A stretch of DNA of 64,000 nt from Rhodothermia bacterium. Lineage in GTDB: Bacteria > Bacteroidota > Rhodothermia > Rhodothermales > JAAAOL01. The DNA lies in contig JAUIDY010000018.1 in assembly GCA_030428385.1 (NCBI GenBank), positions 474-64,473 on the forward strand, given 5' to 3'. The position numbers and the translations under genes are program-made. The notes below the pieces were generated by a model, which made no database searches, was not told the DNA's origin, and worked only from the letters and a program-made list of their open reading frames with translations. Positions 1 to 64,000 of the stretch are shown here, piece after piece (position 1 is the stretch's first letter; every line of letters begins with the position of its first letter).

Positions 1-2
1 AT

Positions 3-326
3 GATGGAGAGGACCATGCGGCATTGCGCACACAAGGCGCAGGCAAGCTTCTTGAAACGGACGACATCGGTACTCTCAGCCGGAGTGGTTATTGGATTCA
101 AGCCAGCTACAAGCACAACCAATGGCAACCCGTGATTCGCTATTCCCAACTTTTCGAGGGTGAATTGGAAGGAGAACCAGCCTCGGAGGCGGGGTGGCAA
201 CTGGCCGTTGGGGTCGGTTATTGGTTCCAGCCCGCGCTCGCGCTCAAAGTGGAGTATCTCCTGAACCAGGAAGACATGGAGGTCTCCAACAACCGTTTGG
301 CGCTTCAACTCGCTTTCGGGTTCTAG
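3..326 (+). CDS. C-terminal part of an outer-membrane beta-barrel/porin (starts before window)
   Basis: Frame is open from position 3; amphipathic strands (GYWIQASY, LAVGVGYWF, LKVEY) and a terminal beta-signal LQLAFGF. Confidence 0.75.
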   Translation, partial: DGEDHAALRTQGAGKLLETDDIGTLSRSGYWIQASYKHNQWQPVIRYSQLFEGELEGEPASEAGWQLAVGVGYWFQPALALKVEYLLNQEDMEVSNNRLALQLAFGF

Positions 327-386
327 TGCTTTTCTCTGAACAAGCCCAACACCTGCCGTTTCCCCTTTCATCTTATCGCTACGATC

Positions 387-1040
387 ATGTATAGATACTC
401 TCTCTCGCTCTTCCTATCCCTTCCATTGTTGATCGGAGCTTATCTCGCACAAACTCCTCCCTACCCAGCGGATCAGGCGTTTCAACAAAGCGCCTCTAGC
501 ATGGCAGACACCGTCCTTACCAACCGTATTGCGTTAGGAGCGGAACTGTATGCGCGTATTTGCGAAAGTTGCCATAACGCCCGAGGACCGGCTGAACGAA
601 CAGATCGTGAATGGGTGATTATTATGCAGCACATGCAAACACGCGCCAACCTAACCTACAAACAGGCCCGTTTGGTGCGAGATTTCTTGCTGGCCTCGAA
701 TGATGCAGCGCAGGCTCCAGGTAGATTGCGCACAGATCTCCCCACCACCCTGGCACCGATTACAGATGACCAGATCAGGGACGGTCGCCTAGTTTATCAA
801 CGTGCCGGAACCTGTTTCGCCTGTCATGGGACCTCCCTTGAAGGGACCGCCATTGCGCCAAATCTAGATGATACCGTTTGGAAAAACGGCGACGGCGATT
901 TTGAGTCGATCTTGAACATCGTACGCAACGGGGTCGAAGGGACCGCAATGGCTGCCTATCCGGGAGGCATAAGCGACGAACAGGCCCAACAGGTGGCCGC
1001 CTACGTCTGGGCCGTGAGCCAAAGACAGGAACAACCCTGA
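387..1040 (+). CDS. Exported dihaem c-type cytochrome
   Basis: Signal peptide; two CXXCH motifs (CESCH, CFACH); distal Met in GTAMAAY. Confidence 0.9.
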   Translation: MYRYSLSLFLSLPLLIGAYLAQTPPYPADQAFQQSASSMADTVLTNRIALGAELYARICESCHNARGPAERTDREWVIIMQHMQTRANLTYKQARLVRDFLLASNDAAQAPGRLRTDLPTTLAPITDDQIRDGRLVYQRAGTCFACHGTSLEGTAIAPNLDDTVWKNGDGDFESILNIVRNGVEGTAMAAYPGGISDEQAQQVAAYVWAVSQRQEQP

Positions 1041-1139
1041 TTGATTCTTTTGCGGGTCACCTCTCCTGAGGCTTGCCTCGCGGTCGGTCATTTTCTGAGC
1101 GCACGGTCTGCTCAACCATTCACTATTGTACCTTGAACC

Positions 1140-1682
1140 ATGTTATCGAAACATACTTCCACCTATAGCTTGCATCTCGCAATGCTGGCTGCTTTTGGTG
1201 TATTTCTTTTCTCGTTACGCCCGTTCACCATTTCCGCAAAAGCGCCCCTCCCCTATCGAATACCCGACGAGGCAACGGCGCTATCACCCACACGTGTTGA
1301 TGCAACGCCCGTAACCATCGTTATCAAGTCTGAAGGCAATACCCTTGCTTTTGACAAGAAGGAAATAACTGTAAAAACGGGTCAAGAAGTTCGACTCGTG
1401 TTCAAGAATGAAGCCACGGTTACGGGCATGCTCCATAATGTGGTCATCCTCACAAATGAGGCGGCTATTGACCGTGTGGGCATGGCTGCTATACAAGCTG
1501 CGCAATCAGAATACATCCCAGAAGATGATGCCATCCTCTTTCATACGCCCCTTGCCGATGCAGGGGAAACCGTAGAGGTAACGTTTATCGCGCCAACGCC
1601 TGGACAATATGCCTACACCTGTACGTTTCCTGGCCACTATGTGTTGATGCGAGGTGTACTGAACGTCACTTCGGGTTCATAG
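1140..1682 (+). CDS. Azurin/auracyanin-like type 1 blue copper protein
   Basis: N-terminal anchor; HNVVI and CTFPGHYVLM supply the His/Cys/His/Met ligands. Confidence 0.9.
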   Translation: MLSKHTSTYSLHLAMLAAFGVFLFSLRPFTISAKAPLPYRIPDEATALSPTRVDATPVTIVIKSEGNTLAFDKKEITVKTGQEVRLVFKNEATVTGMLHNVVILTNEAAIDRVGMAAIQAAQSEYIPEDDAILFHTPLADAGETVEVTFIAPTPGQYAYTCTFPGHYVLMRGVLNVTSGS

Positions 1683-1730
1683 GACGACGGTAGGAGGTTT
1701 TGCTTTTCTTGACCTAGCGCTTAAATATCC

Positions 1731-4328
1731 ATGCCCACCCGCTTTTACCAAGTCATCCTGGCATACCCGAAGACGGTGATAGCGGTCATCCTGGCTGTGA
1801 CGCTTCTACTGGGCTGGCAGGCCACCAAGGTCGAGTTTAATAGCTCGATAGAGGCCATCTTGCCCGAAGACCACCCGGCACTGCTGCAAGACCATGAGGT
1901 CAAACAGGTCTTCGATAGCCGCGAGATGATCCTGATCGGCATCTTGAATGATCCGAGCATCTTCCATTCCCGTACCCTCCAGAAAGTGGCGGATCTGACG
2001 GAGGCGATCTGGCAGGTAACCATCACGACAGAAGAAGACGAGCAAGCACTCGTAGCGTGGAGCCAGAAACTTGGGGCACCCTACCAGGAACAACTCGTCG
2101 CCCTCTCAGAAGATGGGCTCAGCCCTCAAGACCGTGCGGGGGTCAACAATGTGTGGATCGAAGCACGGGACGACGCCACGCTCGACCCCGCTTTTCTGGA
2201 ATTCATCGAGGAGCTGCGCCTGAAGCTCTCACCCATCAGCGATGTGCTGAGCCTTGCCCAGGTGGATAACATCACCGCAACGGCGGATGAATTGCGTATT
2301 GATCCGCCGATGTCGGTCGTACCTGCATCGGAAGACGCGCTGGAGGCCTTCGCTGCGACCGTCTACGAGAATGAGATGTTCATCGATGGTTTGGTCGCAC
2401 GCGACCGTTCCGGTACGCTGATTCTCGTGGAGCTTTCTTTTTACTACGACAACTACATCGATCTTGCCCATCGGTTATTCCAGACCTTGGAAGGGCTGGC
2501 TGAATCCTATCGGGGGCCTGAGGAAGTGCTGTTGGCGGGTGTACCTATGGTCAATGTATACACGTCCAACTATATGATGGGCGACCTGCAGCGACTCATG
2601 CCCTTGGTGGTCTTACTCGTGATGCTGGTCATGTGGGCCTTTTTCCGCACCGTGAAAGGTGCCTTGATTCCCATGGTGGTGGTGCTCGTCGCCCTGGTCT
2701 GGACACTTGGGTTCATGGCGCTGTTTGGGCGGCCCATTACCCTGGTGGTCTCTGCCATGCCCATCATTCTGATCGCTATAGGCGTGGCCGATGGCATCCA
2801 TCTCATCACCGAATACCAGGTACTCTGGACGGAATACCGCGATCAGGACCAAGCCATCTTGGGTACCATGCACGCGATGCACCGCCCGATTATCTATACG
2901 TCGCTTACCGACATGGCAGGGTTTGGGTCGTTGGCAATCTCTAGCATCGCCTCCATTCGGGATTTCGGTGTTTTTACCTCGGTAGGCGTGTTGGCGGCCC
3001 TCGTGTTTTCGCTCACCTTCATCCCGGCAGTGCTCAAGTTAATGAAGCCGCCGCCGCCGCGGGCACACGTATCCCAAACGGGACCCTTTGCATCCCTCCT
3101 CAAGTGGCTTGGGGAACAGGCGCTTCTACATCGACGCGGCGTGGTTGCAGGTGCATTCCTGATTGTTGTCTTCGCCGCCATCTTGCTACCACGCATTGAA
3201 GTCGGAAGCCGCATGGTGGGGATGTTCCACGAGGATAGCGAGATCGTGCAGGCCAGCAACATGATCAATGCGAAATTTGGCGGCACCGAGGTGCTGAACA
3301 TCGTCCTTGACACCGGTGCGCCCGATGGCCTGAAAGACCCACAACGACTGTCCAAAATCGCGGCCTTGCAAGACACGCTCGAAGCACAGCCCCTCGTGGG
3401 CTACACCAGCTCCTTGGCCGATTACATCAAACGGATCAACCTGGTCATGCATGAAGCGGACACCAGCTACAACCGGATCCCGGCCGAGATAGAACAGGTG
3501 CTGGAGTCTGATTGGGAGACCGTAGACGGCGAAGAAATCGAGGTTCTCCGACCGGTGCCGGTGCACGGACGCGATGTGATTGCCCAGTACCTGTTGCTCT
3601 ATGAAAATGCGGGCGGCAATGACGTGGAGAAACTGGCCGACTATGACTACCAAAAAGCCAACATCATTGCCCAGATTCGAACGGACCACACCCCGCACCT
3701 TACCCAAATCCGCCAGATCGCACAGGACTATGCGTACCGGGCGTTTGGCCCGGAGGCGAAGGTTACGTTTGCAGGCTGTTCCAACCTGTGTATTGTCGCC
3801 GATGAACTCATTATTCCAAGCCAGCTCAAGAGTTTGGGGTTAGCACTGGTGGTTGTCTTTGTGCTGCTCATCCTCATCTTTCGGTCATTTCGGTATGGCG
3901 TGATCGGCTTACTCCCCCTGGCCCTGACCGTGTTGGTTGTCTTTGGCCTGCTGAGTCTGTTTGGGGTTTATCTGGATGCAATCACCGCACTCATTGCCAG
4001 CATTGTCCTGGGCATCGGCATTGACTACAGTATTCACTTTGTGTCACGCTACCAGCGTCTTCGGCAAGATGGCACCGAACCCCAAGCCGCGGTACTCGAG
4101 ACCATGCACACATCCGGGCGGGCCATCCTGTTCAACTCGCTGGCGGTTGCGCTCGGGTTCCTGGTCTTGCTGTTTTCGAGCTTCTGGCCTGTCATCCACA
4201 TCGGATGGATGGTCGCCATCAATATGGTGTTGGCGGCCTTGTTTACGCTCGTGTTGCTTCCTGCCGTCTTGCACGCCGACACCCGCAGAAAACGCCCGTC
4301 TCCTCCCAACGCTGACTTTGCATCATGA
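1731..4328 (+). CDS. MMPL/RND (HAE3-like) inner-membrane transporter
   Basis: 865 aa, two TM bundles each with a periplasmic loop; IGVADGIH and GIGIDYSIH motifs. Confidence 0.9.
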   Translation: MPTRFYQVILAYPKTVIAVILAVTLLLGWQATKVEFNSSIEAILPEDHPALLQDHEVKQVFDSREMILIGILNDPSIFHSRTLQKVADLTEAIWQVTITTEEDEQALVAWSQKLGAPYQEQLVALSEDGLSPQDRAGVNNVWIEARDDATLDPAFLEFIEELRLKLSPISDVLSLAQVDNITATADELRIDPPMSVVPASEDALEAFAATVYENEMFIDGLVARDRSGTLILVELSFYYDNYIDLAHRLFQTLEGLAESYRGPEEVLLAGVPMVNVYTSNYMMGDLQRLMPLVVLLVMLVMWAFFRTVKGALIPMVVVLVALVWTLGFMALFGRPITLVVSAMPIILIAIGVADGIHLITEYQVLWTEYRDQDQAILGTMHAMHRPIIYTSLTDMAGFGSLAISSIASIRDFGVFTSVGVLAALVFSLTFIPAVLKLMKPPPPRAHVSQTGPFASLLKWLGEQALLHRRGVVAGAFLIVVFAAILLPRIEVGSRMVGMFHEDSEIVQASNMINAKFGGTEVLNIVLDTGAPDGLKDPQRLSKIAALQDTLEAQPLVGYTSSLADYIKRINLVMHEADTSYNRIPAEIEQVLESDWETVDGEEIEVLRPVPVHGRDVIAQYLLLYENAGGNDVEKLADYDYQKANIIAQIRTDHTPHLTQIRQIAQDYAYRAFGPEAKVTFAGCSNLCIVADELIIPSQLKSLGLALVVVFVLLILIFRSFRYGVIGLLPLALTVLVVFGLLSLFGVYLDAITALIASIVLGIGIDYSIHFVSRYQRLRQDGTEPQAAVLETMHTSGRAILFNSLAVALGFLVLLFSSFWPVIHIGWMVAINMVLAALFTLVLLPAVLHADTRRKRPSPPNADFAS

Positions 4329-5113
4329 AATATATTTATAGCATCCTCTCCCTCTTGTGTATCCTCGTTGCCCCGGCCTTGGCCCAGCAGCCCACCGGGC
4401 AGGCCATCATGGAGAACTACGAGGCACAGAACCGCACACAGGATACCTTTGCTGAGGTTCACCTTACGCTTCGCGCTGCACGAGGCGGCACCCGTGAACG
4501 CGACCTTACAATGTGGACCCGTACCCTGGCAGATGACACACGCCAGCAACTGATCCGCTTCGATGCCCCTGCCGACGTGCGGGGAACCGGCTTTCTGTCG
4601 CTCGAAAACACTGACCGGGAAGACGACAACTGGCTGTATCTGCCCGCGCTGCGGAAGACCCGCCGGATAGCAGGCACCGACAAACGAGACCGGTTTGCCG
4701 GCACCGACTTCTTCTATGAAGACCTAACCCCGGAAAAGCTGGAGGATTTTACGTATGCCTTACAAGGCGAAGACACGGTGGAGGGTACCGCCGTGTGGGT
4801 GGTGGAGGCCGTTCCGGTGTTGGCAGACCGGATCGCGGAGACCGCCTATGGCAAGCGGGAGCTGTGGATCAGCAAGGATCATGCGGTACTGCTTCAGGCG
4901 AAGTTTTACGATCATGGCGGCGGATATATGAAGCGCCTGGAGGCCCGCGACGTTCGGCAGGTGCCCGGCACCGCGATGTGGTGGGCCTATACCGTTACGA
5001 TGGAAGATATGCAGGAAGGAAGCCAAACGGAGTTGGTCTTCAACACACTTGAAATAGACCAGGGCGTGCCAGAGGATGTTTTTTCACAACGGTACCTGAA
5101 ACGCGGTCAGTAA
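4325..5113 (+). CDS. LolA-like outer-membrane lipoprotein-sorting family protein
   Basis: Signal peptide; PADVRGTGFL, WLYLPALRKTRRI, FAGTDFFYEDL motifs; overlaps MMPL stop (ATGA). Confidence 0.85.
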   Translation: MKYIYSILSLLCILVAPALAQQPTGQAIMENYEAQNRTQDTFAEVHLTLRAARGGTRERDLTMWTRTLADDTRQQLIRFDAPADVRGTGFLSLENTDREDDNWLYLPALRKTRRIAGTDKRDRFAGTDFFYEDLTPEKLEDFTYALQGEDTVEGTAVWVVEAVPVLADRIAETAYGKRELWISKDHAVLLQAKFYDHGGGYMKRLEARDVRQVPGTAMWWAYTVTMEDMQEGSQTELVFNTLEIDQGVPEDVFSQRYLKRGQ

Positions 5114-5114
5114 C

Positions 5115-6419
5115 ATGGTTCGCTGCCAAAGACTCCTCCTTGCTCTTGGGACCATGCTTTTCCCGCTGGTTGCGTTGGCCCAGGTTCATCTCGGTGGTTT
5201 TGTCGAGGGAGATGTCATTACGTATTTCGAAAACCCCAACCCGGAGGTTGTTAACGGACGAAACCAGGTCATCCTGCAAACCGAACTGCGTCATGAACAA
5301 GGGCAGCGTGCTGCGATTTTCGGAGCCATCGAATTTCGCTATGACCAGGCAGATCTTACCCGCAACCGGGTGTATCTGGACGAAGCCTACATCAACCTGT
5401 ATCTCGGTGCGCTCGATCTGCGGGTAGGCAAACAACGTATCGCCTGGGGACGCGCCGATGGGTTCAACCCTACCGATAACCTGTCGGCATGGGACTTCTC
5501 GGACCTGTTAGACACCGAGGATGAAAAGCTGGGCCTTGTCGCGGTCAGCGCCACGTATTACGTCGGCGATTGGTCGCTGGCGGCCGTGTTGGCTCCTTCC
5601 TTCGTGCCCAGTGTTCTTCCGGGGCAGCGTTCCCGTTGGTGGCCCACCTTGCCCATGCAGATCGATAATCCGGCCTATCCGTCTTCGGGTCCTCCTCTGA
5701 TTCCCGTCACCTACACGCTGTCCCCACCGCAGCTTCCCGATGCCCGCCCGCAAAACGCACAGTATGGCATCCGTCTGGATGGATTTGTGCGCGGCTGGGA
5801 TGTCTCCGTAAGCTGGTTTGACGGCTTTGACGACTTGCCCACGCTACGCGAGTTTGTCGTGCCAGATCCGTCTCTAACCACCGTAGACATTCAGATTGAG
5901 CAGACGTACCATCGCCGCCGTGCTGTGGGCATGGATGCCGCCACCACGGTCGGAGCCCTGGGCATACATGCAGAGACGGCGTACTTCTTGACCGAAGACT
6001 GGGAGGGAACCGATCCTGCCGTGGACGACCCCTACATACACTTCGTAGCAGGGCTGGATTACACCCTGAATGATCTGCTCGCGGATCATGATGTGTTTCT
6101 TGTGTTGGAGTGGAGCCAGGAAGTACAAATCCCCGATCGACAGATGAGCTACCGGGCAACCGATTTGAACCATGTCTTTCGCAAGGCGCTTTTTGGCAAA
6201 GCAGATTTAAAATGGGACACCTACAAAACCCTCACCCTTGAAGGCGTCTATGCACACTCAGATCGTAGCTTTTACCTCCAGCCCGGTCTCGACTGGTCTA
6301 TCGCGGATGGTATAGTCCTTCGCGTTGGGGTGGATCTACCTGGAGGACCCGCTTCGTCATTTTTCGGCGGCTACAAGACAAACAAGCGGGTGCAGGCACG
6401 GCTTAAGTACAGCTTTTAA
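5115..6419 (+). CDS. Outer-membrane beta-barrel (DUF1302-like)
   Basis: Signal peptide; LDEAY, LRVGKQRIAWGRAD..NPTD motif; C-terminal LKYSF. Confidence 0.8.
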   Translation: MVRCQRLLLALGTMLFPLVALAQVHLGGFVEGDVITYFENPNPEVVNGRNQVILQTELRHEQGQRAAIFGAIEFRYDQADLTRNRVYLDEAYINLYLGALDLRVGKQRIAWGRADGFNPTDNLSAWDFSDLLDTEDEKLGLVAVSATYYVGDWSLAAVLAPSFVPSVLPGQRSRWWPTLPMQIDNPAYPSSGPPLIPVTYTLSPPQLPDARPQNAQYGIRLDGFVRGWDVSVSWFDGFDDLPTLREFVVPDPSLTTVDIQIEQTYHRRRAVGMDAATTVGALGIHAETAYFLTEDWEGTDPAVDDPYIHFVAGLDYTLNDLLADHDVFLVLEWSQEVQIPDRQMSYRATDLNHVFRKALFGKADLKWDTYKTLTLEGVYAHSDRSFYLQPGLDWSIADGIVLRVGVDLPGGPASSFFGGYKTNKRVQARLKYSF

Positions 6420-6454
6420 GCGACGTCGTATTGGCAACCCAAAGGAAAAACGCC

Positions 6455-8866
6455 ATGAAAGACCAGCCTACTCGACGTTTTTTCGTTGTCATTGCCGTGT
6501 TTGTGCTCTCGCTGAGTATACTTTGCTTCGAGGTGGTACTCACCCGCATTTTTTCGGTAATGCTGAGCTATCACTTTGTGTTTGCTATTATTTCGTTTGC
6601 GCTGCTTGGGCTGGGATTGGGTGGTTTGTTGCTGGCACGCTGGAGACGCCGGTTTCAGCGTGCCACCTTTGCCCACACGACCACCGTACTTGCTCTTTCC
6701 ATCGGAGTGTCGGTCTATCTGATGACGCAGCTCCCCATCACAGGGCATGCTTTCCCGATGGAAGCAAGGCTTGCGATTTATCTCCTGCTGGCCATCACTC
6801 CTTTTTTGTTTGCCGGGATCGTCTTTGCTGAACTATTCCAGCGCTATGCAGATTTCAGTTCGATCCTCTACGGCACTGATCTTTTGGGGGCTACCCTGGG
6901 TGTGGTAGTGGCGGTGGTGTTGCTCGACGCAATGGGAGGTGTTCGTGCCGCGCTGCTGGCTGGCGAAGGTGTTGCGGTGGCTGCGCTGGTGTTTCATGGC
7001 GCTTTTGCTGAGACAAGGGGGAAACGATTGGTATTGGGGAAACGTTTGGTATTCCCGTCGCTTGTTGCGCTTGGGCTGCTGGCCTTGCTCCTGCTTCCGG
7101 GTGGTCTGGACGTACCCGTTGTGATGGATGCCAACAAGGATATGTCCCGCTTCCTCAACAATCCGGCAGACGATGCCGAGATCGTAGAAAGCCGGTGGAG
7201 TGCATTTGGTCGCACCGATCTTGTTCGGAGTAGCCAAACGCCGGATCAAATGACGCTGTTTGTCGATGGGGCCGCCGGTTCTGCCATGTATAACCTGCCT
7301 CTCCTACTTGAGGACGACCAAAAGAGCCAGCACCTGCGCTCTCATTATGGTGCTTATTTCCCCTTCTTTTTTTTGGATGAAAAGGAAAAAGAGACGGCGT
7401 TGATTATCGGATCCGGCGGTGGCCGTGATGTGGTGGTTGCGCTGCTCGGTGGCGTGCCATCCATTACAGCGGTAGAGGTAAATCCTGATGTCGTTGGTCT
7501 GGTACAGGATTATGCCGAATTCAATGGCGGGATCTATACCGATCATCCAAACGTCGCTGTCCAGGTACAGGAAGGGCGCAATTACCTGCGTACAACAGAC
7601 GACCTGTATGACCTCATCATGATGGCGCTGCCCATTACCAAAAGCAGCCGTAGTGTGGAAGGATATGCGCTCACGGAAAACCACCTGTTCACCGTTGAAG
7701 CCTTTGGCGACTATTTAAATCATCTGACCCCAGAAGGGCGGCTCCTTTTCGTCACCCACTCGAATATTGAGTTGTATCGTTTGGTGGTGCTGGCACTGGC
7801 CGCATTCGAGCAGCAAGGCATCGGTACCCAAGCCGCCATGCAGCATATCTACACAGTGAATCCCGGAACGATGCCGACGCTGATTGTCAAAAAAACGGCC
7901 TTCGACGCTCTCGACATCGAACCGCGCCATGCCTTGATGCATGACCTGAATTATGATATGGGCAACTTTTTTGTGCCCTATGCGCCACAGGAGCCGCAAA
8001 CAACGTTCGGGCAACTGAACCTTTTAGGCATGGATCGAATGTTTGATCAGATTCTAGTCGACATTTCCACGGGAAAACTCCCCGTCCAAGCATTGATCAC
8101 GTATGCCCCTTTTGACCTTTCACCCGTCACCGACGACAGCCCTTTCTTCTTCAAATACACCCTCGGCTTACCTGCTCCCTTCCCTTTGTTGATGCTGCTC
8201 ATCATCCTCGTGGTAGGCGTGTGGGTTACTGTTATGGGGTTTCATCGGCGCTACGTACGAAGCCGCCATCCCGCGCTTGCTGCGCTGTCGGCTTCTCGGA
8301 CGATGCGAACGTTGTTGTGGGTCGCCTTTTTTCTGGGTATAGGCTTCATGTTGCTTGAAATTGCGCTGTTTCAAAAGCTGGCGCTCTACATGCCCCATCC
8401 GATTTTTGCCCTTACGGTCCTGCTTTTTACACTCTTGTTGGGTACCGGACTGGGTAGTTTGTGCAGTGCACTGACCCACCACCGTCTCGCCGAGGTGCTC
8501 GTTGGGGCCGCGCTCGTCGTAGCCGTGTCCAGTTTCCTCGCGACCAAGCTTTTGCCTGTGGTCTTCGAAACGGTGCTGGAACCCAAGTTGGCGGCCACAC
8601 TTTTCCTGGTCCCCGTTGGTTTTTTCCTCGGATTTCCCTTTCCCCTTTCCATCCGCCTGATGAGTAAGGCGGACCTGGCCCCGTTTGTGGATCTGTTGTG
8701 GGGTATCAACGGCATCGCTTCCGTGATCGGCTCGTCCCTCGCCATGATAATTGGCATCACCTTCAACTTTACGGGGGCGTTGTTTTTGGGAGGCATCCTC
8801 TATCTCAGTATCGCGCTGGTGATGGGCTGGTCCTTACGCAACGACCCGAATCTTAAGAGTTTTTAG
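6455..8866 (+). CDS. Membrane-bound spermidine-synthase-like / SAM-dependent transferase
   Basis: N- and C-terminal TM bundles around a Rossmann domain (IIGSGGGRDV, AVEVNP, EGRNYL). Confidence 0.8.
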   Translation: MKDQPTRRFFVVIAVFVLSLSILCFEVVLTRIFSVMLSYHFVFAIISFALLGLGLGGLLLARWRRRFQRATFAHTTTVLALSIGVSVYLMTQLPITGHAFPMEARLAIYLLLAITPFLFAGIVFAELFQRYADFSSILYGTDLLGATLGVVVAVVLLDAMGGVRAALLAGEGVAVAALVFHGAFAETRGKRLVLGKRLVFPSLVALGLLALLLLPGGLDVPVVMDANKDMSRFLNNPADDAEIVESRWSAFGRTDLVRSSQTPDQMTLFVDGAAGSAMYNLPLLLEDDQKSQHLRSHYGAYFPFFFLDEKEKETALIIGSGGGRDVVVALLGGVPSITAVEVNPDVVGLVQDYAEFNGGIYTDHPNVAVQVQEGRNYLRTTDDLYDLIMMALPITKSSRSVEGYALTENHLFTVEAFGDYLNHLTPEGRLLFVTHSNIELYRLVVLALAAFEQQGIGTQAAMQHIYTVNPGTMPTLIVKKTAFDALDIEPRHALMHDLNYDMGNFFVPYAPQEPQTTFGQLNLLGMDRMFDQILVDISTGKLPVQALITYAPFDLSPVTDDSPFFFKYTLGLPAPFPLLMLLIILVVGVWVTVMGFHRRYVRSRHPALAALSASRTMRTLLWVAFFLGIGFMLLEIALFQKLALYMPHPIFALTVLLFTLLLGTGLGSLCSALTHHRLAEVLVGAALVVAVSSFLATKLLPVVFETVLEPKLAATLFLVPVGFFLGFPFPLSIRLMSKADLAPFVDLLWGINGIASVIGSSLAMIIGITFNFTGALFLGGILYLSIALVMGWSLRNDPNLKSF

Positions 8867-8878
8867 TCTGTCGTTAAG
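8853..8878 (+). promoter_or_regulatory. Putative OmpR-family box (TTAAG repeats)
   Basis: TTAAG 8853, TTAGT 8863, TTAAG 8874; shares CTGTCGTTAAGC with the 59246 site. Confidence 0.55.
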
Positions 8879-8963
8879 CCAATCTTCAGACGACGACCGC
8901 GATGTTGCAGGCGTGAATCCTACACCTTTAGGTTACTTCGCTCACGGCAAACCGCATTGCATC

Positions 8964-9254
8964 ATGGCTACCCTGCACGGTCTCCCCGCACCTCCGCCTT
9001 TTGAACAACCTCCAGACCCGCTCCTTGAGGATCGACTCCTTGAGGATCCACCAACGCGAACCTCACCCCCTTCATTCGAAGCGCCACCCCATCATTCCAC
9101 ATCCAATATGGGAGGCATGCTGCTGCTGTGCCTGCTTGTCTTCGGAATTGTCTTTTGGATGGCATCCACGCCGAATCGTCCTTCGCAAGCGTGGATCTGG
9201 CTTCTCTTGCTCCTCTGTCCCTTGTTCCATCTCATCTTCCATCGCCATCACTAG
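8964..9254 (+). CDS. DUF2933-like small membrane protein
   Basis: Two TM segments ending LLLLCPLFHLIFHRHH. Confidence 0.65.
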   Translation: MATLHGLPAPPPFEQPPDPLLEDRLLEDPPTRTSPPSFEAPPHHSTSNMGGMLLLCLLVFGIVFWMASTPNRPSQAWIWLLLLLCPLFHLIFHRHH

Positions 9255-9302
9255 GCCGCCTGTTATTCTGTCTTTCTCGTCGGGTCTTCCTGCTCTTTAT
9301 CT

Positions 9303-10463
9303 ATGTCTACCACGATGGTTCATCAACTCGGACTGCGGCGTCAGTATAACCGCCTCTACTGGGGAATCAGTTTCATCTCGCTATGCGTGTTCCTTGTTTT
9401 GACGACCTGGATGAGCGCAGTGGATCACCGCTGGTGGTATTACGTGGGACTCGCAGCAATCGCTACGCCCGGCTTGTTAGTATTTCTGCCTGGAAGTCCC
9501 CGCCGCCTGGAACACAAGGGGCATGCTCGATGGGCCAACCCCCGCGAATACCCAGACGTACCCACGGTTGATGCTCCTGGCGCTGCAACCCTGCCCTCAA
9601 CAACGGCTACCCCACAAACAGAGCGCCCCGAAGCTTGCGCTCGTTATTCGGTACTTCTCTCCATCACCACCCCATCAAGTGGTCCTGAACTGTTGCGCGT
9701 AGCCCAATCCCTGTCCCCCCCCGATCATCTTCACCTTACCGCTCTGCATATTTGGTCATCGCAAGCGTATCGGGCCGAGGCTTTTTCGTTTCGCGACGCG
9801 TCTCCTCACACGCACCCGCTACAACCGCTACTTACACAGGTAGACCCGAATCGGGTTACCCCTCTTTGTCTCGTCTCTGAAGATCCGGCCCAAGACTATC
9901 TGTTGACCATCAGTGAGCAACGGACCGATCTCGTTGTTGCCGACTGGTATGAACCCGTAACAAGCGAGGCTTTCTTGCCGCCCCTGCTCCAAACGGTTGT
10001 TGACCATTCACCAGCGGGACTCGTCCTTTATCTTTCGAGAAGACGTGTTCCCTGGCGGCGTGTTTTGGTCCCCTTACTCGGCAGTTCTCGAGACCATGAA
10101 GCCGCCACCCTCGCGCTTCAGATGAACAAGGCCTCGGGCATAGGGGTCACCTTTTTAATGTTCGACCCCGCTGATAAGGACCGCTTTTCGTATCTGTTGC
10201 ACGAGCCGACCGCGTCGGAGGTTCGTTTAAATGTTCGTATTCTTTCCTCGGACGACCCGGTCGCGTTCACCATTCAGGAGGCGTGGCATGGTTATGACCT
10301 CATCGTGCTGGGGTCTGGCGAACGTACCTCATTGTCTCCCCCCTCAACTCATGCCCTATTTGCTGACTTTCATGAACGCCTGGCCTACGCCACGCCAACC
10401 TCGCTTCTACTTGTGCATCAATTGCCCCACCATCAACTGCCCCACCATCAACGCGTGACGTAG
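9303..10463 (+). CDS. Membrane-anchored protein with tandem USP-like domains
   Basis: Two N-terminal TM helices; RRVLVPLLG, YDLIVLG, TSLLLVH resemble USP/antiporter C-terminal domains. Confidence 0.6.
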   Translation: MSTTMVHQLGLRRQYNRLYWGISFISLCVFLVLTTWMSAVDHRWWYYVGLAAIATPGLLVFLPGSPRRLEHKGHARWANPREYPDVPTVDAPGAATLPSTTATPQTERPEACARYSVLLSITTPSSGPELLRVAQSLSPPDHLHLTALHIWSSQAYRAEAFSFRDASPHTHPLQPLLTQVDPNRVTPLCLVSEDPAQDYLLTISEQRTDLVVADWYEPVTSEAFLPPLLQTVVDHSPAGLVLYLSRRRVPWRRVLVPLLGSSRDHEAATLALQMNKASGIGVTFLMFDPADKDRFSYLLHEPTASEVRLNVRILSSDDPVAFTIQEAWHGYDLIVLGSGERTSLSPPSTHALFADFHERLAYATPTSLLLVHQLPHHQLPHHQRVT

Positions 10464-10605
10464 TGGTTACAGCGGCAACACAAACCAGCGGATAAGACAA
10501 GTAAAGTTTCTTCGTGCTGGCCTTTCACCCATCGACCTCCCCGTCGTATGGTTTGGGGAGGTCGATGGAGGCATCTTGGGTAGATGTGCAGACAAACAGC
10601 GCCGC

Positions 10606-11028
10606 TTACCCATGGGCAGTCGCTTCGATGGGTTGTTCGGAAAGCCGACGGAGGCCGCGCTGCAGGCAGCGGGTCACATCCTGGGCCAGCTCGAACAATG
10701 CCTCATCCTCAACCACTTGAAGGGCCTGAGCCGGGTTGATCGCCGAAACCTGGGTCTGGTCTTCCCCCTGCGCCTGTACCACCACACTGCAGGGCAACAT
10801 GGTGCCGATGTGCCGATCCAGTACCAGTGCTTGATAGGCAAAATGGGGATTACAGAAGCCGAGAATACGGTACGGTGCGATCGCTATGCCCAGTTTCTGG
10901 TCAATGGTTGCCTGCACATTGATGTCGGTGAGCAGCCCAAAGCCTTCCTCGCTTAGCGATTCGATGAGCCGTGTAATGGATTCCTCCAGAGGGAGGTTGA
11001 GCGTTTGTGCAAAGTAGTATCGGGGCAT
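10606..11028 (-). CDS. DUF302 domain protein
   Basis: EGFGLLTDINV, YRILGFCNP, IGTMLPCSVVV motifs; GAGGTG upstream of ATG 11028. Confidence 0.9.
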   Translation of the reverse strand: MPRYYFAQTLNLPLEESITRLIESLSEEGFGLLTDINVQATIDQKLGIAIAPYRILGFCNPHFAYQALVLDRHIGTMLPCSVVVQAQGEDQTQVSAINPAQALQVVEDEALFELAQDVTRCLQRGLRRLSEQPIEATAHG

Positions 11029-11118
11029 GTGTGTCACCTCGGTTGCTGTTTTTTGGAAAAGCGCAGACCAGAATTACCAACCCGTGCTTCAGAACAAAAG
11101 GAATGAACAGACCACGGC

Positions 11119-11145
11119 CTTAAAAACTCCTGAATGATGGCTTAA
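11119..11145 (-). promoter_or_regulatory. Putative OmpR-family box upstream of DUF302 gene
   Basis: CTTAA 11119, CTGAA 11130, CTTAA 11141 (TTAAG/TTCAG/TTAAG on the minus strand, 11-bp period). Confidence 0.6.
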
Positions 11146-11340
11146 AAACCAGGTAAGAAAGCAAAGATGCACACACCCACTACATAAAAGCGCACCAGCT
11201 TAATTGTATTTAACCGGGCATTAATGGGATTTTCAGGTACTTGGGGCGATGCTGTTCCTACACACGGACTGATGTTGGCGGTACGCCCGTAACCATCTGC
11301 TCCGTGTGCATGCTCGGCATAACCAACCATGGAGGATGCC

Positions 11341-11661
11341 ATGTCGCACTACAAGATCCATGCATACGTCCGTACCTACTTACGCAACCAGGTTGAGCAA
11401 TCCCTCCTCGATCTGGGTATTTCCGGCTTCAGCTATTGCAAAGTGAAAGGGGTCGGTGAATACGCGAATTTCTTTAACCCCGACCCCCACGTCGAACACG
11501 CACGGCTGGAGATCTTTGTCACGCAAGAACAGGTGGATCCCGTGGTGCAAGGGATCGTCGATGCGGCCTGTACCCATGCCCCCGGAGATGGCCTGATCGC
11601 TGTGATGCCGGTCGAAAAACTGATACGGATTCGTGATTGTGTGACCACAAATAAAAACTGA
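11341..11661 (+). CDS. PII-like signalling protein (metal-efflux-associated type)
   Basis: VKGVGE, RLEIFV, GDGLIAVMPVEKLIRIR; short non-canonical T-loop; GGAGG upstream. Confidence 0.85.
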   Translation: MSHYKIHAYVRTYLRNQVEQSLLDLGISGFSYCKVKGVGEYANFFNPDPHVEHARLEIFVTQEQVDPVVQGIVDAACTHAPGDGLIAVMPVEKLIRIRDCVTTNKN

Positions 11662-11686
11662 GCACCTCCGTTTTTCAGGTGCTGAT

Positions 11687-11702
11687 TTAAGGTTGCGCTA
11701 AG
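11687..11702 (+). promoter_or_regulatory. Putative OmpR-family box upstream of cus operon
   Basis: TTAAGGTTGCGCTAAG, one mismatch from TTAAGGTAGCGCTAAG at 55577. Confidence 0.7.
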
Positions 11703-11758
11703 GTTAAGCATAATACCTTTTCCTGCGAACCTACTGCCTCATCTAACCAAGTACGACC

Positions 11759-12175
11759 ATGCACTTCGGCCTTTTCACACAAAGCCTCATTTCGATGCTT
11801 CTGTGTGCATGCCTGGTTTGCCCAGCATGGTTAACGCAATGTGGATGTGGCAGGTGTGAAATGGAAGAGACACATCCGCACGAGGAAGCCAGCATGTACG
11901 CCGGCCGTGCGCCCTGCTCACACCTTCAGGACGAAGAAATGACGGAACGACAGGCCTGCGATTCGTGTGTCTCGGCGGTCGTTTCCACATCCACCTACCT
12001 CGCGGTGTCCCCTTCGGACGATGCCGGTAACGTACCGCTCTCTCTTGCTCAAACCCGGTCGATCACGCCCATCCTTTTCCCACACATCAAAACCAAGGCG
12101 CTCGCCTTTTCGAACAGGGGCACAACCCACCCTCCAAGCGACTGGCAAGCCTTCGCGTCGGTACGGTTGATCTAA
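11759..12175 (+). CDS. Cys/His-rich leader ORF of cus operon
   Basis: Hydrophobic N-terminus, CGCGRC, HPH, CDSC, C-terminal HPP...SVRLI. Confidence 0.7.
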   Translation: MHFGLFTQSLISMLLCACLVCPAWLTQCGCGRCEMEETHPHEEASMYAGRAPCSHLQDEEMTERQACDSCVSAVVSTSTYLAVSPSDDAGNVPLSLAQTRSITPILFPHIKTKALAFSNRGTTHPPSDWQAFASVRLI

Positions 12176-12259
12176 GCAACAGCACAAGGTTTGATGGCCT
12201 TCTCTGGCCTGTGACGCTGCTTGTCCGTTTCCCTGTTCGTTTGCTTTTTACGGTTGACC

Positions 12260-13585
12260 ATGAATGCTCGACGCTGGCATTGGCTCTTGCCGTTGCTGTT
12301 CTTCTCGACGCTGGTTCATGCCCAGGCTCCCCCTTCTTTATCCGTCGGAACCGAAGCTGACCTGCCCTTTCTTGATCTCACCACCTTGTTGGAAGAGGTC
12401 GCATCGTCCAATCCAACGCTCCAGGCGGCCTTCCTCGAACGTGAGGCATTACAAACACGCAAGGCGCAGGTAGCTACGTTGCCCGACCCACGAGTGATGG
12501 CGACCTACCAGCCTTTCCCGTTGATGACGGCACGGGGCGCGCAGCGTTCACAGTGGCGGGTAGAGCAACCATTACCCTATCCGGGCAAGTTACGCCTGCA
12601 AGGCGAAATCGCTGACCTGAGTGCCGAAATCGCAGGCTGGGAGGCCCACACCCTTGAACAGGATCTCGTGTTGACGGTCAAGCAAGCCTACTATGATCTT
12701 TATCGAATCCAGGAACAGGAAGCCCTCATCCATACCTTCCAAGAGCAACTGGAGACCTTCGAACAGGTGGCCCTTACCCAGTATGAAGTGGGAACGGGGA
12801 TGCAACAGGCCATTCTGAAGGCACAGGTCGAAAAAAACACCCTACACCAGCGGCTGTTGAGTCTGTCCACCCAGCGCCGCTCAGCCCTTGAATCGCTGGC
12901 CCTGGCTGTCAACCGCCCTATCACAGGGCCGGTTGTCGTTCGGGTGACGATGCCCGATGAACCCCTGGTTTCGGAAGCAGCGCTGGTGGTCCTGGCCGAA
13001 GAATACCGGCCTGAGGCAGAGGCGCTCCGTGTCGCACAGACCCGTGCAAATCAAAGCATTGCGCTGGCCCAAAAGCAGTTTTTGCCGGACTTCGGGTTCA
13101 ACCTGACCTACTTCGATCTGGCCTCCTCCGACCTGATGCCCACCGCGACAGGCCGCGATGCCCTCGCTGTGGGCGTGTCGATTCAGGTGCCGTTGCAGCG
13201 TGATCGCTTGCAGGCTCATCTGCGCGAGTCTCGGCTACGGGCGCTTCAGGTTCAGGCACGGCAGGAAGCCCTGCGTCAGAACTTTACTACCCAGATTGCC
13301 GACATGACCAACCGCCTGCGTCAGGAGGCGGAGCAGCTCGATCTGTTCGAAGCAACCCTGATCCCCCAGGCCGAGACCACCCTTCAGGCCACGCTGAGTG
13401 CGTACACCACCGGGCGTACGGATTTCCTCAACTTGCTAGATGCCGAGCGGATGCTGTTCACCCTGCGCATGAGCACGGAAGAAAGCCGGAGCCGGTATCT
13501 GATGGCTTCGGCACGGCTCGAACGCACGTTGGGCCTGCCTGACCTGGCAGACGTACCGACCGCCCTGCCCCAAGAAAACCGATAG
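12260..13585 (+). CDS. cusC: TolC-family outer-membrane efflux protein (CusC-like)
   Basis: Signal peptide; LPDP, EQPLPYPGK, YTTGRTDFLNLLDAER; first pump gene of a CBA operon. Confidence 0.88.
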   Translation: MNARRWHWLLPLLFFSTLVHAQAPPSLSVGTEADLPFLDLTTLLEEVASSNPTLQAAFLEREALQTRKAQVATLPDPRVMATYQPFPLMTARGAQRSQWRVEQPLPYPGKLRLQGEIADLSAEIAGWEAHTLEQDLVLTVKQAYYDLYRIQEQEALIHTFQEQLETFEQVALTQYEVGTGMQQAILKAQVEKNTLHQRLLSLSTQRRSALESLALAVNRPITGPVVVRVTMPDEPLVSEAALVVLAEEYRPEAEALRVAQTRANQSIALAQKQFLPDFGFNLTYFDLASSDLMPTATGRDALAVGVSIQVPLQRDRLQAHLRESRLRALQVQARQEALRQNFTTQIADMTNRLRQEAEQLDLFEATLIPQAETTLQATLSAYTTGRTDFLNLLDAERMLFTLRMSTEESRSRYLMASARLERTLGLPDLADVPTALPQENR

Positions 13586-13600
13586 ACCGGAGCTATTTCC

Positions 13601-15322
13601 ATGAAGTCCTCTCCTCGAAATAACACCATTTTGGTCACGGTGATCGTGCTGCTCACCATCACGGTGGTGCTGCTCGTTTCGCTGATCAATAAGGATACGC
13701 CGACGGCCACGATGAACGAGCGAGCCGAAAACGCTGTCCAAACCGTTGCCGATACCACGGAACGTCCTCCTGCCAGTCCCGCTGGTTTGGCCGCTGCCGA
13801 CAAAAACGGCGACGGGGTCGTCTTTCAAAGCGGGATGCACCCGTGGATCGTAGAAGATGAACCGGGAACCTGCCCGATTTGCGGGATGGACCTGATGCCT
13901 GTCCGTGTGGACGGTATGGAAGAAGGAACGGTGCGCATCGATCCCGTCACCATGCAAAACATCGGGGTGCGTACCGCTCCGGTGACCATCGCCCCGCTGC
14001 GCCGTACGGTCCGCACCACGGGTCGTTTTGAAGTCAACGAGCAGGCGACAACCATCGTCTCTCCGAAGATCGGGGGATGGATCGAAACCCTGTATGTCAA
14101 CTACGAAGGCGCGCGCGTTCGCAAGGGAGATCGGCTCTTTGAGGTATACAGCCCGGATCTTGTTTCGACGCAGGAAGAGTATTTGCTGGCCTTGCGCAAT
14201 GCCCAGCGTCTGGCCGGGACAACCGGAGCAGCCGATGCACAGCGCCTCATGGAAGCCGCCCGCCGCCGCCTTAGCTTCTGGGACATTACCGACACGCAGA
14301 TCGAGGCGCTCGTCCAAACAGGCACGCCCCAGAAGACCTTGACGTTTTTTGCGCCCGCTACCGGCACGCTCACCCGCACTGCAGTGACGGTGGGCCAACG
14401 CGTGATGGCAGGACAGGACGTCATGCAACTCACGAACCTGAGCCAACTCTGGTTGATGGTTGATGTCTTCGAACAAGACCTGCACTGGGTGAAGCTTGGT
14501 ACCGAGGCAACGATCCAGTTGCCCTATGCGACGGGAAGCACGATGACAGGGCGCGTCGAATACATCTATGATGCCCTGGATCCGGCACTACGTGCCGTCA
14601 AGGCCCGCATAGTGGTACCAAATGCGTCCAACGTCCTCAAACCCGGTATGTATGCCACCGTCGAACTCAGCGGACATGAGACGGGGCTGCATCCCGTGGT
14701 GCCAAGCGAGGCCGTCATCACCACCGGAAAGAGAAGCGTGGTCATCCTTGCTTTGGGCGATGGTCGGTTTCAGCCGGTGGAGATTGATATGGGCATCGAA
14801 GCCGACGGGCAGACCCAAATCCTGCGTGGGCTTGTCGGTGATGAACAGGTCGTTACCAGCGCGCAGTTCCTCATCGACTCGGAAGCACGCCTGGCCAGTG
14901 CAGTCAGCGCCATGATGGGTGGACACAACCATGGTGCCACTCCGGCCGCAACGACCGATGAGGTGCCCACCCCAACGATTGACCACGCCGCTATGATTCA
15001 GGATACGTCCCCAACGGCCCTGTCTTCGACAGCGAGTGATGCTGCCGTACAGGTGGTAAAGGTTGACATCATGGGCGCAGCCTTCACGCCCGATCATATC
15101 GATCTCCAGGCAGGCATACCAGCACAACTCATCTTTACCCGACACACCGACCAGACGTGTGCAACCGATGTCATGATTCCCGCCCTGGGGATCGAGAAGA
15201 CCCCTTTGCCGCTTCACGAATCTGTGACCATCGCGTTCACGCCCACGGAACTAGGATCCTTCACGTTTGCCTGTGGGATGGATATGGTCAAGGGCACCCT
15301 GCTTGTCACGTCATCTCGTTGA
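13601..15322 (+). CDS. cusB: CusB-like RND periplasmic adaptor with heavy-metal-binding and C-terminal cupredoxin domains
   Basis: MHP...PGTCPICGMDL, YSPDLVSTQEEY, LKPGMYA, AQFLIDSE; C-terminal FACGMDM. Confidence 0.92.
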   Translation: MKSSPRNNTILVTVIVLLTITVVLLVSLINKDTPTATMNERAENAVQTVADTTERPPASPAGLAAADKNGDGVVFQSGMHPWIVEDEPGTCPICGMDLMPVRVDGMEEGTVRIDPVTMQNIGVRTAPVTIAPLRRTVRTTGRFEVNEQATTIVSPKIGGWIETLYVNYEGARVRKGDRLFEVYSPDLVSTQEEYLLALRNAQRLAGTTGAADAQRLMEAARRRLSFWDITDTQIEALVQTGTPQKTLTFFAPATGTLTRTAVTVGQRVMAGQDVMQLTNLSQLWLMVDVFEQDLHWVKLGTEATIQLPYATGSTMTGRVEYIYDALDPALRAVKARIVVPNASNVLKPGMYATVELSGHETGLHPVVPSEAVITTGKRSVVILALGDGRFQPVEIDMGIEADGQTQILRGLVGDEQVVTSAQFLIDSEARLASAVSAMMGGHNHGATPAATTDEVPTPTIDHAAMIQDTSPTALSSTASDAAVQVVKVDIMGAAFTPDHIDLQAGIPAQLIFTRHTDQTCATDVMIPALGIEKTPLPLHESVTIAFTPTELGSFTFACGMDMVKGTLLVTSSR

Positions 15323-15377
15323 CAATGAGGTGCACCTAACGCCTTCTCTACGGTAGTCTTTTTACTTGAATAGAGCC

Positions 15378-18300
15378 ATGCTTAAGCGAATCATCGAATG
15401 GAGTGCAAAGAATCGGCTGCTTGTCATTCTCATGACGTTGCTCCTTTCCGTAGTGGGCATTTGGGCCACCCTGAATACGCCCGTCGATGCCATCCCGGAT
15501 CTTTCCGATGTACAGGTCATCGTCAAGACCGAATACGCAGGGCAAGGCCCTCAAATTGTTGAAGAGCAGGTCACGTACCCTCTGGCAACAGCCATGCTTT
15601 CGGTGCCCTACGCCAAAACGGTGCGGGGGTATTCCATGTTTGGCACCTCCTTCGTCTATGTCATCTTCGAGGATGGCACGGATATGTACTGGGCACGCAG
15701 CCGGGTGATTGAATACCTCAATCAGGTCGCCGGAGACCTTCCTGAAAGTGCACAGCCTGCCATTGGTCCCGATGCCACGGGGGTGGGATGGGTGTTTCAA
15801 TATAGTCTACGAGACACCACGGGCACCTACGACCTCGCCCAGTTACGTTCTATCCAGGATTTCTTTCTCAAGTACGAGTTGCAAGCCATCGAGGGGGTGA
15901 GCGAGATCGCTACCGTGGGTGGATTTCAGAAGCAGTACCAGGTGGTTGTGGATCCCCAAAAACTGGCGGCGTATGAGATCCCCCTTTCGCATGTCAAGAT
16001 GCAACTCAAGCAGAGCAACCAAGATGTGGGGGGACGGCTTCTTGAACTGAGTGAACGTGAATATATCGTACGTGGCAAAGGATACCTGCGTGGCCTGGAT
16101 GATATACGGGCCGTCCCCCTAAAAACCGTAGGCGGCACCAGTATTCGCATCGGGGATGTTGCACAGGTACAGCTTGGTCCAGAAATACGACGCGGCATTG
16201 CCGAATCGAATGGCGAAGGCGAAGTTGTTGGGGGCATCGTCATCCTGCGCTATGGCGATAATGCACAGAAGGTCATTGAGCGCGTCAAGACAAGGCTGGT
16301 GGAACTGGAAGGCAGTCTTCCACCTGGGGTGGAGGTAGTGACCGAATATGATCGTTCCCAACTCATTAGCCGCGCGGTGAACACCCTGACGACCAAGATC
16401 TGGGAAGAACTGCTTGTTGTTGCCCTCATCGTGATCGTTTTTCTGCTTCATGCCCGGAGTGCGTTTGTGGCAATCATCACCGTGCCGGTAGGCATTTTGG
16501 CTTCCTTGCTCATCATGAACAGCCTCAACCTGAACGCCAACATTATGAGCCTGGGCGGTATAGCCATTGCCATTGGAGTGATGGTGGATGCGAGTCTGGT
16601 GATGGTGGAAAACGCGCACAAGCACATCGAGCGCATGACCACTGCCCTGGGGAGAAGGCTGGAAACGAATGAACGAAGGCAAGCCGTACTGGACGCGGCA
16701 AAGGAAGTTGGGCCGAGCCTGTTTTTCTCCTTGCTCATCGTGACGGTGTCCTTTTTGCCGGTCTTTACGCTCGAACAGGTCGAAGGACGGCTTTTCCGGC
16801 CCTTGGCTTTGACCAAGACCTTTGCAATGGGCACGGCTTCTATTCTTGCCGTAACGCTGGTGCCTGCCTTGATGGTCATCTTCGTGAAAGGCAAGATTCG
16901 CCCAGAACACAAAAACCCTATTGCCCGATTCTTTATCAATGTGTACCGCCCCATCATTCAGAGTACGCTTCGCCATCCGTGGCTCGTTGTTACGCTCAGC
17001 GCACTCTTGCTCGTTGTGAGCCTCTTGCCCATTCAGCGTATGCTGATTGGACGCGCCGTCATTCCCTTTCCACAGATCGGCTCTGAGTTTATGCCCCCAC
17101 TCAATGAAGGGGACATGCTCTATATGCCCACCACCTTACCGGGTGTGAGCCCGCAGAAGGCAAAAGAAATCCTGCAACAGACCGACCGCATCATCGCGTC
17201 GTTTCCTGAGGTGCAATCGGTTTTTGGCAAGATCGGCAGGGCCGAGACCGCCACCGACCCGGCTCCGTTGACGATGATCGAAACCACCATCATCCTCAAG
17301 CCGCGAACGGCTTGGCGGGACGGTATGACCTGGGGGCAGTTGGTGACGGAACTCGACCGGGCGATTCAAATACCCGGTCTCACGAACGCCTGGACGATGC
17401 CCATCAAGACCCGCATTGATATGCTGGCAACCGGCATCAAAACTCCAGTCGGAATAAAGATTGCAGGCGAGGATTTGCAAGAGTTGCAACGCATTGGTGA
17501 ACACGTGGAAGCAACCTTAAAAGGGTTGGAGGGCACCCTTTCGGTGTATGCCGAACGGGTCATGGGAGGTACGTTTCTCGACATCGAGATCGATCGAATG
17601 GAAGCTGGCCGGTACGGTCTCACCACGGGTAACGTGCAGGATGTCATCATGAGCGCCATCGGTGGTATGAACGTGACAGAAACCGTCGAAGGGCTCGAGC
17701 GCTATCCGGTCAACGTGCGGTATCCACGCGATTTACGCAGCGACTTGCCCGCCCTCCGGCAGGTGTTAGTTCCAACCCCGGGCCGGGCACAAGTACCCCT
17801 GGGCCACCTCGCGCAGCTTTCTCTCGTGGAAGGTCCGCCCATGATCAAAAGCGAAAATGCGCGGCCCAACGCGTGGGTGTATGTAGACCTTCAGCAAGGG
17901 GTGGATGTGGGTAGCTACGTCCAACGTGCCCGTCAGGTGATCGATGAACAAGTGGTGCTCCCGTCCGGCTACTCGATCAAGTGGAGCGGGCAGTACGAAT
18001 ACATGGAACGCGCAAACAAGCGCCTTCAGATTCTGGTCCCCATCACCCTCGCCATCATCTTCTTGTTGCTGTTCCTGCATTTTAAGAACGCCACCGAGAC
18101 CCTCATCCTGATGGTGACCCTCCCCTTTGCCCTCATTGGAGCCATCTGGCTGTTGGTCCTCCTCGATTTCAATATGAGCATCGCCGTCGGGGTCGGTTTT
18201 ATTGCCGTAGCGGGGCTTGCCGCGGAAACGGGCGTCGTGATGCAGGTCTACCTCGATGAAGCCATCGAGCGATACCGGCATGAGGGGCGTCTCACGACAC

Positions 18301-18626
18301 AAAAGATGTTACGGGCCGCCTTAGAAGAGGGCGCGGTAGATCGGGTACGCCCCAAGCTCATGACCGTCTTTACCACCATCATTGGTTTATTGCCTGTTAT
18401 GTTTGGTAGCGAGACCGGGTCTGAGGTGATGAAACGTATCGCGACACCTATGGTGGGTGGTTTGGTCAGTTCCACCATCCTTACCCTGGTCGTCATCCCG
18501 GCGATGTATGCCATCATCAAAGGTTTCCAGTTCCGCCGTCAGTTTCATGAAGGCACCAATGGCACGTCTCCAACCCCCATGATGCACGAGTCTGACGTGC
18601 CGCAGTTGGTGATATCATCAGAGTAA
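15378..18626 (+). CDS. cusA: CusA/SilA Cu(I)/Ag(I) RND permease
   Basis: DAIPDLSDVQV, GPDATGVGW; Met-triad contexts LYMP, LTMIET, WTMPIK; RPKLMT. Confidence 0.95.
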   Translation: MLKRIIEWSAKNRLLVILMTLLLSVVGIWATLNTPVDAIPDLSDVQVIVKTEYAGQGPQIVEEQVTYPLATAMLSVPYAKTVRGYSMFGTSFVYVIFEDGTDMYWARSRVIEYLNQVAGDLPESAQPAIGPDATGVGWVFQYSLRDTTGTYDLAQLRSIQDFFLKYELQAIEGVSEIATVGGFQKQYQVVVDPQKLAAYEIPLSHVKMQLKQSNQDVGGRLLELSEREYIVRGKGYLRGLDDIRAVPLKTVGGTSIRIGDVAQVQLGPEIRRGIAESNGEGEVVGGIVILRYGDNAQKVIERVKTRLVELEGSLPPGVEVVTEYDRSQLISRAVNTLTTKIWEELLVVALIVIVFLLHARSAFVAIITVPVGILASLLIMNSLNLNANIMSLGGIAIAIGVMVDASLVMVENAHKHIERMTTALGRRLETNERRQAVLDAAKEVGPSLFFSLLIVTVSFLPVFTLEQVEGRLFRPLALTKTFAMGTASILAVTLVPALMVIFVKGKIRPEHKNPIARFFINVYRPIIQSTLRHPWLVVTLSALLLVVSLLPIQRMLIGRAVIPFPQIGSEFMPPLNEGDMLYMPTTLPGVSPQKAKEILQQTDRIIASFPEVQSVFGKIGRAETATDPAPLTMIETTIILKPRTAWRDGMTWGQLVTELDRAIQIPGLTNAWTMPIKTRIDMLATGIKTPVGIKIAGEDLQELQRIGEHVEATLKGLEGTLSVYAERVMGGTFLDIEIDRMEAGRYGLTTGNVQDVIMSAIGGMNVTETVEGLERYPVNVRYPRDLRSDLPALRQVLVPTPGRAQVPLGHLAQLSLVEGPPMIKSENARPNAWVYVDLQQGVDVGSYVQRARQVIDEQVVLPSGYSIKWSGQYEYMERANKRLQILVPITLAIIFLLLFLHFKNATETLILMVTLPFALIGAIWLLVLLDFNMSIAVGVGFIAVAGLAAETGVVMQVYLDEAIERYRHEGRLTTQKMLRAALEEGAVDRVRPKLMTVFTTIIGLLPVMFGSETGSEVMKRIATPMVGGLVSSTILTLVVIPAMYAIIKGFQFRRQFHEGTNGTSPTPMMHESDVPQLVISSE

Positions 18627-18666
18627 AAACACCCCATACCCTACACCAAATCACAAGGTATCCATT

Positions 18667-19092
18667 ATGAAAACTAACAAACCCTACCTCTCCGTCCTTG
18701 CTGTAAGTATGTTTCTGCTGCTAGGCACCTCAACGGTGCAGGCCCAACATCATGACCATCAAGGCGGCATGCATCAAATGACAGAAGAAGGGATTACGCA
18801 TCCTACCCTCATAGACGGTGTGCAGGTCGTTGAGGTCACCGTTACCCCGGCCGGTTACAGTGTGGATCGTATCCTATTGCAACCGGGTGTTCCTGTCCGT
18901 CTCGTTTTCACGCGCACCGAAGAAGGGGGCTGTACCCAGCGGGTTCAAATTCCTCACTTTGGTATTGCTCCTACCGATTTGCCTCTCAATGAACCAACAG
19001 CACTGGAGTTTACACCCACGGAAGGGGGCGAATTCACCTTTGCGTGTGGGATGGATATGATAAAAGGGATCTTGGTGGTAAAGACAAGTTAA
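18667..19092 (+). CDS. Exported CupA-like cupredoxin-domain protein
   Basis: Signal peptide, HHDH...MHQM, GGCT...FACGMDM. Confidence 0.85.
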   Translation: MKTNKPYLSVLAVSMFLLLGTSTVQAQHHDHQGGMHQMTEEGITHPTLIDGVQVVEVTVTPAGYSVDRILLQPGVPVRLVFTRTEEGGCTQRVQIPHFGIAPTDLPLNEPTALEFTPTEGGEFTFACGMDMIKGILVVKTS

Positions 19093-19218
19093 CCGTCCCT
19101 GATACCAGCTTTTTATCTTCGTGAGGGTTCGTGTTTGTCGTGGGTTAGTGGGTCATAGGAAAGGCTGCTTGCCTAGATCTGTTGCCAGAGCGGCTTCCCT
19201 ATTCCCCACACAGGCCGA

Positions 19219-19423
19219 TCACTTCCACAGGCGCAGCCCAAAGACGAACTGCATCTCCGGGGCGACCTTCGCCCGTGGCGCGGGCAGCATCGGTGGACGC
19301 GCGAGATTCAGCGATGCTGCCCACGTAAGGAGACACCTCACGTTTGATCTAATAGCGCAGCCGGAGCTGTCCTCTCAGGTTGTTGAACCCGCTGCTGCTG
19401 CCCCAGTCTTCAACCTCCTTAAA
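19219..19423 (-). pseudogene. Remnant of CopB/PcoB outer-membrane copper protein (3' end)
   Basis: Minus strand reads ...SGFNNLRGQLRLRY*IKREVSPYVG...TDAARATGE, then in another frame EMQFVFGLRLWK*; resembles the PcoB-family C-terminus LRLRYEIRREFAPYVG...FVAGVRxWF. Confidence 0.7.
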
Positions 19424-19446
19424 GATCCACTTGTAGAGAATATGCT

Positions 19447-19791
19447 ATGCCATACGTTGTAGCGGAGCCCTGCATCAACTGCAAATACACCGATTGTGTA
19501 GAGGTCTGTCCTGTTGATTGCTTCTACGAGGGTCCTAACTTCCTCGTAATCCACCCAGACGAGTGCATCGACTGTAATGCCTGTGTTCCGGTTTGCCCAG
19601 TAGATGCCATCTACCCAGAGGATGAACTGCCAGATGCATGGGTGCACTACGCGCAGTGGAATGCGTATCTCTCCGGCTTATGGAAAGCACAGGGTTATCA
19701 CATCATGGAAACGAAAGAACAGGGTCCACTACAGGAAGGCTGCACCGAAGAGGTCAAGTCTGAACAGGACATTCTTACTTGGGATGATTAA
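19447..19791 (+). CDS. fdxA: 7Fe (3Fe-4S/4Fe-4S) ferredoxin
   Basis: [19 protein letters not shown] and [12 protein letters not shown] motifs. Confidence 0.92.
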
Positions 19792-19869
19792 TGAAAGGCC
19801 GGACAGGCATAAGACGATACTGACTTGTACAAGATTTGAAATAAGGTTGAGGTTTGTATCTTGCCTCGT

Positions 19870-20760
19870 ATGGCAAAGAACGATCAAACCTCAAAGCTCG
19901 CGGATTCAGCGCAACTAATTCGCCATTTTGACGCCCGCGGTTCGGATGAACTGGCGTTTATGGCACGCATGCTGGTGCAGGCCACCCTCCCCCACTCCGA
20001 CCCCGGAAAGGTCGCGGAGTTCAGCCGCGTCAACGGCTCCTATCGGTTGAGTATTCAGCCCGGCGTAGGGGTTGGTGTACCCTATGGTTCCTATCCTCGC
20101 CTCGTGCTGGCCTGGCTCACCACCGAGGCCGTACAGAAAAAATCAAGACGCCTCGTCCTTGGCGATTCGCTCAGCAGCTTCATGGGCGAATTAGGACTCA
20201 TGCCCACCGGCGGCCGCTGGGGTACCATCACGCGCCTACGTGAGCAAATGAAGCGGCTCTTTTCCGCACGTATCGCTGCCATTTACGACGATCAGGATGC
20301 CTTTCAGATGCGCTCGATGGAGGTGGCCACCGACGTTGATCTCTGGTGGAGTCCGAAGCATCCCGATCAGGCCACCATCTTTGAAAGTGTGGTCGTTTTA
20401 GGCGAGCGGTTCTATCGCGCCATTTTGGAGCGACCTGTCCCGATTGACATGCGTGTTTTAAAGGCCCTCAAACGCTCGCCACTGGGCTTAGACCTCTATA
20501 CGTGGCTCACGTACCGAGTGAGCTATTTGGACGCGCCTACGGCGATTTCATGGGACGACCTGCATGAGCAGTTTGGGGCGGACTACAACGACACCAAAAA
20601 CTTCGCCCGGAAATGCAAGCGTGAACTCACCAAAATTGCCCTTGTCTGGCCGGAGTTGAAGTACAAAACACCGCGCGGTCGCCTTGTCCTCTCCCCTACC
20701 CCGCCGCACGTAGCGAAGCTGGGGCCCAAGCTGGAGCAGCAAAACGCTTCACGCTCCTGA
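19870..20760 (+). CDS. repA: Plasmid replication initiator RepA (RepA_C/IncW-like)
   Basis: QATLPHSDP, GVPYGSYPRL, VPIDMRVL..L..SPLGLDLYTWL, ISWDDLHEQFG; iterons directly downstream. Confidence 0.88.
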   Translation: MAKNDQTSKLADSAQLIRHFDARGSDELAFMARMLVQATLPHSDPGKVAEFSRVNGSYRLSIQPGVGVGVPYGSYPRLVLAWLTTEAVQKKSRRLVLGDSLSSFMGELGLMPTGGRWGTITRLREQMKRLFSARIAAIYDDQDAFQMRSMEVATDVDLWWSPKHPDQATIFESVVVLGERFYRAILERPVPIDMRVLKALKRSPLGLDLYTWLTYRVSYLDAPTAISWDDLHEQFGADYNDTKNFARKCKRELTKIALVWPELKYKTPRGRLVLSPTPPHVAKLGPKLEQQNASRS

Positions 20761-20774
20761 TCTCACATTATTTA

Positions 20775-20912
20775 TGTGGATAAGCGGGTTTTCTAAAAGT
20801 TATCCACGCATAAACGGTACACCAAGCCTACGCATAAACGGTACACCAACACCCCTATTTTCACGCATAAACGGTACACCATCCTGTAATAAGTAATTTA
20901 ATACCTGTAATA
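20775..20912. repeat. Iteron origin 1 (DnaA boxes, 3 iterons, AT-rich tract)
   Basis: TGTGGATAA 20775, TTATCCACG 20800; ACGCATAAACGGTACACCA at 20806, 20830, 20863; AT-rich CCTGTAATA x2. Confidence 0.88.
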
Positions 20913-21209
20913 GAATCCCTTTTCGTGTGGAAAACCCCTTCTCAGCGTTTCCGGCATTTCCCCATCGACACCGCCCTCGCGAACGAGAATTTAAAAGGCT
21001 TATAAGGGACTCCGTTATTGCAAGGGAGACTTTACAATAACGGAAATAGACCACCCTACCTTGTAGGCATCCCTGTTTTTCTTGTGCTGCCCCTCCCCTG
21101 GTATACTCTCCTGTAGCACCGGCTCTTTAACCAACGGGGGGCTTTCAGTGCGGCAAACACCAAAAGCCCCGATCCCCCTAACCACCGCTATGACAGATAG
21201 GAGGTTTTC

Positions 21210-21701
21210 ATGGCTACGAAATCTACGGGGAGAAGTGCCTACCAGCTCGCGCTTTTTTCCCACCTCCCCTTCTACACCACCCGCCTTGTTTGCGAGCAGC
21301 ACTTCCCTTTTTGCGACCGCTTGCGCGTCACTACACCGGAAGAAATAGCCCTCTTTCTCATGGACTACTTTGCAGACAAAGACCGGGAAGAATTCCTCGT
21401 TGTGCTGCTCGACACCGCCAACACCGTGTTCGGGCTGGTGCAGGTCAGCGTCGGCGGCCTTGCGGCAAGCATCGTAGAACCACGGCAGGTTTTTAAGACG
21501 GCTATTCTTTCCAATGCGGCCGCGGTCATCCTGGCGCATCAGCATCCCAGTCAGAATCCCGAACCCAGCCGTGAGGACATCCGCATCACGCAGCAACTCG
21601 TAGAGGCAGGTAAGCTGATGGGGATTCCCGTCCACGATCATTTGATCATAGCGGGAGCTACCTACACCAGCCTCAGAGAGCGAGGACTTATGAACACATA
21701 A
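21210..21701 (+). CDS. radC: RadC-like JAB-domain protein (short mobile-element form)
   Basis: REEF, PRQVFK, HQHPS...PSRED, VHDHLII. Confidence 0.92.
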   Translation: MATKSTGRSAYQLALFSHLPFYTTRLVCEQHFPFCDRLRVTTPEEIALFLMDYFADKDREEFLVVLLDTANTVFGLVQVSVGGLAASIVEPRQVFKTAILSNAAAVILAHQHPSQNPEPSREDIRITQQLVEAGKLMGIPVHDHLIIAGATYTSLRERGLMNT

Positions 21702-21730
21702 TCTGCGCTCGCCCTTATGAGGTCCCGCTC

Positions 21731-21768
21731 AAAAGCCCACCAGCGACCATCGCCGGTGGGTCTTTTTT
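21731..21768. terminator. Bidirectional intrinsic terminator
   Basis: AAAAGCCCACCAGCGA-CCA-TCGCCGGTGGGTCTTTTTT between convergent genes. Confidence 0.75.
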
Positions 21769-21815
21769 ATTCGATGACGAGGCACCGATCCTCGTGCCTT
21801 CTGATTTGAAACGAA

Positions 21816-22085
21816 CTACCCTTCTCCCCTACCCTGAAGCGCTGCATAGGCAGCCTCGGCTAACCACTGGTTGCGGGATATCGAGATGGGACGTTTGGCA
21901 ATGGCCTCGTCGATCTCACGTACGAGGTTTGTTGGAAGCCGAACGGTGATTTTCTGAATATCATCGACCGGTGCCTTTTCTTCGCCACCGGCGTGCGACC
22001 CCCCTTTCTCAATCAGCGCGTCTACATCGACGCCGGATGATTTTTGATCCGGTGTGTTTTTGCTTGCTTTGCGTCCAATAGCCAT
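21816..22085 (-). CDS. Ribbon-helix-helix centromere-binding protein (type Ib ParB/ParG-like)
   Basis: Downstream of parA; KITVRLP...REIDEAI...SRNQWLAEA. Confidence 0.8.
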   Translation of the reverse strand: MAIGRKASKNTPDQKSSGVDVDALIEKGGSHAGGEEKAPVDDIQKITVRLPTNLVREIDEAIAKRPISISRNQWLAEAAYAALQGRGEG

Positions 22086-22094
22086 AGGTTAGCT

Positions 22095-22160
22095 TGATGT
22101 CGTTGTGAGGTCACAATAAGGTCATGTTGGTGTCACTATGCCACTGATGTGACCTCATTT
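22095..22160. repeat. parS-like 11-bp tandem repeats (second array)
   Basis: TGATGTCGTTG TGAGGTCACAA TAAGGTCATGT TGGTGTCACTA plus degenerate units. Confidence 0.7.
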
Positions 22161-22789
22161 AAGTGCCGAAACAAGGTCTCTACCTCGTGAATGGCTTTTT
22201 TGTCTTTTGGCTTGTATTCCACAACACCGAGACCTTCAGCGACTGCGGTCGCAAATGCTTTGCGATTGCCCAGGTAGGCCGGGATAAAACCAAGCACGTC
22301 AGATTCTTGCAGAAAGGCCGCGGCCTCGTCGTTGTCACTCCCCTGATGATCGGCGCGGTTGATAAAGGCAAAGGCTCGCAGGCCAGGGTTCGCCGGGGTC
22401 ATTTCTTCGATGAGATGTTCGACGTGTTCAAATGTCCACACATCGAGCGAGCGCGGTGCAAACGGAACGAGCAGGATATCGGCTACTGTCAGCGCGGCGC
22501 GTTGACTGACCGTATCCCGACCACCGGTGTCGATGATGATATCGTCGTACTTATCCTTCAGGCGAAGCACCTGGTCGCGTACCGCCTTCCCTGTTAGCTT
22601 GATGCTTGTATAGCCGGGATCACCTCCAAAGCGCTCGCTACGAAGCGCGGTGAAGTCCGTAGCGCTTTCCTGATCATCGGCATCGATGAGGAGGACATCC
22701 CGATCTGCAAGCGAGGACATTACGGCAAGGTTGGTTGCAACGAGGGTCTTCCCTACTCCCCCTTTAATTCCGCCCGATACGATTATCAT
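22136..22789 (-). CDS. parA: ParA-family partition ATPase (type Ib)
   Basis: Deviant Walker A KGGVGKT, IDAD, IIIDTGG; 217 aa with no N-terminal HTH. Confidence 0.95.
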   Translation of the reverse strand: MIIVSGGIKGGVGKTLVATNLAVMSSLADRDVLLIDADDQESATDFTALRSERFGGDPGYTSIKLTGKAVRDQVLRLKDKYDDIIIDTGGRDTVSQRAALTVADILLVPFAPRSLDVWTFEHVEHLIEEMTPANPGLRAFAFINRADHQGSDNDEAAAFLQESDVLGFIPAYLGNRKAFATAVAEGLGVVEYKPKDKKAIHEVETLFRHLNEVTSVA

Positions 22790-22792
22790 GTG

Positions 22793-22869
22793 TGATGCCA
22801 GAATGAGGTCACAATGGGGTCAATATGTTGTCTTGTTGCCATCAATATAAGGTCATTATAGGGCCAGTG
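22793..22869. repeat. parS-like 11-bp tandem repeats upstream of parA
   Basis: TGATGCCAGAA TGAGGTCACAA TGGGGTCAATA TGTTGTCTTGT TGCCATCAATA TAAGGTCATTA TAGGGCCAGTG. Confidence 0.75.
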
Positions 22870-22906
22870 CAATTCCTGGTTAGCACTTATGTATCCTTCC
22901 CAATCA

Positions 22907-22935
22907 TTGACAACTCGTTCAAGGCCAGGTACGCT
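22907..22935 (+). promoter_or_regulatory. Sigma70-type promoter
   Basis: TTGACA-17 bp-TACGCT. Confidence 0.6.
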
Positions 22936-23100
22936 TGGGGGTAGGTAAGCTCCCATGGCCTACCGCACTTCCCTCCCCTGTTTCCCTGAGCTTGACAGGA
23001 AGCATAGCACGTAGATATGGCTTAACAGCAATGCTTTCCAGGCCTTCCTGCTTCGCTTCCCCAGGGAACAGTGGGAAGCGAAGGGGAGCGTGATTATCAT

Positions 23101-23802
23101 ATGAATGGATTTCAGCACAGCATTGAAGACATCGCAGAAGCGACCGGTTTAACGCGGAAATACATCGACCGCTGTTATCAGTTGATGCCTTTCTTGGAGG
23201 CCTACCGGCGCATGGCCGCTGACGAAAACAAGTATTATTACAACAGCGGAGCCTTTGACGTTTTTCAGCAGATCGCTTCTTTAAAAGCGCAGCACAACAA
23301 TCGCCAGCAGATAAAAGAAATCCTCGAATCGTCGGGGCTAGGAAACCAAGGGGAAGCTGAGGAAGAGGGGAGGGAAGAGCAGGGAAGTGCCATGGAAAGT
23401 CTGGAAATGGAACCCGCCTCGGTACAGCCACCACCAGACACAAAGCTCTGGATCGATGCGCTTCAGACGTCAAGCCGCCAGGCTATCGACGCACTTAGAG
23501 AAGCGATGGCCGCAAAGGATGTCGTGATCGAAGAGAAAGACTCCAGAATCCACGCCCTTGAAGACCGTATTCTGGCACTACCAGATGGCCGCACCCCTGA
23601 AGAAATCAAGGCGGGGCTTGCCGAGAAAGAACGGCAGGAACAGGAAATCGAAGCCCTGAAAAAAAAGGTAGGGGAGGAGCAGGGACGCGCTGCCGAGCGC
23701 AAGCGGCTAATAGGAGCGTTGGAGCAGCTTCCCACCTGGGGAAAGCGCAAGCAAAAGAAAGAACTTCTTTCTGCCATCAAGGCCCTCGATGGGCAGACCT
23801 AG
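23101..23802 (+). CDS. HTH plus coiled-coil plasmid protein
   Basis: MerR-like N-terminal HTH (SIEDIAEATGLTRKYI), acidic linker, heptad-rich C-terminus. Confidence 0.75.
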   Translation: MNGFQHSIEDIAEATGLTRKYIDRCYQLMPFLEAYRRMAADENKYYYNSGAFDVFQQIASLKAQHNNRQQIKEILESSGLGNQGEAEEEGREEQGSAMESLEMEPASVQPPPDTKLWIDALQTSSRQAIDALREAMAAKDVVIEEKDSRIHALEDRILALPDGRTPEEIKAGLAEKERQEQEIEALKKKVGEEQGRAAERKRLIGALEQLPTWGKRKQKKELLSAIKALDGQT

Positions 23803-23803
23803 A

Positions 23804-23928
23804 ATGATCGTGCTTTTGAGTTCAAAGTATTTACATGATCGTGCTTTTGGGTTCAAAAAGAGGCCAGATGATCGTGCTTTTGAGTTCAAAACATCGTGCT
23901 TTTGAGTTCAAAAAAGGCCTGTGGATAA
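23804..23928. repeat. Iteron origin 2 (4 iterons + DnaA box)
   Basis: ATGATCGTGCTTTTGRGTTCAAA at 23804, 23835, 23868; 20-bp copy at 23893; TGTGGATAA at 23920. Confidence 0.88.
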
Positions 23929-24039
23929 CCGGGGAAAGTCGCCCAGCCTTGCCCGTTTTATTCCTTGAAGTAGGGAAGCCTCACGTATATCTCACTACTC
24001 GTCTTTCACTAACGTAAAGGGAAATGATAGAATGGGTCT

Positions 24040-25251
24040 ATGAAGCAGAAAGACCCTGAAACCACAAAAAAAGGAAAGTGCGGGGTTGTTCGACTAGAGC
24101 GCAATGTAGACAGCTTGCCCATCTGGGCGCCCAAAGCCTACGCAGGCATGTTAGAGCGGACGTATACGCTTTCCTGGAAAGGGGAGGGGGCAGAAGTACA
24201 GGTGATGGCACTTCCGAAATATGGACAACTCCGGTCACTCGACAAACTCGTACTCACGGCGCTTATTTATTTGTGGAACGAACAAGGCCGTAGGGCAGAT
24301 GGCCGCATTGCATTTCAGATTGCTGGACTCATCAAGCTACTAGGGCACAGTCATCAAGGCGGGCGGGTGTACCGGCGCATCAAGCAAAGCCTTCGCCGCC
24401 TCAAACATACCGGCCTCCAGTTCATCAACTGTTTTTATGACAAACAAGAAGAGACCTACAAGACCACACGGGATACCAACATCCTCTATGAACTGCTTAT
24501 CGTGGAGCCCAAAAAAGACCAAACGGGGTATGAATGGACCGTTGCGTATCTCAACCTTGATGTAGCAAACAACCTGCTCGGCAATTACACCCGGCCCATT
24601 TCGTTGCCGCTACTTCTCCGCCTAAGCGAACGCGGTATTCTGTTCGAGTCCTACATAAACGGCGTGCTTTGGCGCAGGCCGGTGATTACAAAAGACGTCT
24701 TTGAACTGTGGCAAGAGCTTGGACTCAGCACAAAAGGATACGGGTACGGATCACGCCTTGCAGCGAAGATGCGCGTGGATCTGGATACCATTGCCGCAGC
24801 CTCAAGTAGCTTGTTGGAGCGCTATGAATTCTCGGATTCAAAGACCAGGGCGCGAAGCAAGAATCTTGTGTTGTACCGCAAAGCACGTATGCCAAGGCTG
24901 CCCCGTTCCTCTTATGGAGACGAGGCATTGGATGAAGTGGATATTCAGGTGGAGCAAATTCGCTCGATGCTCCGGGACGCCAGCAACAATGATTCAAACA
25001 TTCGGCGCATTGCTGAGCGCATGCCTGCTCCGGTGATCGACAAAGGCGTATTTGATGCCTGGGGACGCTACCGTGACCGGCAGACCTCCAACCCGGCAGC
25101 GTATTTTGTCGGCATCATGAAAAAGAAAGCGATTGAGCTCGATATTGATCTTGGGATGGGTCGGAGATCAAAGCAGGAGGGAGGACGAGGTGAAATCCAG
25201 CATGCCCTGGAGACGCCCTCAGATTGCCGTGGTGAAGACGTTGTCCGCTAG
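24040..25251 (+). CDS. Second plasmid replication initiator (winged-helix Rep-like)
   Basis: Follows iterons; DKLVLTAL...F.IAGLIKLLG..GGRVYRRIKQSLRRL; C-terminal NPAAYF. Confidence 0.75.
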   Translation: MKQKDPETTKKGKCGVVRLERNVDSLPIWAPKAYAGMLERTYTLSWKGEGAEVQVMALPKYGQLRSLDKLVLTALIYLWNEQGRRADGRIAFQIAGLIKLLGHSHQGGRVYRRIKQSLRRLKHTGLQFINCFYDKQEETYKTTRDTNILYELLIVEPKKDQTGYEWTVAYLNLDVANNLLGNYTRPISLPLLLRLSERGILFESYINGVLWRRPVITKDVFELWQELGLSTKGYGYGSRLAAKMRVDLDTIAAASSSLLERYEFSDSKTRARSKNLVLYRKARMPRLPRSSYGDEALDEVDIQVEQIRSMLRDASNNDSNIRRIAERMPAPVIDKGVFDAWGRYRDRQTSNPAAYFVGIMKKKAIELDIDLGMGRRSKQEGGRGEIQHALETPSDCRGEDVVR

Positions 25252-25400
25252 ACGCGGGTCACCACCTTTTCGGTCAAAACTCATTGCCAGACTCCGATTA
25301 GAAGGTGAAGAGGTTAATACGTAAACGGGATTTGGGCATTTTAGAGAAAGACTATATTTTTGTTTAATCTGAATATCAGCACAAAACTTTTTTACCAGCA

Positions 25401-25739
25401 ATGTCTGAATTGAACTTCGTTTTCCCTGATCCCCGAGAAAAATTTATTCTAGTCGAGGAGTATAGCGGCTGGAAACTCCAAGGGAGGCATATCAAAAGCT
25501 TGCCGGAAGGACGACGTACAAAATATTCCCTATGGGTAGAGAATGAAGTAGCAACATTCTTTGTCGATGTTGAATCCCCAAAGGTGGTTTTAATTCCTTT
25601 GGGCCGCGAAGAAGAGTGGGAGGAGTTGTTGAAATATCAAGCTGTCCTCAAAGCAAAGGAATTAATAGAAGCGGGTGAATTCGGATCAGGAGAGACATAT
25701 ACGTACAATTTTGCCGATCTGATTGAACCTGAGAGCTAG
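25401..25739 (+). CDS. Hypothetical protein
   Basis: 112-aa ORF in a low-GC patch with no competing ORF. Confidence 0.6.
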   Translation: MSELNFVFPDPREKFILVEEYSGWKLQGRHIKSLPEGRRTKYSLWVENEVATFFVDVESPKVVLIPLGREEEWEELLKYQAVLKAKELIEAGEFGSGETYTYNFADLIEPES

Positions 25740-25760
25740 GGTGCCCACAAAAGAAACCGA

Positions 25761-25797
25761 TGTCAAAGATTGACATTGAAGCAAGTGGGTATATACT
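25761..25797 (+). promoter_or_regulatory. TA promoter with palindromic operator
   Basis: TGTCAA-AGA-TTGACA palindrome overlapping -35; TATACT 16 bp later. Confidence 0.65.
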
Positions 25798-25824
25798 GGA
25801 GCTATGACAACCAAGGTACAAGCC

Positions 25825-26085
25825 ATGAATGTATCACTAACGCCGCAGCTCGAAGCCTTTGTGCGCGAGTTGGTTGGTTCGGGGCGGTACAACTCTGCCA
25901 GTGAGGTGGTACGCGAAGCGCTGCGTTTTGCCCAGGAGCGGGAGCAGGTGCGTGCCATTAAGCTAGAAGCACTACGCGAAGAAATCCGCAGAGGTCTTGA
26001 AAGCCCGTCGCTCGGGGAGTGGGATGTCGAGGCGTTCTTGAACGAAGCCCGTGAGACCTTCGCCGAGGGTAACGTAGCAACCTGA
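25825..26085 (+). CDS. parD: ParD-family RHH antitoxin
   Basis: MNVSLTP...SGRYNSASEVVREALR. Confidence 0.92.
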   Translation: MNVSLTPQLEAFVRELVGSGRYNSASEVVREALRFAQEREQVRAIKLEALREEIRRGLESPSLGEWDVEAFLNEARETFAEGNVAT

Positions 26086-26390
26086 TGGGCCGCATTGAAC
26101 GAAGACAACAGGCTAACCTTGACCTGTACGACATCTGGGAGCACATCGCACGGGAAAACAGCGCGGCGGCTGATAACGTCATCCGTCGCATCCACAGGAC
26201 ACTTCAAAAGCTCGCCGATATGCCAGGGTTAGGACGCACTCGCAGAGAACTTGCCCCTAACCTCCGCAGCTTCGTCGTCATGCAATTTGTGGTTTACTAC
26301 GTGCCTCTTATAGATGGCATAGAAGTGGTTCGGGTACTCCATAGCAGGCAGGACGTGGACGATGCCTTTGGATTTGAATCCGATGAATAG
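26085..26390 (+). CDS. parE: ParE/RelE-family toxin
   Basis: DLYDIWEHIARE, PGLGRTRREL, IEVVRVLHSRQD; overlaps parD stop. Confidence 0.92.
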   Translation: MGRIERRQQANLDLYDIWEHIARENSAAADNVIRRIHRTLQKLADMPGLGRTRRELAPNLRSFVVMQFVVYYVPLIDGIEVVRVLHSRQDVDDAFGFESDE

Positions 26391-26418
26391 AAAAAACCCG
26401 GCTATGCAGTCGGGTTTT
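26391..26418. terminator. Bidirectional intrinsic terminator
   Basis: AAAAAACCCGGCT-ATGC-AGTCGGGTTTT. Confidence 0.75.
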
Positions 26419-26432
26419 GTGTTTGGTGCAAG

Positions 26433-26741
26433 TCAATACTCTAGGGGCAAGAGCATCGTCCAGTAGTCGTAATCTGTGAGCTGCTCTTCCGTGAACTCAC
26501 CGGAGCGCTTCATGCGGCCGCTAAGCTGGCAAATGCACCAGACCACGCGGCCATCATCAGACTCGTAGACTTGCAGGTAATCAACACCGTTCTCTGCTTC
26601 CACAACGTGTAAGAGATCACGGTAGATTTCAGCGATTTCGGGCGATGTGAGCGCGTTTGCGACCCCCTGTGTGATCACGCCCCGGCCGTCGAAGTGATAA
26701 TCGCCTTCGCATTCTTGCAGCTTTCGTGTCCATGTTGCCAT
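26433..26741 (-). CDS. Small plasmid protein (DUF960-like)
   Basis: ITQGV...DYLQVY...TMLLPLEY; AGGAG upstream. Confidence 0.65.
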   Translation of the reverse strand: MATWTRKLQECEGDYHFDGRGVITQGVANALTSPEIAEIYRDLLHVVEAENGVDYLQVYESDDGRVVWCICQLSGRMKRSGEFTEEQLTDYDYWTMLLPLEY

Positions 26742-26831
26742 TGCCTTTTGTCTCCTTTGGCCTGTGGAACTGTTCCAGCGTCCAGTATGAGGGAAGGGGA
26801 GCAGACGTCAAGCAGGAGACATCAAGGTTGG

Positions 26832-27032
26832 CTATGCGTGGATGTCGGATGGTTCGCCGTGTTCGCGAAGCACCACCCGGCCGCTTAGGGGCAAGGCATC
26901 AAGCATGATCGACAGGCCTTTGCCATCGCTGTGCATCCAGGCGGCCCCGATCTTTGTCCAGCTACCATTTGCCTCGTCCTCCTGCACTACATAGGCGATA
27001 TAGGAGGGCTTGTTGGTTGGGTTGTTTTCCAT
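26832..27032 (-). CDS. Small conserved mobile-element protein (DUF736-like motif)
   Basis: WTKIGAAW.H.DGKGLSI.LDALP..GRVVLR. Confidence 0.7.
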   Translation of the reverse strand: MENNPTNKPSYIAYVVQEDEANGSWTKIGAAWMHSDGKGLSIMLDALPLSGRVVLREHGEPSDIHA

Positions 27033-27103
27033 AGACGTATGTAAAAACTGATAACGAGCGCTATTAGGCTCAGCAGTCAGTATAGCATGAACGCGGCAAA
27101 TGG

Positions 27104-27497
27104 TCGGTGCTCTCAGATGCCGGGCATCCACCAGCACCGATGCGGGCAAGGCCCGCAGGTATGAAGTGGGCTATTCCAACCTGTTTCCATACGCCACTTC
27201 ATACCTAAAAACGAGGAAAAGCCCGATGGGCTTTGCTGTTTTCTTTTTGCGCCGTCGGTCGCTCCGCTCCCGACTTCGACCCGCTTCCACCTCCTTCGCT
27301 GCTTACTACCCGTGCGCTACTTCGGACACAGGCACTCCGCTGACGCTGCGTGGGTGGACGACGCGTTGCTTGGACGAGGCGTGCTCTTTTGCCAGATCCA
27401 GCCGAACGCCTCGCCAGCGTGCCGAAGTCGGGAGCTTGTCGCCCCGCACACCTCACCTACGTTCGGGATGCGTGGCAACCCCGACGGCGCAAAAAGA
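27104..27497. other. Multi-hairpin non-coding element (ssi/Frpo-like or structured RNA)
   Basis: Perfect inverted repeats 27242-58/27481-97 (17 bp), 27266-78/27423-35 (13 bp), 27157-69/27194-206 (13 bp), 27104-11/27133-40, 27375-82/27406-13. Confidence 0.7.
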
Positions 27498-27668
27498 GGG
27501 ACCGCACTTGCGTGCGCGCAGGAGTTATCCACGGATGCGCTAAGACAACGCGCGTGTGCTACACTAGAGGCTCAAAAAAACGAAAGGCTCCGAAGTATAC
27601 GTCAGCCCCGTTTATGTGCCGTGCTGGCCCCACACAAGCCCATGTACGGCTCGTTTTGGGGTTGTCTT

Positions 27669-28952
27669 ATGGCTCGTGAGTCCAACACAAATCATGTCAC
27701 GACGATTGCCAAGCGCGAAGGCTATGGGGGTAGGGGAGAGATCGTTACGCTAGATGCCGAGGCTAGGCGTCGGCATCTTTACGTTGTGGGAAAATCCGGC
27801 AGCGGCAAATCGACCCTGATCGGCAACATGATCGTGCAGGACATCCACCAGGGGAGAGGCCTTACCTTTTTAGACCCGCACGGGGATCTGGCGCTGGATC
27901 TGTTAGATCAGATTCCACCGGAGCGCATCACCGACGTGCTTTATTTCGACGCGGCGTGTGCGGATTATCCGGTTGGATTTAACCTGCTGGAGAAAAAGCG
28001 GGCAGCCAATCATCTTGTGACATCAAGCGTGATCGACGTGCTGCGCTCAATGTGGCAAGACTCGTGGGGGCCGCGCATGGAATACATCTTGTCCAACGTG
28101 GTTGCAGCGCTTGGTGAGCGGGAGGGGAGTACGCTTTTGGGCGTGCAGAAACTCCTGGTTAATCGGGATTACCGGCAGCACACGCTGCGTTTTGTGCACG
28201 ATCCGATCATCCAGGCCTTCTGGCATCACGAGTTTGACCGGTGGCCGCAGCGATTGCAGCAGGAAGCCATCGCGCCGATTCAGAACAAAGTCGGTCGCAT
28301 CACCGGGCACCCAGTCTTGCGTAATATTGTCGGGCAGGTGCGCTCGACGTTCGACCCGCGCCGGGTGATGGATGAAAAACGGATCGTGATTGTCAACCTC
28401 GCGCGGGGCGTGTTGGGAGCCGATGCTTCCAACCTGCTGGGGTCGCTCCTGGTGGCGGCCTACAGTCTGGCTGCCTTTTCACGCGCCGACACGCCCTCAG
28501 ATCGACGCTCACGGCACAGCCTTTACATTGATGAGGTGCAGCATGTAGGGGCGGGAGCGCTGTCTACGCTGCTTTCAGAGGGCGCTAAGTATGGGGCAGA
28601 GATAATTGCGGCGAACCAGTTCACCTCGCAGCTCGATGAAAGGGTGCGTGATGCCATCTTTGGCAACGTGCAGACCATTATGTCCTTCAGTGTAGGAGCG
28701 AGTGACAGCCTGCATCTGGAGCGTGAGTTCAGCCAGGACGTGAAGCAGCAGCAATTCACCGAGCTTGCCCCCCACGAGGTGTTTATCAAGACAGGAAGCT
28801 TGCCCGAGGAGCGGGTGCCTTTTCGGGCAAGGACGCTTCCAGCGCTCGGTATGTATTACGGCCGTAGCAGATCGGTTGTCGGGCGAAGCAGGACGCAATT
28901 TACGAGGCCAAGACAGAAAGTGGAGGAGAAAATAGCCCGGTTCTTACAATAG
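27669..28952 (+). CDS. VirD4/TraD-like (HerA/FtsK superfamily) ATPase 1, no TM anchor
   Basis: RRHLYVVGKSGSGKS, LDPHGD, LYIDEVQ, ANQFTSQL, IFGNV. Confidence 0.85.
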   Translation: MARESNTNHVTTIAKREGYGGRGEIVTLDAEARRRHLYVVGKSGSGKSTLIGNMIVQDIHQGRGLTFLDPHGDLALDLLDQIPPERITDVLYFDAACADYPVGFNLLEKKRAANHLVTSSVIDVLRSMWQDSWGPRMEYILSNVVAALGEREGSTLLGVQKLLVNRDYRQHTLRFVHDPIIQAFWHHEFDRWPQRLQQEAIAPIQNKVGRITGHPVLRNIVGQVRSTFDPRRVMDEKRIVIVNLARGVLGADASNLLGSLLVAAYSLAAFSRADTPSDRRSRHSLYIDEVQHVGAGALSTLLSEGAKYGAEIIAANQFTSQLDERVRDAIFGNVQTIMSFSVGASDSLHLEREFSQDVKQQQFTELAPHEVFIKTGSLPEERVPFRARTLPALGMYYGRSRSVVGRSRTQFTRPRQKVEEKIARFLQ

Positions 28953-29024
28953 TAAATGAGGTAGGCTTCCGCTATATTGCCGGAAACGTTTACAGACAGA
29001 AATACTGTTTTTCAAAGATAGGGA

Positions 29025-29657
29025 ATGAGCCGTTTTCTCTTTATTATTTTTCTACTCGGCCTTGTTTCATGGCCTCGCTTAGTTTCAGCGCAGTACGGGT
29101 TCGATGTCAAAACACATTTGGCCGACAAACACGAGTTGAAGGTGGTGAAAGAAGGGGTGTTGTATGCCATTGAGGAAGCGCCGTGGGCCACCATGAAAGA
29201 AATAGGGGAGGACTATTCTCTCTGGCTAAAAGGCATACAGCGCCAGCATGCGGGAGACTCCTTGCGCATTTACGTTGATGTGGAGCTTCGTTCGCCTGCA
29301 ATGTTTACCTCCGGCGAACTGATCGGGCGATACAGATCGAGCATTTCATACCACTGGGGGGAGGCTAAAGAATATGCTCAAGAAAGCATTGATACAGACT
29401 TGTTCTTGTCTTCATCCGCTACGGATTATGAAAGCATTTCCGAGGATATGGGACGTATGATCAAGCTGGTTTCTAGTTTTACAGGAGAGCCTATCATAGG
29501 AAATGTGTCCGCCACACTTTTAGCTCAGCTAATAGAATCATTGCCCAGCACCATGCAAGGAAATCCATCTCCCGTCGAGCTTATGGAAAGCATGCTTTTG
29601 GGACACCAGGTGCTCGCTGACCTTGAATCGGTGATTCCTAGTATCCGCTCTTATTGA
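29025..29657 (+). CDS. Exported hypothetical protein
   Basis: Signal peptide ending VSA-Q; 210 aa; hairpin downstream at ~29685-29712. Confidence 0.7.
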   Translation: MSRFLFIIFLLGLVSWPRLVSAQYGFDVKTHLADKHELKVVKEGVLYAIEEAPWATMKEIGEDYSLWLKGIQRQHAGDSLRIYVDVELRSPAMFTSGELIGRYRSSISYHWGEAKEYAQESIDTDLFLSSSATDYESISEDMGRMIKLVSSFTGEPIIGNVSATLLAQLIESLPSTMQGNPSPVELMESMLLGHQVLADLESVIPSIRSY

Positions 29658-29752
29658 TTTTTGCCTGGGTGTTTTGGCGTGAACTTCCATCCTGCTTGGG
29701 ATGGGGATTTTTGACAGGACACTGACCAGATACCAAATCTACGTCTTTTACA

Positions 29753-29992
29753 TTAATCGTCACCGTTGGATACGGGGTCACCATCGTAAGCACGCGCCCC
29801 TTCTTGGGGTCTCCACACGGATTCGCCGTGTTCGAGGACTTCGATCAGGGTGCGACCCTTGTAGCGCATAGAGCGCGGAGCAGGCTGGTTTCCGGTATGA
29901 ACCTGAACCATTTCGGCGGCTCCCGCCAGAAGCTTGTCAAAATTGAAACCCAGAGTTTCTTCTTGCTGGGTTGCTTTGGGTTGGTCAGGCAT
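29753..29992 (-). CDS. Small hypothetical protein
   Basis: 79-aa ATG ORF filling an intergenic gap. Confidence 0.4.
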   Translation of the reverse strand: MPDQPKATQQEETLGFNFDKLLAGAAEMVQVHTGNQPAPRSMRYKGRTLIEVLEHGESVWRPQEGARAYDGDPVSNGDD

Positions 29993-30108
29993 GGTGGAAG
30001 TATTTGAGGTCTTCTATTTCAGTACTCCATTGGGAGAGTGAGGTAGCATAAAAAACAGGCAAGCCGTCCATGTGAAAGTCATTACAGAAGAGGGTGGGGG
30101 AGAAACTC

Positions 30109-30142
30109 TTGACTCCAGATCAAGTACCATTTATTATCTTTG
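30109..30142 (+). promoter_or_regulatory. Promoter upstream of NYN leader
   Basis: TTGACT-17 bp-TATTAT, overlapping a Bacteroidota-type TAnnTTTG (TATCTTTG). Confidence 0.65.
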
Positions 30143-30150
30143 CATACCCC

Positions 30151-30215
30151 CCCTGTTCCTTTCGAGGGCAGGGCGCGAGGCCGCATCGGGAAACCGGTGC
30201 GGTCTCTGCTTTTTT
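30151..30215 (+). ncRNA. Candidate two-hairpin leader RNA/attenuator before NYN RNase
   Basis: UUCG-capped stem 30151-30173; 13-bp GAAA-capped stem 30177-30206; T-tract follows. Confidence 0.55.
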
Positions 30216-30233
30216 ATGCTACGCTGACGCTTT

Positions 30234-30863
30234 ATGAAGCCCCGTACCCACATCTACATTGATGGCTTTAACCTTTTCTATGGTGCTCTCAAAGGCACTC
30301 CTTACAAATGGCTGGATCTAAATCGTCTCTGCGAATTGCTCCTGCCGCACAATGACATACAGTCGATCAAATACTTTACGGCCCGAGTGACGGCGCGATC
30401 AAACAAACCAAACCAAGCCACCAACCAGCAATTCTATCTGCGAGCGCTCCAGACGCTTCCGAACCTGGATATCATCTATGGTCACTTTCTCTCGAATGAA
30501 GTGCGGATGCCTTTAGCCAAACCAATCCGTGGCCAATCAGCAATGGTGAAAGTCATCAAAACCGAAGAGAAAGGGTCGGATGTCAACATCGCAGCTCACC
30601 TCGTGAACGATGCACATAGAGGCCTCTTCGATGTAGCCGTCCTGATTACGAATGATTCAGATCTATTAACTCCCATGCAAATTGTTCAAAGAGAACTTCA
30701 TTTACCTGTAGGTCTCATCAGTCCATACAAACGTATTGCGCACGTCCTGGCACGGGAGGCAGCATTTAAGAAGAAAATCCGAAGCGGGGTGCTCGGAGCG
30801 AGTCAGCTTCCGCACACGCTTCGAGATGGGCAGGGGATGTTCCATAAACCAGCGTCATGGTAG
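30234..30863 (+). CDS. NYN/LabA-like PIN-fold ribonuclease
   Basis: YIDGFNLFY, EEKGSDVNIA, ITNDSDL catalytic acidic motifs. Confidence 0.92.
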   Translation: MKPRTHIYIDGFNLFYGALKGTPYKWLDLNRLCELLLPHNDIQSIKYFTARVTARSNKPNQATNQQFYLRALQTLPNLDIIYGHFLSNEVRMPLAKPIRGQSAMVKVIKTEEKGSDVNIAAHLVNDAHRGLFDVAVLITNDSDLLTPMQIVQRELHLPVGLISPYKRIAHVLAREAAFKKKIRSGVLGASQLPHTLRDGQGMFHKPASW

Positions 30864-30919
30864 AGGACGTAAAATATGACGCAGAGATCATCGTGGCGAA
30901 CCAGTTCTTCTCGCAACTC
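30862..30919 (+). pseudogene. 58-bp relic of a VirD4-like ATPase paralogue
   Basis: 46/58 nt identical to 28577-28634; EDVKYDAEIIVANQFFSQL vs EGAKYGAEIIAANQFTSQL. Confidence 0.7.
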
Positions 30920-31000
30920 TCGATCGTTTTCGGTGAGAGGCTCTGGCTAGACCTATGACCCGAGCCCCTGACACACTAACTAATTGAAACACCCCCGGGC

Positions 31001-31064
31001 CGCGAGGCCACATCGGTTTCCAGATGTGGCCTCAGCATTTTTTGCTACGCCTCTGTGAGGCCCC
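31001..31064 (+). repeat. Diverged second copy of NYN leader hairpin and start region
   Basis: CGCGAGGCCACATC-GGTTTCCA-GATGTGGCCTC AGCATTTTTTGCTACGC...GTGAGGCCCC vs 30174-30243. Confidence 0.75.
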
Positions 31065-31111
31065 AATCATAGACTTCTCCAATTCAGAATCGGAACAAGA
31101 AATCAAAGTAG

Positions 31112-31145
31112 AAAAAAAGCCCCGGCACTAAATAATACCGGGGCT
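31112..31145 (-). terminator. Intrinsic terminator of peptidase operon
   Basis: AGCCCCGG/CCGGGGCT stem with an A7 run on the plus strand. Confidence 0.75.
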
Positions 31146-31166
31146 GTTGGGCGGCAATTGATAAGC

Positions 31167-33407
31167 CTATTTCGTGAGAATCATCCGTTGGGTCTCTACA
31201 TATCCACCAGAGGCCAGTTGGTACATGTAGACACCACTTGGAAGGTTGGTTGCCTCCCAAGACACCTCGTGGTACCCAGCTTCCACCGGGCCATCAATCA
31301 GTTGCGTGACCTCACGACCCATCATGTCGTAGACCACCAGGGAAACATCAGCCGCCTCCGGCAACGCAAAGCGGATTTGTGTGGATGGATTGAACGGGTT
31401 GGGATAGTTGGGAAGCAGTTCAAACCGTGCTGGAGGGAGCGTCTCCTCCGTCATAGCAGGAGCGTCTTCCTCGTTTTTGCACCACTGGCAGGAGGTTTTT
31501 TGCACATAGATCTCATCCTCAGCGGTCTCGCTACCCGCACTAATAACGAGCTTGAGCCTGAAGGAGTCGTCTCCCATCGTGTAATCATAGGATAGGCCGG
31601 TGTCCACTTGCACCCAGGTAGAACTTGTTGCAGGCTCTTTCTTGTACCAGGTATAGCTGGGAGTTCCTTCCCCACCGAGAGCATCGGCGCTCCAAGTTCC
31701 TTGTTGATTATAAGAAAGCGTTGTGGGGCCGGTAATATTGGCAAAGAGTGGAGCATAGACTCCCTTCTGATTGAATTGGTACTCAATCGTGTTGATGTAG
31801 GAACCGCTGGTTTCGACGTAGTCTACCTGCAACATGCCAAGCAGAAAATCACCGAAGGTGGCATCGGAGGAGAGAAGTTGGAGCGTGGATAGGACAAGAT
31901 CATCAGCGTAAGAGCTTGATAGAACGCCCCTTACATCCCAAAGAATCGAGGAGAAGAATTCACCACCCATGTGTGGGTCTTGAAAATCACGTCCACGAAA
32001 CCAGAGAGGATGCTGAGTATTGGTATAATCGTTGTAATCATTAATCTGAGGGTTTGTTACGCTACGCTGCCAACCTGGATAAGTAGAGCGAGCACTAAAT
32101 TCCTGATAGGCGTATTGTCCTTTTAGCGTACGACCAGACCAAGCTGCTGTATAATAATCCGCCACACCTTCATCAATCGCTCCTGCTTCTGAGTATCCTG
32201 TTCCTAGAGAAGAAACACTACTAATGATCGCATGGGTATATTCATGCGAAATCGTCTGGTTGGCACGATTTAGATCATAAACCGTTTTGGAAACGTAACT
32301 TTGGGTAAGGTAATTATAGACGAGTTGATTGTCATTTTGTAAGCCAAGCGTGATTCGATGGGCTCCAGGATTGTAGTTCGCTGATCCTGGAGCTGTCGGA
32401 TCATTGGTGTCAACAAATACCTGCCCTACATAGGGCGATGCAACATTGTTATTAAACCAATTTCTGAATTCGTTGAGATGATAGTAGACATTCGCCTCAT
32501 TAAAACGATATTCATCGCCGTTTATGTCATCAGGATCATATAGAAATTCTAATGACGCATTATAAACGGGTAAATTAGCATAATTTGAGATGGTCAGATC
32601 TTCCGTCTCCACATGTGCATAGGTGCCTTGCAGGTAACCACTTCCATCTAAATTAGTTAGGGTTACTGTAGTCTCACTGGACGTATGGAAAGGGTTTTCG
32701 GGATATGCCTTTCCCGTCCCGTTATCATCCCGCAAATTGTTGCGCTCATCAAGTACCTCTCCGGTAAAGGCATCAACATAGTATGTCCTGTCGTAGGCTG
32801 GACGACGATGCCAAACCGTGACCTTCCACGATAACCGAAAAGATTCTTCATTAGGAAGAATCACGAGCTCGGTTTTGGTCTCATCGGGTACAGGTAGTGG
32901 TGCAAGAGCAACATATGCAACGCTTGTTGCCTGCTGGGCAGAAAGGCGCGGTGTATGCTCAACAGATACATCAGGATGATACGTCCCATTGGCCATGAAC
33001 ACGCGGCCATCTGGAAGGAGGTGCACAAGATATTCAGCACCTTCAACAGGAATGCCGTTCACCGTTTGTTGAAAACGAACATGGTTTCGGCCTGATTCCT
33101 GTTCCTGCTGCACGTTCATAAGCCGCAGCGTAGAAAGGTCGTCAGGTAGGCCAAAGGCCGCACGGAGGTCGTACATGAACTGCCGAGCGGCGACCTCGGG
33201 CCGGGCTCCTTTTGATGTAGAAGTTATCCCTAGGAGATGACTGGGTGTACCGGTGTGAGGATTCCAACGGACTTGCCAATCATTCCCCTGCACCTCGTCA
33301 AAGGCAACCCATGCATCACGTTGCCCAGCATCGGGTACTCGCTGTGCAGAGACTACTTGTGAAGAAAGAAGTAAGAGTAGACAGGTAATGTTTATGAACG
33401 TTCTCAT
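31167..33407 (-). CDS. Secreted M4/M36-like zinc metalloprotease with T9SS C-terminal domain
   Basis: Signal peptide, FTP/PepSY propeptide (HVRFQQ, YVDAFTGEV), HEYTH, GAIDEGVAD, NYPNPFNP CTD. Confidence 0.9.
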   Translation of the reverse strand: MRTFINITCLLLLLSSQVVSAQRVPDAGQRDAWVAFDEVQGNDWQVRWNPHTGTPSHLLGITSTSKGARPEVAARQFMYDLRAAFGLPDDLSTLRLMNVQQEQESGRNHVRFQQTVNGIPVEGAEYLVHLLPDGRVFMANGTYHPDVSVEHTPRLSAQQATSVAYVALAPLPVPDETKTELVILPNEESFRLSWKVTVWHRRPAYDRTYYVDAFTGEVLDERNNLRDDNGTGKAYPENPFHTSSETTVTLTNLDGSGYLQGTYAHVETEDLTISNYANLPVYNASLEFLYDPDDINGDEYRFNEANVYYHLNEFRNWFNNNVASPYVGQVFVDTNDPTAPGSANYNPGAHRITLGLQNDNQLVYNYLTQSYVSKTVYDLNRANQTISHEYTHAIISSVSSLGTGYSEAGAIDEGVADYYTAAWSGRTLKGQYAYQEFSARSTYPGWQRSVTNPQINDYNDYTNTQHPLWFRGRDFQDPHMGGEFFSSILWDVRGVLSSSYADDLVLSTLQLLSSDATFGDFLLGMLQVDYVETSGSYINTIEYQFNQKGVYAPLFANITGPTTLSYNQQGTWSADALGGEGTPSYTWYKKEPATSSTWVQVDTGLSYDYTMGDDSFRLKLVISAGSETAEDEIYVQKTSCQWCKNEEDAPAMTEETLPPARFELLPNYPNPFNPSTQIRFALPEAADVSLVVYDMMGREVTQLIDGPVEAGYHEVSWEATNLPSGVYMYQLASGGYVETQRMILTK

Positions 33408-33439
33408 GGTTCCAGGTGGTTTATGTGAACGGTTTCAGG

Positions 33440-34492
33440 CTAGAACACCGGATCTTCCCAAGACCAGTCGGGAAAATCGGCGGTCGGAATATCGACAACG
33501 CGGCGAAGATCCGTGCCGTCGAGGTTTACTGTGTGGATGTACAGATTGCGGTCGCTTGGGACACGTCCTGTGAAGCGAGAAGAAAAGACAAGCCGTGTGC
33601 CATCCGGTGACCATCGTGGAAAGTCAAAATGCCGCTCATCAGAATGCTCGGTCACCCGGTTTACCTCGCCTGTCGTCAGATCGTAGTAATAAATCTCGAC
33701 GAGCCGCTCTCCTTCGGGTATTCTTCCAAAAGCAATCCTGCATCCATCCGGTGACCACGCAGGCCAGTTCCCCGCCTCGGTCGTTTCAAAGCGGCGCAGG
33801 TTCGTGCCATCCGCGTCCGCAACCAGCAACCGTCGTGAGGTAGTATCCGCCCACGAAAAAGCGATCATCGATCCATCCGGCGAAAGCGTACTCCCACTCA
33901 CATTAAACGGCACCTCTGGCGTTGCCGTAAGCTGAAAAGGCGGCACCGCACCCGTTAGATCGAGAAGAAACTGGAAGGAGACGGGAAAGGGATCACACAG
34001 TTCACAGGCTAAAGCCAACAAAAAGCGATTGTCGGGCGACCAATCACGAACGACACCTGCCATGTGAAAACCGGAGCCATAGTAGTCGGGGACTGCGGGT
34101 TGGATGCTCCCAGATGCATCCATCACATACATCATCGGCCCGATGGTGGTGTCGATGCTATCGGATTGGAACGCGAGCATGGTGCCATCACGCGACCACC
34201 GCGCTTTGGTGCTGTTGTAGTTACCGCTCGTCACCACACGCAGATCAGACCCATCGGGGTTGACGGTATAGAGCCGGGTGTTTTCATCCTCAGCACGGGC
34301 CTGAAATACGATGCGGCCTTCGACGTTGTTAACCGGTTGCGGCGTACAGCCCGCATCGTATAGAGGAAGCCAGTCGAGGGGATGCGTTGTCTCCTCATCA
34401 GGTGGCTCGACGCCGGTGGGGTTTTCTGAGCAGCCCGCGAGGAGGTAGGCTGTGGTAAGCAAGACAAGCAGGAGCAAGCGAAAGTATGACAC
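33440..34492 (-). CDS. TolB-like beta-propeller lipoprotein (PD40 repeats)
   Basis: Lipobox LLAGC; repeated WSPDG motifs. Confidence 0.85.
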   Translation of the reverse strand: MSYFRLLLLVLLTTAYLLAGCSENPTGVEPPDEETTHPLDWLPLYDAGCTPQPVNNVEGRIVFQARAEDENTRLYTVNPDGSDLRVVTSGNYNSTKARWSRDGTMLAFQSDSIDTTIGPMMYVMDASGSIQPAVPDYYGSGFHMAGVVRDWSPDNRFLLALACELCDPFPVSFQFLLDLTGAVPPFQLTATPEVPFNVSGSTLSPDGSMIAFSWADTTSRRLLVADADGTNLRRFETTEAGNWPAWSPDGCRIAFGRIPEGERLVEIYYYDLTTGEVNRVTEHSDERHFDFPRWSPDGTRLVFSSRFTGRVPSDRNLYIHTVNLDGTDLRRVVDIPTADFPDWSWEDPVF

Positions 34493-34789
34493 AGCAGAGA
34501 ACTACGATGGCTATAACAAATAGGGTGTCAAGCGTTGTGCTACGAGTAATGGTAAGAAAGAAAAAAATCGGATATGTAGGCGAGAGGAGGCGCTAACTAT
34601 CTAGTGTTCGCCTATCCACATGTAGGAAGAATCCCTACGTCTCTGCATCAAGAAGAATAGATTGAATTAAGCCTGCTCAAAACAACACCAGCCCGCCAAT
34701 CAGCAATTCTATCAGCGCGCAAAGCAGATGCTTCTGAACCAGCGTTTTGGTAAGTGGTAAGCGGACAAACGGGGGATATTTTTCAGAGA

Positions 34790-35737
34790 TCAAGTTGTAA
34801 GAAGCCGGCTTTGCTTGTCATCACGGGCATTGTTCCATGCATGGTGCAGAGCACCACCAATTGCCTCTTTTTGCGTTGAAAAAAGTAGGTGCTTTCCGTT
34901 CTTACGCGGATAGGGCTGCTCGTCAGTTATTATCTTCGCTGCCTGGATAAAGTGATCCCGTCGCTCTGCACTGGTTGTCAGAAAGAGCGTGCGCACGCCC
35001 GCAACGCCGAAGTGCTTTTTGTGTAAGCCTTGCTTCCACGACTCATGGTACGACATGAGCTTCTTATATATCGACGAGCGGTCTGGATTCGCTGAATGCA
35101 CCGGCATCGTCCCTCGATCCACTTCGACAAAGTAGTACGACGAAGCAATCTTCTCGGGCCTTCCATTTTGCTTCAGGCCGAAGGCTGCGTCCGGCATGAG
35201 TCCTACGTCCTCGGCCCCAAAGTCATACCCCGATATATCCACTCGCCAGGAGAGGGGAGAGGTGCCGGTGAACTCGCGCTGTGGAATAAACGTCACATCG
35301 TTTCGGCTTTTACAATCAACCTCGATGCCGACTAGGAAGTCGGCTACGGCCAATTCATGGGCAAGGAAGAGGCGTCCCACAGATCGATTTTTCCATTGCC
35401 AGTTTACGCTGCCGCGCGGGAGGCCTTTTCTCACGCGCAGGGCCTCCGCGCCCTGGTCTGCCAAGGCATACACCATCGTGCTTTTGCCACCAAAGCGCTG
35501 ATAATCGAGTTGCACTTTGGGGCGGCCCAAGAAGCCCGCGTGGAAGAGTTCTCTAAGGCGGTCGATGAGCCGCTTGCTTCCATAGCCACCCGGCGGGCAC
35601 AGCAAAGAAACCAGATGGTCAGAACGGAGGAATCTCTGCCGGTAGAGATAATCCAGAATCGCGTAATCCCGCTCCGTGAGATGGACGTTCTTTTTCTGTG
35701 GCCCGCGTACAAAGCGCCGCCTTTTCTTCAGAGTCAT
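34790..35737 (-). CDS. Replication-relaxation family protein 1
   Basis: LTERD..IL..LYRQRFL wHTH, HELAVADF, PDAAF...FVEVDRGTM. Confidence 0.85.
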   Translation of the reverse strand: MTLKKRRRFVRGPQKKNVHLTERDYAILDYLYRQRFLRSDHLVSLLCPPGGYGSKRLIDRLRELFHAGFLGRPKVQLDYQRFGGKSTMVYALADQGAEALRVRKGLPRGSVNWQWKNRSVGRLFLAHELAVADFLVGIEVDCKSRNDVTFIPQREFTGTSPLSWRVDISGYDFGAEDVGLMPDAAFGLKQNGRPEKIASSYYFVEVDRGTMPVHSANPDRSSIYKKLMSYHESWKQGLHKKHFGVAGVRTLFLTTSAERRDHFIQAAKIITDEQPYPRKNGKHLLFSTQKEAIGGALHHAWNNARDDKQSRLLTT

Positions 35738-35978
35738 ATACTGGCAGTGTAACAGATGGCCCCACGCTTTTGCGGCTGACATCCTCGCACCGCGAGGCAT
35801 GTGGTTTCCAAGAGGGGAAGCCTGAGGTGTTGATGGAGGCATTCTAGGGGGGCAAGGCGGGGGAGGGTCTACCAAGCGACATGCTACCCGTTGAACGCCA
35901 CGGGGTGACCGAAGCACAGGGTTATGCTACGCTGGGATCGGAATGCTCTTTTTGCTTTAACCAACCCAGACGAAAGCT

Positions 35979-36887
35979 ATGACTTTGCATGCTGCATTCG
36001 ATGCTCAGAGGATAGGAGACGGGGACCTTAATGGCCGCGTCGAGATTGTTCACCAAGACCGTCCGCATGGCCCTGTGCTTCACACCGCAGATGCCCTAGA
36101 GGACCTCTTCACCAGCCAGCGCTGGATGCCCTCCAACCGGCGAAGCCGCATTGCGTACCCAGCGCCGCAAGAACTGGTCGTGCCATTCCTAAAGCGTCTC
36201 GAACCGCTCCATGATCTGGGCATCGACCTTCATGTCGAAACGTCGCATCCAACCTCGGTGCAAGACCCCGCGACCGAAGAGGTGCGCACCGCCGTTGGTC
36301 GTTTTTTGGTCGAAGCACGCATTGGAAGACACGATGAAACCGACCACCAGCAGGTCATTGGTTTCGTGGCAGCGCTCGACATTAAAGTGCCAGAGGTGCA
36401 GGTCTACTACGGCCGTAACGCCAAGGCCTGTATAAACCTTGCCATCTTCCGCCGGGATCACTATGCCAAGGAGAGCCTCCTTACGGGCGGCGAAGATGTC
36501 ATTTTTGCCATGACCGAACGCTTCGTGAGTGGCTTTGGCAGCGACGAACGTACGTTCATCGAACACGTAAACCGCCTCAAGGAAACAGTATGGAACGAGG
36601 CGCAGATCAACGAACGGGTGGGGCGGCTCTACCGGCGTTTTCTAACACGCGGCAACCTGACCCAGACGCTCAACTATGCGATCAAACTTCTCAGTGAGCC
36701 CAACAGCCGCTACGCCATAAATCCCGACGGCACAACAACTGCCTGGAACTTCTTTTCTGCCATGACCCAGTACGTTACCGATAAGGCGTACCTGAACACA
36801 AAGGCGGAGAAGACGCTTCAGATTGCCGAAGAGGTGTGCGCAGACCTACTGGGACTGGCCTTCGATGGGCAGGCTGATCCTACATGA
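35979..36887 (+). CDS. DUF932-like phage/plasmid protein
   Basis: ACINLAIF and TAWNFFSAMT resemble the DUF932 C.N and T.W..YNA.T motifs. Confidence 0.55.
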   Translation: MTLHAAFDAQRIGDGDLNGRVEIVHQDRPHGPVLHTADALEDLFTSQRWMPSNRRSRIAYPAPQELVVPFLKRLEPLHDLGIDLHVETSHPTSVQDPATEEVRTAVGRFLVEARIGRHDETDHQQVIGFVAALDIKVPEVQVYYGRNAKACINLAIFRRDHYAKESLLTGGEDVIFAMTERFVSGFGSDERTFIEHVNRLKETVWNEAQINERVGRLYRRFLTRGNLTQTLNYAIKLLSEPNSRYAINPDGTTTAWNFFSAMTQYVTDKAYLNTKAEKTLQIAEEVCADLLGLAFDGQADPT

Positions 36888-36967
36888 GGCCACATTTTTC
36901 AAGACCTACGGTGCCACCCGTGGGTCTTTTTCCCCACGGTGCTATTTGCGTGGCCACAGGGGTGTGT

Positions 36968-37444
36968 TTACCAGGCTTTGAGTACGTCTTTGATCCCTTT
37001 CTCGTCGAGATCGGTGTTTTCAAGCAGGTCTTGTACCGCATCCATGACGGCAAGGTGAACAACCGTATTAAAAAGGTGGCTTATGTCGTCTCTCAAATAA
37101 TCTTCAGACCTTAACCGATAGTCGTCGTCAGTCTTAAGTTTTCGCATCCAAAGGAGCCGTCTCAAGGCTAGATATTTTCCAAAATCCCATGCTCCGATAA
37201 CGATGGCTGCATGCTGGTTGGTGCCTCTAACGACCAGACACTTGCGGGAAATCCCCTTGCCCTTGCCCGTAAGGAGCCCCACTTTCTCGGCAAAAACCTC
37301 GTACCCACACGAAATACCACCCACGTCAATGTCATTGAGGTGGGTGATTACGTATTCATAGAATTGATCCCTCATTCCGCGGGCTCCGTAGATTAGTTGC
37401 CCCCATTCATTGAGGATGTCCCGGTTGTTTAGCGCCTCTGGCAT
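36968..37444 (-). CDS. Hypothetical protein
   Basis: 158-aa ORF downstream of relaxase 2 in the same orientation. Confidence 0.65.
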   Translation of the reverse strand: MPEALNNRDILNEWGQLIYGARGMRDQFYEYVITHLNDIDVGGISCGYEVFAEKVGLLTGKGKGISRKCLVVRGTNQHAAIVIGAWDFGKYLALRRLLWMRKLKTDDDYRLRSEDYLRDDISHLFNTVVHLAVMDAVQDLLENTDLDEKGIKDVLKAW

Positions 37445-37513
37445 GCGTCTAGGTTAGCTGGTGGAAAGGCCTGACTTAATAATAGACACAAATGGGAGGG
37501 AAGTATAACCTTT

Positions 37514-38380
37514 TCAGGCGATTTTATACCGCCGGTCGTCGTTTGCGTCGAGTGAACACCATACGTGGTCAAAGGCCGTTTCTTCCGTAACCTGGTCAAA
37601 CGTGGTGAGCCAGAAGAAACGGTAGAGCGGAGGGGCACTGGTGCCCAGCATGGAGCGGATATTCTCAACCCGCCGCGGCGACGTGGTCACGATCAACAGA
37701 CGAAACCGGGAAAAGGGAGCGCAATGAAAGTCCTCGGCGTACCCTTTGTATTTGCCTTCACGGGCGTACCCTTCATAGAAGCGTATCATTTTCCGGATGC
37801 CTTTTTCGGGGTTGCTGATGGTCTCCGTACCCCGGTCGATCTCCAGGAAATAAAGGGCCTGCTTGCTTTCTTTTCCGAGGGCAAACACCGCGTCGGGCGT
37901 GTGGGATATTTTCTCCTTCGGGTCGGTGATGCTGAAGGCCACGTCCTTGATGTACTTGGTTACGCGCCCCGATAGATGCTTGGCCCCGTAGTGTTCAGGA
38001 ATGAAACCAAGGAGAGTAACCGGTGACCGCTCTGTAGCCTTTGTGAGGGTGATGCGAAAGTCGCTGATGGCACAAAAGTGCTTCATGAAATAATAGTCCT
38101 TCGGAGGCTTGGTGCCTGCACTCCAAAGGAGGTCATCCGGGGAGACGTTCAAGAGTTCAGCTACAAGGTTTGCGCCCCGTGTAGTAAGCATGTACGTCCG
38201 CTCGTTGAGGTTCGGGACGGTGAAGTGTCGAAGGAGCTTGTGGGTCGCAAGGGTAGACAAGCGGCGCTGCGCCGTACGCGCGGAGGGGAAGTGAAGGCGC
38301 ATGACCTGGGACGTCGTCAGGTAGCGGTACCTGTAGACAGAGAGGAGGACGTCGGTGTCTCGTTCGGTGATCGGGTACAT
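37514..38380 (-). CDS. Replication-relaxation family protein 2
   Basis: ITERD..VL..VYRYRYLT, HFCAISDF, PDAVF...FLEIDRGTE. Confidence 0.88.
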   Translation of the reverse strand: MYPITERDTDVLLSVYRYRYLTTSQVMRLHFPSARTAQRRLSTLATHKLLRHFTVPNLNERTYMLTTRGANLVAELLNVSPDDLLWSAGTKPPKDYYFMKHFCAISDFRITLTKATERSPVTLLGFIPEHYGAKHLSGRVTKYIKDVAFSITDPKEKISHTPDAVFALGKESKQALYFLEIDRGTETISNPEKGIRKMIRFYEGYAREGKYKGYAEDFHCAPFSRFRLLIVTTSPRRVENIRSMLGTSAPPLYRFFWLTTFDQVTEETAFDHVWCSLDANDDRRYKIA

Positions 38381-38395
38381 ACCGCCTCGCTTTTG

Positions 38396-40021
38396 TTAGA
38401 ACTCATCAGGATCAGACCAATCAAACGGGGCAGGGGAGCCGTCCGGTGAACCTTCCTCCGGTGTGGTAGGGGCACGTCGGGTGCCTTGGGCCGGGGTTCC
38501 GTAGTTGGTGCGTGAGCGCTCGACGGCGTCTTCCTTGATAGCCCAATTGGGCGAACGCGTAACGAGCTGCGTTCGCATGGGAAGGGTGGTGGTGCCAATC
38601 TTGGCGTAGGTCGATCCCACCCTGAGCGCAACCAGCGCGTCGGGATCGACTTTCTCCACCTCCAGGCCTGACGTAGAAATGAGTTCAGGGGAAAGGCGCT
38701 TGGCATCTTCGCGGGACACGACAAAACTGATCATGGTGGAGACGTTGCCGAAAATCTCCTTGAGCAGCCCCGGCGGGATCTGCCCGGTTTGTTGGTGGGC
38801 CAAGGTGAGGGAGAGGCGGTATTTGCGAGCGCGGGAAAGGAGCTTTTCGTAGGACGTGCTCGCGGTTGAGGTGAATGCCTGAAACTCATCGATGTAGAGA
38901 TAAAAGCGTCGGCGTTTTTTCTTCGCCATGTTGGCGCGGCCCATGACGGCAAGCTGAAACTTCGAGACAATAAGCTGGCCTAGAAGCTGGCTGGTCTGCT
39001 CGCCTAAGATGCCATCGGAGAGGTTGAAGAATGCAATTTTCCCCTCATCCATAATGCGCCGAAAGCTGAGGCTCGACTGGGGTTGGCAAAGCACGTTTTT
39101 GACGTACCGAGGCCTCGTGAACCGAGAGAGCCGGTAGACGATGGGATGGTGCGCGTTCTTCGGAAACTGCACATATACGTCGCGCCAGAAGTGCAGGGTG
39201 TCGTGGTCATCTAGCTGCGACAGGATTTGGTTTCTAAAGTGGGTGTTTTCGCGGTCGAGCAGGCGCGGGATGTCGAGCAGGGTGGTGCCGGGGAGGGGGA
39301 GGAGGGCGTAGAAGGATTGCCGTAGAATCTCATTGGTGCGCGGGGTGGATTCACTTCCCATGAGCCGGTTGAAAATGGTCATGTTTTCGTCGGCCCGGAG
39401 GTCGAGGTCTTCGCCTTCGTCAAGGTGTAAGGGGTTGAGCGATACAGGGAAGTGGGTGTCTGCCGGGTTGAAGTAGATGACATCATCTAGGCGGTGCGCA
39501 GGGACATAGGGCAGGAGTTCTTCGGTGATCATTTCTTGTTCAGGAGCGATCACCCCGACGCCGTTACCCGCCTCCATATCCTGTATGATCATCTGCCGAA
39601 GGAGGGTGGTTTTGCCAGAGCCAGACTTGCCCACGATGTAGACGTGCCGGTCGCGGAAATCTTGCTTGAGCTTCACCGGCACATCGCTGTCTCTCCAGGT
39701 GCCAAGCTGGAGGGCTTCATAGTCCATCATCTCCATCGCGATCATGCCGAAGAGGTCGTCAGCTTCCACCTTTTCGTCTTTAACGAGGGCTTCTATGACG
39801 CCGCTTGAGATGACCTCGCGAACGATAAAGCCGAAGTTGGACAGGTAGAACTCAACAACCTCCGCACACGCTGCCAGGCGCTCCTGTTCGGCGCGCTCGA
39901 GGTGATCTTCTTGGAAGCGTTCGCGTTGTTTTTTAGCTTCGCGATCCCTGTTCCACAAGCTAATAAAGAGGACAAGGCCAGCAAGTACAACAGCGCCAAT
40001 ACATAGCTCTTCCAAGTCCAT
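38396..40021 (-). CDS. VirD4/TraD-like ATPase 2 with N-terminal TM anchor
   Basis: TM helix, RHVYIVGKSGSGKT, LYIDEFQ, ARKYRLSLTLAHQ, IFGNV. Confidence 0.88.
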   Translation of the reverse strand: MDLEELCIGAVVLAGLVLFISLWNRDREAKKQRERFQEDHLERAEQERLAACAEVVEFYLSNFGFIVREVISSGVIEALVKDEKVEADDLFGMIAMEMMDYEALQLGTWRDSDVPVKLKQDFRDRHVYIVGKSGSGKTTLLRQMIIQDMEAGNGVGVIAPEQEMITEELLPYVPAHRLDDVIYFNPADTHFPVSLNPLHLDEGEDLDLRADENMTIFNRLMGSESTPRTNEILRQSFYALLPLPGTTLLDIPRLLDRENTHFRNQILSQLDDHDTLHFWRDVYVQFPKNAHHPIVYRLSRFTRPRYVKNVLCQPQSSLSFRRIMDEGKIAFFNLSDGILGEQTSQLLGQLIVSKFQLAVMGRANMAKKKRRRFYLYIDEFQAFTSTASTSYEKLLSRARKYRLSLTLAHQQTGQIPPGLLKEIFGNVSTMISFVVSREDAKRLSPELISTSGLEVEKVDPDALVALRVGSTYAKIGTTTLPMRTQLVTRSPNWAIKEDAVERSRTNYGTPAQGTRRAPTTPEEGSPDGSPAPFDWSDPDEF

Positions 40022-40160
40022 AACGGTATACGGTTTAGGTATACAGAGGGTATACGCTCGCGATGTATATAGAACGTGTTAATAACATCTATAAATATAA
40101 AGGCATAGAACGAGGGGTAATTGCCCGACTACATACCATTAAAGGTATGTACGCTACGCG

Positions 40161-40259
40161 AATCAAACAACAAACTCCTTTTTCAATCCTTTCTCCTTTC
40201 TCAACGTAGAGGCTTTTTTCAATATATGAATTGGTCAATGCAAGAGTTGTTGTTTGATT
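40161..40259. repeat. AT-rich 99-bp segment with terminal inverted repeats
   Basis: AATCAAACAACAA at 40161 and TTGTTGTTTGATT ending at 40259. Confidence 0.5.
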
Positions 40260-40366
40260 TACCCTAAGGAATTAGGGCTCATGGTGACCGTGTAGTTTTT
40301 TATATCTGTACTATTGGTTTTGCGGCCGCCCAAAATATTCTGACATAAGCTATCACAGAAATAGTG

Positions 40367-42520
40367 CTACTGCGGCGTTGCCGTGGGCGGTCGTCGAAGG
40401 AGCCGAAGACCATTAAAAGTGACAAGCAGACTCGCGCCCATATCTGCAAATACTGCCATCCAAAGTGTCGCAATTCCGCCAAGCGCCAGGGCAAAGAATA
40501 CGACTTTGATTCCAATGGCGAAGGCGATGTTTTGCCACAGCACCCGCGCGGTTTGACGCGAAAGCCGGAGGAAGGCAGGCAGCTTTCTTAGATCATCTTC
40601 CATGAGTGCGATGTCTGCCGTCTCGATGGCTGTATCGGTTCCAGCGGCTCCCATCGCAAAACCAATATCTGCCTTTGCGAGGGCGGGTGCATCGTTGATG
40701 CCATCGCCTACCATGCCCACGGTGCCGTAACGATCGCGAAGCTTTTCAATGGCGTCCAACTTGTCTTCCGGCAGCAGATCTCCCCGCGCATCATCAATAC
40801 CTGCGGCGCGGGCGATGGCCTGCGCCGTCGTTTGGTTATCGCCCGTGAGCATCACGGTTTTTAATCCCATTTCGTGGAGTCCTTGCAGGGCTTCGGTACT
40901 GGTATCTCGAAGCTTATCCGCGATACCAAAGACTGCTACCGCGCGTTCGGTATCGAAAAGAACAATGGCTGTTTTTCCATCCTCTTCCAGTCGGCGAAGA
41001 ACGTCTTCGAGAGCTGGTGTGCATACCCCGCTTATATGTGCATAGCGATGATTACCAAGATGAAACTCGTTGCCGTCAAGAGTGGCTGAGACACCATGTC
41101 CGGTGACGGATTCAAAGGCGGTAACCGGGGGCAGGGGGCCGGTCGGTTCTTGTTCGTTGTACGCTTCGAGAATGGCTCTTGCTATGGGGTGTTCACTTGG
41201 TGCCTCCAAACGAGCGGCCAGTTGTAAAACGGCCAGTTTTGTCACGCGATCCACAAGGGGAATAATGTCCGTCACGAAGGGACGCCCCTCTGTCAGGGTG
41301 CCGGTTTTGTCAAGCGCAAGAACACGCAGTTTATATCCACTTTCAAGATACGCGCCCCCTTTGATGAGCATGCCGCGACGAGCGGCAGCCGCTAATCCAC
41401 TCACGATCGTCACGGGTGTAGAAATCACTAATGCGCACGGGCAGGCAATAACCAGTAAAACAAGGGCGCGGTAAAACCAGGTCGTAAACGGGCCACCCAA
41501 AAACAATGGGGGGAGTGTTGCAATCAACACGGCGGCTATGACAACGGCAGGCGTATAGAACTGTGCAAACTGATCGACAAACCGCTGGGTAGTACCACGT
41601 TCCGCCTGGGCGTCCTGCACGGCCCGGATAATCCGTGAAAGGGTGGTGTCTTGCTTTTGGTGAGTAACCTCAATTTCAAGCGAACCGCGTTCATTGATTG
41701 TCCCGGCGAAAACGTCTTTGCCTGAAGACTTTTCTACCGGCATCGATTCACCGGTGATGGGAGCCTGGTTAACCGTGGAGGTACCGGCTACGACCGTGCC
41801 ATCCAGGGGAATACGTTCGCCGGGGCGAATGCGAAGTCGCTGTCCCACCTTTACAGCGGCAGTGCGGATTTCTTGCCACATCCCGTCTGCTTGCTGCACC
41901 AATGCTGTGTCGGGGGACAATTCCATCAGGCTGCGGATGGCCCCTCTGGAACGATCGAGGGCGTAGACTTCGATTTTCTCTGCCAGTGCAAAAAGTACCG
42001 TTACCATCGCGGCTTCGGGCCATTCTTGAATCAAGAGCGCCCCTGTGACGGCAATGGTCATCAAGAAGTTGATCCCCAGCGAAAAGGCCCGCACGGCCCG
42101 CCAGCCTTTTACGAGCATTTCACGCCCACCAAGTGCAATGGCAATGAGCGCCAATGCCGCCACCATGAGGTTGTCTTCGGCTGTTAAAAGGGCCAGTATT
42201 TCCGCGAAGAGAGCAAGCAGGAGTGCGAGTCCCAGTTGCATCCATTCGCTTCGGGAAACGACCGGTTTGCGCTTCCAAGCTTTGGTCGATTCTGATGCCA
42301 CGTCAGCCGTAGCATGAGGCACGGCCTCGGCCTCCATGCCGATGCTTGCCAGCGCCGTGATCAGCGTCTGGGTGCTAGATAGTTGGTGCGAAATGGTGAG
42401 GTTTCGGCGTACCAGGTCAAACGATAGATGGTCGATGCCCTCCATGCCTTTCAAGCGGCTACGAATGAGTTGCTCCTCGGTGGGGCAATCCATCTTTTCT
42501 ATGTGATAGGTTGTCTTCAT
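40367..42520 (-). CDS. cadA: Cd/Zn/Pb-translocating P1B ATPase
   Basis: MDCPTEE domain, TGES, CPC, DKTGT, HP, GDGIND, AVFADMG. Confidence 0.93.
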   Translation of the reverse strand: MKTTYHIEKMDCPTEEQLIRSRLKGMEGIDHLSFDLVRRNLTISHQLSSTQTLITALASIGMEAEAVPHATADVASESTKAWKRKPVVSRSEWMQLGLALLLALFAEILALLTAEDNLMVAALALIAIALGGREMLVKGWRAVRAFSLGINFLMTIAVTGALLIQEWPEAAMVTVLFALAEKIEVYALDRSRGAIRSLMELSPDTALVQQADGMWQEIRTAAVKVGQRLRIRPGERIPLDGTVVAGTSTVNQAPITGESMPVEKSSGKDVFAGTINERGSLEIEVTHQKQDTTLSRIIRAVQDAQAERGTTQRFVDQFAQFYTPAVVIAAVLIATLPPLFLGGPFTTWFYRALVLLVIACPCALVISTPVTIVSGLAAAARRGMLIKGGAYLESGYKLRVLALDKTGTLTEGRPFVTDIIPLVDRVTKLAVLQLAARLEAPSEHPIARAILEAYNEQEPTGPLPPVTAFESVTGHGVSATLDGNEFHLGNHRYAHISGVCTPALEDVLRRLEEDGKTAIVLFDTERAVAVFGIADKLRDTSTEALQGLHEMGLKTVMLTGDNQTTAQAIARAAGIDDARGDLLPEDKLDAIEKLRDRYGTVGMVGDGINDAPALAKADIGFAMGAAGTDTAIETADIALMEDDLRKLPAFLRLSRQTARVLWQNIAFAIGIKVVFFALALGGIATLWMAVFADMGASLLVTFNGLRLLRRPPTATPQ

Positions 42521-42589
42521 ATTCTGTAAGCGGTGTTTAAACGGCGGCTATTCTGTTGTACATGCTCCTCTCCGTGATGCCCGTAATGG

Positions 42590-45500
42590 TCAACCGGTTT
42601 CTCCTGTTTCGAGCGTGGAGGGTGCTAGTCCTTCAGGTGGTAGGGTCACCTCGGCTGCTGGCAATGGGGCAAACCACTTATACAGGGCTGGCAGTACCAA
42701 TAGGGTGAGAATGGTTGAGGTGACAAGCCCTCCCACCACCACGGTTGCCAGCGGTCGTTGAACTTCTGAACCCGTGCTTGTCGAAAACAGAAGCGGAATC
42801 AATCCCAGTGCGGTGGTTATCGCTGTCATCAGCACAGGACGCAAACGTAGCAGGGCCCCTTGCACGGAAGCCTTGTCTAAAGGCACTCCGTCGCGGATGA
42901 GTTGGTTGAGGTAGGTTACCAGCACCATTCCATTCTCTAGGGCAATGCCAAACAGGGCGATGAAACCCACAGAGGCAGGCACGGACAGGTTTTGACCGGT
43001 AATAATCAAAGCCACGATGCCGCCCACAAGTGCAAGCGGGATGTTGAGCACAATCAGGGTTGCGTTCTTGAAGGAACTAAAGCTGCTGTAGAGCAAGAGA
43101 AAAATAATGAGCAGGGTGAAGGGCACGACGAGGAGCAGTCTTCGGTTCGCCTCTTGTTGCAAGCGAAACTGTCCGCCCCACGTTGTGAAGTAACCGGCAG
43201 GAAGGGTTACCTCTTGCGCGATGACCTGCTGGGCCTCTTCGACAAAGGAGCCGATATCTCGATCCTCTACATTGAGTTGGATCGTAATAAAGCGTTGGTT
43301 GTTCTCGCGTGTGATCTGACGCGGCCCTATGATCTCGTTCACCTGAGCCAGGTCGGAGAGAGGGACAAGCGCTCCTCCTGGTGTAGGGATAAGGATGCTT
43401 TTGATGGCCGTAGGCGATGACCGGGCGTGGGGAGCGAAGCGTGCATAAATATCAAAACGGCGTATCCCTTCGAAGATCTGACCGGCTGTAACCCCACCAA
43501 TGGCAGACTGAATGGTTCGCTGTACATCCGCCACGTTTACGCCATAGCGGGCAATCGCTGTCCGGTCGACCTGGATGTATAGTTGCGGGGTGCCCGTGAT
43601 CTGGTCTGCCTGCACATCGGCGGCACCCCGTACCCGCTGAACAACAGCCGCTATTTCATCTGCTTTGAGCTTGAGTTGCTCCAGGTCGTCACCAAAGAGC
43701 TTGATGGCTAGTTCGGCGCGTACGCCTTCGAGCAATTCGTCAACGGTCATTTGGATGGGCTGTGTAAAGTTGGTCAATACACCGGGGATTTCACCTACCT
43801 CATCACGAATAGCCTCTTGAAGATCGGCTTGACTATGGAAGCGCCACGTTTCTTCTGGAGCCAAGATCAGGTACATTTCTGCACTGTTGATGGGGTCGGT
43901 GTGTGCCCCTACCTCGCCCCGTCCGATCCGGCTTACAACACTTACTACCTCCGGAATACGCATCAATCGGCGCTCCACCCGCAGGGTGGTTTCCGTACTC
44001 TCACGCAATGAGATCGAGGGAGCCATTGTCAAACGGAGTACCAACGTGCCCTCTTGCAACGTCGGCGTGAACTCTGATCCAAGGAAAGGGAACAGGGCTG
44101 CCCCCATGAGAAGGAGTGCCCCGGCAAGCCCTAAGGCCCAACGGCGCTTACGAACAAAAAACGAGACCAGGGGCCGATAGGCATCGACCAGGAAGGAAAG
44201 AACACGGTTCGCCAGGTTGGGCTTCTCGGGATCGTTCTCGTTATCCCGCCGCGGTCGCCTCATGAGAAGGTCGGACAAAACCGGCGCGAAGAAGAGGGCG
44301 AAGAAAAGTGAGCCCAGCATCGCGAGCGCCACGGTATAGGCCAAGGGGCGAAAGGTTTTTCCTTCTACCCCTTGTAGGGTAAAAAGGGGCAGGAATACGA
44401 CAACGATGATCGTGATAGCGAAAACAACAGGGCGAGCTACCTCGCTGCAAGCACGGGCTACGACGTGTGCGCGGGACTCGTCAGGCGTTGCTTCACGAAG
44501 CATACGGTCTACATTTTCCACCATCACAATGGTGCCATCGACCATCATACCGATGGCAATAGCAAGACCGCCGAGCGACATCAGGTTGGCCGAAATACCA
44601 AACTGATTCATCCAAAGGGTCGCAAACAACACAGAGAACGGAATGGCCAAGGCGACAACCACGCTTGGCCGAATACTGCCGAGGAAGGCAAAAAGCACGA
44701 GAATGACGAGCACAATGCCTTGCCACAGGGCGTTCGTTACGGTAGAGACAGCCCCTTCTACCAGCGATTTTTGCTCATAGTAGGGGACAATCGCGACCCC
44801 GTCGGGCAGGATGTTATTGATCTCCTGAACCTTCTCTTCAACACGACTTATTACGGTGGAGGCATTGGTGCCATAGAGTTTCACCACCATGCCAGAGACC
44901 ACTTCTCCTGTTCCGTTGCGGGTTTGGACACCCCGACGAATGGCACCTCCGACTTCAACCTGAGCCAGATCGCGCAGGTAGATAGGCGTGCCGTCGAACG
45001 TTTTAATGACCATGTTTTCCAGGTCTTCAATGCCTGTGGCAAGCCCCACCGAGCGAACCGTGTACTCTTCCTGGTTACGCTCGATGAACTGTGCCCCCAC
45101 GTTGAGATTGTTTGCCTCAATCGTTTCAAGCAGTTCGCTCATAGTGACGCCATATTGCAACAGGGCCTCTGGTTCGACGACAACATGAAACTGCTTTTCA
45201 TGGCCACCAATACCTAAAACCTCTGTGACACCGGGAACGGTTTGAAGGTTAAACTTGACGATCCAGTCCTGCATCGTCCGCAGCTCTTCCAGGGAGTATT
45301 GCCCGGTTGTATCGTCGAGGTAGTAAAAAAGCACCAGCCCCATGCCGGTCGAAATCGGGCCCATTTCGGGTTCGCCGAAGCCTTCAGGAATCTGGTCTCG
45401 TGCTTCCTGTAGCCGTTCCCCTAATACCTGGCGGGCAAAGTAAATGTCGGTACCGTCCTCGAAATAAACGTTTACAACGGAAAGGCCGAAGTTAGATACG

Positions 45501-45748
45501 CTACGGATCTGTTTGAGCCGGGGAAGCCCATTCATGGCCGTTTCGATGGGGTACGTGACATATTGTTCGATTTCCTCAGGTGCTAGGCCCTCCGTGACGG
45601 TGAACACCTGTACAAGCGAGGGCGAAACATCAGGAAACGCATCGACGGGGAGCCGCTGGTAACTGAGCCAGCCCGCCCCCATCACGAGCACGCCCAGCAC
45701 AAGTATGAAGAGGCGGCTATTGAGTGAAAAACTGAAGAGACTATGCAT
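42590..45748 (-). CDS. czcA: CzcA-family divalent-metal RND permease
   Basis: DAFPDVS, GMMVDG, EGKTFRPLA, GSEVQRPLATVVVGG. Confidence 0.94.
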   Translation of the reverse strand: MHSLFSFSLNSRLFILVLGVLVMGAGWLSYQRLPVDAFPDVSPSLVQVFTVTEGLAPEEIEQYVTYPIETAMNGLPRLKQIRSVSNFGLSVVNVYFEDGTDIYFARQVLGERLQEARDQIPEGFGEPEMGPISTGMGLVLFYYLDDTTGQYSLEELRTMQDWIVKFNLQTVPGVTEVLGIGGHEKQFHVVVEPEALLQYGVTMSELLETIEANNLNVGAQFIERNQEEYTVRSVGLATGIEDLENMVIKTFDGTPIYLRDLAQVEVGGAIRRGVQTRNGTGEVVSGMVVKLYGTNASTVISRVEEKVQEINNILPDGVAIVPYYEQKSLVEGAVSTVTNALWQGIVLVILVLFAFLGSIRPSVVVALAIPFSVLFATLWMNQFGISANLMSLGGLAIAIGMMVDGTIVMVENVDRMLREATPDESRAHVVARACSEVARPVVFAITIIVVVFLPLFTLQGVEGKTFRPLAYTVALAMLGSLFFALFFAPVLSDLLMRRPRRDNENDPEKPNLANRVLSFLVDAYRPLVSFFVRKRRWALGLAGALLLMGAALFPFLGSEFTPTLQEGTLVLRLTMAPSISLRESTETTLRVERRLMRIPEVVSVVSRIGRGEVGAHTDPINSAEMYLILAPEETWRFHSQADLQEAIRDEVGEIPGVLTNFTQPIQMTVDELLEGVRAELAIKLFGDDLEQLKLKADEIAAVVQRVRGAADVQADQITGTPQLYIQVDRTAIARYGVNVADVQRTIQSAIGGVTAGQIFEGIRRFDIYARFAPHARSSPTAIKSILIPTPGGALVPLSDLAQVNEIIGPRQITRENNQRFITIQLNVEDRDIGSFVEEAQQVIAQEVTLPAGYFTTWGGQFRLQQEANRRLLLVVPFTLLIIFLLLYSSFSSFKNATLIVLNIPLALVGGIVALIITGQNLSVPASVGFIALFGIALENGMVLVTYLNQLIRDGVPLDKASVQGALLRLRPVLMTAITTALGLIPLLFSTSTGSEVQRPLATVVVGGLVTSTILTLLVLPALYKWFAPLPAAEVTLPPEGLAPSTLETGETG

Positions 45749-45765
45749 CGTTGTGGACTCCTGGT

Positions 45766-46956
45766 TTAGTGTGCGTGGCCTTCGCCGTGTTCGCTTTTTT
45801 CGAGTTCAGCCTTCAAGGCAAAGCCACCACGCGCCACATAACGCGCACCCGGTTCTAGCCCGTCTGTGATTTCAGCGAGCTGGTCATTCGCTCTCCCCAC
45901 GGTGACGGCTTGGGGGGAGAATCCCTCCGCCCCCTGCACAAAAACCACGGTCTGGTCATCCATCGTAATCAGTGCCGATGTGGGAACCGCAAGGGGTACT
46001 TCAATGGCGTCTACAGCAATGGAGCCACTTATGAACAAGCCGGGCTTCCATCGTCCTTCTTCATTGTCGAGGATGATGCGGGCAGTGGCTGTTCGGGTAT
46101 CTTCGCCTACAATCGGGCGAACATATGCAATGGTACCGGTGGTGCGAAGCTGTCCTCCGGTTGTGACAAGGGCGACGCGTTGCCCTTCGCGGACGAGATC
46201 CAAATCTTTTTGGAAGACATTCAAATCAGCCCACACAATCCTCAAATCGGCAATCGCAAAAGCTTCCGCATCAGCAGGCAGGGCCTCGCCCAGGCTAATG
46301 TGTTTCTCGATAACGACACCGGCGAAGGGTGACCGGAGTTCATAATGCACAAGGGCGTGTTCTGGTTGTTCGGGGAGGGATTCGATGTAGCCTTCAGAAA
46401 ACCCGAGGGCGAGTAACTTCTGACGGGACGAACGGAGGGCAATACGTCTTTCTGCGAGTGCCTGGCGTGCTTCGAGGTACTCCTGTTCTGATGAGATTTT
46501 CTTTTCAAACAGGCTTTCTTCGCGTCGAAAGGTCGCTTCCGCCAGATCCACCCGTTCCAGGTTAGCCAGGTACTCAGACTTCGTGTCTGCAAGATCACGG
46601 CTGTCAATGACAGCCAGCACCTCTCCTGCCCGTACGGCATCGCCCACCGACTTGGAAGCCGTGTGCACTACCCCCGATACACGGGGGACGATGTGGGCAA
46701 AGCGGTCTTGGTTTACCCTGATTTCGCCTGGAAGTGTTACCGTGACACCCAACGTGCCAGGGGCGGCTGTTTCAAGCGAGATGTCAAATTCATCAAGTTC
46801 CTCAGGGGTTAAAGAGACAAGCAGTTCGTCATCATGCTCGTCTTCATGTTGATGCTGTTGTTCGGCCGGAATCTCCTTGCTGCCACAAGCGGGCAGGATC
46901 AGTGCGACCACGGCGAGCAAAGCCAGAAAGGGAAGGACGGATCTAGGGGTATTCAT
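45766..46956 (-). CDS. czcB: CzcB-family periplasmic adaptor (lipoprotein)
   Basis: Lipobox LPAC, His/Glu-rich N- and C-termini, WKPGLFI. Confidence 0.92.
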   Translation of the reverse strand: MNTPRSVLPFLALLAVVALILPACGSKEIPAEQQHQHEDEHDDELLVSLTPEELDEFDISLETAAPGTLGVTVTLPGEIRVNQDRFAHIVPRVSGVVHTASKSVGDAVRAGEVLAVIDSRDLADTKSEYLANLERVDLAEATFRREESLFEKKISSEQEYLEARQALAERRIALRSSRQKLLALGFSEGYIESLPEQPEHALVHYELRSPFAGVVIEKHISLGEALPADAEAFAIADLRIVWADLNVFQKDLDLVREGQRVALVTTGGQLRTTGTIAYVRPIVGEDTRTATARIILDNEEGRWKPGLFISGSIAVDAIEVPLAVPTSALITMDDQTVVFVQGAEGFSPQAVTVGRANDQLAEITDGLEPGARYVARGGFALKAELEKSEHGEGHAH

Positions 46957-46968
46957 GGTGGTATCGGG

Positions 46969-48327
46969 TTAAATATCTGAAAGCGGTGTGCCAATGAGTC
47001 GTTCGACGTCGGCCAGGGCCAGGTGGTAGGCGGCGAGGGCGTGCACGTATTGATTCGTTACCTCAAAGAGGGTGCGCCGGGCGTCAAGTACAGTGAGCAG
47101 GTCGAACTTTCCCTCCCGGTACCCCTCTTCTGTTGCCTCGTAGTTTTCTTGTGCGGCGGCCAGAATGTTTTCTTGAATCGCCGTCGCTTCTTCATAGGCT
47201 GTCGTGAGTCGCCCGTACGCCCCGGCAAGCATCTCTTGTGCCTGAAGAAAGAGTGCTTGTTGTGCCGCTTCTCCTTGCCGGAGGCGATATTTCGCCTCAC
47301 GGATGGCTCCTTGATTCCGATCAAAAAGGGGGAGAGGGAGCGTGATGCTGGCCAAAAAAGCCGACGTGTCCAGTTCACGGAGGTGACGCGTGCCGAAAGA
47401 AACCGTGGGGTTGGGAATCCCTTGGGCTTGGGCTACCGATAGCTGGGCTTGCCGCAGTACCATCTCGTCGCGCCACCGTGCCACGTCAGGATTGCGTGCT
47501 ATGAAGGATGTGAGTTCCGAATAGGGAGGTACTGCCTCTATGGCCCTCAAATTACCTTCGACCTGCGTGAACGTGGGCAGGGTAGCCCCCCACATTGCGG
47601 CAAGGCGCGTGCGGTTTAGGGTAAGATCCCTTACTAGATTTGCCCGTCTTAGGGCCGTCGTCGTAAGCTCAATGCGTGCCCGCTGCTCTTCAAGTGCAGA
47701 GACTTTGCCTGCCTCTACTCTAGCTTCAACGCTTTGATAAAACCGCTCGGCCTCGGCGAGTAAGCTGTCAGCAAGGATCAGTCGCTGCTGGGAAGCCAGT
47801 ACATCAATGAAGGCTTGTCGGGTTGCGGTAAACACATCAAGCCGGACGGCCTCATAGTCCCACCGTGCTAAGTCCTGCTGGGCAACAGTCGCCCGTCGCC
47901 GTCGGTGCCGGTCGCCACCAAGTTCGATAAGCTGGCTGAAGGAAAGGGTTACCTCGGAGCCATCCTGACCGGCGAAGGGGCCGCCACCACCAAAGTTTTC
48001 CAGTTCGTAGACAATTTCGGGATTGGAGAGCAACCCCGCCTGGAGTGTCCGGGCTTCATGCACCCGAATTTCCCACGCGAAGGTCTGAAGGGTTGGGTTA
48101 TGCAACAGGGCCAATTCAAGGGCATCGGACAAGGCTAGCCGTTGAGGGGGAGTAGGTGTAGATTGCGGGAGGGTGCCCCGGGATGTTGGCGAGACCGGGG
48201 ATTGATAGGCAGGAAAATCTGTGGCCAGTGGGCTAGGTGGACTCCACGCTGCATCCCGAGATGCCGAGCAACCGGAAGCAAACAGGAGGAGCACCAGTCC
48301 CCACGGTAAAAGGAAGATTGACTTCAT
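46969..48327 (-). CDS. czcC: CzcC-family outer-membrane factor (lipoprotein)
   Basis: Lipobox ASGC, LPLFDRNQG, GYREGKFDLLTVLDA. Confidence 0.92.
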   Translation of the reverse strand: MKSIFLLPWGLVLLLFASGCSASRDAAWSPPSPLATDFPAYQSPVSPTSRGTLPQSTPTPPQRLALSDALELALLHNPTLQTFAWEIRVHEARTLQAGLLSNPEIVYELENFGGGGPFAGQDGSEVTLSFSQLIELGGDRHRRRRATVAQQDLARWDYEAVRLDVFTATRQAFIDVLASQQRLILADSLLAEAERFYQSVEARVEAGKVSALEEQRARIELTTTALRRANLVRDLTLNRTRLAAMWGATLPTFTQVEGNLRAIEAVPPYSELTSFIARNPDVARWRDEMVLRQAQLSVAQAQGIPNPTVSFGTRHLRELDTSAFLASITLPLPLFDRNQGAIREAKYRLRQGEAAQQALFLQAQEMLAGAYGRLTTAYEEATAIQENILAAAQENYEATEEGYREGKFDLLTVLDARRTLFEVTNQYVHALAAYHLALADVERLIGTPLSDI

Positions 48328-48332
48328 AGGGG

Positions 48333-48545
48333 CGCTTCAAGAAGAAACTCCGTCAGATAGCACCCCGTGATCACGGTCAACAGGCAACTATCGGAGAGCA
48401 ATTGGAGAATGGACAGACGTGTTGCACGAAAATGTCGCATGCACATACGTCGGCCAGGAGAATCATCTTTTGAGATCGCCGACTGGAAGGGCTAACGGGG
48501 ATGCCAGTGATGTACATCCCCCGGTTGGTCGGCAATCTTGAAGCG
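48333..48545 (-). promoter_or_regulatory. Structured intergenic leader of czcC
   Basis: 10-bp closing helix 48333-42/48536-45; inner stems 48478-83/48528-33 and 48497-503/48515-21. Confidence 0.5.
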
Positions 48546-48547
48546 AA

Positions 48548-49021
48548 TCAGATCAGGAGTACGACCGATCGAAGGGCGAAGAGCGATGGGGGAGGGGAAG
48601 TCGGTTCGAGATGCTTGAACGTCATAGAAGCCCGCCGTAAATCGGAAACAGGTTCCCATGTTGCGGCAAGGGAGAGGTCGTTTGCTAGCTGCGGTGTGTA
48701 CGAAAGCGTAGAGGCGGCCTGTCCATCGGCAGGACTGGTGAAGAGCAGGATATCAATACAAGACGACAGGCAGGTAGTGATCGACGTATCATCAACGCTC
48801 CGGTCGGCATATGTTGCATGGACTTCTTGTACCACGGCGTAGGTTTTCGACGCGCAGTCACCGAAACGGCTGCTTTCTATCTCGACGCGCCCGTCGCTTT
48901 CAATGCATAGCAACACACCGGGGAGCGCATGAACGCTGACTGGAAAGAAGAGGAGCATACCCACCAGTAACCACACCAGCGTGGTTGCTTTTTTTCTGAT
49001 TGTATGCTGAAGACGGTGCAA
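48548..49021 (-). CDS. Cys-containing leader ORF of czc operon
   Basis: Signal-like N-terminus, LCIESDGRVEIE, CLSSCIDI, C-terminal PPP...SVVLLI; TTG start. Confidence 0.75.
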   Translation of the reverse strand: MHRLQHTIRKKATTLVWLLVGMLLFFPVSVHALPGVLLCIESDGRVEIESSRFGDCASKTYAVVQEVHATYADRSVDDTSITTCLSSCIDILLFTSPADGQAASTLSYTPQLANDLSLAATWEPVSDLRRASMTFKHLEPTSPPPSLFALRSVVLLI

Positions 49022-49173
49022 GAGAAGAGGCGACTTGTGTTTGGGCAGGGCAGTATATTATTCCAAAGCGTGGTTTGTTTCGAGCGCTAAGTTGCTGCAT
49101 TCGTAGGATAAAAGTTACTTCTGTCGAAACTATTTTTGTTGGTCGGAACGACGATGAAGGCATGATGGCTTTT

Positions 49174-49245
49174 ATGGAACTCAGAATACCCCCCGTCCTG
49201 GTAGTCCTTATTTTTATGGGATTCATGTGGCTATCCAAGGAGTAG
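49174..49245 (+). pseudogene. Truncated N-terminus of ICMT-family membrane methyltransferase
   Basis: MELRIPPVLVVLIFMGFMW then stop; typical N-terminus of this family. Confidence 0.45.
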
Positions 49246-49355
49246 GACAGGCCTCATTTTATCTAGAGTGCGCCGCTGGTTTTAGGCGCTATGCTTCATG
49301 AGGAGATGAGCAACGACGAGATACGTTCGAAAGAGCTATTGTGTACTAGGGATAT

Positions 49356-49389
49356 TTGGTATAACATAAAGGACGTTATGTTGCGCCAA
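49356..49389. other. dif/res-like tyrosine recombinase site
   Basis: GTATAACATAA-AGGACG-TTATGTTGCGC (11-6-11 inverted arms) just upstream of the recombinase. Confidence 0.75.
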
Positions 49390-49404
49390 TAAAGCTTGAC
49401 ACAC

Positions 49405-50370
49405 ATGAACGAAATCATCATCCATCACAACGCAGATCTACCCGAACGTCAAGGAGCGTTCCCCGGTCTTATTAATAACGCCGGTGAAAAAGCACGGCGC
49501 ACATTCCTGGAGTTCTTTATTGCCGATATTGAAAACGACAACACGCGTCAGGCCTATGCCCGTGCCGTGCGCACATTTTTCGGCTGGTGTCAAGACCACG
49601 AGCTTGAATTGAGCACTATCGCACCGGCGCATGTCGCCGTGTACTTCAAACAACACCCGGGATCGAAGCCGACAAGGAAGCAGCACCTGGCCGCCGTGCG
49701 TAGGCTGTTCGACTATTTGGTGACGAACCAGGTCGTGCCTTTCAACCCTGCCAGTTCGGTGCGCGGGCCGCGCTATTCCATCCGCAAAGGTAAGACGCCG
49801 GTGATCAGCGCTGAAGATATGCGGAGGCTCTTGGATAGCATTGATATTAGTCAAGTCATTGGACTACGCGACCGGGCGCTGATTGCCACGATGTTTTACA
49901 GCTTTGGCCGGGTTGGAGCCGTCACTGGGATGAACGCCCAAGACTATTACCACAATGGCAAACGCTCCTACCTTCGACTGGATGAGAAAGGAGGAAAAGT
50001 GCTCGAAATACCGGTACATCACAGTGCCCAGGCCTACCTCGATGCGTATGTAGAGCAGACAGGCATTATCCATGAACCCACCTCTCCCCTCTTCCGAAGT
50101 GTTGATCGCTCCCGCAACTTGACAGATCGTCGTTTAGATCGTGTAAATGCGTGGCGTGTCATGAAAAGACGGGCTAACGAAGCGGGGCTGTATGAAAAGA
50201 TTAGTCCTCACTCGCTCCGAGCTACGGGCATAACGATTTATCTCGGAAACGGTGGGTCGCTAGAACATGCACAGACCATCGCGGGGCATGCAGATCCGCG
50301 CACGACAAAGCTCTACGACCGGACGAGCGATCAGGTGTCACTCGATGAGATCGAGAAAATTGTGATTTAG
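49405..50370 (+). CDS. Tyrosine recombinase (Xer/TnpI-like resolvase)
   Basis: RDRAL, SFGR, KGGK, HSLR, AGHA, TKLY catalytic residues. Confidence 0.93.
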   Translation: MNEIIIHHNADLPERQGAFPGLINNAGEKARRTFLEFFIADIENDNTRQAYARAVRTFFGWCQDHELELSTIAPAHVAVYFKQHPGSKPTRKQHLAAVRRLFDYLVTNQVVPFNPASSVRGPRYSIRKGKTPVISAEDMRRLLDSIDISQVIGLRDRALIATMFYSFGRVGAVTGMNAQDYYHNGKRSYLRLDEKGGKVLEIPVHHSAQAYLDAYVEQTGIIHEPTSPLFRSVDRSRNLTDRRLDRVNAWRVMKRRANEAGLYEKISPHSLRATGITIYLGNGGSLEHAQTIAGHADPRTTKLYDRTSDQVSLDEIEKIVI

Positions 50371-50537
50371 AGCCTTTACCTTGGGGGATTTCCGTTTTCT
50401 TTGGGCGCTGCCAAGACATAGAAACAAACGCAGCTACCTTGCTGGAACGGTCCGCAAAACCCCTTTGAGACCTCACTCTTTGCTTCTTTTCGAATAGTCG
50501 CCCCTATTCCATTAAAGACGATGAGATGAGCACTTTT

Positions 50538-51968
50538 TTAGGTACTCTTAGCTTTAGGCAACAGCACCAAAAAGCGACTCCCTTGGTTAGGCCCTGCGCT
50601 ATGGGCTGAAACGGTACCACCATATGCAGCGACAATAGCAGCCAGGATGGACAGCCCCAGTCCACTACCAGTTCTCGCTTTTACCTCGGGAGATTCGGAA
50701 CGATAGAAACGGTCAAACAGGTGACCTTCCTCCTCAGGACGGAATCCCAATCCACTATCGACTACCTCTAACAGTACGTTGTCATCACGTTGCGCAACAC
50801 GAGTTTCTACACGTCCGCCATTCGGGGTATACTTCAAGGCATTATCGATTAGGTTGTCTATCACTTCTCCTATGCGTACAGGCTCAGCCTCGATCCATAC
50901 CGCTTCTTCGAGTGAGAGGACGAAATCAATCTGTTGTTCTTGCGCGCGTACGATAAACCGTTCAAAATGCTCACGGCATAGATGGGTCAGGTTCACAGAT
51001 AGGCGGGGTAACTCTTCTGCCCGTTCCAGGCGGGCAAGTTGAAGCAAGCTGCGTACGGTCGCACTCATTTCTCTCACATCGACGAGTGCTGTTTGGATCA
51101 CCTGTTGATAGGCCTCGGGAGTGCGTTCACGGCGAAGCGAGATTTCGAGGACGTTGCGAAGTGATGCCAGCGGATTTTGCAATTCGTGGGCTGCATTGTC
51201 CGTAAAACGTCGTTCTCTATTAAACGAGGCTTCCAGACGTGCGATCAAATCATTGAAGGTCTCCGCCATATCGGTCAGCTCATCATGGACGCCGAATTGA
51301 GCCGGAAGACGTTGGCTGAGGTTACTGGCCCCAATATGGCGCGCCGACTCGGTGAGAGTAGCGACGGGACGAAGTGTCCTTCGAGCCAGTCCATATCCCG
51401 CGATTGCAACAAGCGTTACACTAAAGAGGATACCCAGAATCAGCGCGCGCCCCAGTTGCTCCAGACCTTGATGCAGTGACCATTCGAACCCGGTAACTTC
51501 TAACCATCCAGCTACCGTCTCGTTTTCGTAGACTAGAGCGGTATATAACGAACGAGCGGGATTTCCTTCCCATTCGAAACTAACGGATTGCGCATCCGGC
51601 GAATCTGGTATTTGAATGCGCAGGCTTTCATGGTGCTCGAAGTTGGGGCTTTGGTAGACGACCCGACCGCTGGCATCGAGTAGACGTACATAGGTGCCAA
51701 AGATACCATCTGTCTGATACGCAACCGAACGCACGTTGCCTAAATCCTCAAACATGGGGCCTTCAGGATCCAGGCGAATGAACGGTTCCAGTTCACGCGC
51801 TTCGTGGGTCAGATGCCGGTCGAAATCCTGATGCATGCGTTCGTGAAAGGCAACATAGCTGAAGGCGGCGAACAGGCTGAGTAAGAGCAGCAACGTGGTG
51901 CCAAACCAAAGCGTCAGCCTTGTTGAAATGGACCAACGCATCTTCTGCCAGAAACGAACACGACTCAT
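50538..51968 (-). CDS. Heavy-metal-type sensor histidine kinase
   Basis: Two TMs, HAMP, AAHELQNPL, NLIDNALKY, FDRFYR, GSGLGL. Confidence 0.93.
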   Translation of the reverse strand: MSRVRFWQKMRWSISTRLTLWFGTTLLLLLSLFAAFSYVAFHERMHQDFDRHLTHEARELEPFIRLDPEGPMFEDLGNVRSVAYQTDGIFGTYVRLLDASGRVVYQSPNFEHHESLRIQIPDSPDAQSVSFEWEGNPARSLYTALVYENETVAGWLEVTGFEWSLHQGLEQLGRALILGILFSVTLVAIAGYGLARRTLRPVATLTESARHIGASNLSQRLPAQFGVHDELTDMAETFNDLIARLEASFNRERRFTDNAAHELQNPLASLRNVLEISLRRERTPEAYQQVIQTALVDVREMSATVRSLLQLARLERAEELPRLSVNLTHLCREHFERFIVRAQEQQIDFVLSLEEAVWIEAEPVRIGEVIDNLIDNALKYTPNGGRVETRVAQRDDNVLLEVVDSGLGFRPEEEGHLFDRFYRSESPEVKARTGSGLGLSILAAIVAAYGGTVSAHSAGPNQGSRFLVLLPKAKST

Positions 51969-51972
51969 GGGA

Positions 51973-52680
51973 TCACCTCGAAAAACCATCAGGCTCGTGC
52001 TCAAGGCAGTACCCAACCCCTCGCACGGTGGTGATACGAACGGTCTTTCGGGAAGCATGGGTTTGGGCTTCTAATACTTTTTGTCGTAATCCAAAGATGG
52101 TGACATCGATGACGTTATCCGTCACATAAAAAGGATCACCCCAGACCCGCTCGGCAATCACCGTTCGCGAAAGGGCTTCGCCTGGATGGCGGGCCAACAG
52201 CTCCAACAACTCATATTCTTTGGGTCTGAGCGCGAGAACCTGCTCAAAGAATCGCGCCTGTCGTCGTTTGGTATTCACTTCCAGTGGCCCGAGAAGAATC
52301 ACGGCTTCCAGTACATCGAGGGGAGGACGCCGCAAAAGTGCCCGTAGTCGCGCAAGAAGCTCTTCGAATGAAAACGGCTTAGGGAGATAATCATCTGCGC
52401 CTGCATCCAACCCCGCAATGCGATGGTCGATATCGTCGAGGGCCGTCAGCATCAGGATGGGCATGGAGCGCTCCGCTGCACGCAAGTGCTCAATCAGCGT
52501 TTTACCGTCTTGTCGCGGTAGGCGCCAGTCCACGATGAGAATATCATAGCTATTGGCCAAGGCCATGGCTTCTCCTTCCAGGCCATCTTTCGCCCAATCC
52601 ACTGTATATCCTTCTTCGGACAAGCCACCCACCAGCGAATGTCCCAACCGCTCTTCGTCTTCAATAAGTAGTATCCACAT
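51973..52680 (-). CDS. OmpR/CusR-family response regulator
   Basis: IEDE, VDWRLP, GADDYLPKPF, ITTVRGVGY. Confidence 0.95.
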   Translation of the reverse strand: MWILLIEDEERLGHSLVGGLSEEGYTVDWAKDGLEGEAMALANSYDILIVDWRLPRQDGKTLIEHLRAAERSMPILMLTALDDIDHRIAGLDAGADDYLPKPFSFEELLARLRALLRRPPLDVLEAVILLGPLEVNTKRRQARFFEQVLALRPKEYELLELLARHPGEALSRTVIAERVWGDPFYVTDNVIDVTIFGLRQKVLEAQTHASRKTVRITTVRGVGYCLEHEPDGFSR

Positions 52681-52682
52681 CG

Positions 52683-52719
52683 TTAATACATTTTAACTCA
52701 CCCTTAAGGCGACATTAAG
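52683..52719. promoter_or_regulatory. Putative autoregulatory TTAA(G) boxes
   Basis: TTAAT 52683, TTAAC 52693, TTAAG 52704, TTAAG 52715. Confidence 0.7.
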
Positions 52720-52795
52720 GTTCAGGCCTGCATCTTGGCACCAGCCTTTGTCCTACCGGCCCCTTTGTTAGGGAAATCGTCAGCGGGCAACTTCT

Positions 52796-52822
52796 GAAAG
52801 AGCACCTTAAGAACACCTTAAG
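52796..52822 (+). promoter_or_regulatory. Putative OmpR-family box for divergent operon
   Basis: GAAAG 52796, then CACCTTAAG-AA-CACCTTAAG (TTAAG at 52807, 52818). Confidence 0.75.
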
Positions 52823-52874
52823 GCGGTCCTGGAGTCGGTAGGTACTTTTTGTACATCACAATCCTGGCGGCACC

Positions 52875-52961
52875 ATGCTATGGATGTCAATCGGTGGTCT
52901 CGTGTGGATACTGATCCTACTGGTGGGATGGATCCTGCTGTTTCGTGGTCTTCGCACGTAA
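52875..52961 (+). CDS. 28-aa single-pass membrane peptide (not in ORF track)
   Basis: MLWMSIGGLVWILILLVGWILLFRGLRT*. Confidence 0.5.
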   Translation: MLWMSIGGLVWILILLVGWILLFRGLRT

Positions 52962-53040
52962 CGCCACAAGATTACTCAGGGATGCTGTTGGTCAAGCTGT
53001 CAGGAACATCCAAGCACACAACCTTCCACGGAGGTTTTCA

Positions 53041-53781
53041 ATGAAACGGACACCCTTTTTGTTTGCCATCCTGACGGCCTTTGTTTGGAGCCTCGGCCCC
53101 TCTCATGCCCTGTTTGCACAACAACCAAACCATCCAATGGAGGAAGAAGCGAACGCCTCAATGATGGGTCATGATATGATGCAAGGAAGTATGATGGAGA
53201 TGATGCAAGGAAGCATGATGGAGATGCATCAAAACATGATGACCACTATGATGGCCGACCCTGTGCAACGTTCCATGCTTCTTACCTATGCATTGCCTTC
53301 CCTACAAACCCCGCTTGATCTTGGTGATACGCAGGTGGCTTCGCTTGAGCAACTAAAGCAACGCTTTATTGACCAGCGAATGATGCTAGCCGAGACATCA
53401 CAACGTCATGTCACGTCGGCTCAGGAAACACTGACACCGGCCCCCCCTGATCTTATAGACTTAAGGAAACATCTTCGTGCTGCGTATGAAGCACAGGCCG
53501 ATATACAGACTGCTGCTGTCGAAACGGCTTTGCAGATGTACGAAGTGTTAACACCTGAACAACAAGCACAACTCGATCAGGTAGCACCCATGGAGCTACA
53601 CAAAGCCATGATGCAGGCCCTGCCCATGATGGAGATGATGCAGGCCATGCACGACGGAATGGGTTGCGCTGGAATGATGGGCGAAATGATGCAGGGCGAG
53701 ATGATGGGATCCATGCCTTCCAATGACGCATCAGGACATGAACAAAAACCTTCAACCGACCACGAACAACACCATCGTTGA
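53041..53781 (+). CDS. Met-rich Spy/CpxP-like periplasmic protein
   Basis: Signal peptide, MMQGSMME repeats, VLTPEQ motif; GGAGG upstream. Confidence 0.8.
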   Translation: MKRTPFLFAILTAFVWSLGPSHALFAQQPNHPMEEEANASMMGHDMMQGSMMEMMQGSMMEMHQNMMTTMMADPVQRSMLLTYALPSLQTPLDLGDTQVASLEQLKQRFIDQRMMLAETSQRHVTSAQETLTPAPPDLIDLRKHLRAAYEAQADIQTAAVETALQMYEVLTPEQQAQLDQVAPMELHKAMMQALPMMEMMQAMHDGMGCAGMMGEMMQGEMMGSMPSNDASGHEQKPSTDHEQHHR

Positions 53782-53884
53782 TGTTCATCATTAAGGTCCA
53801 TCATGAATAGGAACCGGCATCACCCGGACCTCCCAGACGGACTTCCCAGACATAGACGAATCAACAAAGCGAACGGCTCTTTTT

Positions 53885-54967
53885 ATGACGTTTCTTCCTG
53901 AATGGGCACCCGGCATCCATCCCCTGCTGGTACATTTTCCCATTGTTCTCCTGATTGTGGCCGTGTTGGTAGACGCCCTATCGGTGGTGCGCCCTGCCAA
54001 CACGGCCTTTCGCCGTGCAGCGGTGGTCTTCTTTGTCGTGGGTGCTCTCGCTGCGACGGTCACCTTCTTTACGGGGCGCGCCGCCGCCGATGCCCTTTCG
54101 CTTCCGACTTTTGCCGTAGCCGACGTCACCGACCATGCCGACTGGGCCACGCGAACGCTATGGTTTTTTGGTCTGTATGCCCTCGTCCGACTCGGACTTC
54201 TTGCATGGGAGCGTAAACGGGAAAACCCATGGGGAAGGGGCATACAGGTCCTGCTGCTGCTGGTGGGGTTGGGAGGCTTATTCCTTGTTGTTGAAACGGG
54301 TGAGCATGGAGCCAAACTCGTATTTGATCATGGCCTCGGGGTTCGGTCTGTTTCGACGCTTCAGGCCGAGCTTGATTCCCTGCACGCGCGTCTGTCGGCG
54401 TTGGAGGTCAAGGAAGCACAGGCCCAGTTCCTCCAGGACGAAACGGGATCCTGGACCTGGACACCGGAGGAAGGAGCCGATCTGCTGCTTAACGCTTCGT
54501 TTCAGTTTATACAAGGAACTGCCGCTGATCTCAACATGAACGCTTCCGAAAGCGGCGGCGTGCGCATGACACCCTCGGAGACGGTACTGATGATCGTTCC
54601 GGGTGCACTGGAAAGCCTTGCGGCAGAGATTCGCCTTGATGTGTCCGGATTTACGGGTACGGTGCGGCTGGTGCACCATATGCAGGATGCACACACCTAC
54701 GACTTTCTCGAGATAGCCCAGGGACGGCTACGCCAAGGGCGCTTGTCGGAGGGTGAAGAAACGATTTTTGATGAAGCAACCATCGACACACCATCCTGGA
54801 TCTCACTGCGCGCTGTGAGTGACGGTACCCACTTTCGGGGTTATGCCAATGATGAGTTGTTGACGCATGGGCATGGTTCGAAGCCTCTTGCCGGACCAGT
54901 AGGACTCTACTTCGACGGGCACGGTGAGGTACTCCTTTCGCAACTTTCTGCAACGGTCTTGAGGTAA
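53885..54967 (+). CDS. DUF2231 membrane protein with soluble beta-sandwich C-terminal domain
   Basis: HPLLVHFPI, TG, H, TGEHGAKLVFDHG. Confidence 0.82.
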   Translation: MTFLPEWAPGIHPLLVHFPIVLLIVAVLVDALSVVRPANTAFRRAAVVFFVVGALAATVTFFTGRAAADALSLPTFAVADVTDHADWATRTLWFFGLYALVRLGLLAWERKRENPWGRGIQVLLLLVGLGGLFLVVETGEHGAKLVFDHGLGVRSVSTLQAELDSLHARLSALEVKEAQAQFLQDETGSWTWTPEEGADLLLNASFQFIQGTAADLNMNASESGGVRMTPSETVLMIVPGALESLAAEIRLDVSGFTGTVRLVHHMQDAHTYDFLEIAQGRLRQGRLSEGEETIFDEATIDTPSWISLRAVSDGTHFRGYANDELLTHGHGSKPLAGPVGLYFDGHGEVLLSQLSATVLR

Positions 54968-54994
54968 TCTTTTGGCCCCAATCCTCTTTCTCTT

Positions 54995-55522
54995 ATGAAA
55001 ACGACCTTCTCGAAATTGACCAAAGAGATTGTGTTTCTTCTTGTGGCAGGCACCGCCATTTGGGGTGTCTGGTACGTTTCGCAACCCCAGACTGAGGTTC
55101 AGGCAACACAACCGGCACCGACTGTCGTTGGGGCCGCCGCCGACTTACCCGTCGTCAAGGTGTTCAAGAGTGCCACGTGCGGGTGCTGCAATGATTGGAT
55201 CGCGCATCTTCAAACGGCTGGTTTTTCTGTGGAGTCGGTCAACACAAACGATATGCAAGGCGTCAAGAGGGATCATGGTGTCCCTCCTTCCATGACTTCC
55301 TGCCACACGGCCCTCGTTGGTCCTTATGTCGTTGAGGGACATGTGCCCGCCGAGGACATCAAGCGTCTACTGAGCGAACAACGCGAAGTGGCGGGGTTGG
55401 CCGTTCCAGGTATGCCAATCGGCTCTCCGGGTATGGAACAGGGCCACCGCCATGATGCCTACCGGGTCTACACGTTCACGGCGCAGGGAGATACCACCGT
55501 ATTTGCCCGACACCATGAGTAG
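54995..55522 (+). CDS. CopG/DUF411 periplasmic copper protein
   Basis: CGCC..W, SCHTA, EGHVPA, LAVPGMPIGSPGME. Confidence 0.92.
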   Translation: MKTTFSKLTKEIVFLLVAGTAIWGVWYVSQPQTEVQATQPAPTVVGAAADLPVVKVFKSATCGCCNDWIAHLQTAGFSVESVNTNDMQGVKRDHGVPPSMTSCHTALVGPYVVEGHVPAEDIKRLLSEQREVAGLAVPGMPIGSPGMEQGHRHDAYRVYTFTAQGDTTVFARHHE

Positions 55523-55555
55523 CTCCCGGCGCGCCGTTTGGGAGACACACGTTTC

Positions 55556-55592
55556 TTAAATGTTTGAAAGGCAATTTTAAGGTAGCGCTAAG
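55556..55592 (+). promoter_or_regulatory. Putative OmpR-family box upstream of Cu-ATPase operon
   Basis: TTAAA 55556, GAAAG 55566, TTAAG 55577, CTAAG 55588. Confidence 0.7.
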
Positions 55593-55678
55593 TTAGTCTT
55601 CGGTTTTATGCGGTCAGCATCAACGAGCCAGGTGTTCTTATCTGGTGTTTCTCCTGACTAGCTCCACCGATTCCGACG

Positions 55679-56374
55679 ATGAATAGTCCTTACGAATATG
55701 GATACTGGCCCCAGGTAGTCATCTTCTCCCTGATCTTTGTGGTTTTCGCTTTCAGCTTCACGCGCCCGAAGCATTGGCGGGACTGGAGACAATTTGGGAC
55801 GTTTGCCGCCTTCATGGTCGCTCTTTTTACCGAAATGTATGGGTTCCCTCTCACCATCTATCTTCTCTCAGGATGGCTGAGCAGCAGTTACCCGGGTTTA
55901 AACCTGTATGCGCATGAGAACGGCCACCTTTGGCAAACGCTCTTAGGTATTGGAAGCGAAAGCCCCCTAGCGGCCCACTTCAATCTGCTACACATTTTTA
56001 GCAATTTGCTCATCGCGGGCGGTGTTCTGCTTATTATGAATGCATGGCGCATTCTGTATCAGGCCCAGCGCAGCGAGCAGGTCGCAACGACCGGCCCGTA
56101 TGCCTATGTTCGACATCCTCAGTATGTGGGCTTCGTTGCGGTATTAACAGGGTTCATACTCCAATGGCCCACCTTACTCACGGTGCTCATGTTTCCCGTT
56201 CTGGTGTGGATGTACGCCCGCCTAGCTGTGGTTGAAGAAAAGGAAATACATGCCCGTTTTGGTGCGACCTATCAGGCATATGCCGAGGAGACACCCCGGT
56301 TTATTCCCCATCGCCGGAATAGGCTTCAGACCTTCACCCGGGCGGTAACACCACCGGAGGAACGTCATGGATAA
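55679..56374 (+). CDS. Isoprenylcysteine carboxyl methyltransferase-family membrane protein
   Basis: ALFTEMYGFPLTIY, TGPYAYVRHPQY, EE...FG..Y..Y...TPRFIP. Confidence 0.9.
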   Translation: MNSPYEYGYWPQVVIFSLIFVVFAFSFTRPKHWRDWRQFGTFAAFMVALFTEMYGFPLTIYLLSGWLSSSYPGLNLYAHENGHLWQTLLGIGSESPLAAHFNLLHIFSNLLIAGGVLLIMNAWRILYQAQRSEQVATTGPYAYVRHPQYVGFVAVLTGFILQWPTLLTVLMFPVLVWMYARLAVVEEKEIHARFGATYQAYAEETPRFIPHRRNRLQTFTRAVTPPEERHG

Positions 56375-57023
56375 CGCGGTTGCGCTCGTCCGGTCATACC
56401 TGCAAGTGAATGGGTACTTTACGGTGTGTGAATACCCGGTTCTCGAACGTACCCACGCGCATGGCTTTCAGACGGCCACCGACTTTGACGTGTTGGCCTT
56501 CCGGTTTGCTCATGCGGGACAGCTTGTGCCTGCACCCGATGGCAACCCCTGGCATACCCGGTATGTGCTGGACGAGACCCTGGGGGTCAACCCGGATGAA
56601 TCGGATATGATTATCGGAGAAGTAAAAGAAGGACGCGCCCAACTCAACAAGCGTGCTACCGATCCATCCATTCTGGAAGCCGCCCTTGCACGTTTTGGCT
56701 GCTGTCGTCCCGGTGAGGCCCCCCATGTGGTCAAACGGTTGCTGGAAAAAGGATATGTGACCTCTCCGACAAGCCATCGCCTCCGTCTGGTTGTGTTTGC
56801 TTCCGATCTGCCATCCTCTCACAAGCAAGGGATCCGGATGATCTCGCTGGGCCACATTGTTTCGTTTCTAAACACCTACATCGCTACTTACTGGGACGTG
56901 CTGCGACGTACGCAAGTGAAGGATCCGGGTCTGGGTTTTTTGATGACCCTCTACAAAGCCCGACTTCATGCGGAGGCAACTCCCATCAACCCGCCACTAC
57001 CCGCTAACCCTACGGTGCCATGA
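56367..57023 (+). CDS. Conserved hypothetical protein with PD-(D/E)XK-like motif
   Basis: YLQVNGYFT..EY, DFDVLA, IIGEVKEG; overlaps both neighbours. Confidence 0.7.
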   Translation: MDNAVALVRSYLQVNGYFTVCEYPVLERTHAHGFQTATDFDVLAFRFAHAGQLVPAPDGNPWHTRYVLDETLGVNPDESDMIIGEVKEGRAQLNKRATDPSILEAALARFGCCRPGEAPHVVKRLLEKGYVTSPTSHRLRLVVFASDLPSSHKQGIRMISLGHIVSFLNTYIATYWDVLRRTQVKDPGLGFLMTLYKARLHAEATPINPPLPANPTVP

Positions 57024-59173
57024 ACCACTCGCATCACCATCCTCATAATGAAATAGATAAAGAAAAACGGTCCGATCATGACCATCATCACGATGGGCAT
57101 CGCCATCATGAGGGGCATACCTCCGTCCCCTCACACAAAGACGCGCATCGTCCTGCTGATCATGGGGCGCATGGGCACCAGCATGAGGGGCATCGTGAGG
57201 GGCATCGTGGACACAGCCACCACGATCATCACGCCCACATGGTGGCCGACTTCCGCAAGCGATTCTGGGTCGCTATCGGGCTCACCCTCCCGATCTTAGC
57301 CCTCTCGCCCATGATCCAGGCATTCCTGGGATTGGGCGAAAGTTGGCGATTTACGGGCGATCTCTACATACTCTGGGCACTTTCCTCCGTTGTTTTTTTC
57401 TATGGCGGCTGGCCGTTTCTCAAAGGCCTGTTCGATGAGGTGAGCAAGCGCAATCCGGGGATGATGACCCTCATCGCTATTGCGATCACCACGGCTTATG
57501 TGTACTCAAGCGCGGTGGTGTTTGGACTTGCTGGCAAGATGTTCTTCTGGGAGTTGGCCACCCTGATTGATGTGATGCTGCTCGGGCATTGGATCGAGAT
57601 GAAATCGGTGATGGGCGCTTCCCGTGCCCTGGAGGAACTGGCGAAACTGATGCCCAGCGAAGCCCATCGCCTGTTGGACGATGGAAGTATCGAGGACATC
57701 CCGCTGGACCAGCTTCGTTCTGGCGACCGGGTACTGATTAAGCCGGGAGAGAAAATCCCTGCCGATGGACAGGTGGTTGCCGGACAGTCCTCGGTCAACG
57801 AAGCCATGCTCACCGGCGAGTCGGTGCCGGTGACGAAAACAACCGGCACGGATGTGATCGGGGGTGCCATCAATGGCGAAGGCTCCCTGACCATCGCGGT
57901 GCAACGAACCGGAGCGGAAAGCTACCTTTCCCAGGTCATCGATTTAGTTCGTCAGGCGCAAGAAACAAAGTCGAAGACACAGAATCTGGCGAACCGCGCA
58001 GCCCGATGGCTTACCGGGGTCGCCCTGGGCGGTGGTGCCCTGACCATGTTCGTCTGGGCGGTGGTGCTGGATGCTGAGTTTGCCTTTGCGCTCGAACGCA
58101 CCGTTACGGTGATGGTCATTGCGTGCCCGCACGCGCTGGGGCTGGCTGTTCCGTTGGTGGTGGCCGTCTCCACTGCGCTGTCTGCTCAAAATGGCTTGCT
58201 CATCCGCGACCGTACGGCCTTTGAGGCTGCACGCCATCTCAACGCCATCATCTTTGACAAGACCGGCACCCTGACGGAGGGGCGCTTTGGTGTGACCGAC
58301 ACCATCCTGTTTGACTCCGATTTTGGCAGCGAACAGGTACTTCGGCTTGCCGCCTCCGTCGAGCAGCATTCCGAGCACCCCATTGCGCGCGGAATCACCG
58401 AGGCCACATCCAATATCCCCAACGTAGCTGATTTTAGAGCCATTCCTGGCAAAGGCGCAGAAGGCAAAGTGGAGGGCATGCACGTCCAGATCGTCAGCCC
58501 CGGATTCCTGCACGAAAAAGGCATTTCCATGACCGATGCGCGGTACGAAGCCTTTTCTGAGCAAGGGAAAACGGTGGTGTTTGTCCTTGTGGACGACCAT
58601 CTCACAGGAGCGATTGCCCTGGCCGACGTGATCCGCCCCGAATCGAAACAGGCGATTGCTGAACTCCGGGCCATGGGCATCCAGACGATGATGCTCACGG
58701 GAGACAACCGGAAAGTGGCAGCCTGGGTGAGTCAGGAGATAGGCTTGGACGACACCTTCGCGGAAGTTCTCCCCGACGAGAAAGCCAGCAAAGTCAAAGA
58801 AGTACAAGGGCGCGGCCTGACCGTTGCCATGACGGGCGATGGCGTCAATGATGCACCGGCGCTCGCACAAGCCAACGTGGGAATTGCCATTGGTGCCGGT
58901 ACGGATGTGGCTGTCGAAACCGCCGACATTGTGTTGGTGCGGAGCAATCCGCTCGATGTGGTTTCGATTCTGAAGCTCTCGCGTGCGACCTATCGCAAGA
59001 TGGTGCAGAATCTGTGGTGGGCGGCAGGGTACAACATTGTGGCCATCCCCATAGCCGCCGGGGTGCTCTCCGGCTTTGGAATCATCCTTGGCCCTGCCGC
59101 AGGCGCGGCGTTAATGAGCCTGAGCACGGTCATCGTTGCCATCAACGCCCGCTTCCTGAATGTGGAACGCTAG
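57020..59173 (+). CDS. copB: Copper-translocating P1B-3 ATPase
   Basis: His-rich N-terminus, TGES, CPH, DKTGT, HP, GDGVND, YN, MSLST. Confidence 0.95.
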   Translation: MNHSHHHPHNEIDKEKRSDHDHHHDGHRHHEGHTSVPSHKDAHRPADHGAHGHQHEGHREGHRGHSHHDHHAHMVADFRKRFWVAIGLTLPILALSPMIQAFLGLGESWRFTGDLYILWALSSVVFFYGGWPFLKGLFDEVSKRNPGMMTLIAIAITTAYVYSSAVVFGLAGKMFFWELATLIDVMLLGHWIEMKSVMGASRALEELAKLMPSEAHRLLDDGSIEDIPLDQLRSGDRVLIKPGEKIPADGQVVAGQSSVNEAMLTGESVPVTKTTGTDVIGGAINGEGSLTIAVQRTGAESYLSQVIDLVRQAQETKSKTQNLANRAARWLTGVALGGGALTMFVWAVVLDAEFAFALERTVTVMVIACPHALGLAVPLVVAVSTALSAQNGLLIRDRTAFEAARHLNAIIFDKTGTLTEGRFGVTDTILFDSDFGSEQVLRLAASVEQHSEHPIARGITEATSNIPNVADFRAIPGKGAEGKVEGMHVQIVSPGFLHEKGISMTDARYEAFSEQGKTVVFVLVDDHLTGAIALADVIRPESKQAIAELRAMGIQTMMLTGDNRKVAAWVSQEIGLDDTFAEVLPDEKASKVKEVQGRGLTVAMTGDGVNDAPALAQANVGIAIGAGTDVAVETADIVLVRSNPLDVVSILKLSRATYRKMVQNLWWAAGYNIVAIPIAAGVLSGFGIILGPAAGAALMSLSTVIVAINARFLNVER

Positions 59174-59230
59174 ATTTTGTATCCGAAGCCTTGCTCACCC
59201 GAGCGTCTTGGATGACCTCCAGGCACCACC

Positions 59231-59267
59231 TTAAACCGATTAAAGCTGTCGTTAAGCGCTTCTTAAG
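59231..59267 (+). promoter_or_regulatory. Putative OmpR-family box upstream of protease operon
   Basis: TTAAA 59231, TAAAG 59241, TTAAG 59252, TTAAG 59263. Confidence 0.72.
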
Positions 59268-59329
59268 TTGCCTTGGAGGATTCTTCGTGCAGTTCACCGG
59301 ACCTTGCGATCATAACGGCGCTTGTCATT

Positions 59330-60670
59330 ATGGCTACTTCATTGCGACGCACGATGCTCATTGTATTACTGGGCTTAACACCCGTAGCGGTGCTAGGGAT
59401 TATGCTGGGTAGCCCTGCAAACCTACCAGCTTGGGTATTCGCTGTCCTATTCGGACTCCTTGTCGGCCTTGCTTTGGTGGGCGTGTACTTCCTACTTCCT
59501 CGTACGCGGTTAGCTGATGCGCCTACTCTTTCGGTGCGCCCCCTTCAACAGGAGGTTCCAGAAGCAATGATCCTCAAGACCATCGATGTCATCTATCCGC
59601 ATGCCAGCTATCGCCGGAATGACACGCTGGTCATTGAAGGGCCCCTTCTTCTCCGGTCCGATGCCGCGTATGAAGCCTTCCAGGCACGATTCGCTGGAAG
59701 CGGGTTCACACCGTGGCTGCAAGAACGTGACCACGGGCGGGTGGCGCTGGTGCTAACCCCCTCCCAACGTCCGCCATCGCCCGATGGTGCCCAGCGGGGA
59801 TGGCTGCATCTGGGGCTTCTGTTTGCCACGCTGCTCACCATGATCTGGGCCGGTGCTGCGCACCAGGGCATCAACCTGCTTGAAAATCCGAGCCTTTGGG
59901 GAGTGGGGCTGCCCTATGCCCTGGCCCTGCTCGTAATTCTCGGAGCACATGAACTGGGACACTTCATGATGGCCCAGCGATATGGGATGGACGTGTCTTG
60001 GCCCTTTTTTATCCCGATGCCCTTTGCGTTAGGTACCTTTGGTGCCTTCATCCAGATGCGTTCTCCGGCGCCTCATCGGCGGGCCCTGTTTGATGTGGCC
60101 CTTGCTGGTCCGCTTGCGGGTTTGCTCGTCGCACTGCCTGCCTTGCTTATCGGGCTTCGCTACTCCACCCTTGTGGGACAGGACGCAGGGGTATCCCACA
60201 TAATGGGGGGTGCCGACGTCGGAGCCTCGGTGCTGTTTGCCTTTGTGGCAAAACTCGCGCTGGGTGATGCGTTACTCGAAGGACATCGCCTGATCCTGCA
60301 TCCGCTGGCCTTCGCAGGATGGTTGGGTTTGTTGCTGACGGCGCTCAACCTGATCCCGGTTGGGCAGCTTGATGGTGGTCATATCGCGCACGCCGTCTTG
60401 GGTAAAGGTCCGGCACGCATTATTGGTATGGCTACGCTGGTCGGGTTGGTACTGCTTGGATTGTTCGTTTGGAAAGGACTATTGATCTGGGCGTTGGTGG
60501 TCTTCTTCATTGCGGGTATCCGCGACGTGCCCCCGCTTGACGCTGTGACCCCCCTGCATCAAGGGCGAATGGTGTTGGCGGTAGCCGCCTTAGCCCTTCT
60601 GCTTCTCATCATCCTTCCGGTACCACCCTCGTTGTACACGACGCTGGGGTTACATAGCCCATACGCCTGA
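59330..60670 (+). CDS. Site-2 (M50) intramembrane metalloprotease
   Basis: HELGH, GTFGAFI, AGPLAG, NLIPVGQLDGGH. Confidence 0.92.
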   Translation: MATSLRRTMLIVLLGLTPVAVLGIMLGSPANLPAWVFAVLFGLLVGLALVGVYFLLPRTRLADAPTLSVRPLQQEVPEAMILKTIDVIYPHASYRRNDTLVIEGPLLLRSDAAYEAFQARFAGSGFTPWLQERDHGRVALVLTPSQRPPSPDGAQRGWLHLGLLFATLLTMIWAGAAHQGINLLENPSLWGVGLPYALALLVILGAHELGHFMMAQRYGMDVSWPFFIPMPFALGTFGAFIQMRSPAPHRRALFDVALAGPLAGLLVALPALLIGLRYSTLVGQDAGVSHIMGGADVGASVLFAFVAKLALGDALLEGHRLILHPLAFAGWLGLLLTALNLIPVGQLDGGHIAHAVLGKGPARIIGMATLVGLVLLGLFVWKGLLIWALVVFFIAGIRDVPPLDAVTPLHQGRMVLAVAALALLLLIILPVPPSLYTTLGLHSPYA

Positions 60671-60722
60671 CCACGCCATGCCGATGCGCATGTTATTCTT
60701 CCCTCTGACCTCTGGTGACATC

Positions 60723-60884
60723 ATGGAATGGCTATCTGAAAATCTATTTTTCGTCCTCTTCTTACTCCTTTTTATCGGTCTTCACCTGTTTGGTCATGGG
60801 ATGCATGGAGGACACGGCAATCATGGAACGGGTCGTCCACCAAGCAATCCTAACGATGTACCTCCAGTAGGGCATCATCATTAA
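60723..60884 (+). CDS. DUF2933-like small His-rich membrane protein
   Basis: TM helix then HLFGHGMHGGHG. Confidence 0.75.
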   Translation: MEWLSENLFFVLFLLLFIGLHLFGHGMHGGHGNHGTGRPPSNPNDVPPVGHHH

Positions 60885-60896
60885 ATCAAAGAGACA

Positions 60897-61172
60897 ATGC
60901 TACCTACGAAACATGTGACCTGGTCACTCGCGCTATTTACCAGCGTAAGCTATCTACTGTGTGTGCTCTTTGGCCTGTTAACACCAGAACCTGTGCATAT
61001 GCACCAGTTTCTCGAGGCCGTTCTTCCAGCGTTCACCTGGATCAGTCTGGACAGTTTTGTACTGGGTCTTATTGAAAGCTTTGTTTGGGGGGTTTATATC
61101 GGCCTTGTCTTCTGTTTCATTTACAATGGCCTTCACCGCTTCTGGCCCTCCCTGAAATCGCCCACAAGCTGA
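60897..61172 (+). CDS. DUF5676-like small membrane protein
   Basis: YLLCV...MH..LE..LPAF.W....F.LGL.ES..WG.Y. Confidence 0.75.
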   Translation: MLPTKHVTWSLALFTSVSYLLCVLFGLLTPEPVHMHQFLEAVLPAFTWISLDSFVLGLIESFVWGVYIGLVFCFIYNGLHRFWPSLKSPTS

Positions 61173-61233
61173 GTGTATGGAGCACGCCCACCCAAGCGGT
61201 CTCCTGAATCATACAGTGCTTTTTGATTGAGCC

Positions 61234-62361
61234 ATGAATGCCCACCGACAACATCGGCAGCCATTACTGTCTCTCTTGCTGGCCTTTCTGCTTCTAGCAA
61301 CGGGCTTTGCAGGAGGGGTGCTGTGGCAGACGCCCTCAAGCACAAACCACCAGATAAGCAAGGTCGTACGCCCCATCAGCCCACGTTCGTCTTTCTCCGT
61401 TTCAGAGCAATCAACCATCAACCTGTTTGAGGCGGCATCACCCTCTGTCGTTTTCATCACCTCCTTAGCGATACAACGTGACTTCAGAACACGCAATGTG
61501 ATGGAAATTCCTCGCGGAAGCGGAAGCGGCTTCGTTTGGGATTCGCTAGGACATATCGTCACCAACTACCATGTGATCCAAGATGCGTCCAGCATTCGTG
61601 TTACCCTATCCGACCAAAGTACCTGGGCAGCTCGTCTTGTGGGGGCGGCCCCTGAAAAAGATGTCGCCGTACTCCAGATTGATTCATCCCACGAGCATCT
61701 CCTGCCGTTACCACTCGGGCGATCCGCTGATCTACGGGTCGGGCAAAAGGTGCTTGCTATCGGCAATCCATTCGGACTAGACCAAACCCTTACTACCGGA
61801 ATCATCAGTGCACTCGGGCGTGAAATAGAGTCCGTCGCGCGTATCCCTATTCGTGATGTCATCCAAACCGACGCCGCAATTAATCCGGGCAACTCCGGGG
61901 GGCCGTTGCTTGATTCGGCGGGCCGTCTCATTGGGATCAATACCGCGATTTACAGTCCCTCTGGTACATTTGCAGGGATTGGCTTTGCCATTCCGGTTGA
62001 TGCGGTCAACTGGGTCGTACCAGATCTGATTGCATACGGACGTGTCCAGCGGCCCACGCTGGGCGTTGAACTGGCTTCTCTACAGGTAACACGAAGGCTT
62101 GGATTAGAGGGTGCGCTCATCCTTAACGTGGAGCCAGGTAGCCCTGCCGAACAACAGGGACTCCGCCCTACTTCTCGCGATCAACGAGGAAGAATTGACA
62201 TAGGAGATGTCATTACACGGATAGAGGATACACCGATTCGATCCGCAGTAGACCTGATCCTTGCACTCGAATGGCGCAAGCCCGGAGACGAAGTCGAACT
62301 GACAGTGGTGCGAGCAGAGAACGAGCGGACGTTGCATATTATTCTGGCCCAACCCCGATGA
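61234..62361 (+). CDS. HtrA/DegP-family serine protease with one PDZ domain
   Basis: GSGF, TNYHV, DVAVL, TDAAINPGNSGG. Confidence 0.95.
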   Translation: MNAHRQHRQPLLSLLLAFLLLATGFAGGVLWQTPSSTNHQISKVVRPISPRSSFSVSEQSTINLFEAASPSVVFITSLAIQRDFRTRNVMEIPRGSGSGFVWDSLGHIVTNYHVIQDASSIRVTLSDQSTWAARLVGAAPEKDVAVLQIDSSHEHLLPLPLGRSADLRVGQKVLAIGNPFGLDQTLTTGIISALGREIESVARIPIRDVIQTDAAINPGNSGGPLLDSAGRLIGINTAIYSPSGTFAGIGFAIPVDAVNWVVPDLIAYGRVQRPTLGVELASLQVTRRLGLEGALILNVEPGSPAEQQGLRPTSRDQRGRIDIGDVITRIEDTPIRSAVDLILALEWRKPGDEVELTVVRAENERTLHIILAQPR

Positions 62362-62394
62362 TGCCTGATATGTATTTGATGAAGGGCCCCTTCC

Positions 62395-62431
62395 TTTAGG
62401 TTCTTTAAGCAGACTTTAAGAAGACGTTAAG
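62395..62431 (+). promoter_or_regulatory. Putative OmpR-family box upstream of porin
   Basis: TTTAG 62395; TTAAG at 62405, 62416, 62427. Confidence 0.75.
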
Positions 62432-62780
62432 GTTGACACGAGAAGATTGCTTGGGACACGGATAACTCCTGTTTCACCAAGCCACATCACCCTCATGCGT
62501 ACTTTCGTCCTTCTCCTCATGAGCCTCTTCTTATTGGTGTTACCGGTACGATGGGGGCTTGCCCAATCCTCCTCCCCACCTCCGGTTGAACAATTCTTTC
62601 CACGGCAAGGGTCGCTTCTTGCTGGTTACGGGGGTGCCGGATACCACATGCTTTTTGCTGAAGAGGACACCCCCAATAATTTTTCGGTGGTATTTGCTCC
62701 CATCATGTTGTTCCAGATATCAGACCGGTTTCTGTTTGAAAGCGAATTTGAGTTCGAGATCGAAGAAGGCGTAACCATGA

Positions 62781-63615
62781 CTAGGCCGTGTCTGAAAAAT
62801 GGATTTTGAAGATACGCCGGATACAGGCCAACTTGACCATGGCCACGTAATGCCGTGCCAGTTTCTCATAGCGTGTGGCCAAACGACGACACTCCTTCAA
62901 GTGACCGATCAAACGCTCAATAACGTTGCGACGACGGTAACGCACCGAGCACACGGGCGCTGGAACAGATTTGGTGCGTCTTCTCGGAATCACCGACTCA
63001 ACACCCAAGTCGTCGAGGTAAGCACGGATCGCGGCGCTGTCGTAGCCTTTGTCAGCCACCAACGTCTCTGGCAGAACGGCCAAGGAGACCGCTTCGAACG
63101 TCGGGGTGAACTGTGGGCTGTCGTGACGCTGCCCCGCGCTCACGTGCACGGACAAGGGCGTGCCGACGCCGTCGCAAATCAGGTGCACCTTCGTCGTAAA
63201 ACCGCCTCGACTACGCCCCAAGGCTTGTTGGGCAGCATTTTCTTTGGCCTCAAGACCTTGCTTTTTTTTTCGCTCCGGCAGCGGCTCGGCTGGCACGCAC
63301 CGTGGTTGAATCAACGAACCATGTCTCTAGATCGATCGTGCCGTCATCAAGTAGGCGAAGCTGGAGCAGGTGAAGCATGCGGTCGATTGTGCCGTCGTCG
63401 CTCCAGCGTCGATAGCGGTCGTAGACGGTCTGCCAGGGCCCAAAGCGTTCAGGCAGGTCTCGCCATGCTGCCCCGGAGCAAAGCACCCAGAAGATGCCGT
63501 TTAGCATCAAGCGGTCGTCGCGTCGGGGGCGTCCTCGGCGTGTCTTTTTGGGTTGTGTAAGAACCGTTTCGACCAGGGCAAACTGCCGGTCCGTTAACTC
63601 GTAGCGTCGGGTCAT
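62781..63615 (-). CDS. IS5 transposase split into two frames at an A9 run
   Basis: OrfA YELTD..WRDLPERFG..VDST; OrfB GRSRGGFTTK, ADKGYD, RNVIER, ATRYEK; T9 at 63262-63270. Confidence 0.9.
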
Positions 63616-63671
63616 CGTCGTGCTCTTTGATGAGCACCCAAACTACGTATCCCTATTTTTCAGACAAAGCC
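62784..63671 (-). mobile_element. IS5-family (IS427-group-like) insertion sequence, 888 bp
   Basis: IRs GGCCGTGTCTGAAAAAT / GGCTTTGTCTGAAAAAT; TA (or CTA) target duplication. Confidence 0.92.
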
Positions 63672-63900
63672 TAATCTCGAATATGCGCAGGTAGATGTCC
63701 GCCTGAACAACAATCTTACCTTGGTCAGTGGCAAGTTTTTGTTGCCTTTTGCAGCCTTTGGCGAGCGTTTGCACCCAACCTGGGTGAACAAGCTGGCCAG
63801 TACCCCTGCCCTCTATGGATCTCATGGGGGATCTGCAGCCAGCCCCGGAGATGCACTCTTGCCGATATTGTCAGATATAGGGGTCCAACTGCAAGGAAAC

Positions 63901-64000
63901 TGAACCGCCCCGGGTTTGCAGGAGACTCCAAACTTTGAGAACTTGGAGTCATGAGCAAATCGAACAGGTACTCTCCCGAGGTCCGCGAGCGGGCCGTCCG
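63901..64000 (+). mobile_element. IS3-family (IS51 group) left end, partial
   Basis: TGAACCGCCCCGGG...GGAGACT terminal repeat; OrfA start MSKSNRYSPEVRERAV at 63951. Confidence 0.9.

Follow-up and report, generated by a model that had tools for sequence, protein, structure and literature searches.

The window, by which we mean the whole 64,000-nt stretch of Rhodothermia bacterium DNA that was analysed, contains an intact gene for a predicted NYN-domain ribonuclease, preceded by a predicted small RNA with two hairpins. We found the same RNA beside nearly all relatives of this NYN gene in many bacterial groups, and this pointed to an RNA-plus-nuclease pair that has not been described before. That the RNA represents a new structured RNA family, missed by present genome annotation, is well supported. 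We give even chances to the reading that the RNA and the NYN protein form a type III-like module, with the RNA as antitoxin and the nuclease as toxin.

An initial annotation had described, in this order, a near-consensus promoter, a leader with a UUCG stem and a 13-bp GAAA stem followed by a U-tract, and an intact NYN RNase gene; each of these elements was recovered. The sigma-70-like promoter (positions 30109-30137, + strand) consists of TTGACT, a 17-nt spacer and TATTAT, with 10/12 consensus matches, and is the likely promoter of the small RNA. In the window, the interval from the U tract to the ATG showed no evident promoter of its own, and the sigma-70-like promoter is probably also the only one of the NYN gene in the tandem layout. 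The predicted small RNA (about 70 nt, ~30144-30215, + strand) was delineated by folding, a terminator scan and a covariance model, R1; its 5' end, at ~30144, was placed from the spacing to the promoter. It starts with a single-stranded AUAC and a C-run, followed by hairpin P1 (30151-30173, + strand, UUCG loop), a linker of one base and hairpin P2 (30175-30209, + strand), which has a bulged U and a 13-bp core stem (30177-30206) closed by a GAAA loop. After UGC comes a U6 tract (30210-30215, + strand), which together with P2 makes an intrinsic terminator. The NYN start codon lies 18 nt past this tract.

Folding of the leader gave a z-score of -3.66, and 0/200 shuffled sequences folded as well. 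R1, which was built from 14 homologous leaders including the window's own, gave a score of 65.2 bits (E 4e-17) for the leader and of 34.6 bits (E 5e-8) for a second copy downstream of the gene, the next best score within the 64-kb window being 11.8 bits. Thus, the shuffle folds and the R1 scores indicated that the window hairpins are beyond chance. A genome-wide repeat was excluded, since BLAST with the leader and R1 identified only the two window copies in the window's own genome (all others ≤20.6 bits). No tandem repeat was found between 29900 and 31200, and the RNA in the window is a single unit.

The NYN gene (30234-30863, + strand) encodes a predicted ribonuclease of 209 aa. Its sole Pfam match was NYN (PF01936; score 35.2 bits, cut-off 24.2, E 2.2e-8, residues 4-176), and it matched the PADLOC profile HEC-09 over its full length (E 7.1e-42, covering positions 3-202 of the 203 in the profile). 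Three acidic residues, D10, D116 and D143, were invariant in an alignment of 25 sequences. In the PDB, the predicted structure (pLDDT 92.1) best matched 2qip (E 5.6e-8) and the MARF1 NYN structures 5yaa and 6fdl, and the model indicates that the fold is NYN/PIN-like and that its acidic pocket is conserved. D10, D116 and D143 were equated with D358, D426 and D452 of MARF1 according to the accessible part of the preprint by Payne et al. (bioRxiv 10.1101/2024.01.29.577857), rather than by superposition. The NYN family had 6391 matches among metagenomic proteins, and homologues were present in 447 plasmid records.

The second copy of the leader is part of a decayed duplicate of the 5' end of the module (30955-31075, + strand), as indicated by alignment of both copies, R1 and the terminator scan. 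This duplicate holds a degraded promoter, an RNA with P1 deleted (30985-31044, + strand; 34.6 bits with R1) and what is left of the initial ~15 nt of the NYN ORF. When both copies were aligned, the duplicate lacked 18 nt across P1 (ATGAAGCCCCGTACC vs GTGAGGCCCCAATC). The remaining P2' stem (31004-31033, + strand, 11 bp) is followed by AGCA, T6 (the U6 of the duplicate, 31039-31044, + strand) and GCTACGC, and its differences from the upstream stem preserve pairing, both in the sequence itself and in the model alignment, as had been noticed initially. The copy folded with a z-score of -3.73 (1/200 shuffles as good) and was terminator-like in the terminator scan; most likely, it now terminates transcription of the NYN gene. 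Because traces of the promoter and of the beginning of NYN persist in it, we consider it a duplication relic rather than a boundary site. Of the two origins proposed at the outset, the copy alignment supports the second, a relic leader. The bracketing of the gene by two hairpins is present in the window; it is no feature of the system, since a same-strand downstream copy was found in 0 of 105 + 41 homologue loci, the window alone having one.

Comparison of homologous upstream regions had been proposed as a check in the initial annotation. The RNA adjoined the NYN gene at 98/105 homologue loci, which came from the genomes of relatives, from GTDB and from metagenomes (75 + 2 tandem, 16 divergent and 5 convergent; ~6 of them scoring <25 bits), and at 28/41 NYN loci on viral contigs. 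Most loci were gathered through NYN similarity, so that orphan RNAs are under-sampled. Among 61 related genomes, the RNA was present in 8, exactly those 8 with a close NYN homologue, and absent in 53; it lay next to the NYN gene in 7 of the 8. In a sample of 151 genomes from the phylum, all 6 matches of at least 46 bits were beside an NYN gene, and 2 matches of 27-29 bits were elsewhere. Close NYN homologues without any RNA were rare (L020, L102), and 8/12 inspected loci of more distant homologues (31-43% identity) had two hairpins and a U tract before the ATG.

In 90 distinct sequences, compensatory changes were observed in 17/18 base pairs. Paired cells amounted to 94.5%, vs 35-52% when the partners were slid, and 0/500 shuffles reached the observed values. 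P1, though it is no terminator, was conserved and covaried, and the unpaired bases of the 5' C-run and of the junction were conserved across several phyla. A promoter with at least 9/12 consensus matches, placed 2-12 nt before the model start, was present in 70/94 distinct homologous upstream regions vs 9/500 random segments, and always faced the same strand of the RNA element. These data support the view that the leader is an RNA which is conserved, covaries and is specific to this NYN family.

The position of the RNA relative to the gene has changed repeatedly. In a tree of 113 NYN sequences, the layout changed at least five times (two convergent and three divergent clades), with the RNA adjacent each time; 88/113 sequences were tandem, and in 25/113, distributed over five clades, the RNA was on the opposite strand with its own promoter. 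No hairpin-like element was found before the NYN gene in the divergent loci. These arrangements show the RNA to be laid out as an independent transcription unit, with a predicted promoter and terminator of its own. An attenuator or riboswitch would always be in cis, upstream and on the same strand, which was not the case for 25/113 sequences. For the same reason, an autoregulatory leader, one of the initial proposals, cannot be the full explanation: five clades have the RNA as a gene of its own on the other strand. In the tandem loci (~80% of all), the NYN start codon lay 0-37 nt past the end of the model; this spacing also fits a cis-acting throttle and, as such, counts against a type III-like module. 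Among 129 RNA-bearing loci, the NYN gene was intact in 114, truncated or split in 13 and missing in 2, high-scoring RNA copies remaining beside truncated or lost NYN genes. This asymmetric decay has a trivial alternative explanation, because in the tandem layout the RNA region also carries the NYN promoter and an NYN gene alone would be silent.

Arrays of the RNA were found on 4.6-kb ColE1-type plasmids of E. coli, in which a promoter is followed by tandem hairpin units, a terminator and an NYN gene matching HEC-09 (E 3e-34). The arrays comprised 4 units (L194) or 5 units (L198, L199) of 29-33 nt, each made of a C-rich linker and a 7-bp hairpin. A viral locus (L169) had two tandem RNA copies, the first without a U tract. 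TRF detected an array only in L194 among 153 upstream regions, and with 1/153 plus L169 we dropped tandem arrays as a general feature. The neighbours of the homologues varied (restriction-modification, BREX, helicase, toxin-antitoxin, relaxase, RepA and IS genes), and no recurrent family that could be a conserved protein partner was found among 140 neighbouring ORFs from 37 loci. In the window, the surroundings of the module are plasmid/ICE-like, with genes for a secreted protease and for TraG-like, RepA_C, ParA and Replic_Relax proteins; the ORFs at 29753-29992 (79 aa) and 29025-29657 (210 aa) had no match in Pfam, PADLOC or NCBIfam.

We propose a self-contained module of two genes, one for a small structured RNA and one for an NYN ribonuclease. 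A strong constitutive promoter would drive expression of the ~70-nt RNA, and most transcripts would end at its terminator hairpin; in the tandem layout, including that of the window, an occasional read-through transcript would serve as the NYN mRNA. Because most transcripts would end before the NYN gene, the RNA would be in large excess over the nuclease. It would most likely bind the NYN protein through its conserved 5' C-run and hairpin bases, and hold the nuclease inactive. If the supply of RNA failed, upon plasmid loss, transcription shut-off by a phage or RNA decay, NYN would be freed and would cut cellular or phage RNA, with toxicity and a defence or addiction phenotype as the putative outcome. 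This logic would be that of type III toxin-antitoxin and abortive-infection systems. More broadly, and at slightly less than even chances, HEC-09 NYN proteins and their RNAs may make up a new and very widespread type III-like toxin-antitoxin/abortive-infection family with a fold unrelated to ToxN, CptN and TenpN, whose minimal antitoxin would be one hairpin unit, able to form arrays, as on the ColE1-type plasmids of E. coli, and to be encoded on either strand. Such a module would extend over at least 6 phyla and hundreds of plasmids, Enterobacteriaceae plasmids among them.

Autoregulation through leader hairpins is known for rnc, rne and pnp, and through a stem-loop in Regnase-1 mRNA. The RNA could likewise be a cis-acting leader only, the hairpins of which would throttle NYN by termination and by masking of the ribosome site without any function in trans; perhaps the nuclease would cleave its own leader. 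Such an arrangement would be similar to the leaders of other autoregulated RNase genes. The tandem layout of 88/113 tree sequences, the short distance to the NYN start in tandem loci, the lack of an evident separate promoter before the ATG in the window and the two hairpins and U tract kept by 8/12 distant homologues all agree with such a leader. It does not account, however, for the five independent clades (25/113) with the RNA on the opposite strand, up- or downstream of an NYN gene without a leader hairpin, for the high-scoring RNAs that outlast truncated or lost NYN genes, or for the arrays of 4-5 hairpin units on plasmid relatives; furthermore, no conserved antiterminator pairing was noticed upon non-systematic inspection of the alignments. 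We therefore consider a leader acting exclusively in cis rather unlikely. Both hairpins of the window score as intrinsic terminators, the NYN gene, within a mobile-element region, has a direct copy on either side and the downstream copy probably does terminate it, as would be expected if there were nothing here but an ordinary promoter and terminators, or DNA-level sites (cassette boundaries, recombination) that insertion of the gene had left behind. This idea is very improbable and is largely refuted by the linkage in homologues, the covariation and the copy alignment: P1 is conserved and covaries without being a terminator, the C-run and junction bases are conserved across several phyla, the promoter is always on the same strand of the element, the element is not repeated genome-wide, and the second copy, with its promoter and NYN-start remnants, is a duplication relic that has no same-strand counterpart in any of the 146 other loci.

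The RNA might also be a cofactor, scaffold or guide. Instead of inhibiting NYN, it would be an essential part of an active NYN ribonucleoprotein, for example with a 5' C-run that targets G-rich RNA or with the RNA as a sensor. Linkage and covariation fit this equally well, the conserved single-stranded 5' C-run would suit it, and absence of the cofactor context could account for the lack of phage protection recorded for an HEC-09 protein in the accessible part of the preprint describing this family. The RNA copies that outlive the nuclease gene speak against it, and the expected excess of RNA (a terminator before the NYN gene, arrays) would be typical of antidotes, not of stoichiometric cofactors. 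The duplex energies of the 5' segment with cognate and non-cognate NYN mRNA (-12.7 vs -12.4 kcal/mol) also speak against a guide, although they exclude one target only. Overall, we judge a cofactor role unlikely. These energies and the scatter of the C-run duplex sites over the NYN mRNA, 14/89 being near the ribosome site, led us to reject a general antisense mechanism in which the 5' C-run would control NYN mRNA.

The RNA had no match in Rfam 15 at gathering score. Whatever the mechanism, a new family of structured RNA that this database lacks is well supported. The only Rfam family touching the leader was sX12 (RF02231), with 22.9 bits (E 0.16-0.6) over the full model length at 30135-30210, far below its gathering score of 106. 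According to the available part of its description, sX12 is a 78-nt RNA of X. campestris pv. vesicatoria 85-10 (positions 4358796-4358873), confirmed by northern blot and RACE (PMC3300014). At E up to 0.01, it had no match in any of three NYN loci from Xanthomonas plasmids, nor was it found above cut-off in 151 gammaproteobacterial genomes, and its match to the leader is probably due to chance. A single 34.8-bit match in the gammaproteobacterial scan (L143) was a plain terminator with no NYN gene nearby. In the openly accessible literature, bioRxiv supplements aside, we found no report of a partner RNA for NYN genes; Weinberg et al. 2017 contains 0 occurrences of NYN, DUF88 or LabA.

The protein itself belongs to a known group. 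HEC-09 (PADLOC PDLC04163; Payne et al., bioRxiv 10.1101/2024.01.29.577857) is a single-gene candidate defence family embedded in Hma, and the window protein belongs to the same NYN/MARF1-like family with conserved aspartates, whereas its gene is embedded neither in Hma nor in another multi-gene defence system and has plasmid/ICE-like surroundings. In the accessible part of that preprint, an HEC-09 representative gave no protection in E. coli against the phages tried, an observation that counts against a type III-like module, and no toxicity is reported. The preprint describes an NYN-domain protein and mentions no RNA component; its main text, supplements aside, contains 0 occurrences of 'non-coding' or 'ncRNA'. 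Initially, an undescribed RNA antitoxin or leader had been proposed for the NYN family; the protein family itself is already on record as HEC-09. If the type III-like reading is true, the 'single-gene candidate' becomes a two-component system, which could explain the behaviour in heterologous tests, and a gene represented by thousands of metagenomic proteins and 447 plasmid records acquires a function.

Type III toxin-antitoxin systems are still sorted into three toxin families, and a typical operon consists of a promoter, a non-coding RNA, a rho-independent terminator and an endoribonuclease gene (PMC13682666, October 2026). The window and its homologues have the same succession of promoter, RNA, rho-independent terminator and nuclease gene in the toxin position as toxIN, cptIN and tenpIN, in agreement with the layout initially recognised, and the known toxins are, as stated then, not NYN proteins. 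Further similarities are the small self-contained units on plasmids and islands and the 4-5 tandem RNA units ahead of the terminator in the E. coli plasmid relatives. In contrast to type III systems, the protein has an NYN/PIN-like fold, not that of ToxN, CptN or TenpN (Pfam: NYN only), most loci, including the window, have a single two-hairpin RNA, arrays occurring only in relatives, and the RNA gene may be divergent or convergent. That NYN is unrelated to the three recognised toxin families is in itself an argument against a type III-like module; were this module real, it would provide a fourth toxin family, NYN/PIN-like, and show that RNA antidotes to RNases are a wider principle. The resemblance lies in the sequence layout, processing, complex formation and toxicity being features of type III. 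A second parallel is AbiF/RCd22 of a Clostridioides difficile prophage, in which a structured RNA also adjoins the gene of a nuclease-like protein. According to the accessible part of the report (bioRxiv 10.1101/2025.04.15.648962), AbiF is neutralised by the adjacent non-coding RNA in cis and in trans, with direct RNA-protein contact, and the system first became visible as a conserved abiF RNA motif. AbiF differs from the present protein in belonging to the Abi_2/AbiD/F family and in having a different RNA, and neutralisation has been demonstrated for it, the NYN pair being known from its sequence.

The promoter, two-hairpin leader, intact NYN ORF and diverged downstream copy of the second hairpin that the initial annotation had reported were all present at the window locus, and that observation is therefore confirmed. 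The promoter-like site (TTGACT-17-TATTAT, 30109-30137, forward strand) matched the consensus at 10 of 12 positions. About 7 nt 3' of it begins an RNA predicted to fold into two adjoining hairpins on the same strand: P1 (30151-30173), with a UUCG loop, and P2, with a GAAA loop and a 13-bp core (30177-30206) to which two further pairs are added across a bulged U. A U6 tract (30210-30215, forward strand) lies directly 3' of P2. The fold of the leader had a z-score of -3.66 and beat all of 200 shuffles.

The NYN ORF (209 aa, 30234-30863, forward strand) starts 18 bases past the U tract, matches the Pfam NYN family and is single-copy in its genome. A structure search with its model (pLDDT 92.1) indicated a resemblance to the LabA-like protein 2qip and to MARF1 NYN domains, and D10, D116 and D143 did not vary among 25 aligned homologues. 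The family comprises 6391 proteins at E ≤ 0.001 and is patchy among the relatives of the window, with a match in 11 of 61 genomes (8 of them close). The ORF also gave a full-length match to the PADLOC profile HEC-09 (E 7.1e-42). The corresponding preprint (Payne et al., bioRxiv 10.1101/2024.01.29.577857) describes HEC-09 as a candidate defence gene that is Hma-embedded, encodes an NYN/MARF1-like domain and has conserved aspartates. The one representative tested there was cloned together with the putative native promoter region and gave E. coli no protection from any phage tried; the main text nowhere uses the words 'non-coding' or 'ncRNA'. The protein family is already catalogued, but as a lone gene. 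Four plasmid homologues (matches H7, H25, H29 and H38) are annotated as '6-hydroxy-3-succinoylpyridine hydroxylase/monooxygenase HspA', which looks like a propagated misannotation.

The same layout was found before NYN homologues of relatives, and of unrelated phyla as well: promoter, A/U then C-run, P1 with a UUCG-type loop, G-G-Y-G-C-G junction, P2 and CUGCUUUUUU. A covariance model (R1) was built from 14 leaders, including that of the window, and run over NYN loci; the RNA was present at 98 of 105 loci from genomes and metagenomes, about six of these scoring below 25 bits. The seven others were one whose sequence ends 39 nt 5' of the gene (L065), three distantly related paralogues at about 28% identity (L024, L025 and L027), L020, L102, and L108, which has a divergent variant. 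On viral contigs, a refined model (R2) recognised the RNA at 28 of 41 NYN loci; the remaining 13 were mostly homologues of at most 43% identity, and two hairpins and a U tract stood right before the ATG in 8 of 12 RNA-less viral loci inspected. Across 90 distinct sequences, in an alignment fitted to the model and hence favouring the structure, 94.5% of cells were paired, versus 35-52% with slid partners, both-side changes occurred in 17 of 18 pairs, and none of 500 shuffles reached the observed measures. RNAalifold, applied independently to a MAFFT alignment of the seeds, recovered both helices; compensation was seen there in 13 of 18 pairs. RNA type apparently follows the sub-family of the protein. 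At four loci whose NYN has 35-43% identity (L172, L173, L176 and L194), the P1 loop is CGUG-type in place of UUCG. Another sub-family found upstream of NYN (L103, L106, L117 and L099; 16-22 bits with the models) has a P1 internal loop, UAGUA opposite GAA, that is reminiscent of a sheared-pair or kink-type motif.

The linkage also holds in the reverse direction, when the search starts from the RNA. R2 had matches in 8 of 61 related genomes and none in the other 53; a close NYN homologue is present in exactly these 8. The RNA adjoins NYN in seven of the eight; the eighth (G005) has a 23-bit match on another contig only, and its NYN (L020) is without RNA. In a sample of 151 genomes of the phylum, all six matches of at least 46 bits adjoin NYN, while two of 27-29 bits do not. 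By record titles, the pair occurs in Chloroflexota, Actinomycetota, Planctomycetota, Gamma- and 'Delta'-proteobacteria, a Leptospira plasmid and the window's own phylum.

NYN homologues, all below 60% identity, were present in 447 plasmid records, among them Klebsiella (207), Xanthomonas (56) and Escherichia (48) by the first word of the organism name. Mobilizable ColE1-type E. coli plasmids of 4.6 kb have as annotated genes only mobilization genes, Rop, NYN and one hypothetical protein. This NYN (39% identity to the window protein; HEC-09 match, E 3e-34) is preceded (L194 2333-2470, CP057945.1) by a promoter, four tandem units of 29-33 nt and a terminator hairpin with U8. Each unit consists of a C-rich linker and a hairpin, CCUGUGG-CGUG-CCGCAGG; R2 still recognised the last unit plus terminator (29.4 bits). 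Unit number differs between near-identical ColE1-type plasmids, and two related plasmids (L198 and L199) have five. The array-plus-NYN stretch was matched in 18 plasmid records from E. coli, Salmonella, Klebsiella and Phaeobacter (17 at ≥ 90% identity). Such arrays are rare among the loci sampled: TRF detected one in 153 upstream regions, to which a two-copy locus on a viral contig is added (L169 2355-2487). There, the first of the tandem RNA copies upstream of NYN has no U tract, so that both would share one transcript.

No conserved neighbour of the module emerged among 140 ORFs from 37 loci. Many neighbours were restriction-modification, BREX (PglZ), helicase/NOV_C, HigB, AbiEii-like, relaxase, RepA, IS21 or TnsA genes; others had housekeeping functions (dnaN, dnaK and metG, for example). 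The region around the window module is plasmid- or ICE-like, with RepA_C (19861-20760), a ParA-like protein (22136-22789), an RPA-like initiator (24040-25251), two TraG/VirD4-like ATPases (27312-28952 and 38396-40021), and two Replic_Relax proteins (34790-35917 and 37514-38380). A Cus-type metal efflux pair is found at 13601-18626. Two ORFs beside the module, of 210 aa (29025-29657, forward strand) and 79 aa (29753-29992, reverse strand), belong to no Pfam, PADLOC or NCBIfam family and are not conserved beside NYN at other loci. At L017 (genome G060), a tRNA-like sequence and then a hairpin lie about 150-230 nt past the NYN stop, which suggests that this NYN may have inserted next to a tRNA gene.

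About 140 nt past the stop codon of the window NYN, the P2 region is repeated with pairing-preserving changes (hairpin at 31004-31033, forward strand, then U6). Alignment with the upstream copy indicated a degraded promoter, an 18-nt deletion that takes out P1, a well-paired P2 and a U tract, 3' of which the downstream copy reads GTGAGGCCCCAATC and the upstream copy ATGAAGCCCCGTACC. The downstream copy is therefore a relic of a duplicated module head; it probably now serves as terminator of NYN transcription. It belongs to a class of decayed loci. Among 129 RNA-bearing loci, the adjacent NYN was intact in 114, truncated or split in 13 (e.g. L039, L040, L140, L185, L186, L188 and L190) and absent in two (L134 and L142); L134 retains a recognisable but broken NYN N-terminus. 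In one Arenicellales genome (G061) the RNA occurs three times, beside an intact NYN (L034), beside an NYN fragment (aa 4-52; L140) and without NYN (L142); related Arenicellales genomes (L037-L040) have the RNA with a truncated NYN. A toxin-antidote pair predicts this asymmetry, in which a lone RNA is tolerated and a lone NYN is rare, but the argument is weakened by the fact that in tandem loci the RNA region also holds the NYN promoter, and by the collection of loci mostly by NYN similarity.

A purely cis-acting role of the RNA, as an attenuator of NYN, has in its favour that at tandem loci NYN is surely throttled in cis. It cannot be the sole role, and as a full explanation it is rather improbable, since the RNA lies on the opposite strand, with its own promoter, in two convergent and three divergent clades. 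Opposite-strand RNAs were found at 21 of 105 loci, 16 divergent (44-104 nt upstream of NYN) and 5 convergent (within about 15 nt of the NYN stop codon), with further cases on viral contigs. In a FastTree phylogeny of 113 intact NYN proteins (88 tandem, 17 divergent, 8 convergent), layout changed at least five times. A consensus-like promoter (≥ 9/12) was present in 70 of 94 distinct regions upstream of the RNA, versus 9 of 500 random segments, and was kept in every layout class, while no hairpin or terminator stood before NYN in divergent loci. A cis-only attenuator is therefore insufficient: the RNA is more than a leader and forms a separate gene.

The best-supported reading, to which we give an even chance, is that the RNA is an antidote to the nuclease, the two forming a pair that follows type III logic. 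The RNA would be made from a strong promoter, with the terminator passing only a small fraction of transcripts into NYN; the protein would likely contact the RNA at its conserved C-run and hairpin bases, and loss of RNA supply would free the nuclease. There was no support for the C-run pairing with NYN mRNA. That the RNA is instead a cofactor or guide of NYN appears unlikely, and that these are ordinary signals and nothing else, very unlikely indeed.

The leader had no match at gathering level in Rfam 15. The only contact was the Xanthomonas small RNA sX12 (22.9 bits against a threshold of 106), and this was not confirmed on follow-up. NYN genes of Xanthomonas plasmids have a diverged two-hairpin element directly upstream (13-19 bits with R2), which is not sX12. 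On one X. campestris plasmid (L192 1006-3184, NZ_CP066944.1), NYN sits directly downstream of a gene annotated as the effector xopE; because sX12 is HrpX-induced, this adjacency could matter for the sX12 question. A literature search, with subscription journals and preprint supplements outside its scope, turned up no publication in which NYN genes are connected with a partner RNA. The pair is not a member of a type III family, as NYN is not of a type III toxin family and the window RNA does not have the repeats. By function-like features, the closest systems are nevertheless type III toxin-antitoxin systems and AbiF with RCd22, which is reported to be a toxin neutralised in cis as well as in trans by a non-coding RNA beside its gene.
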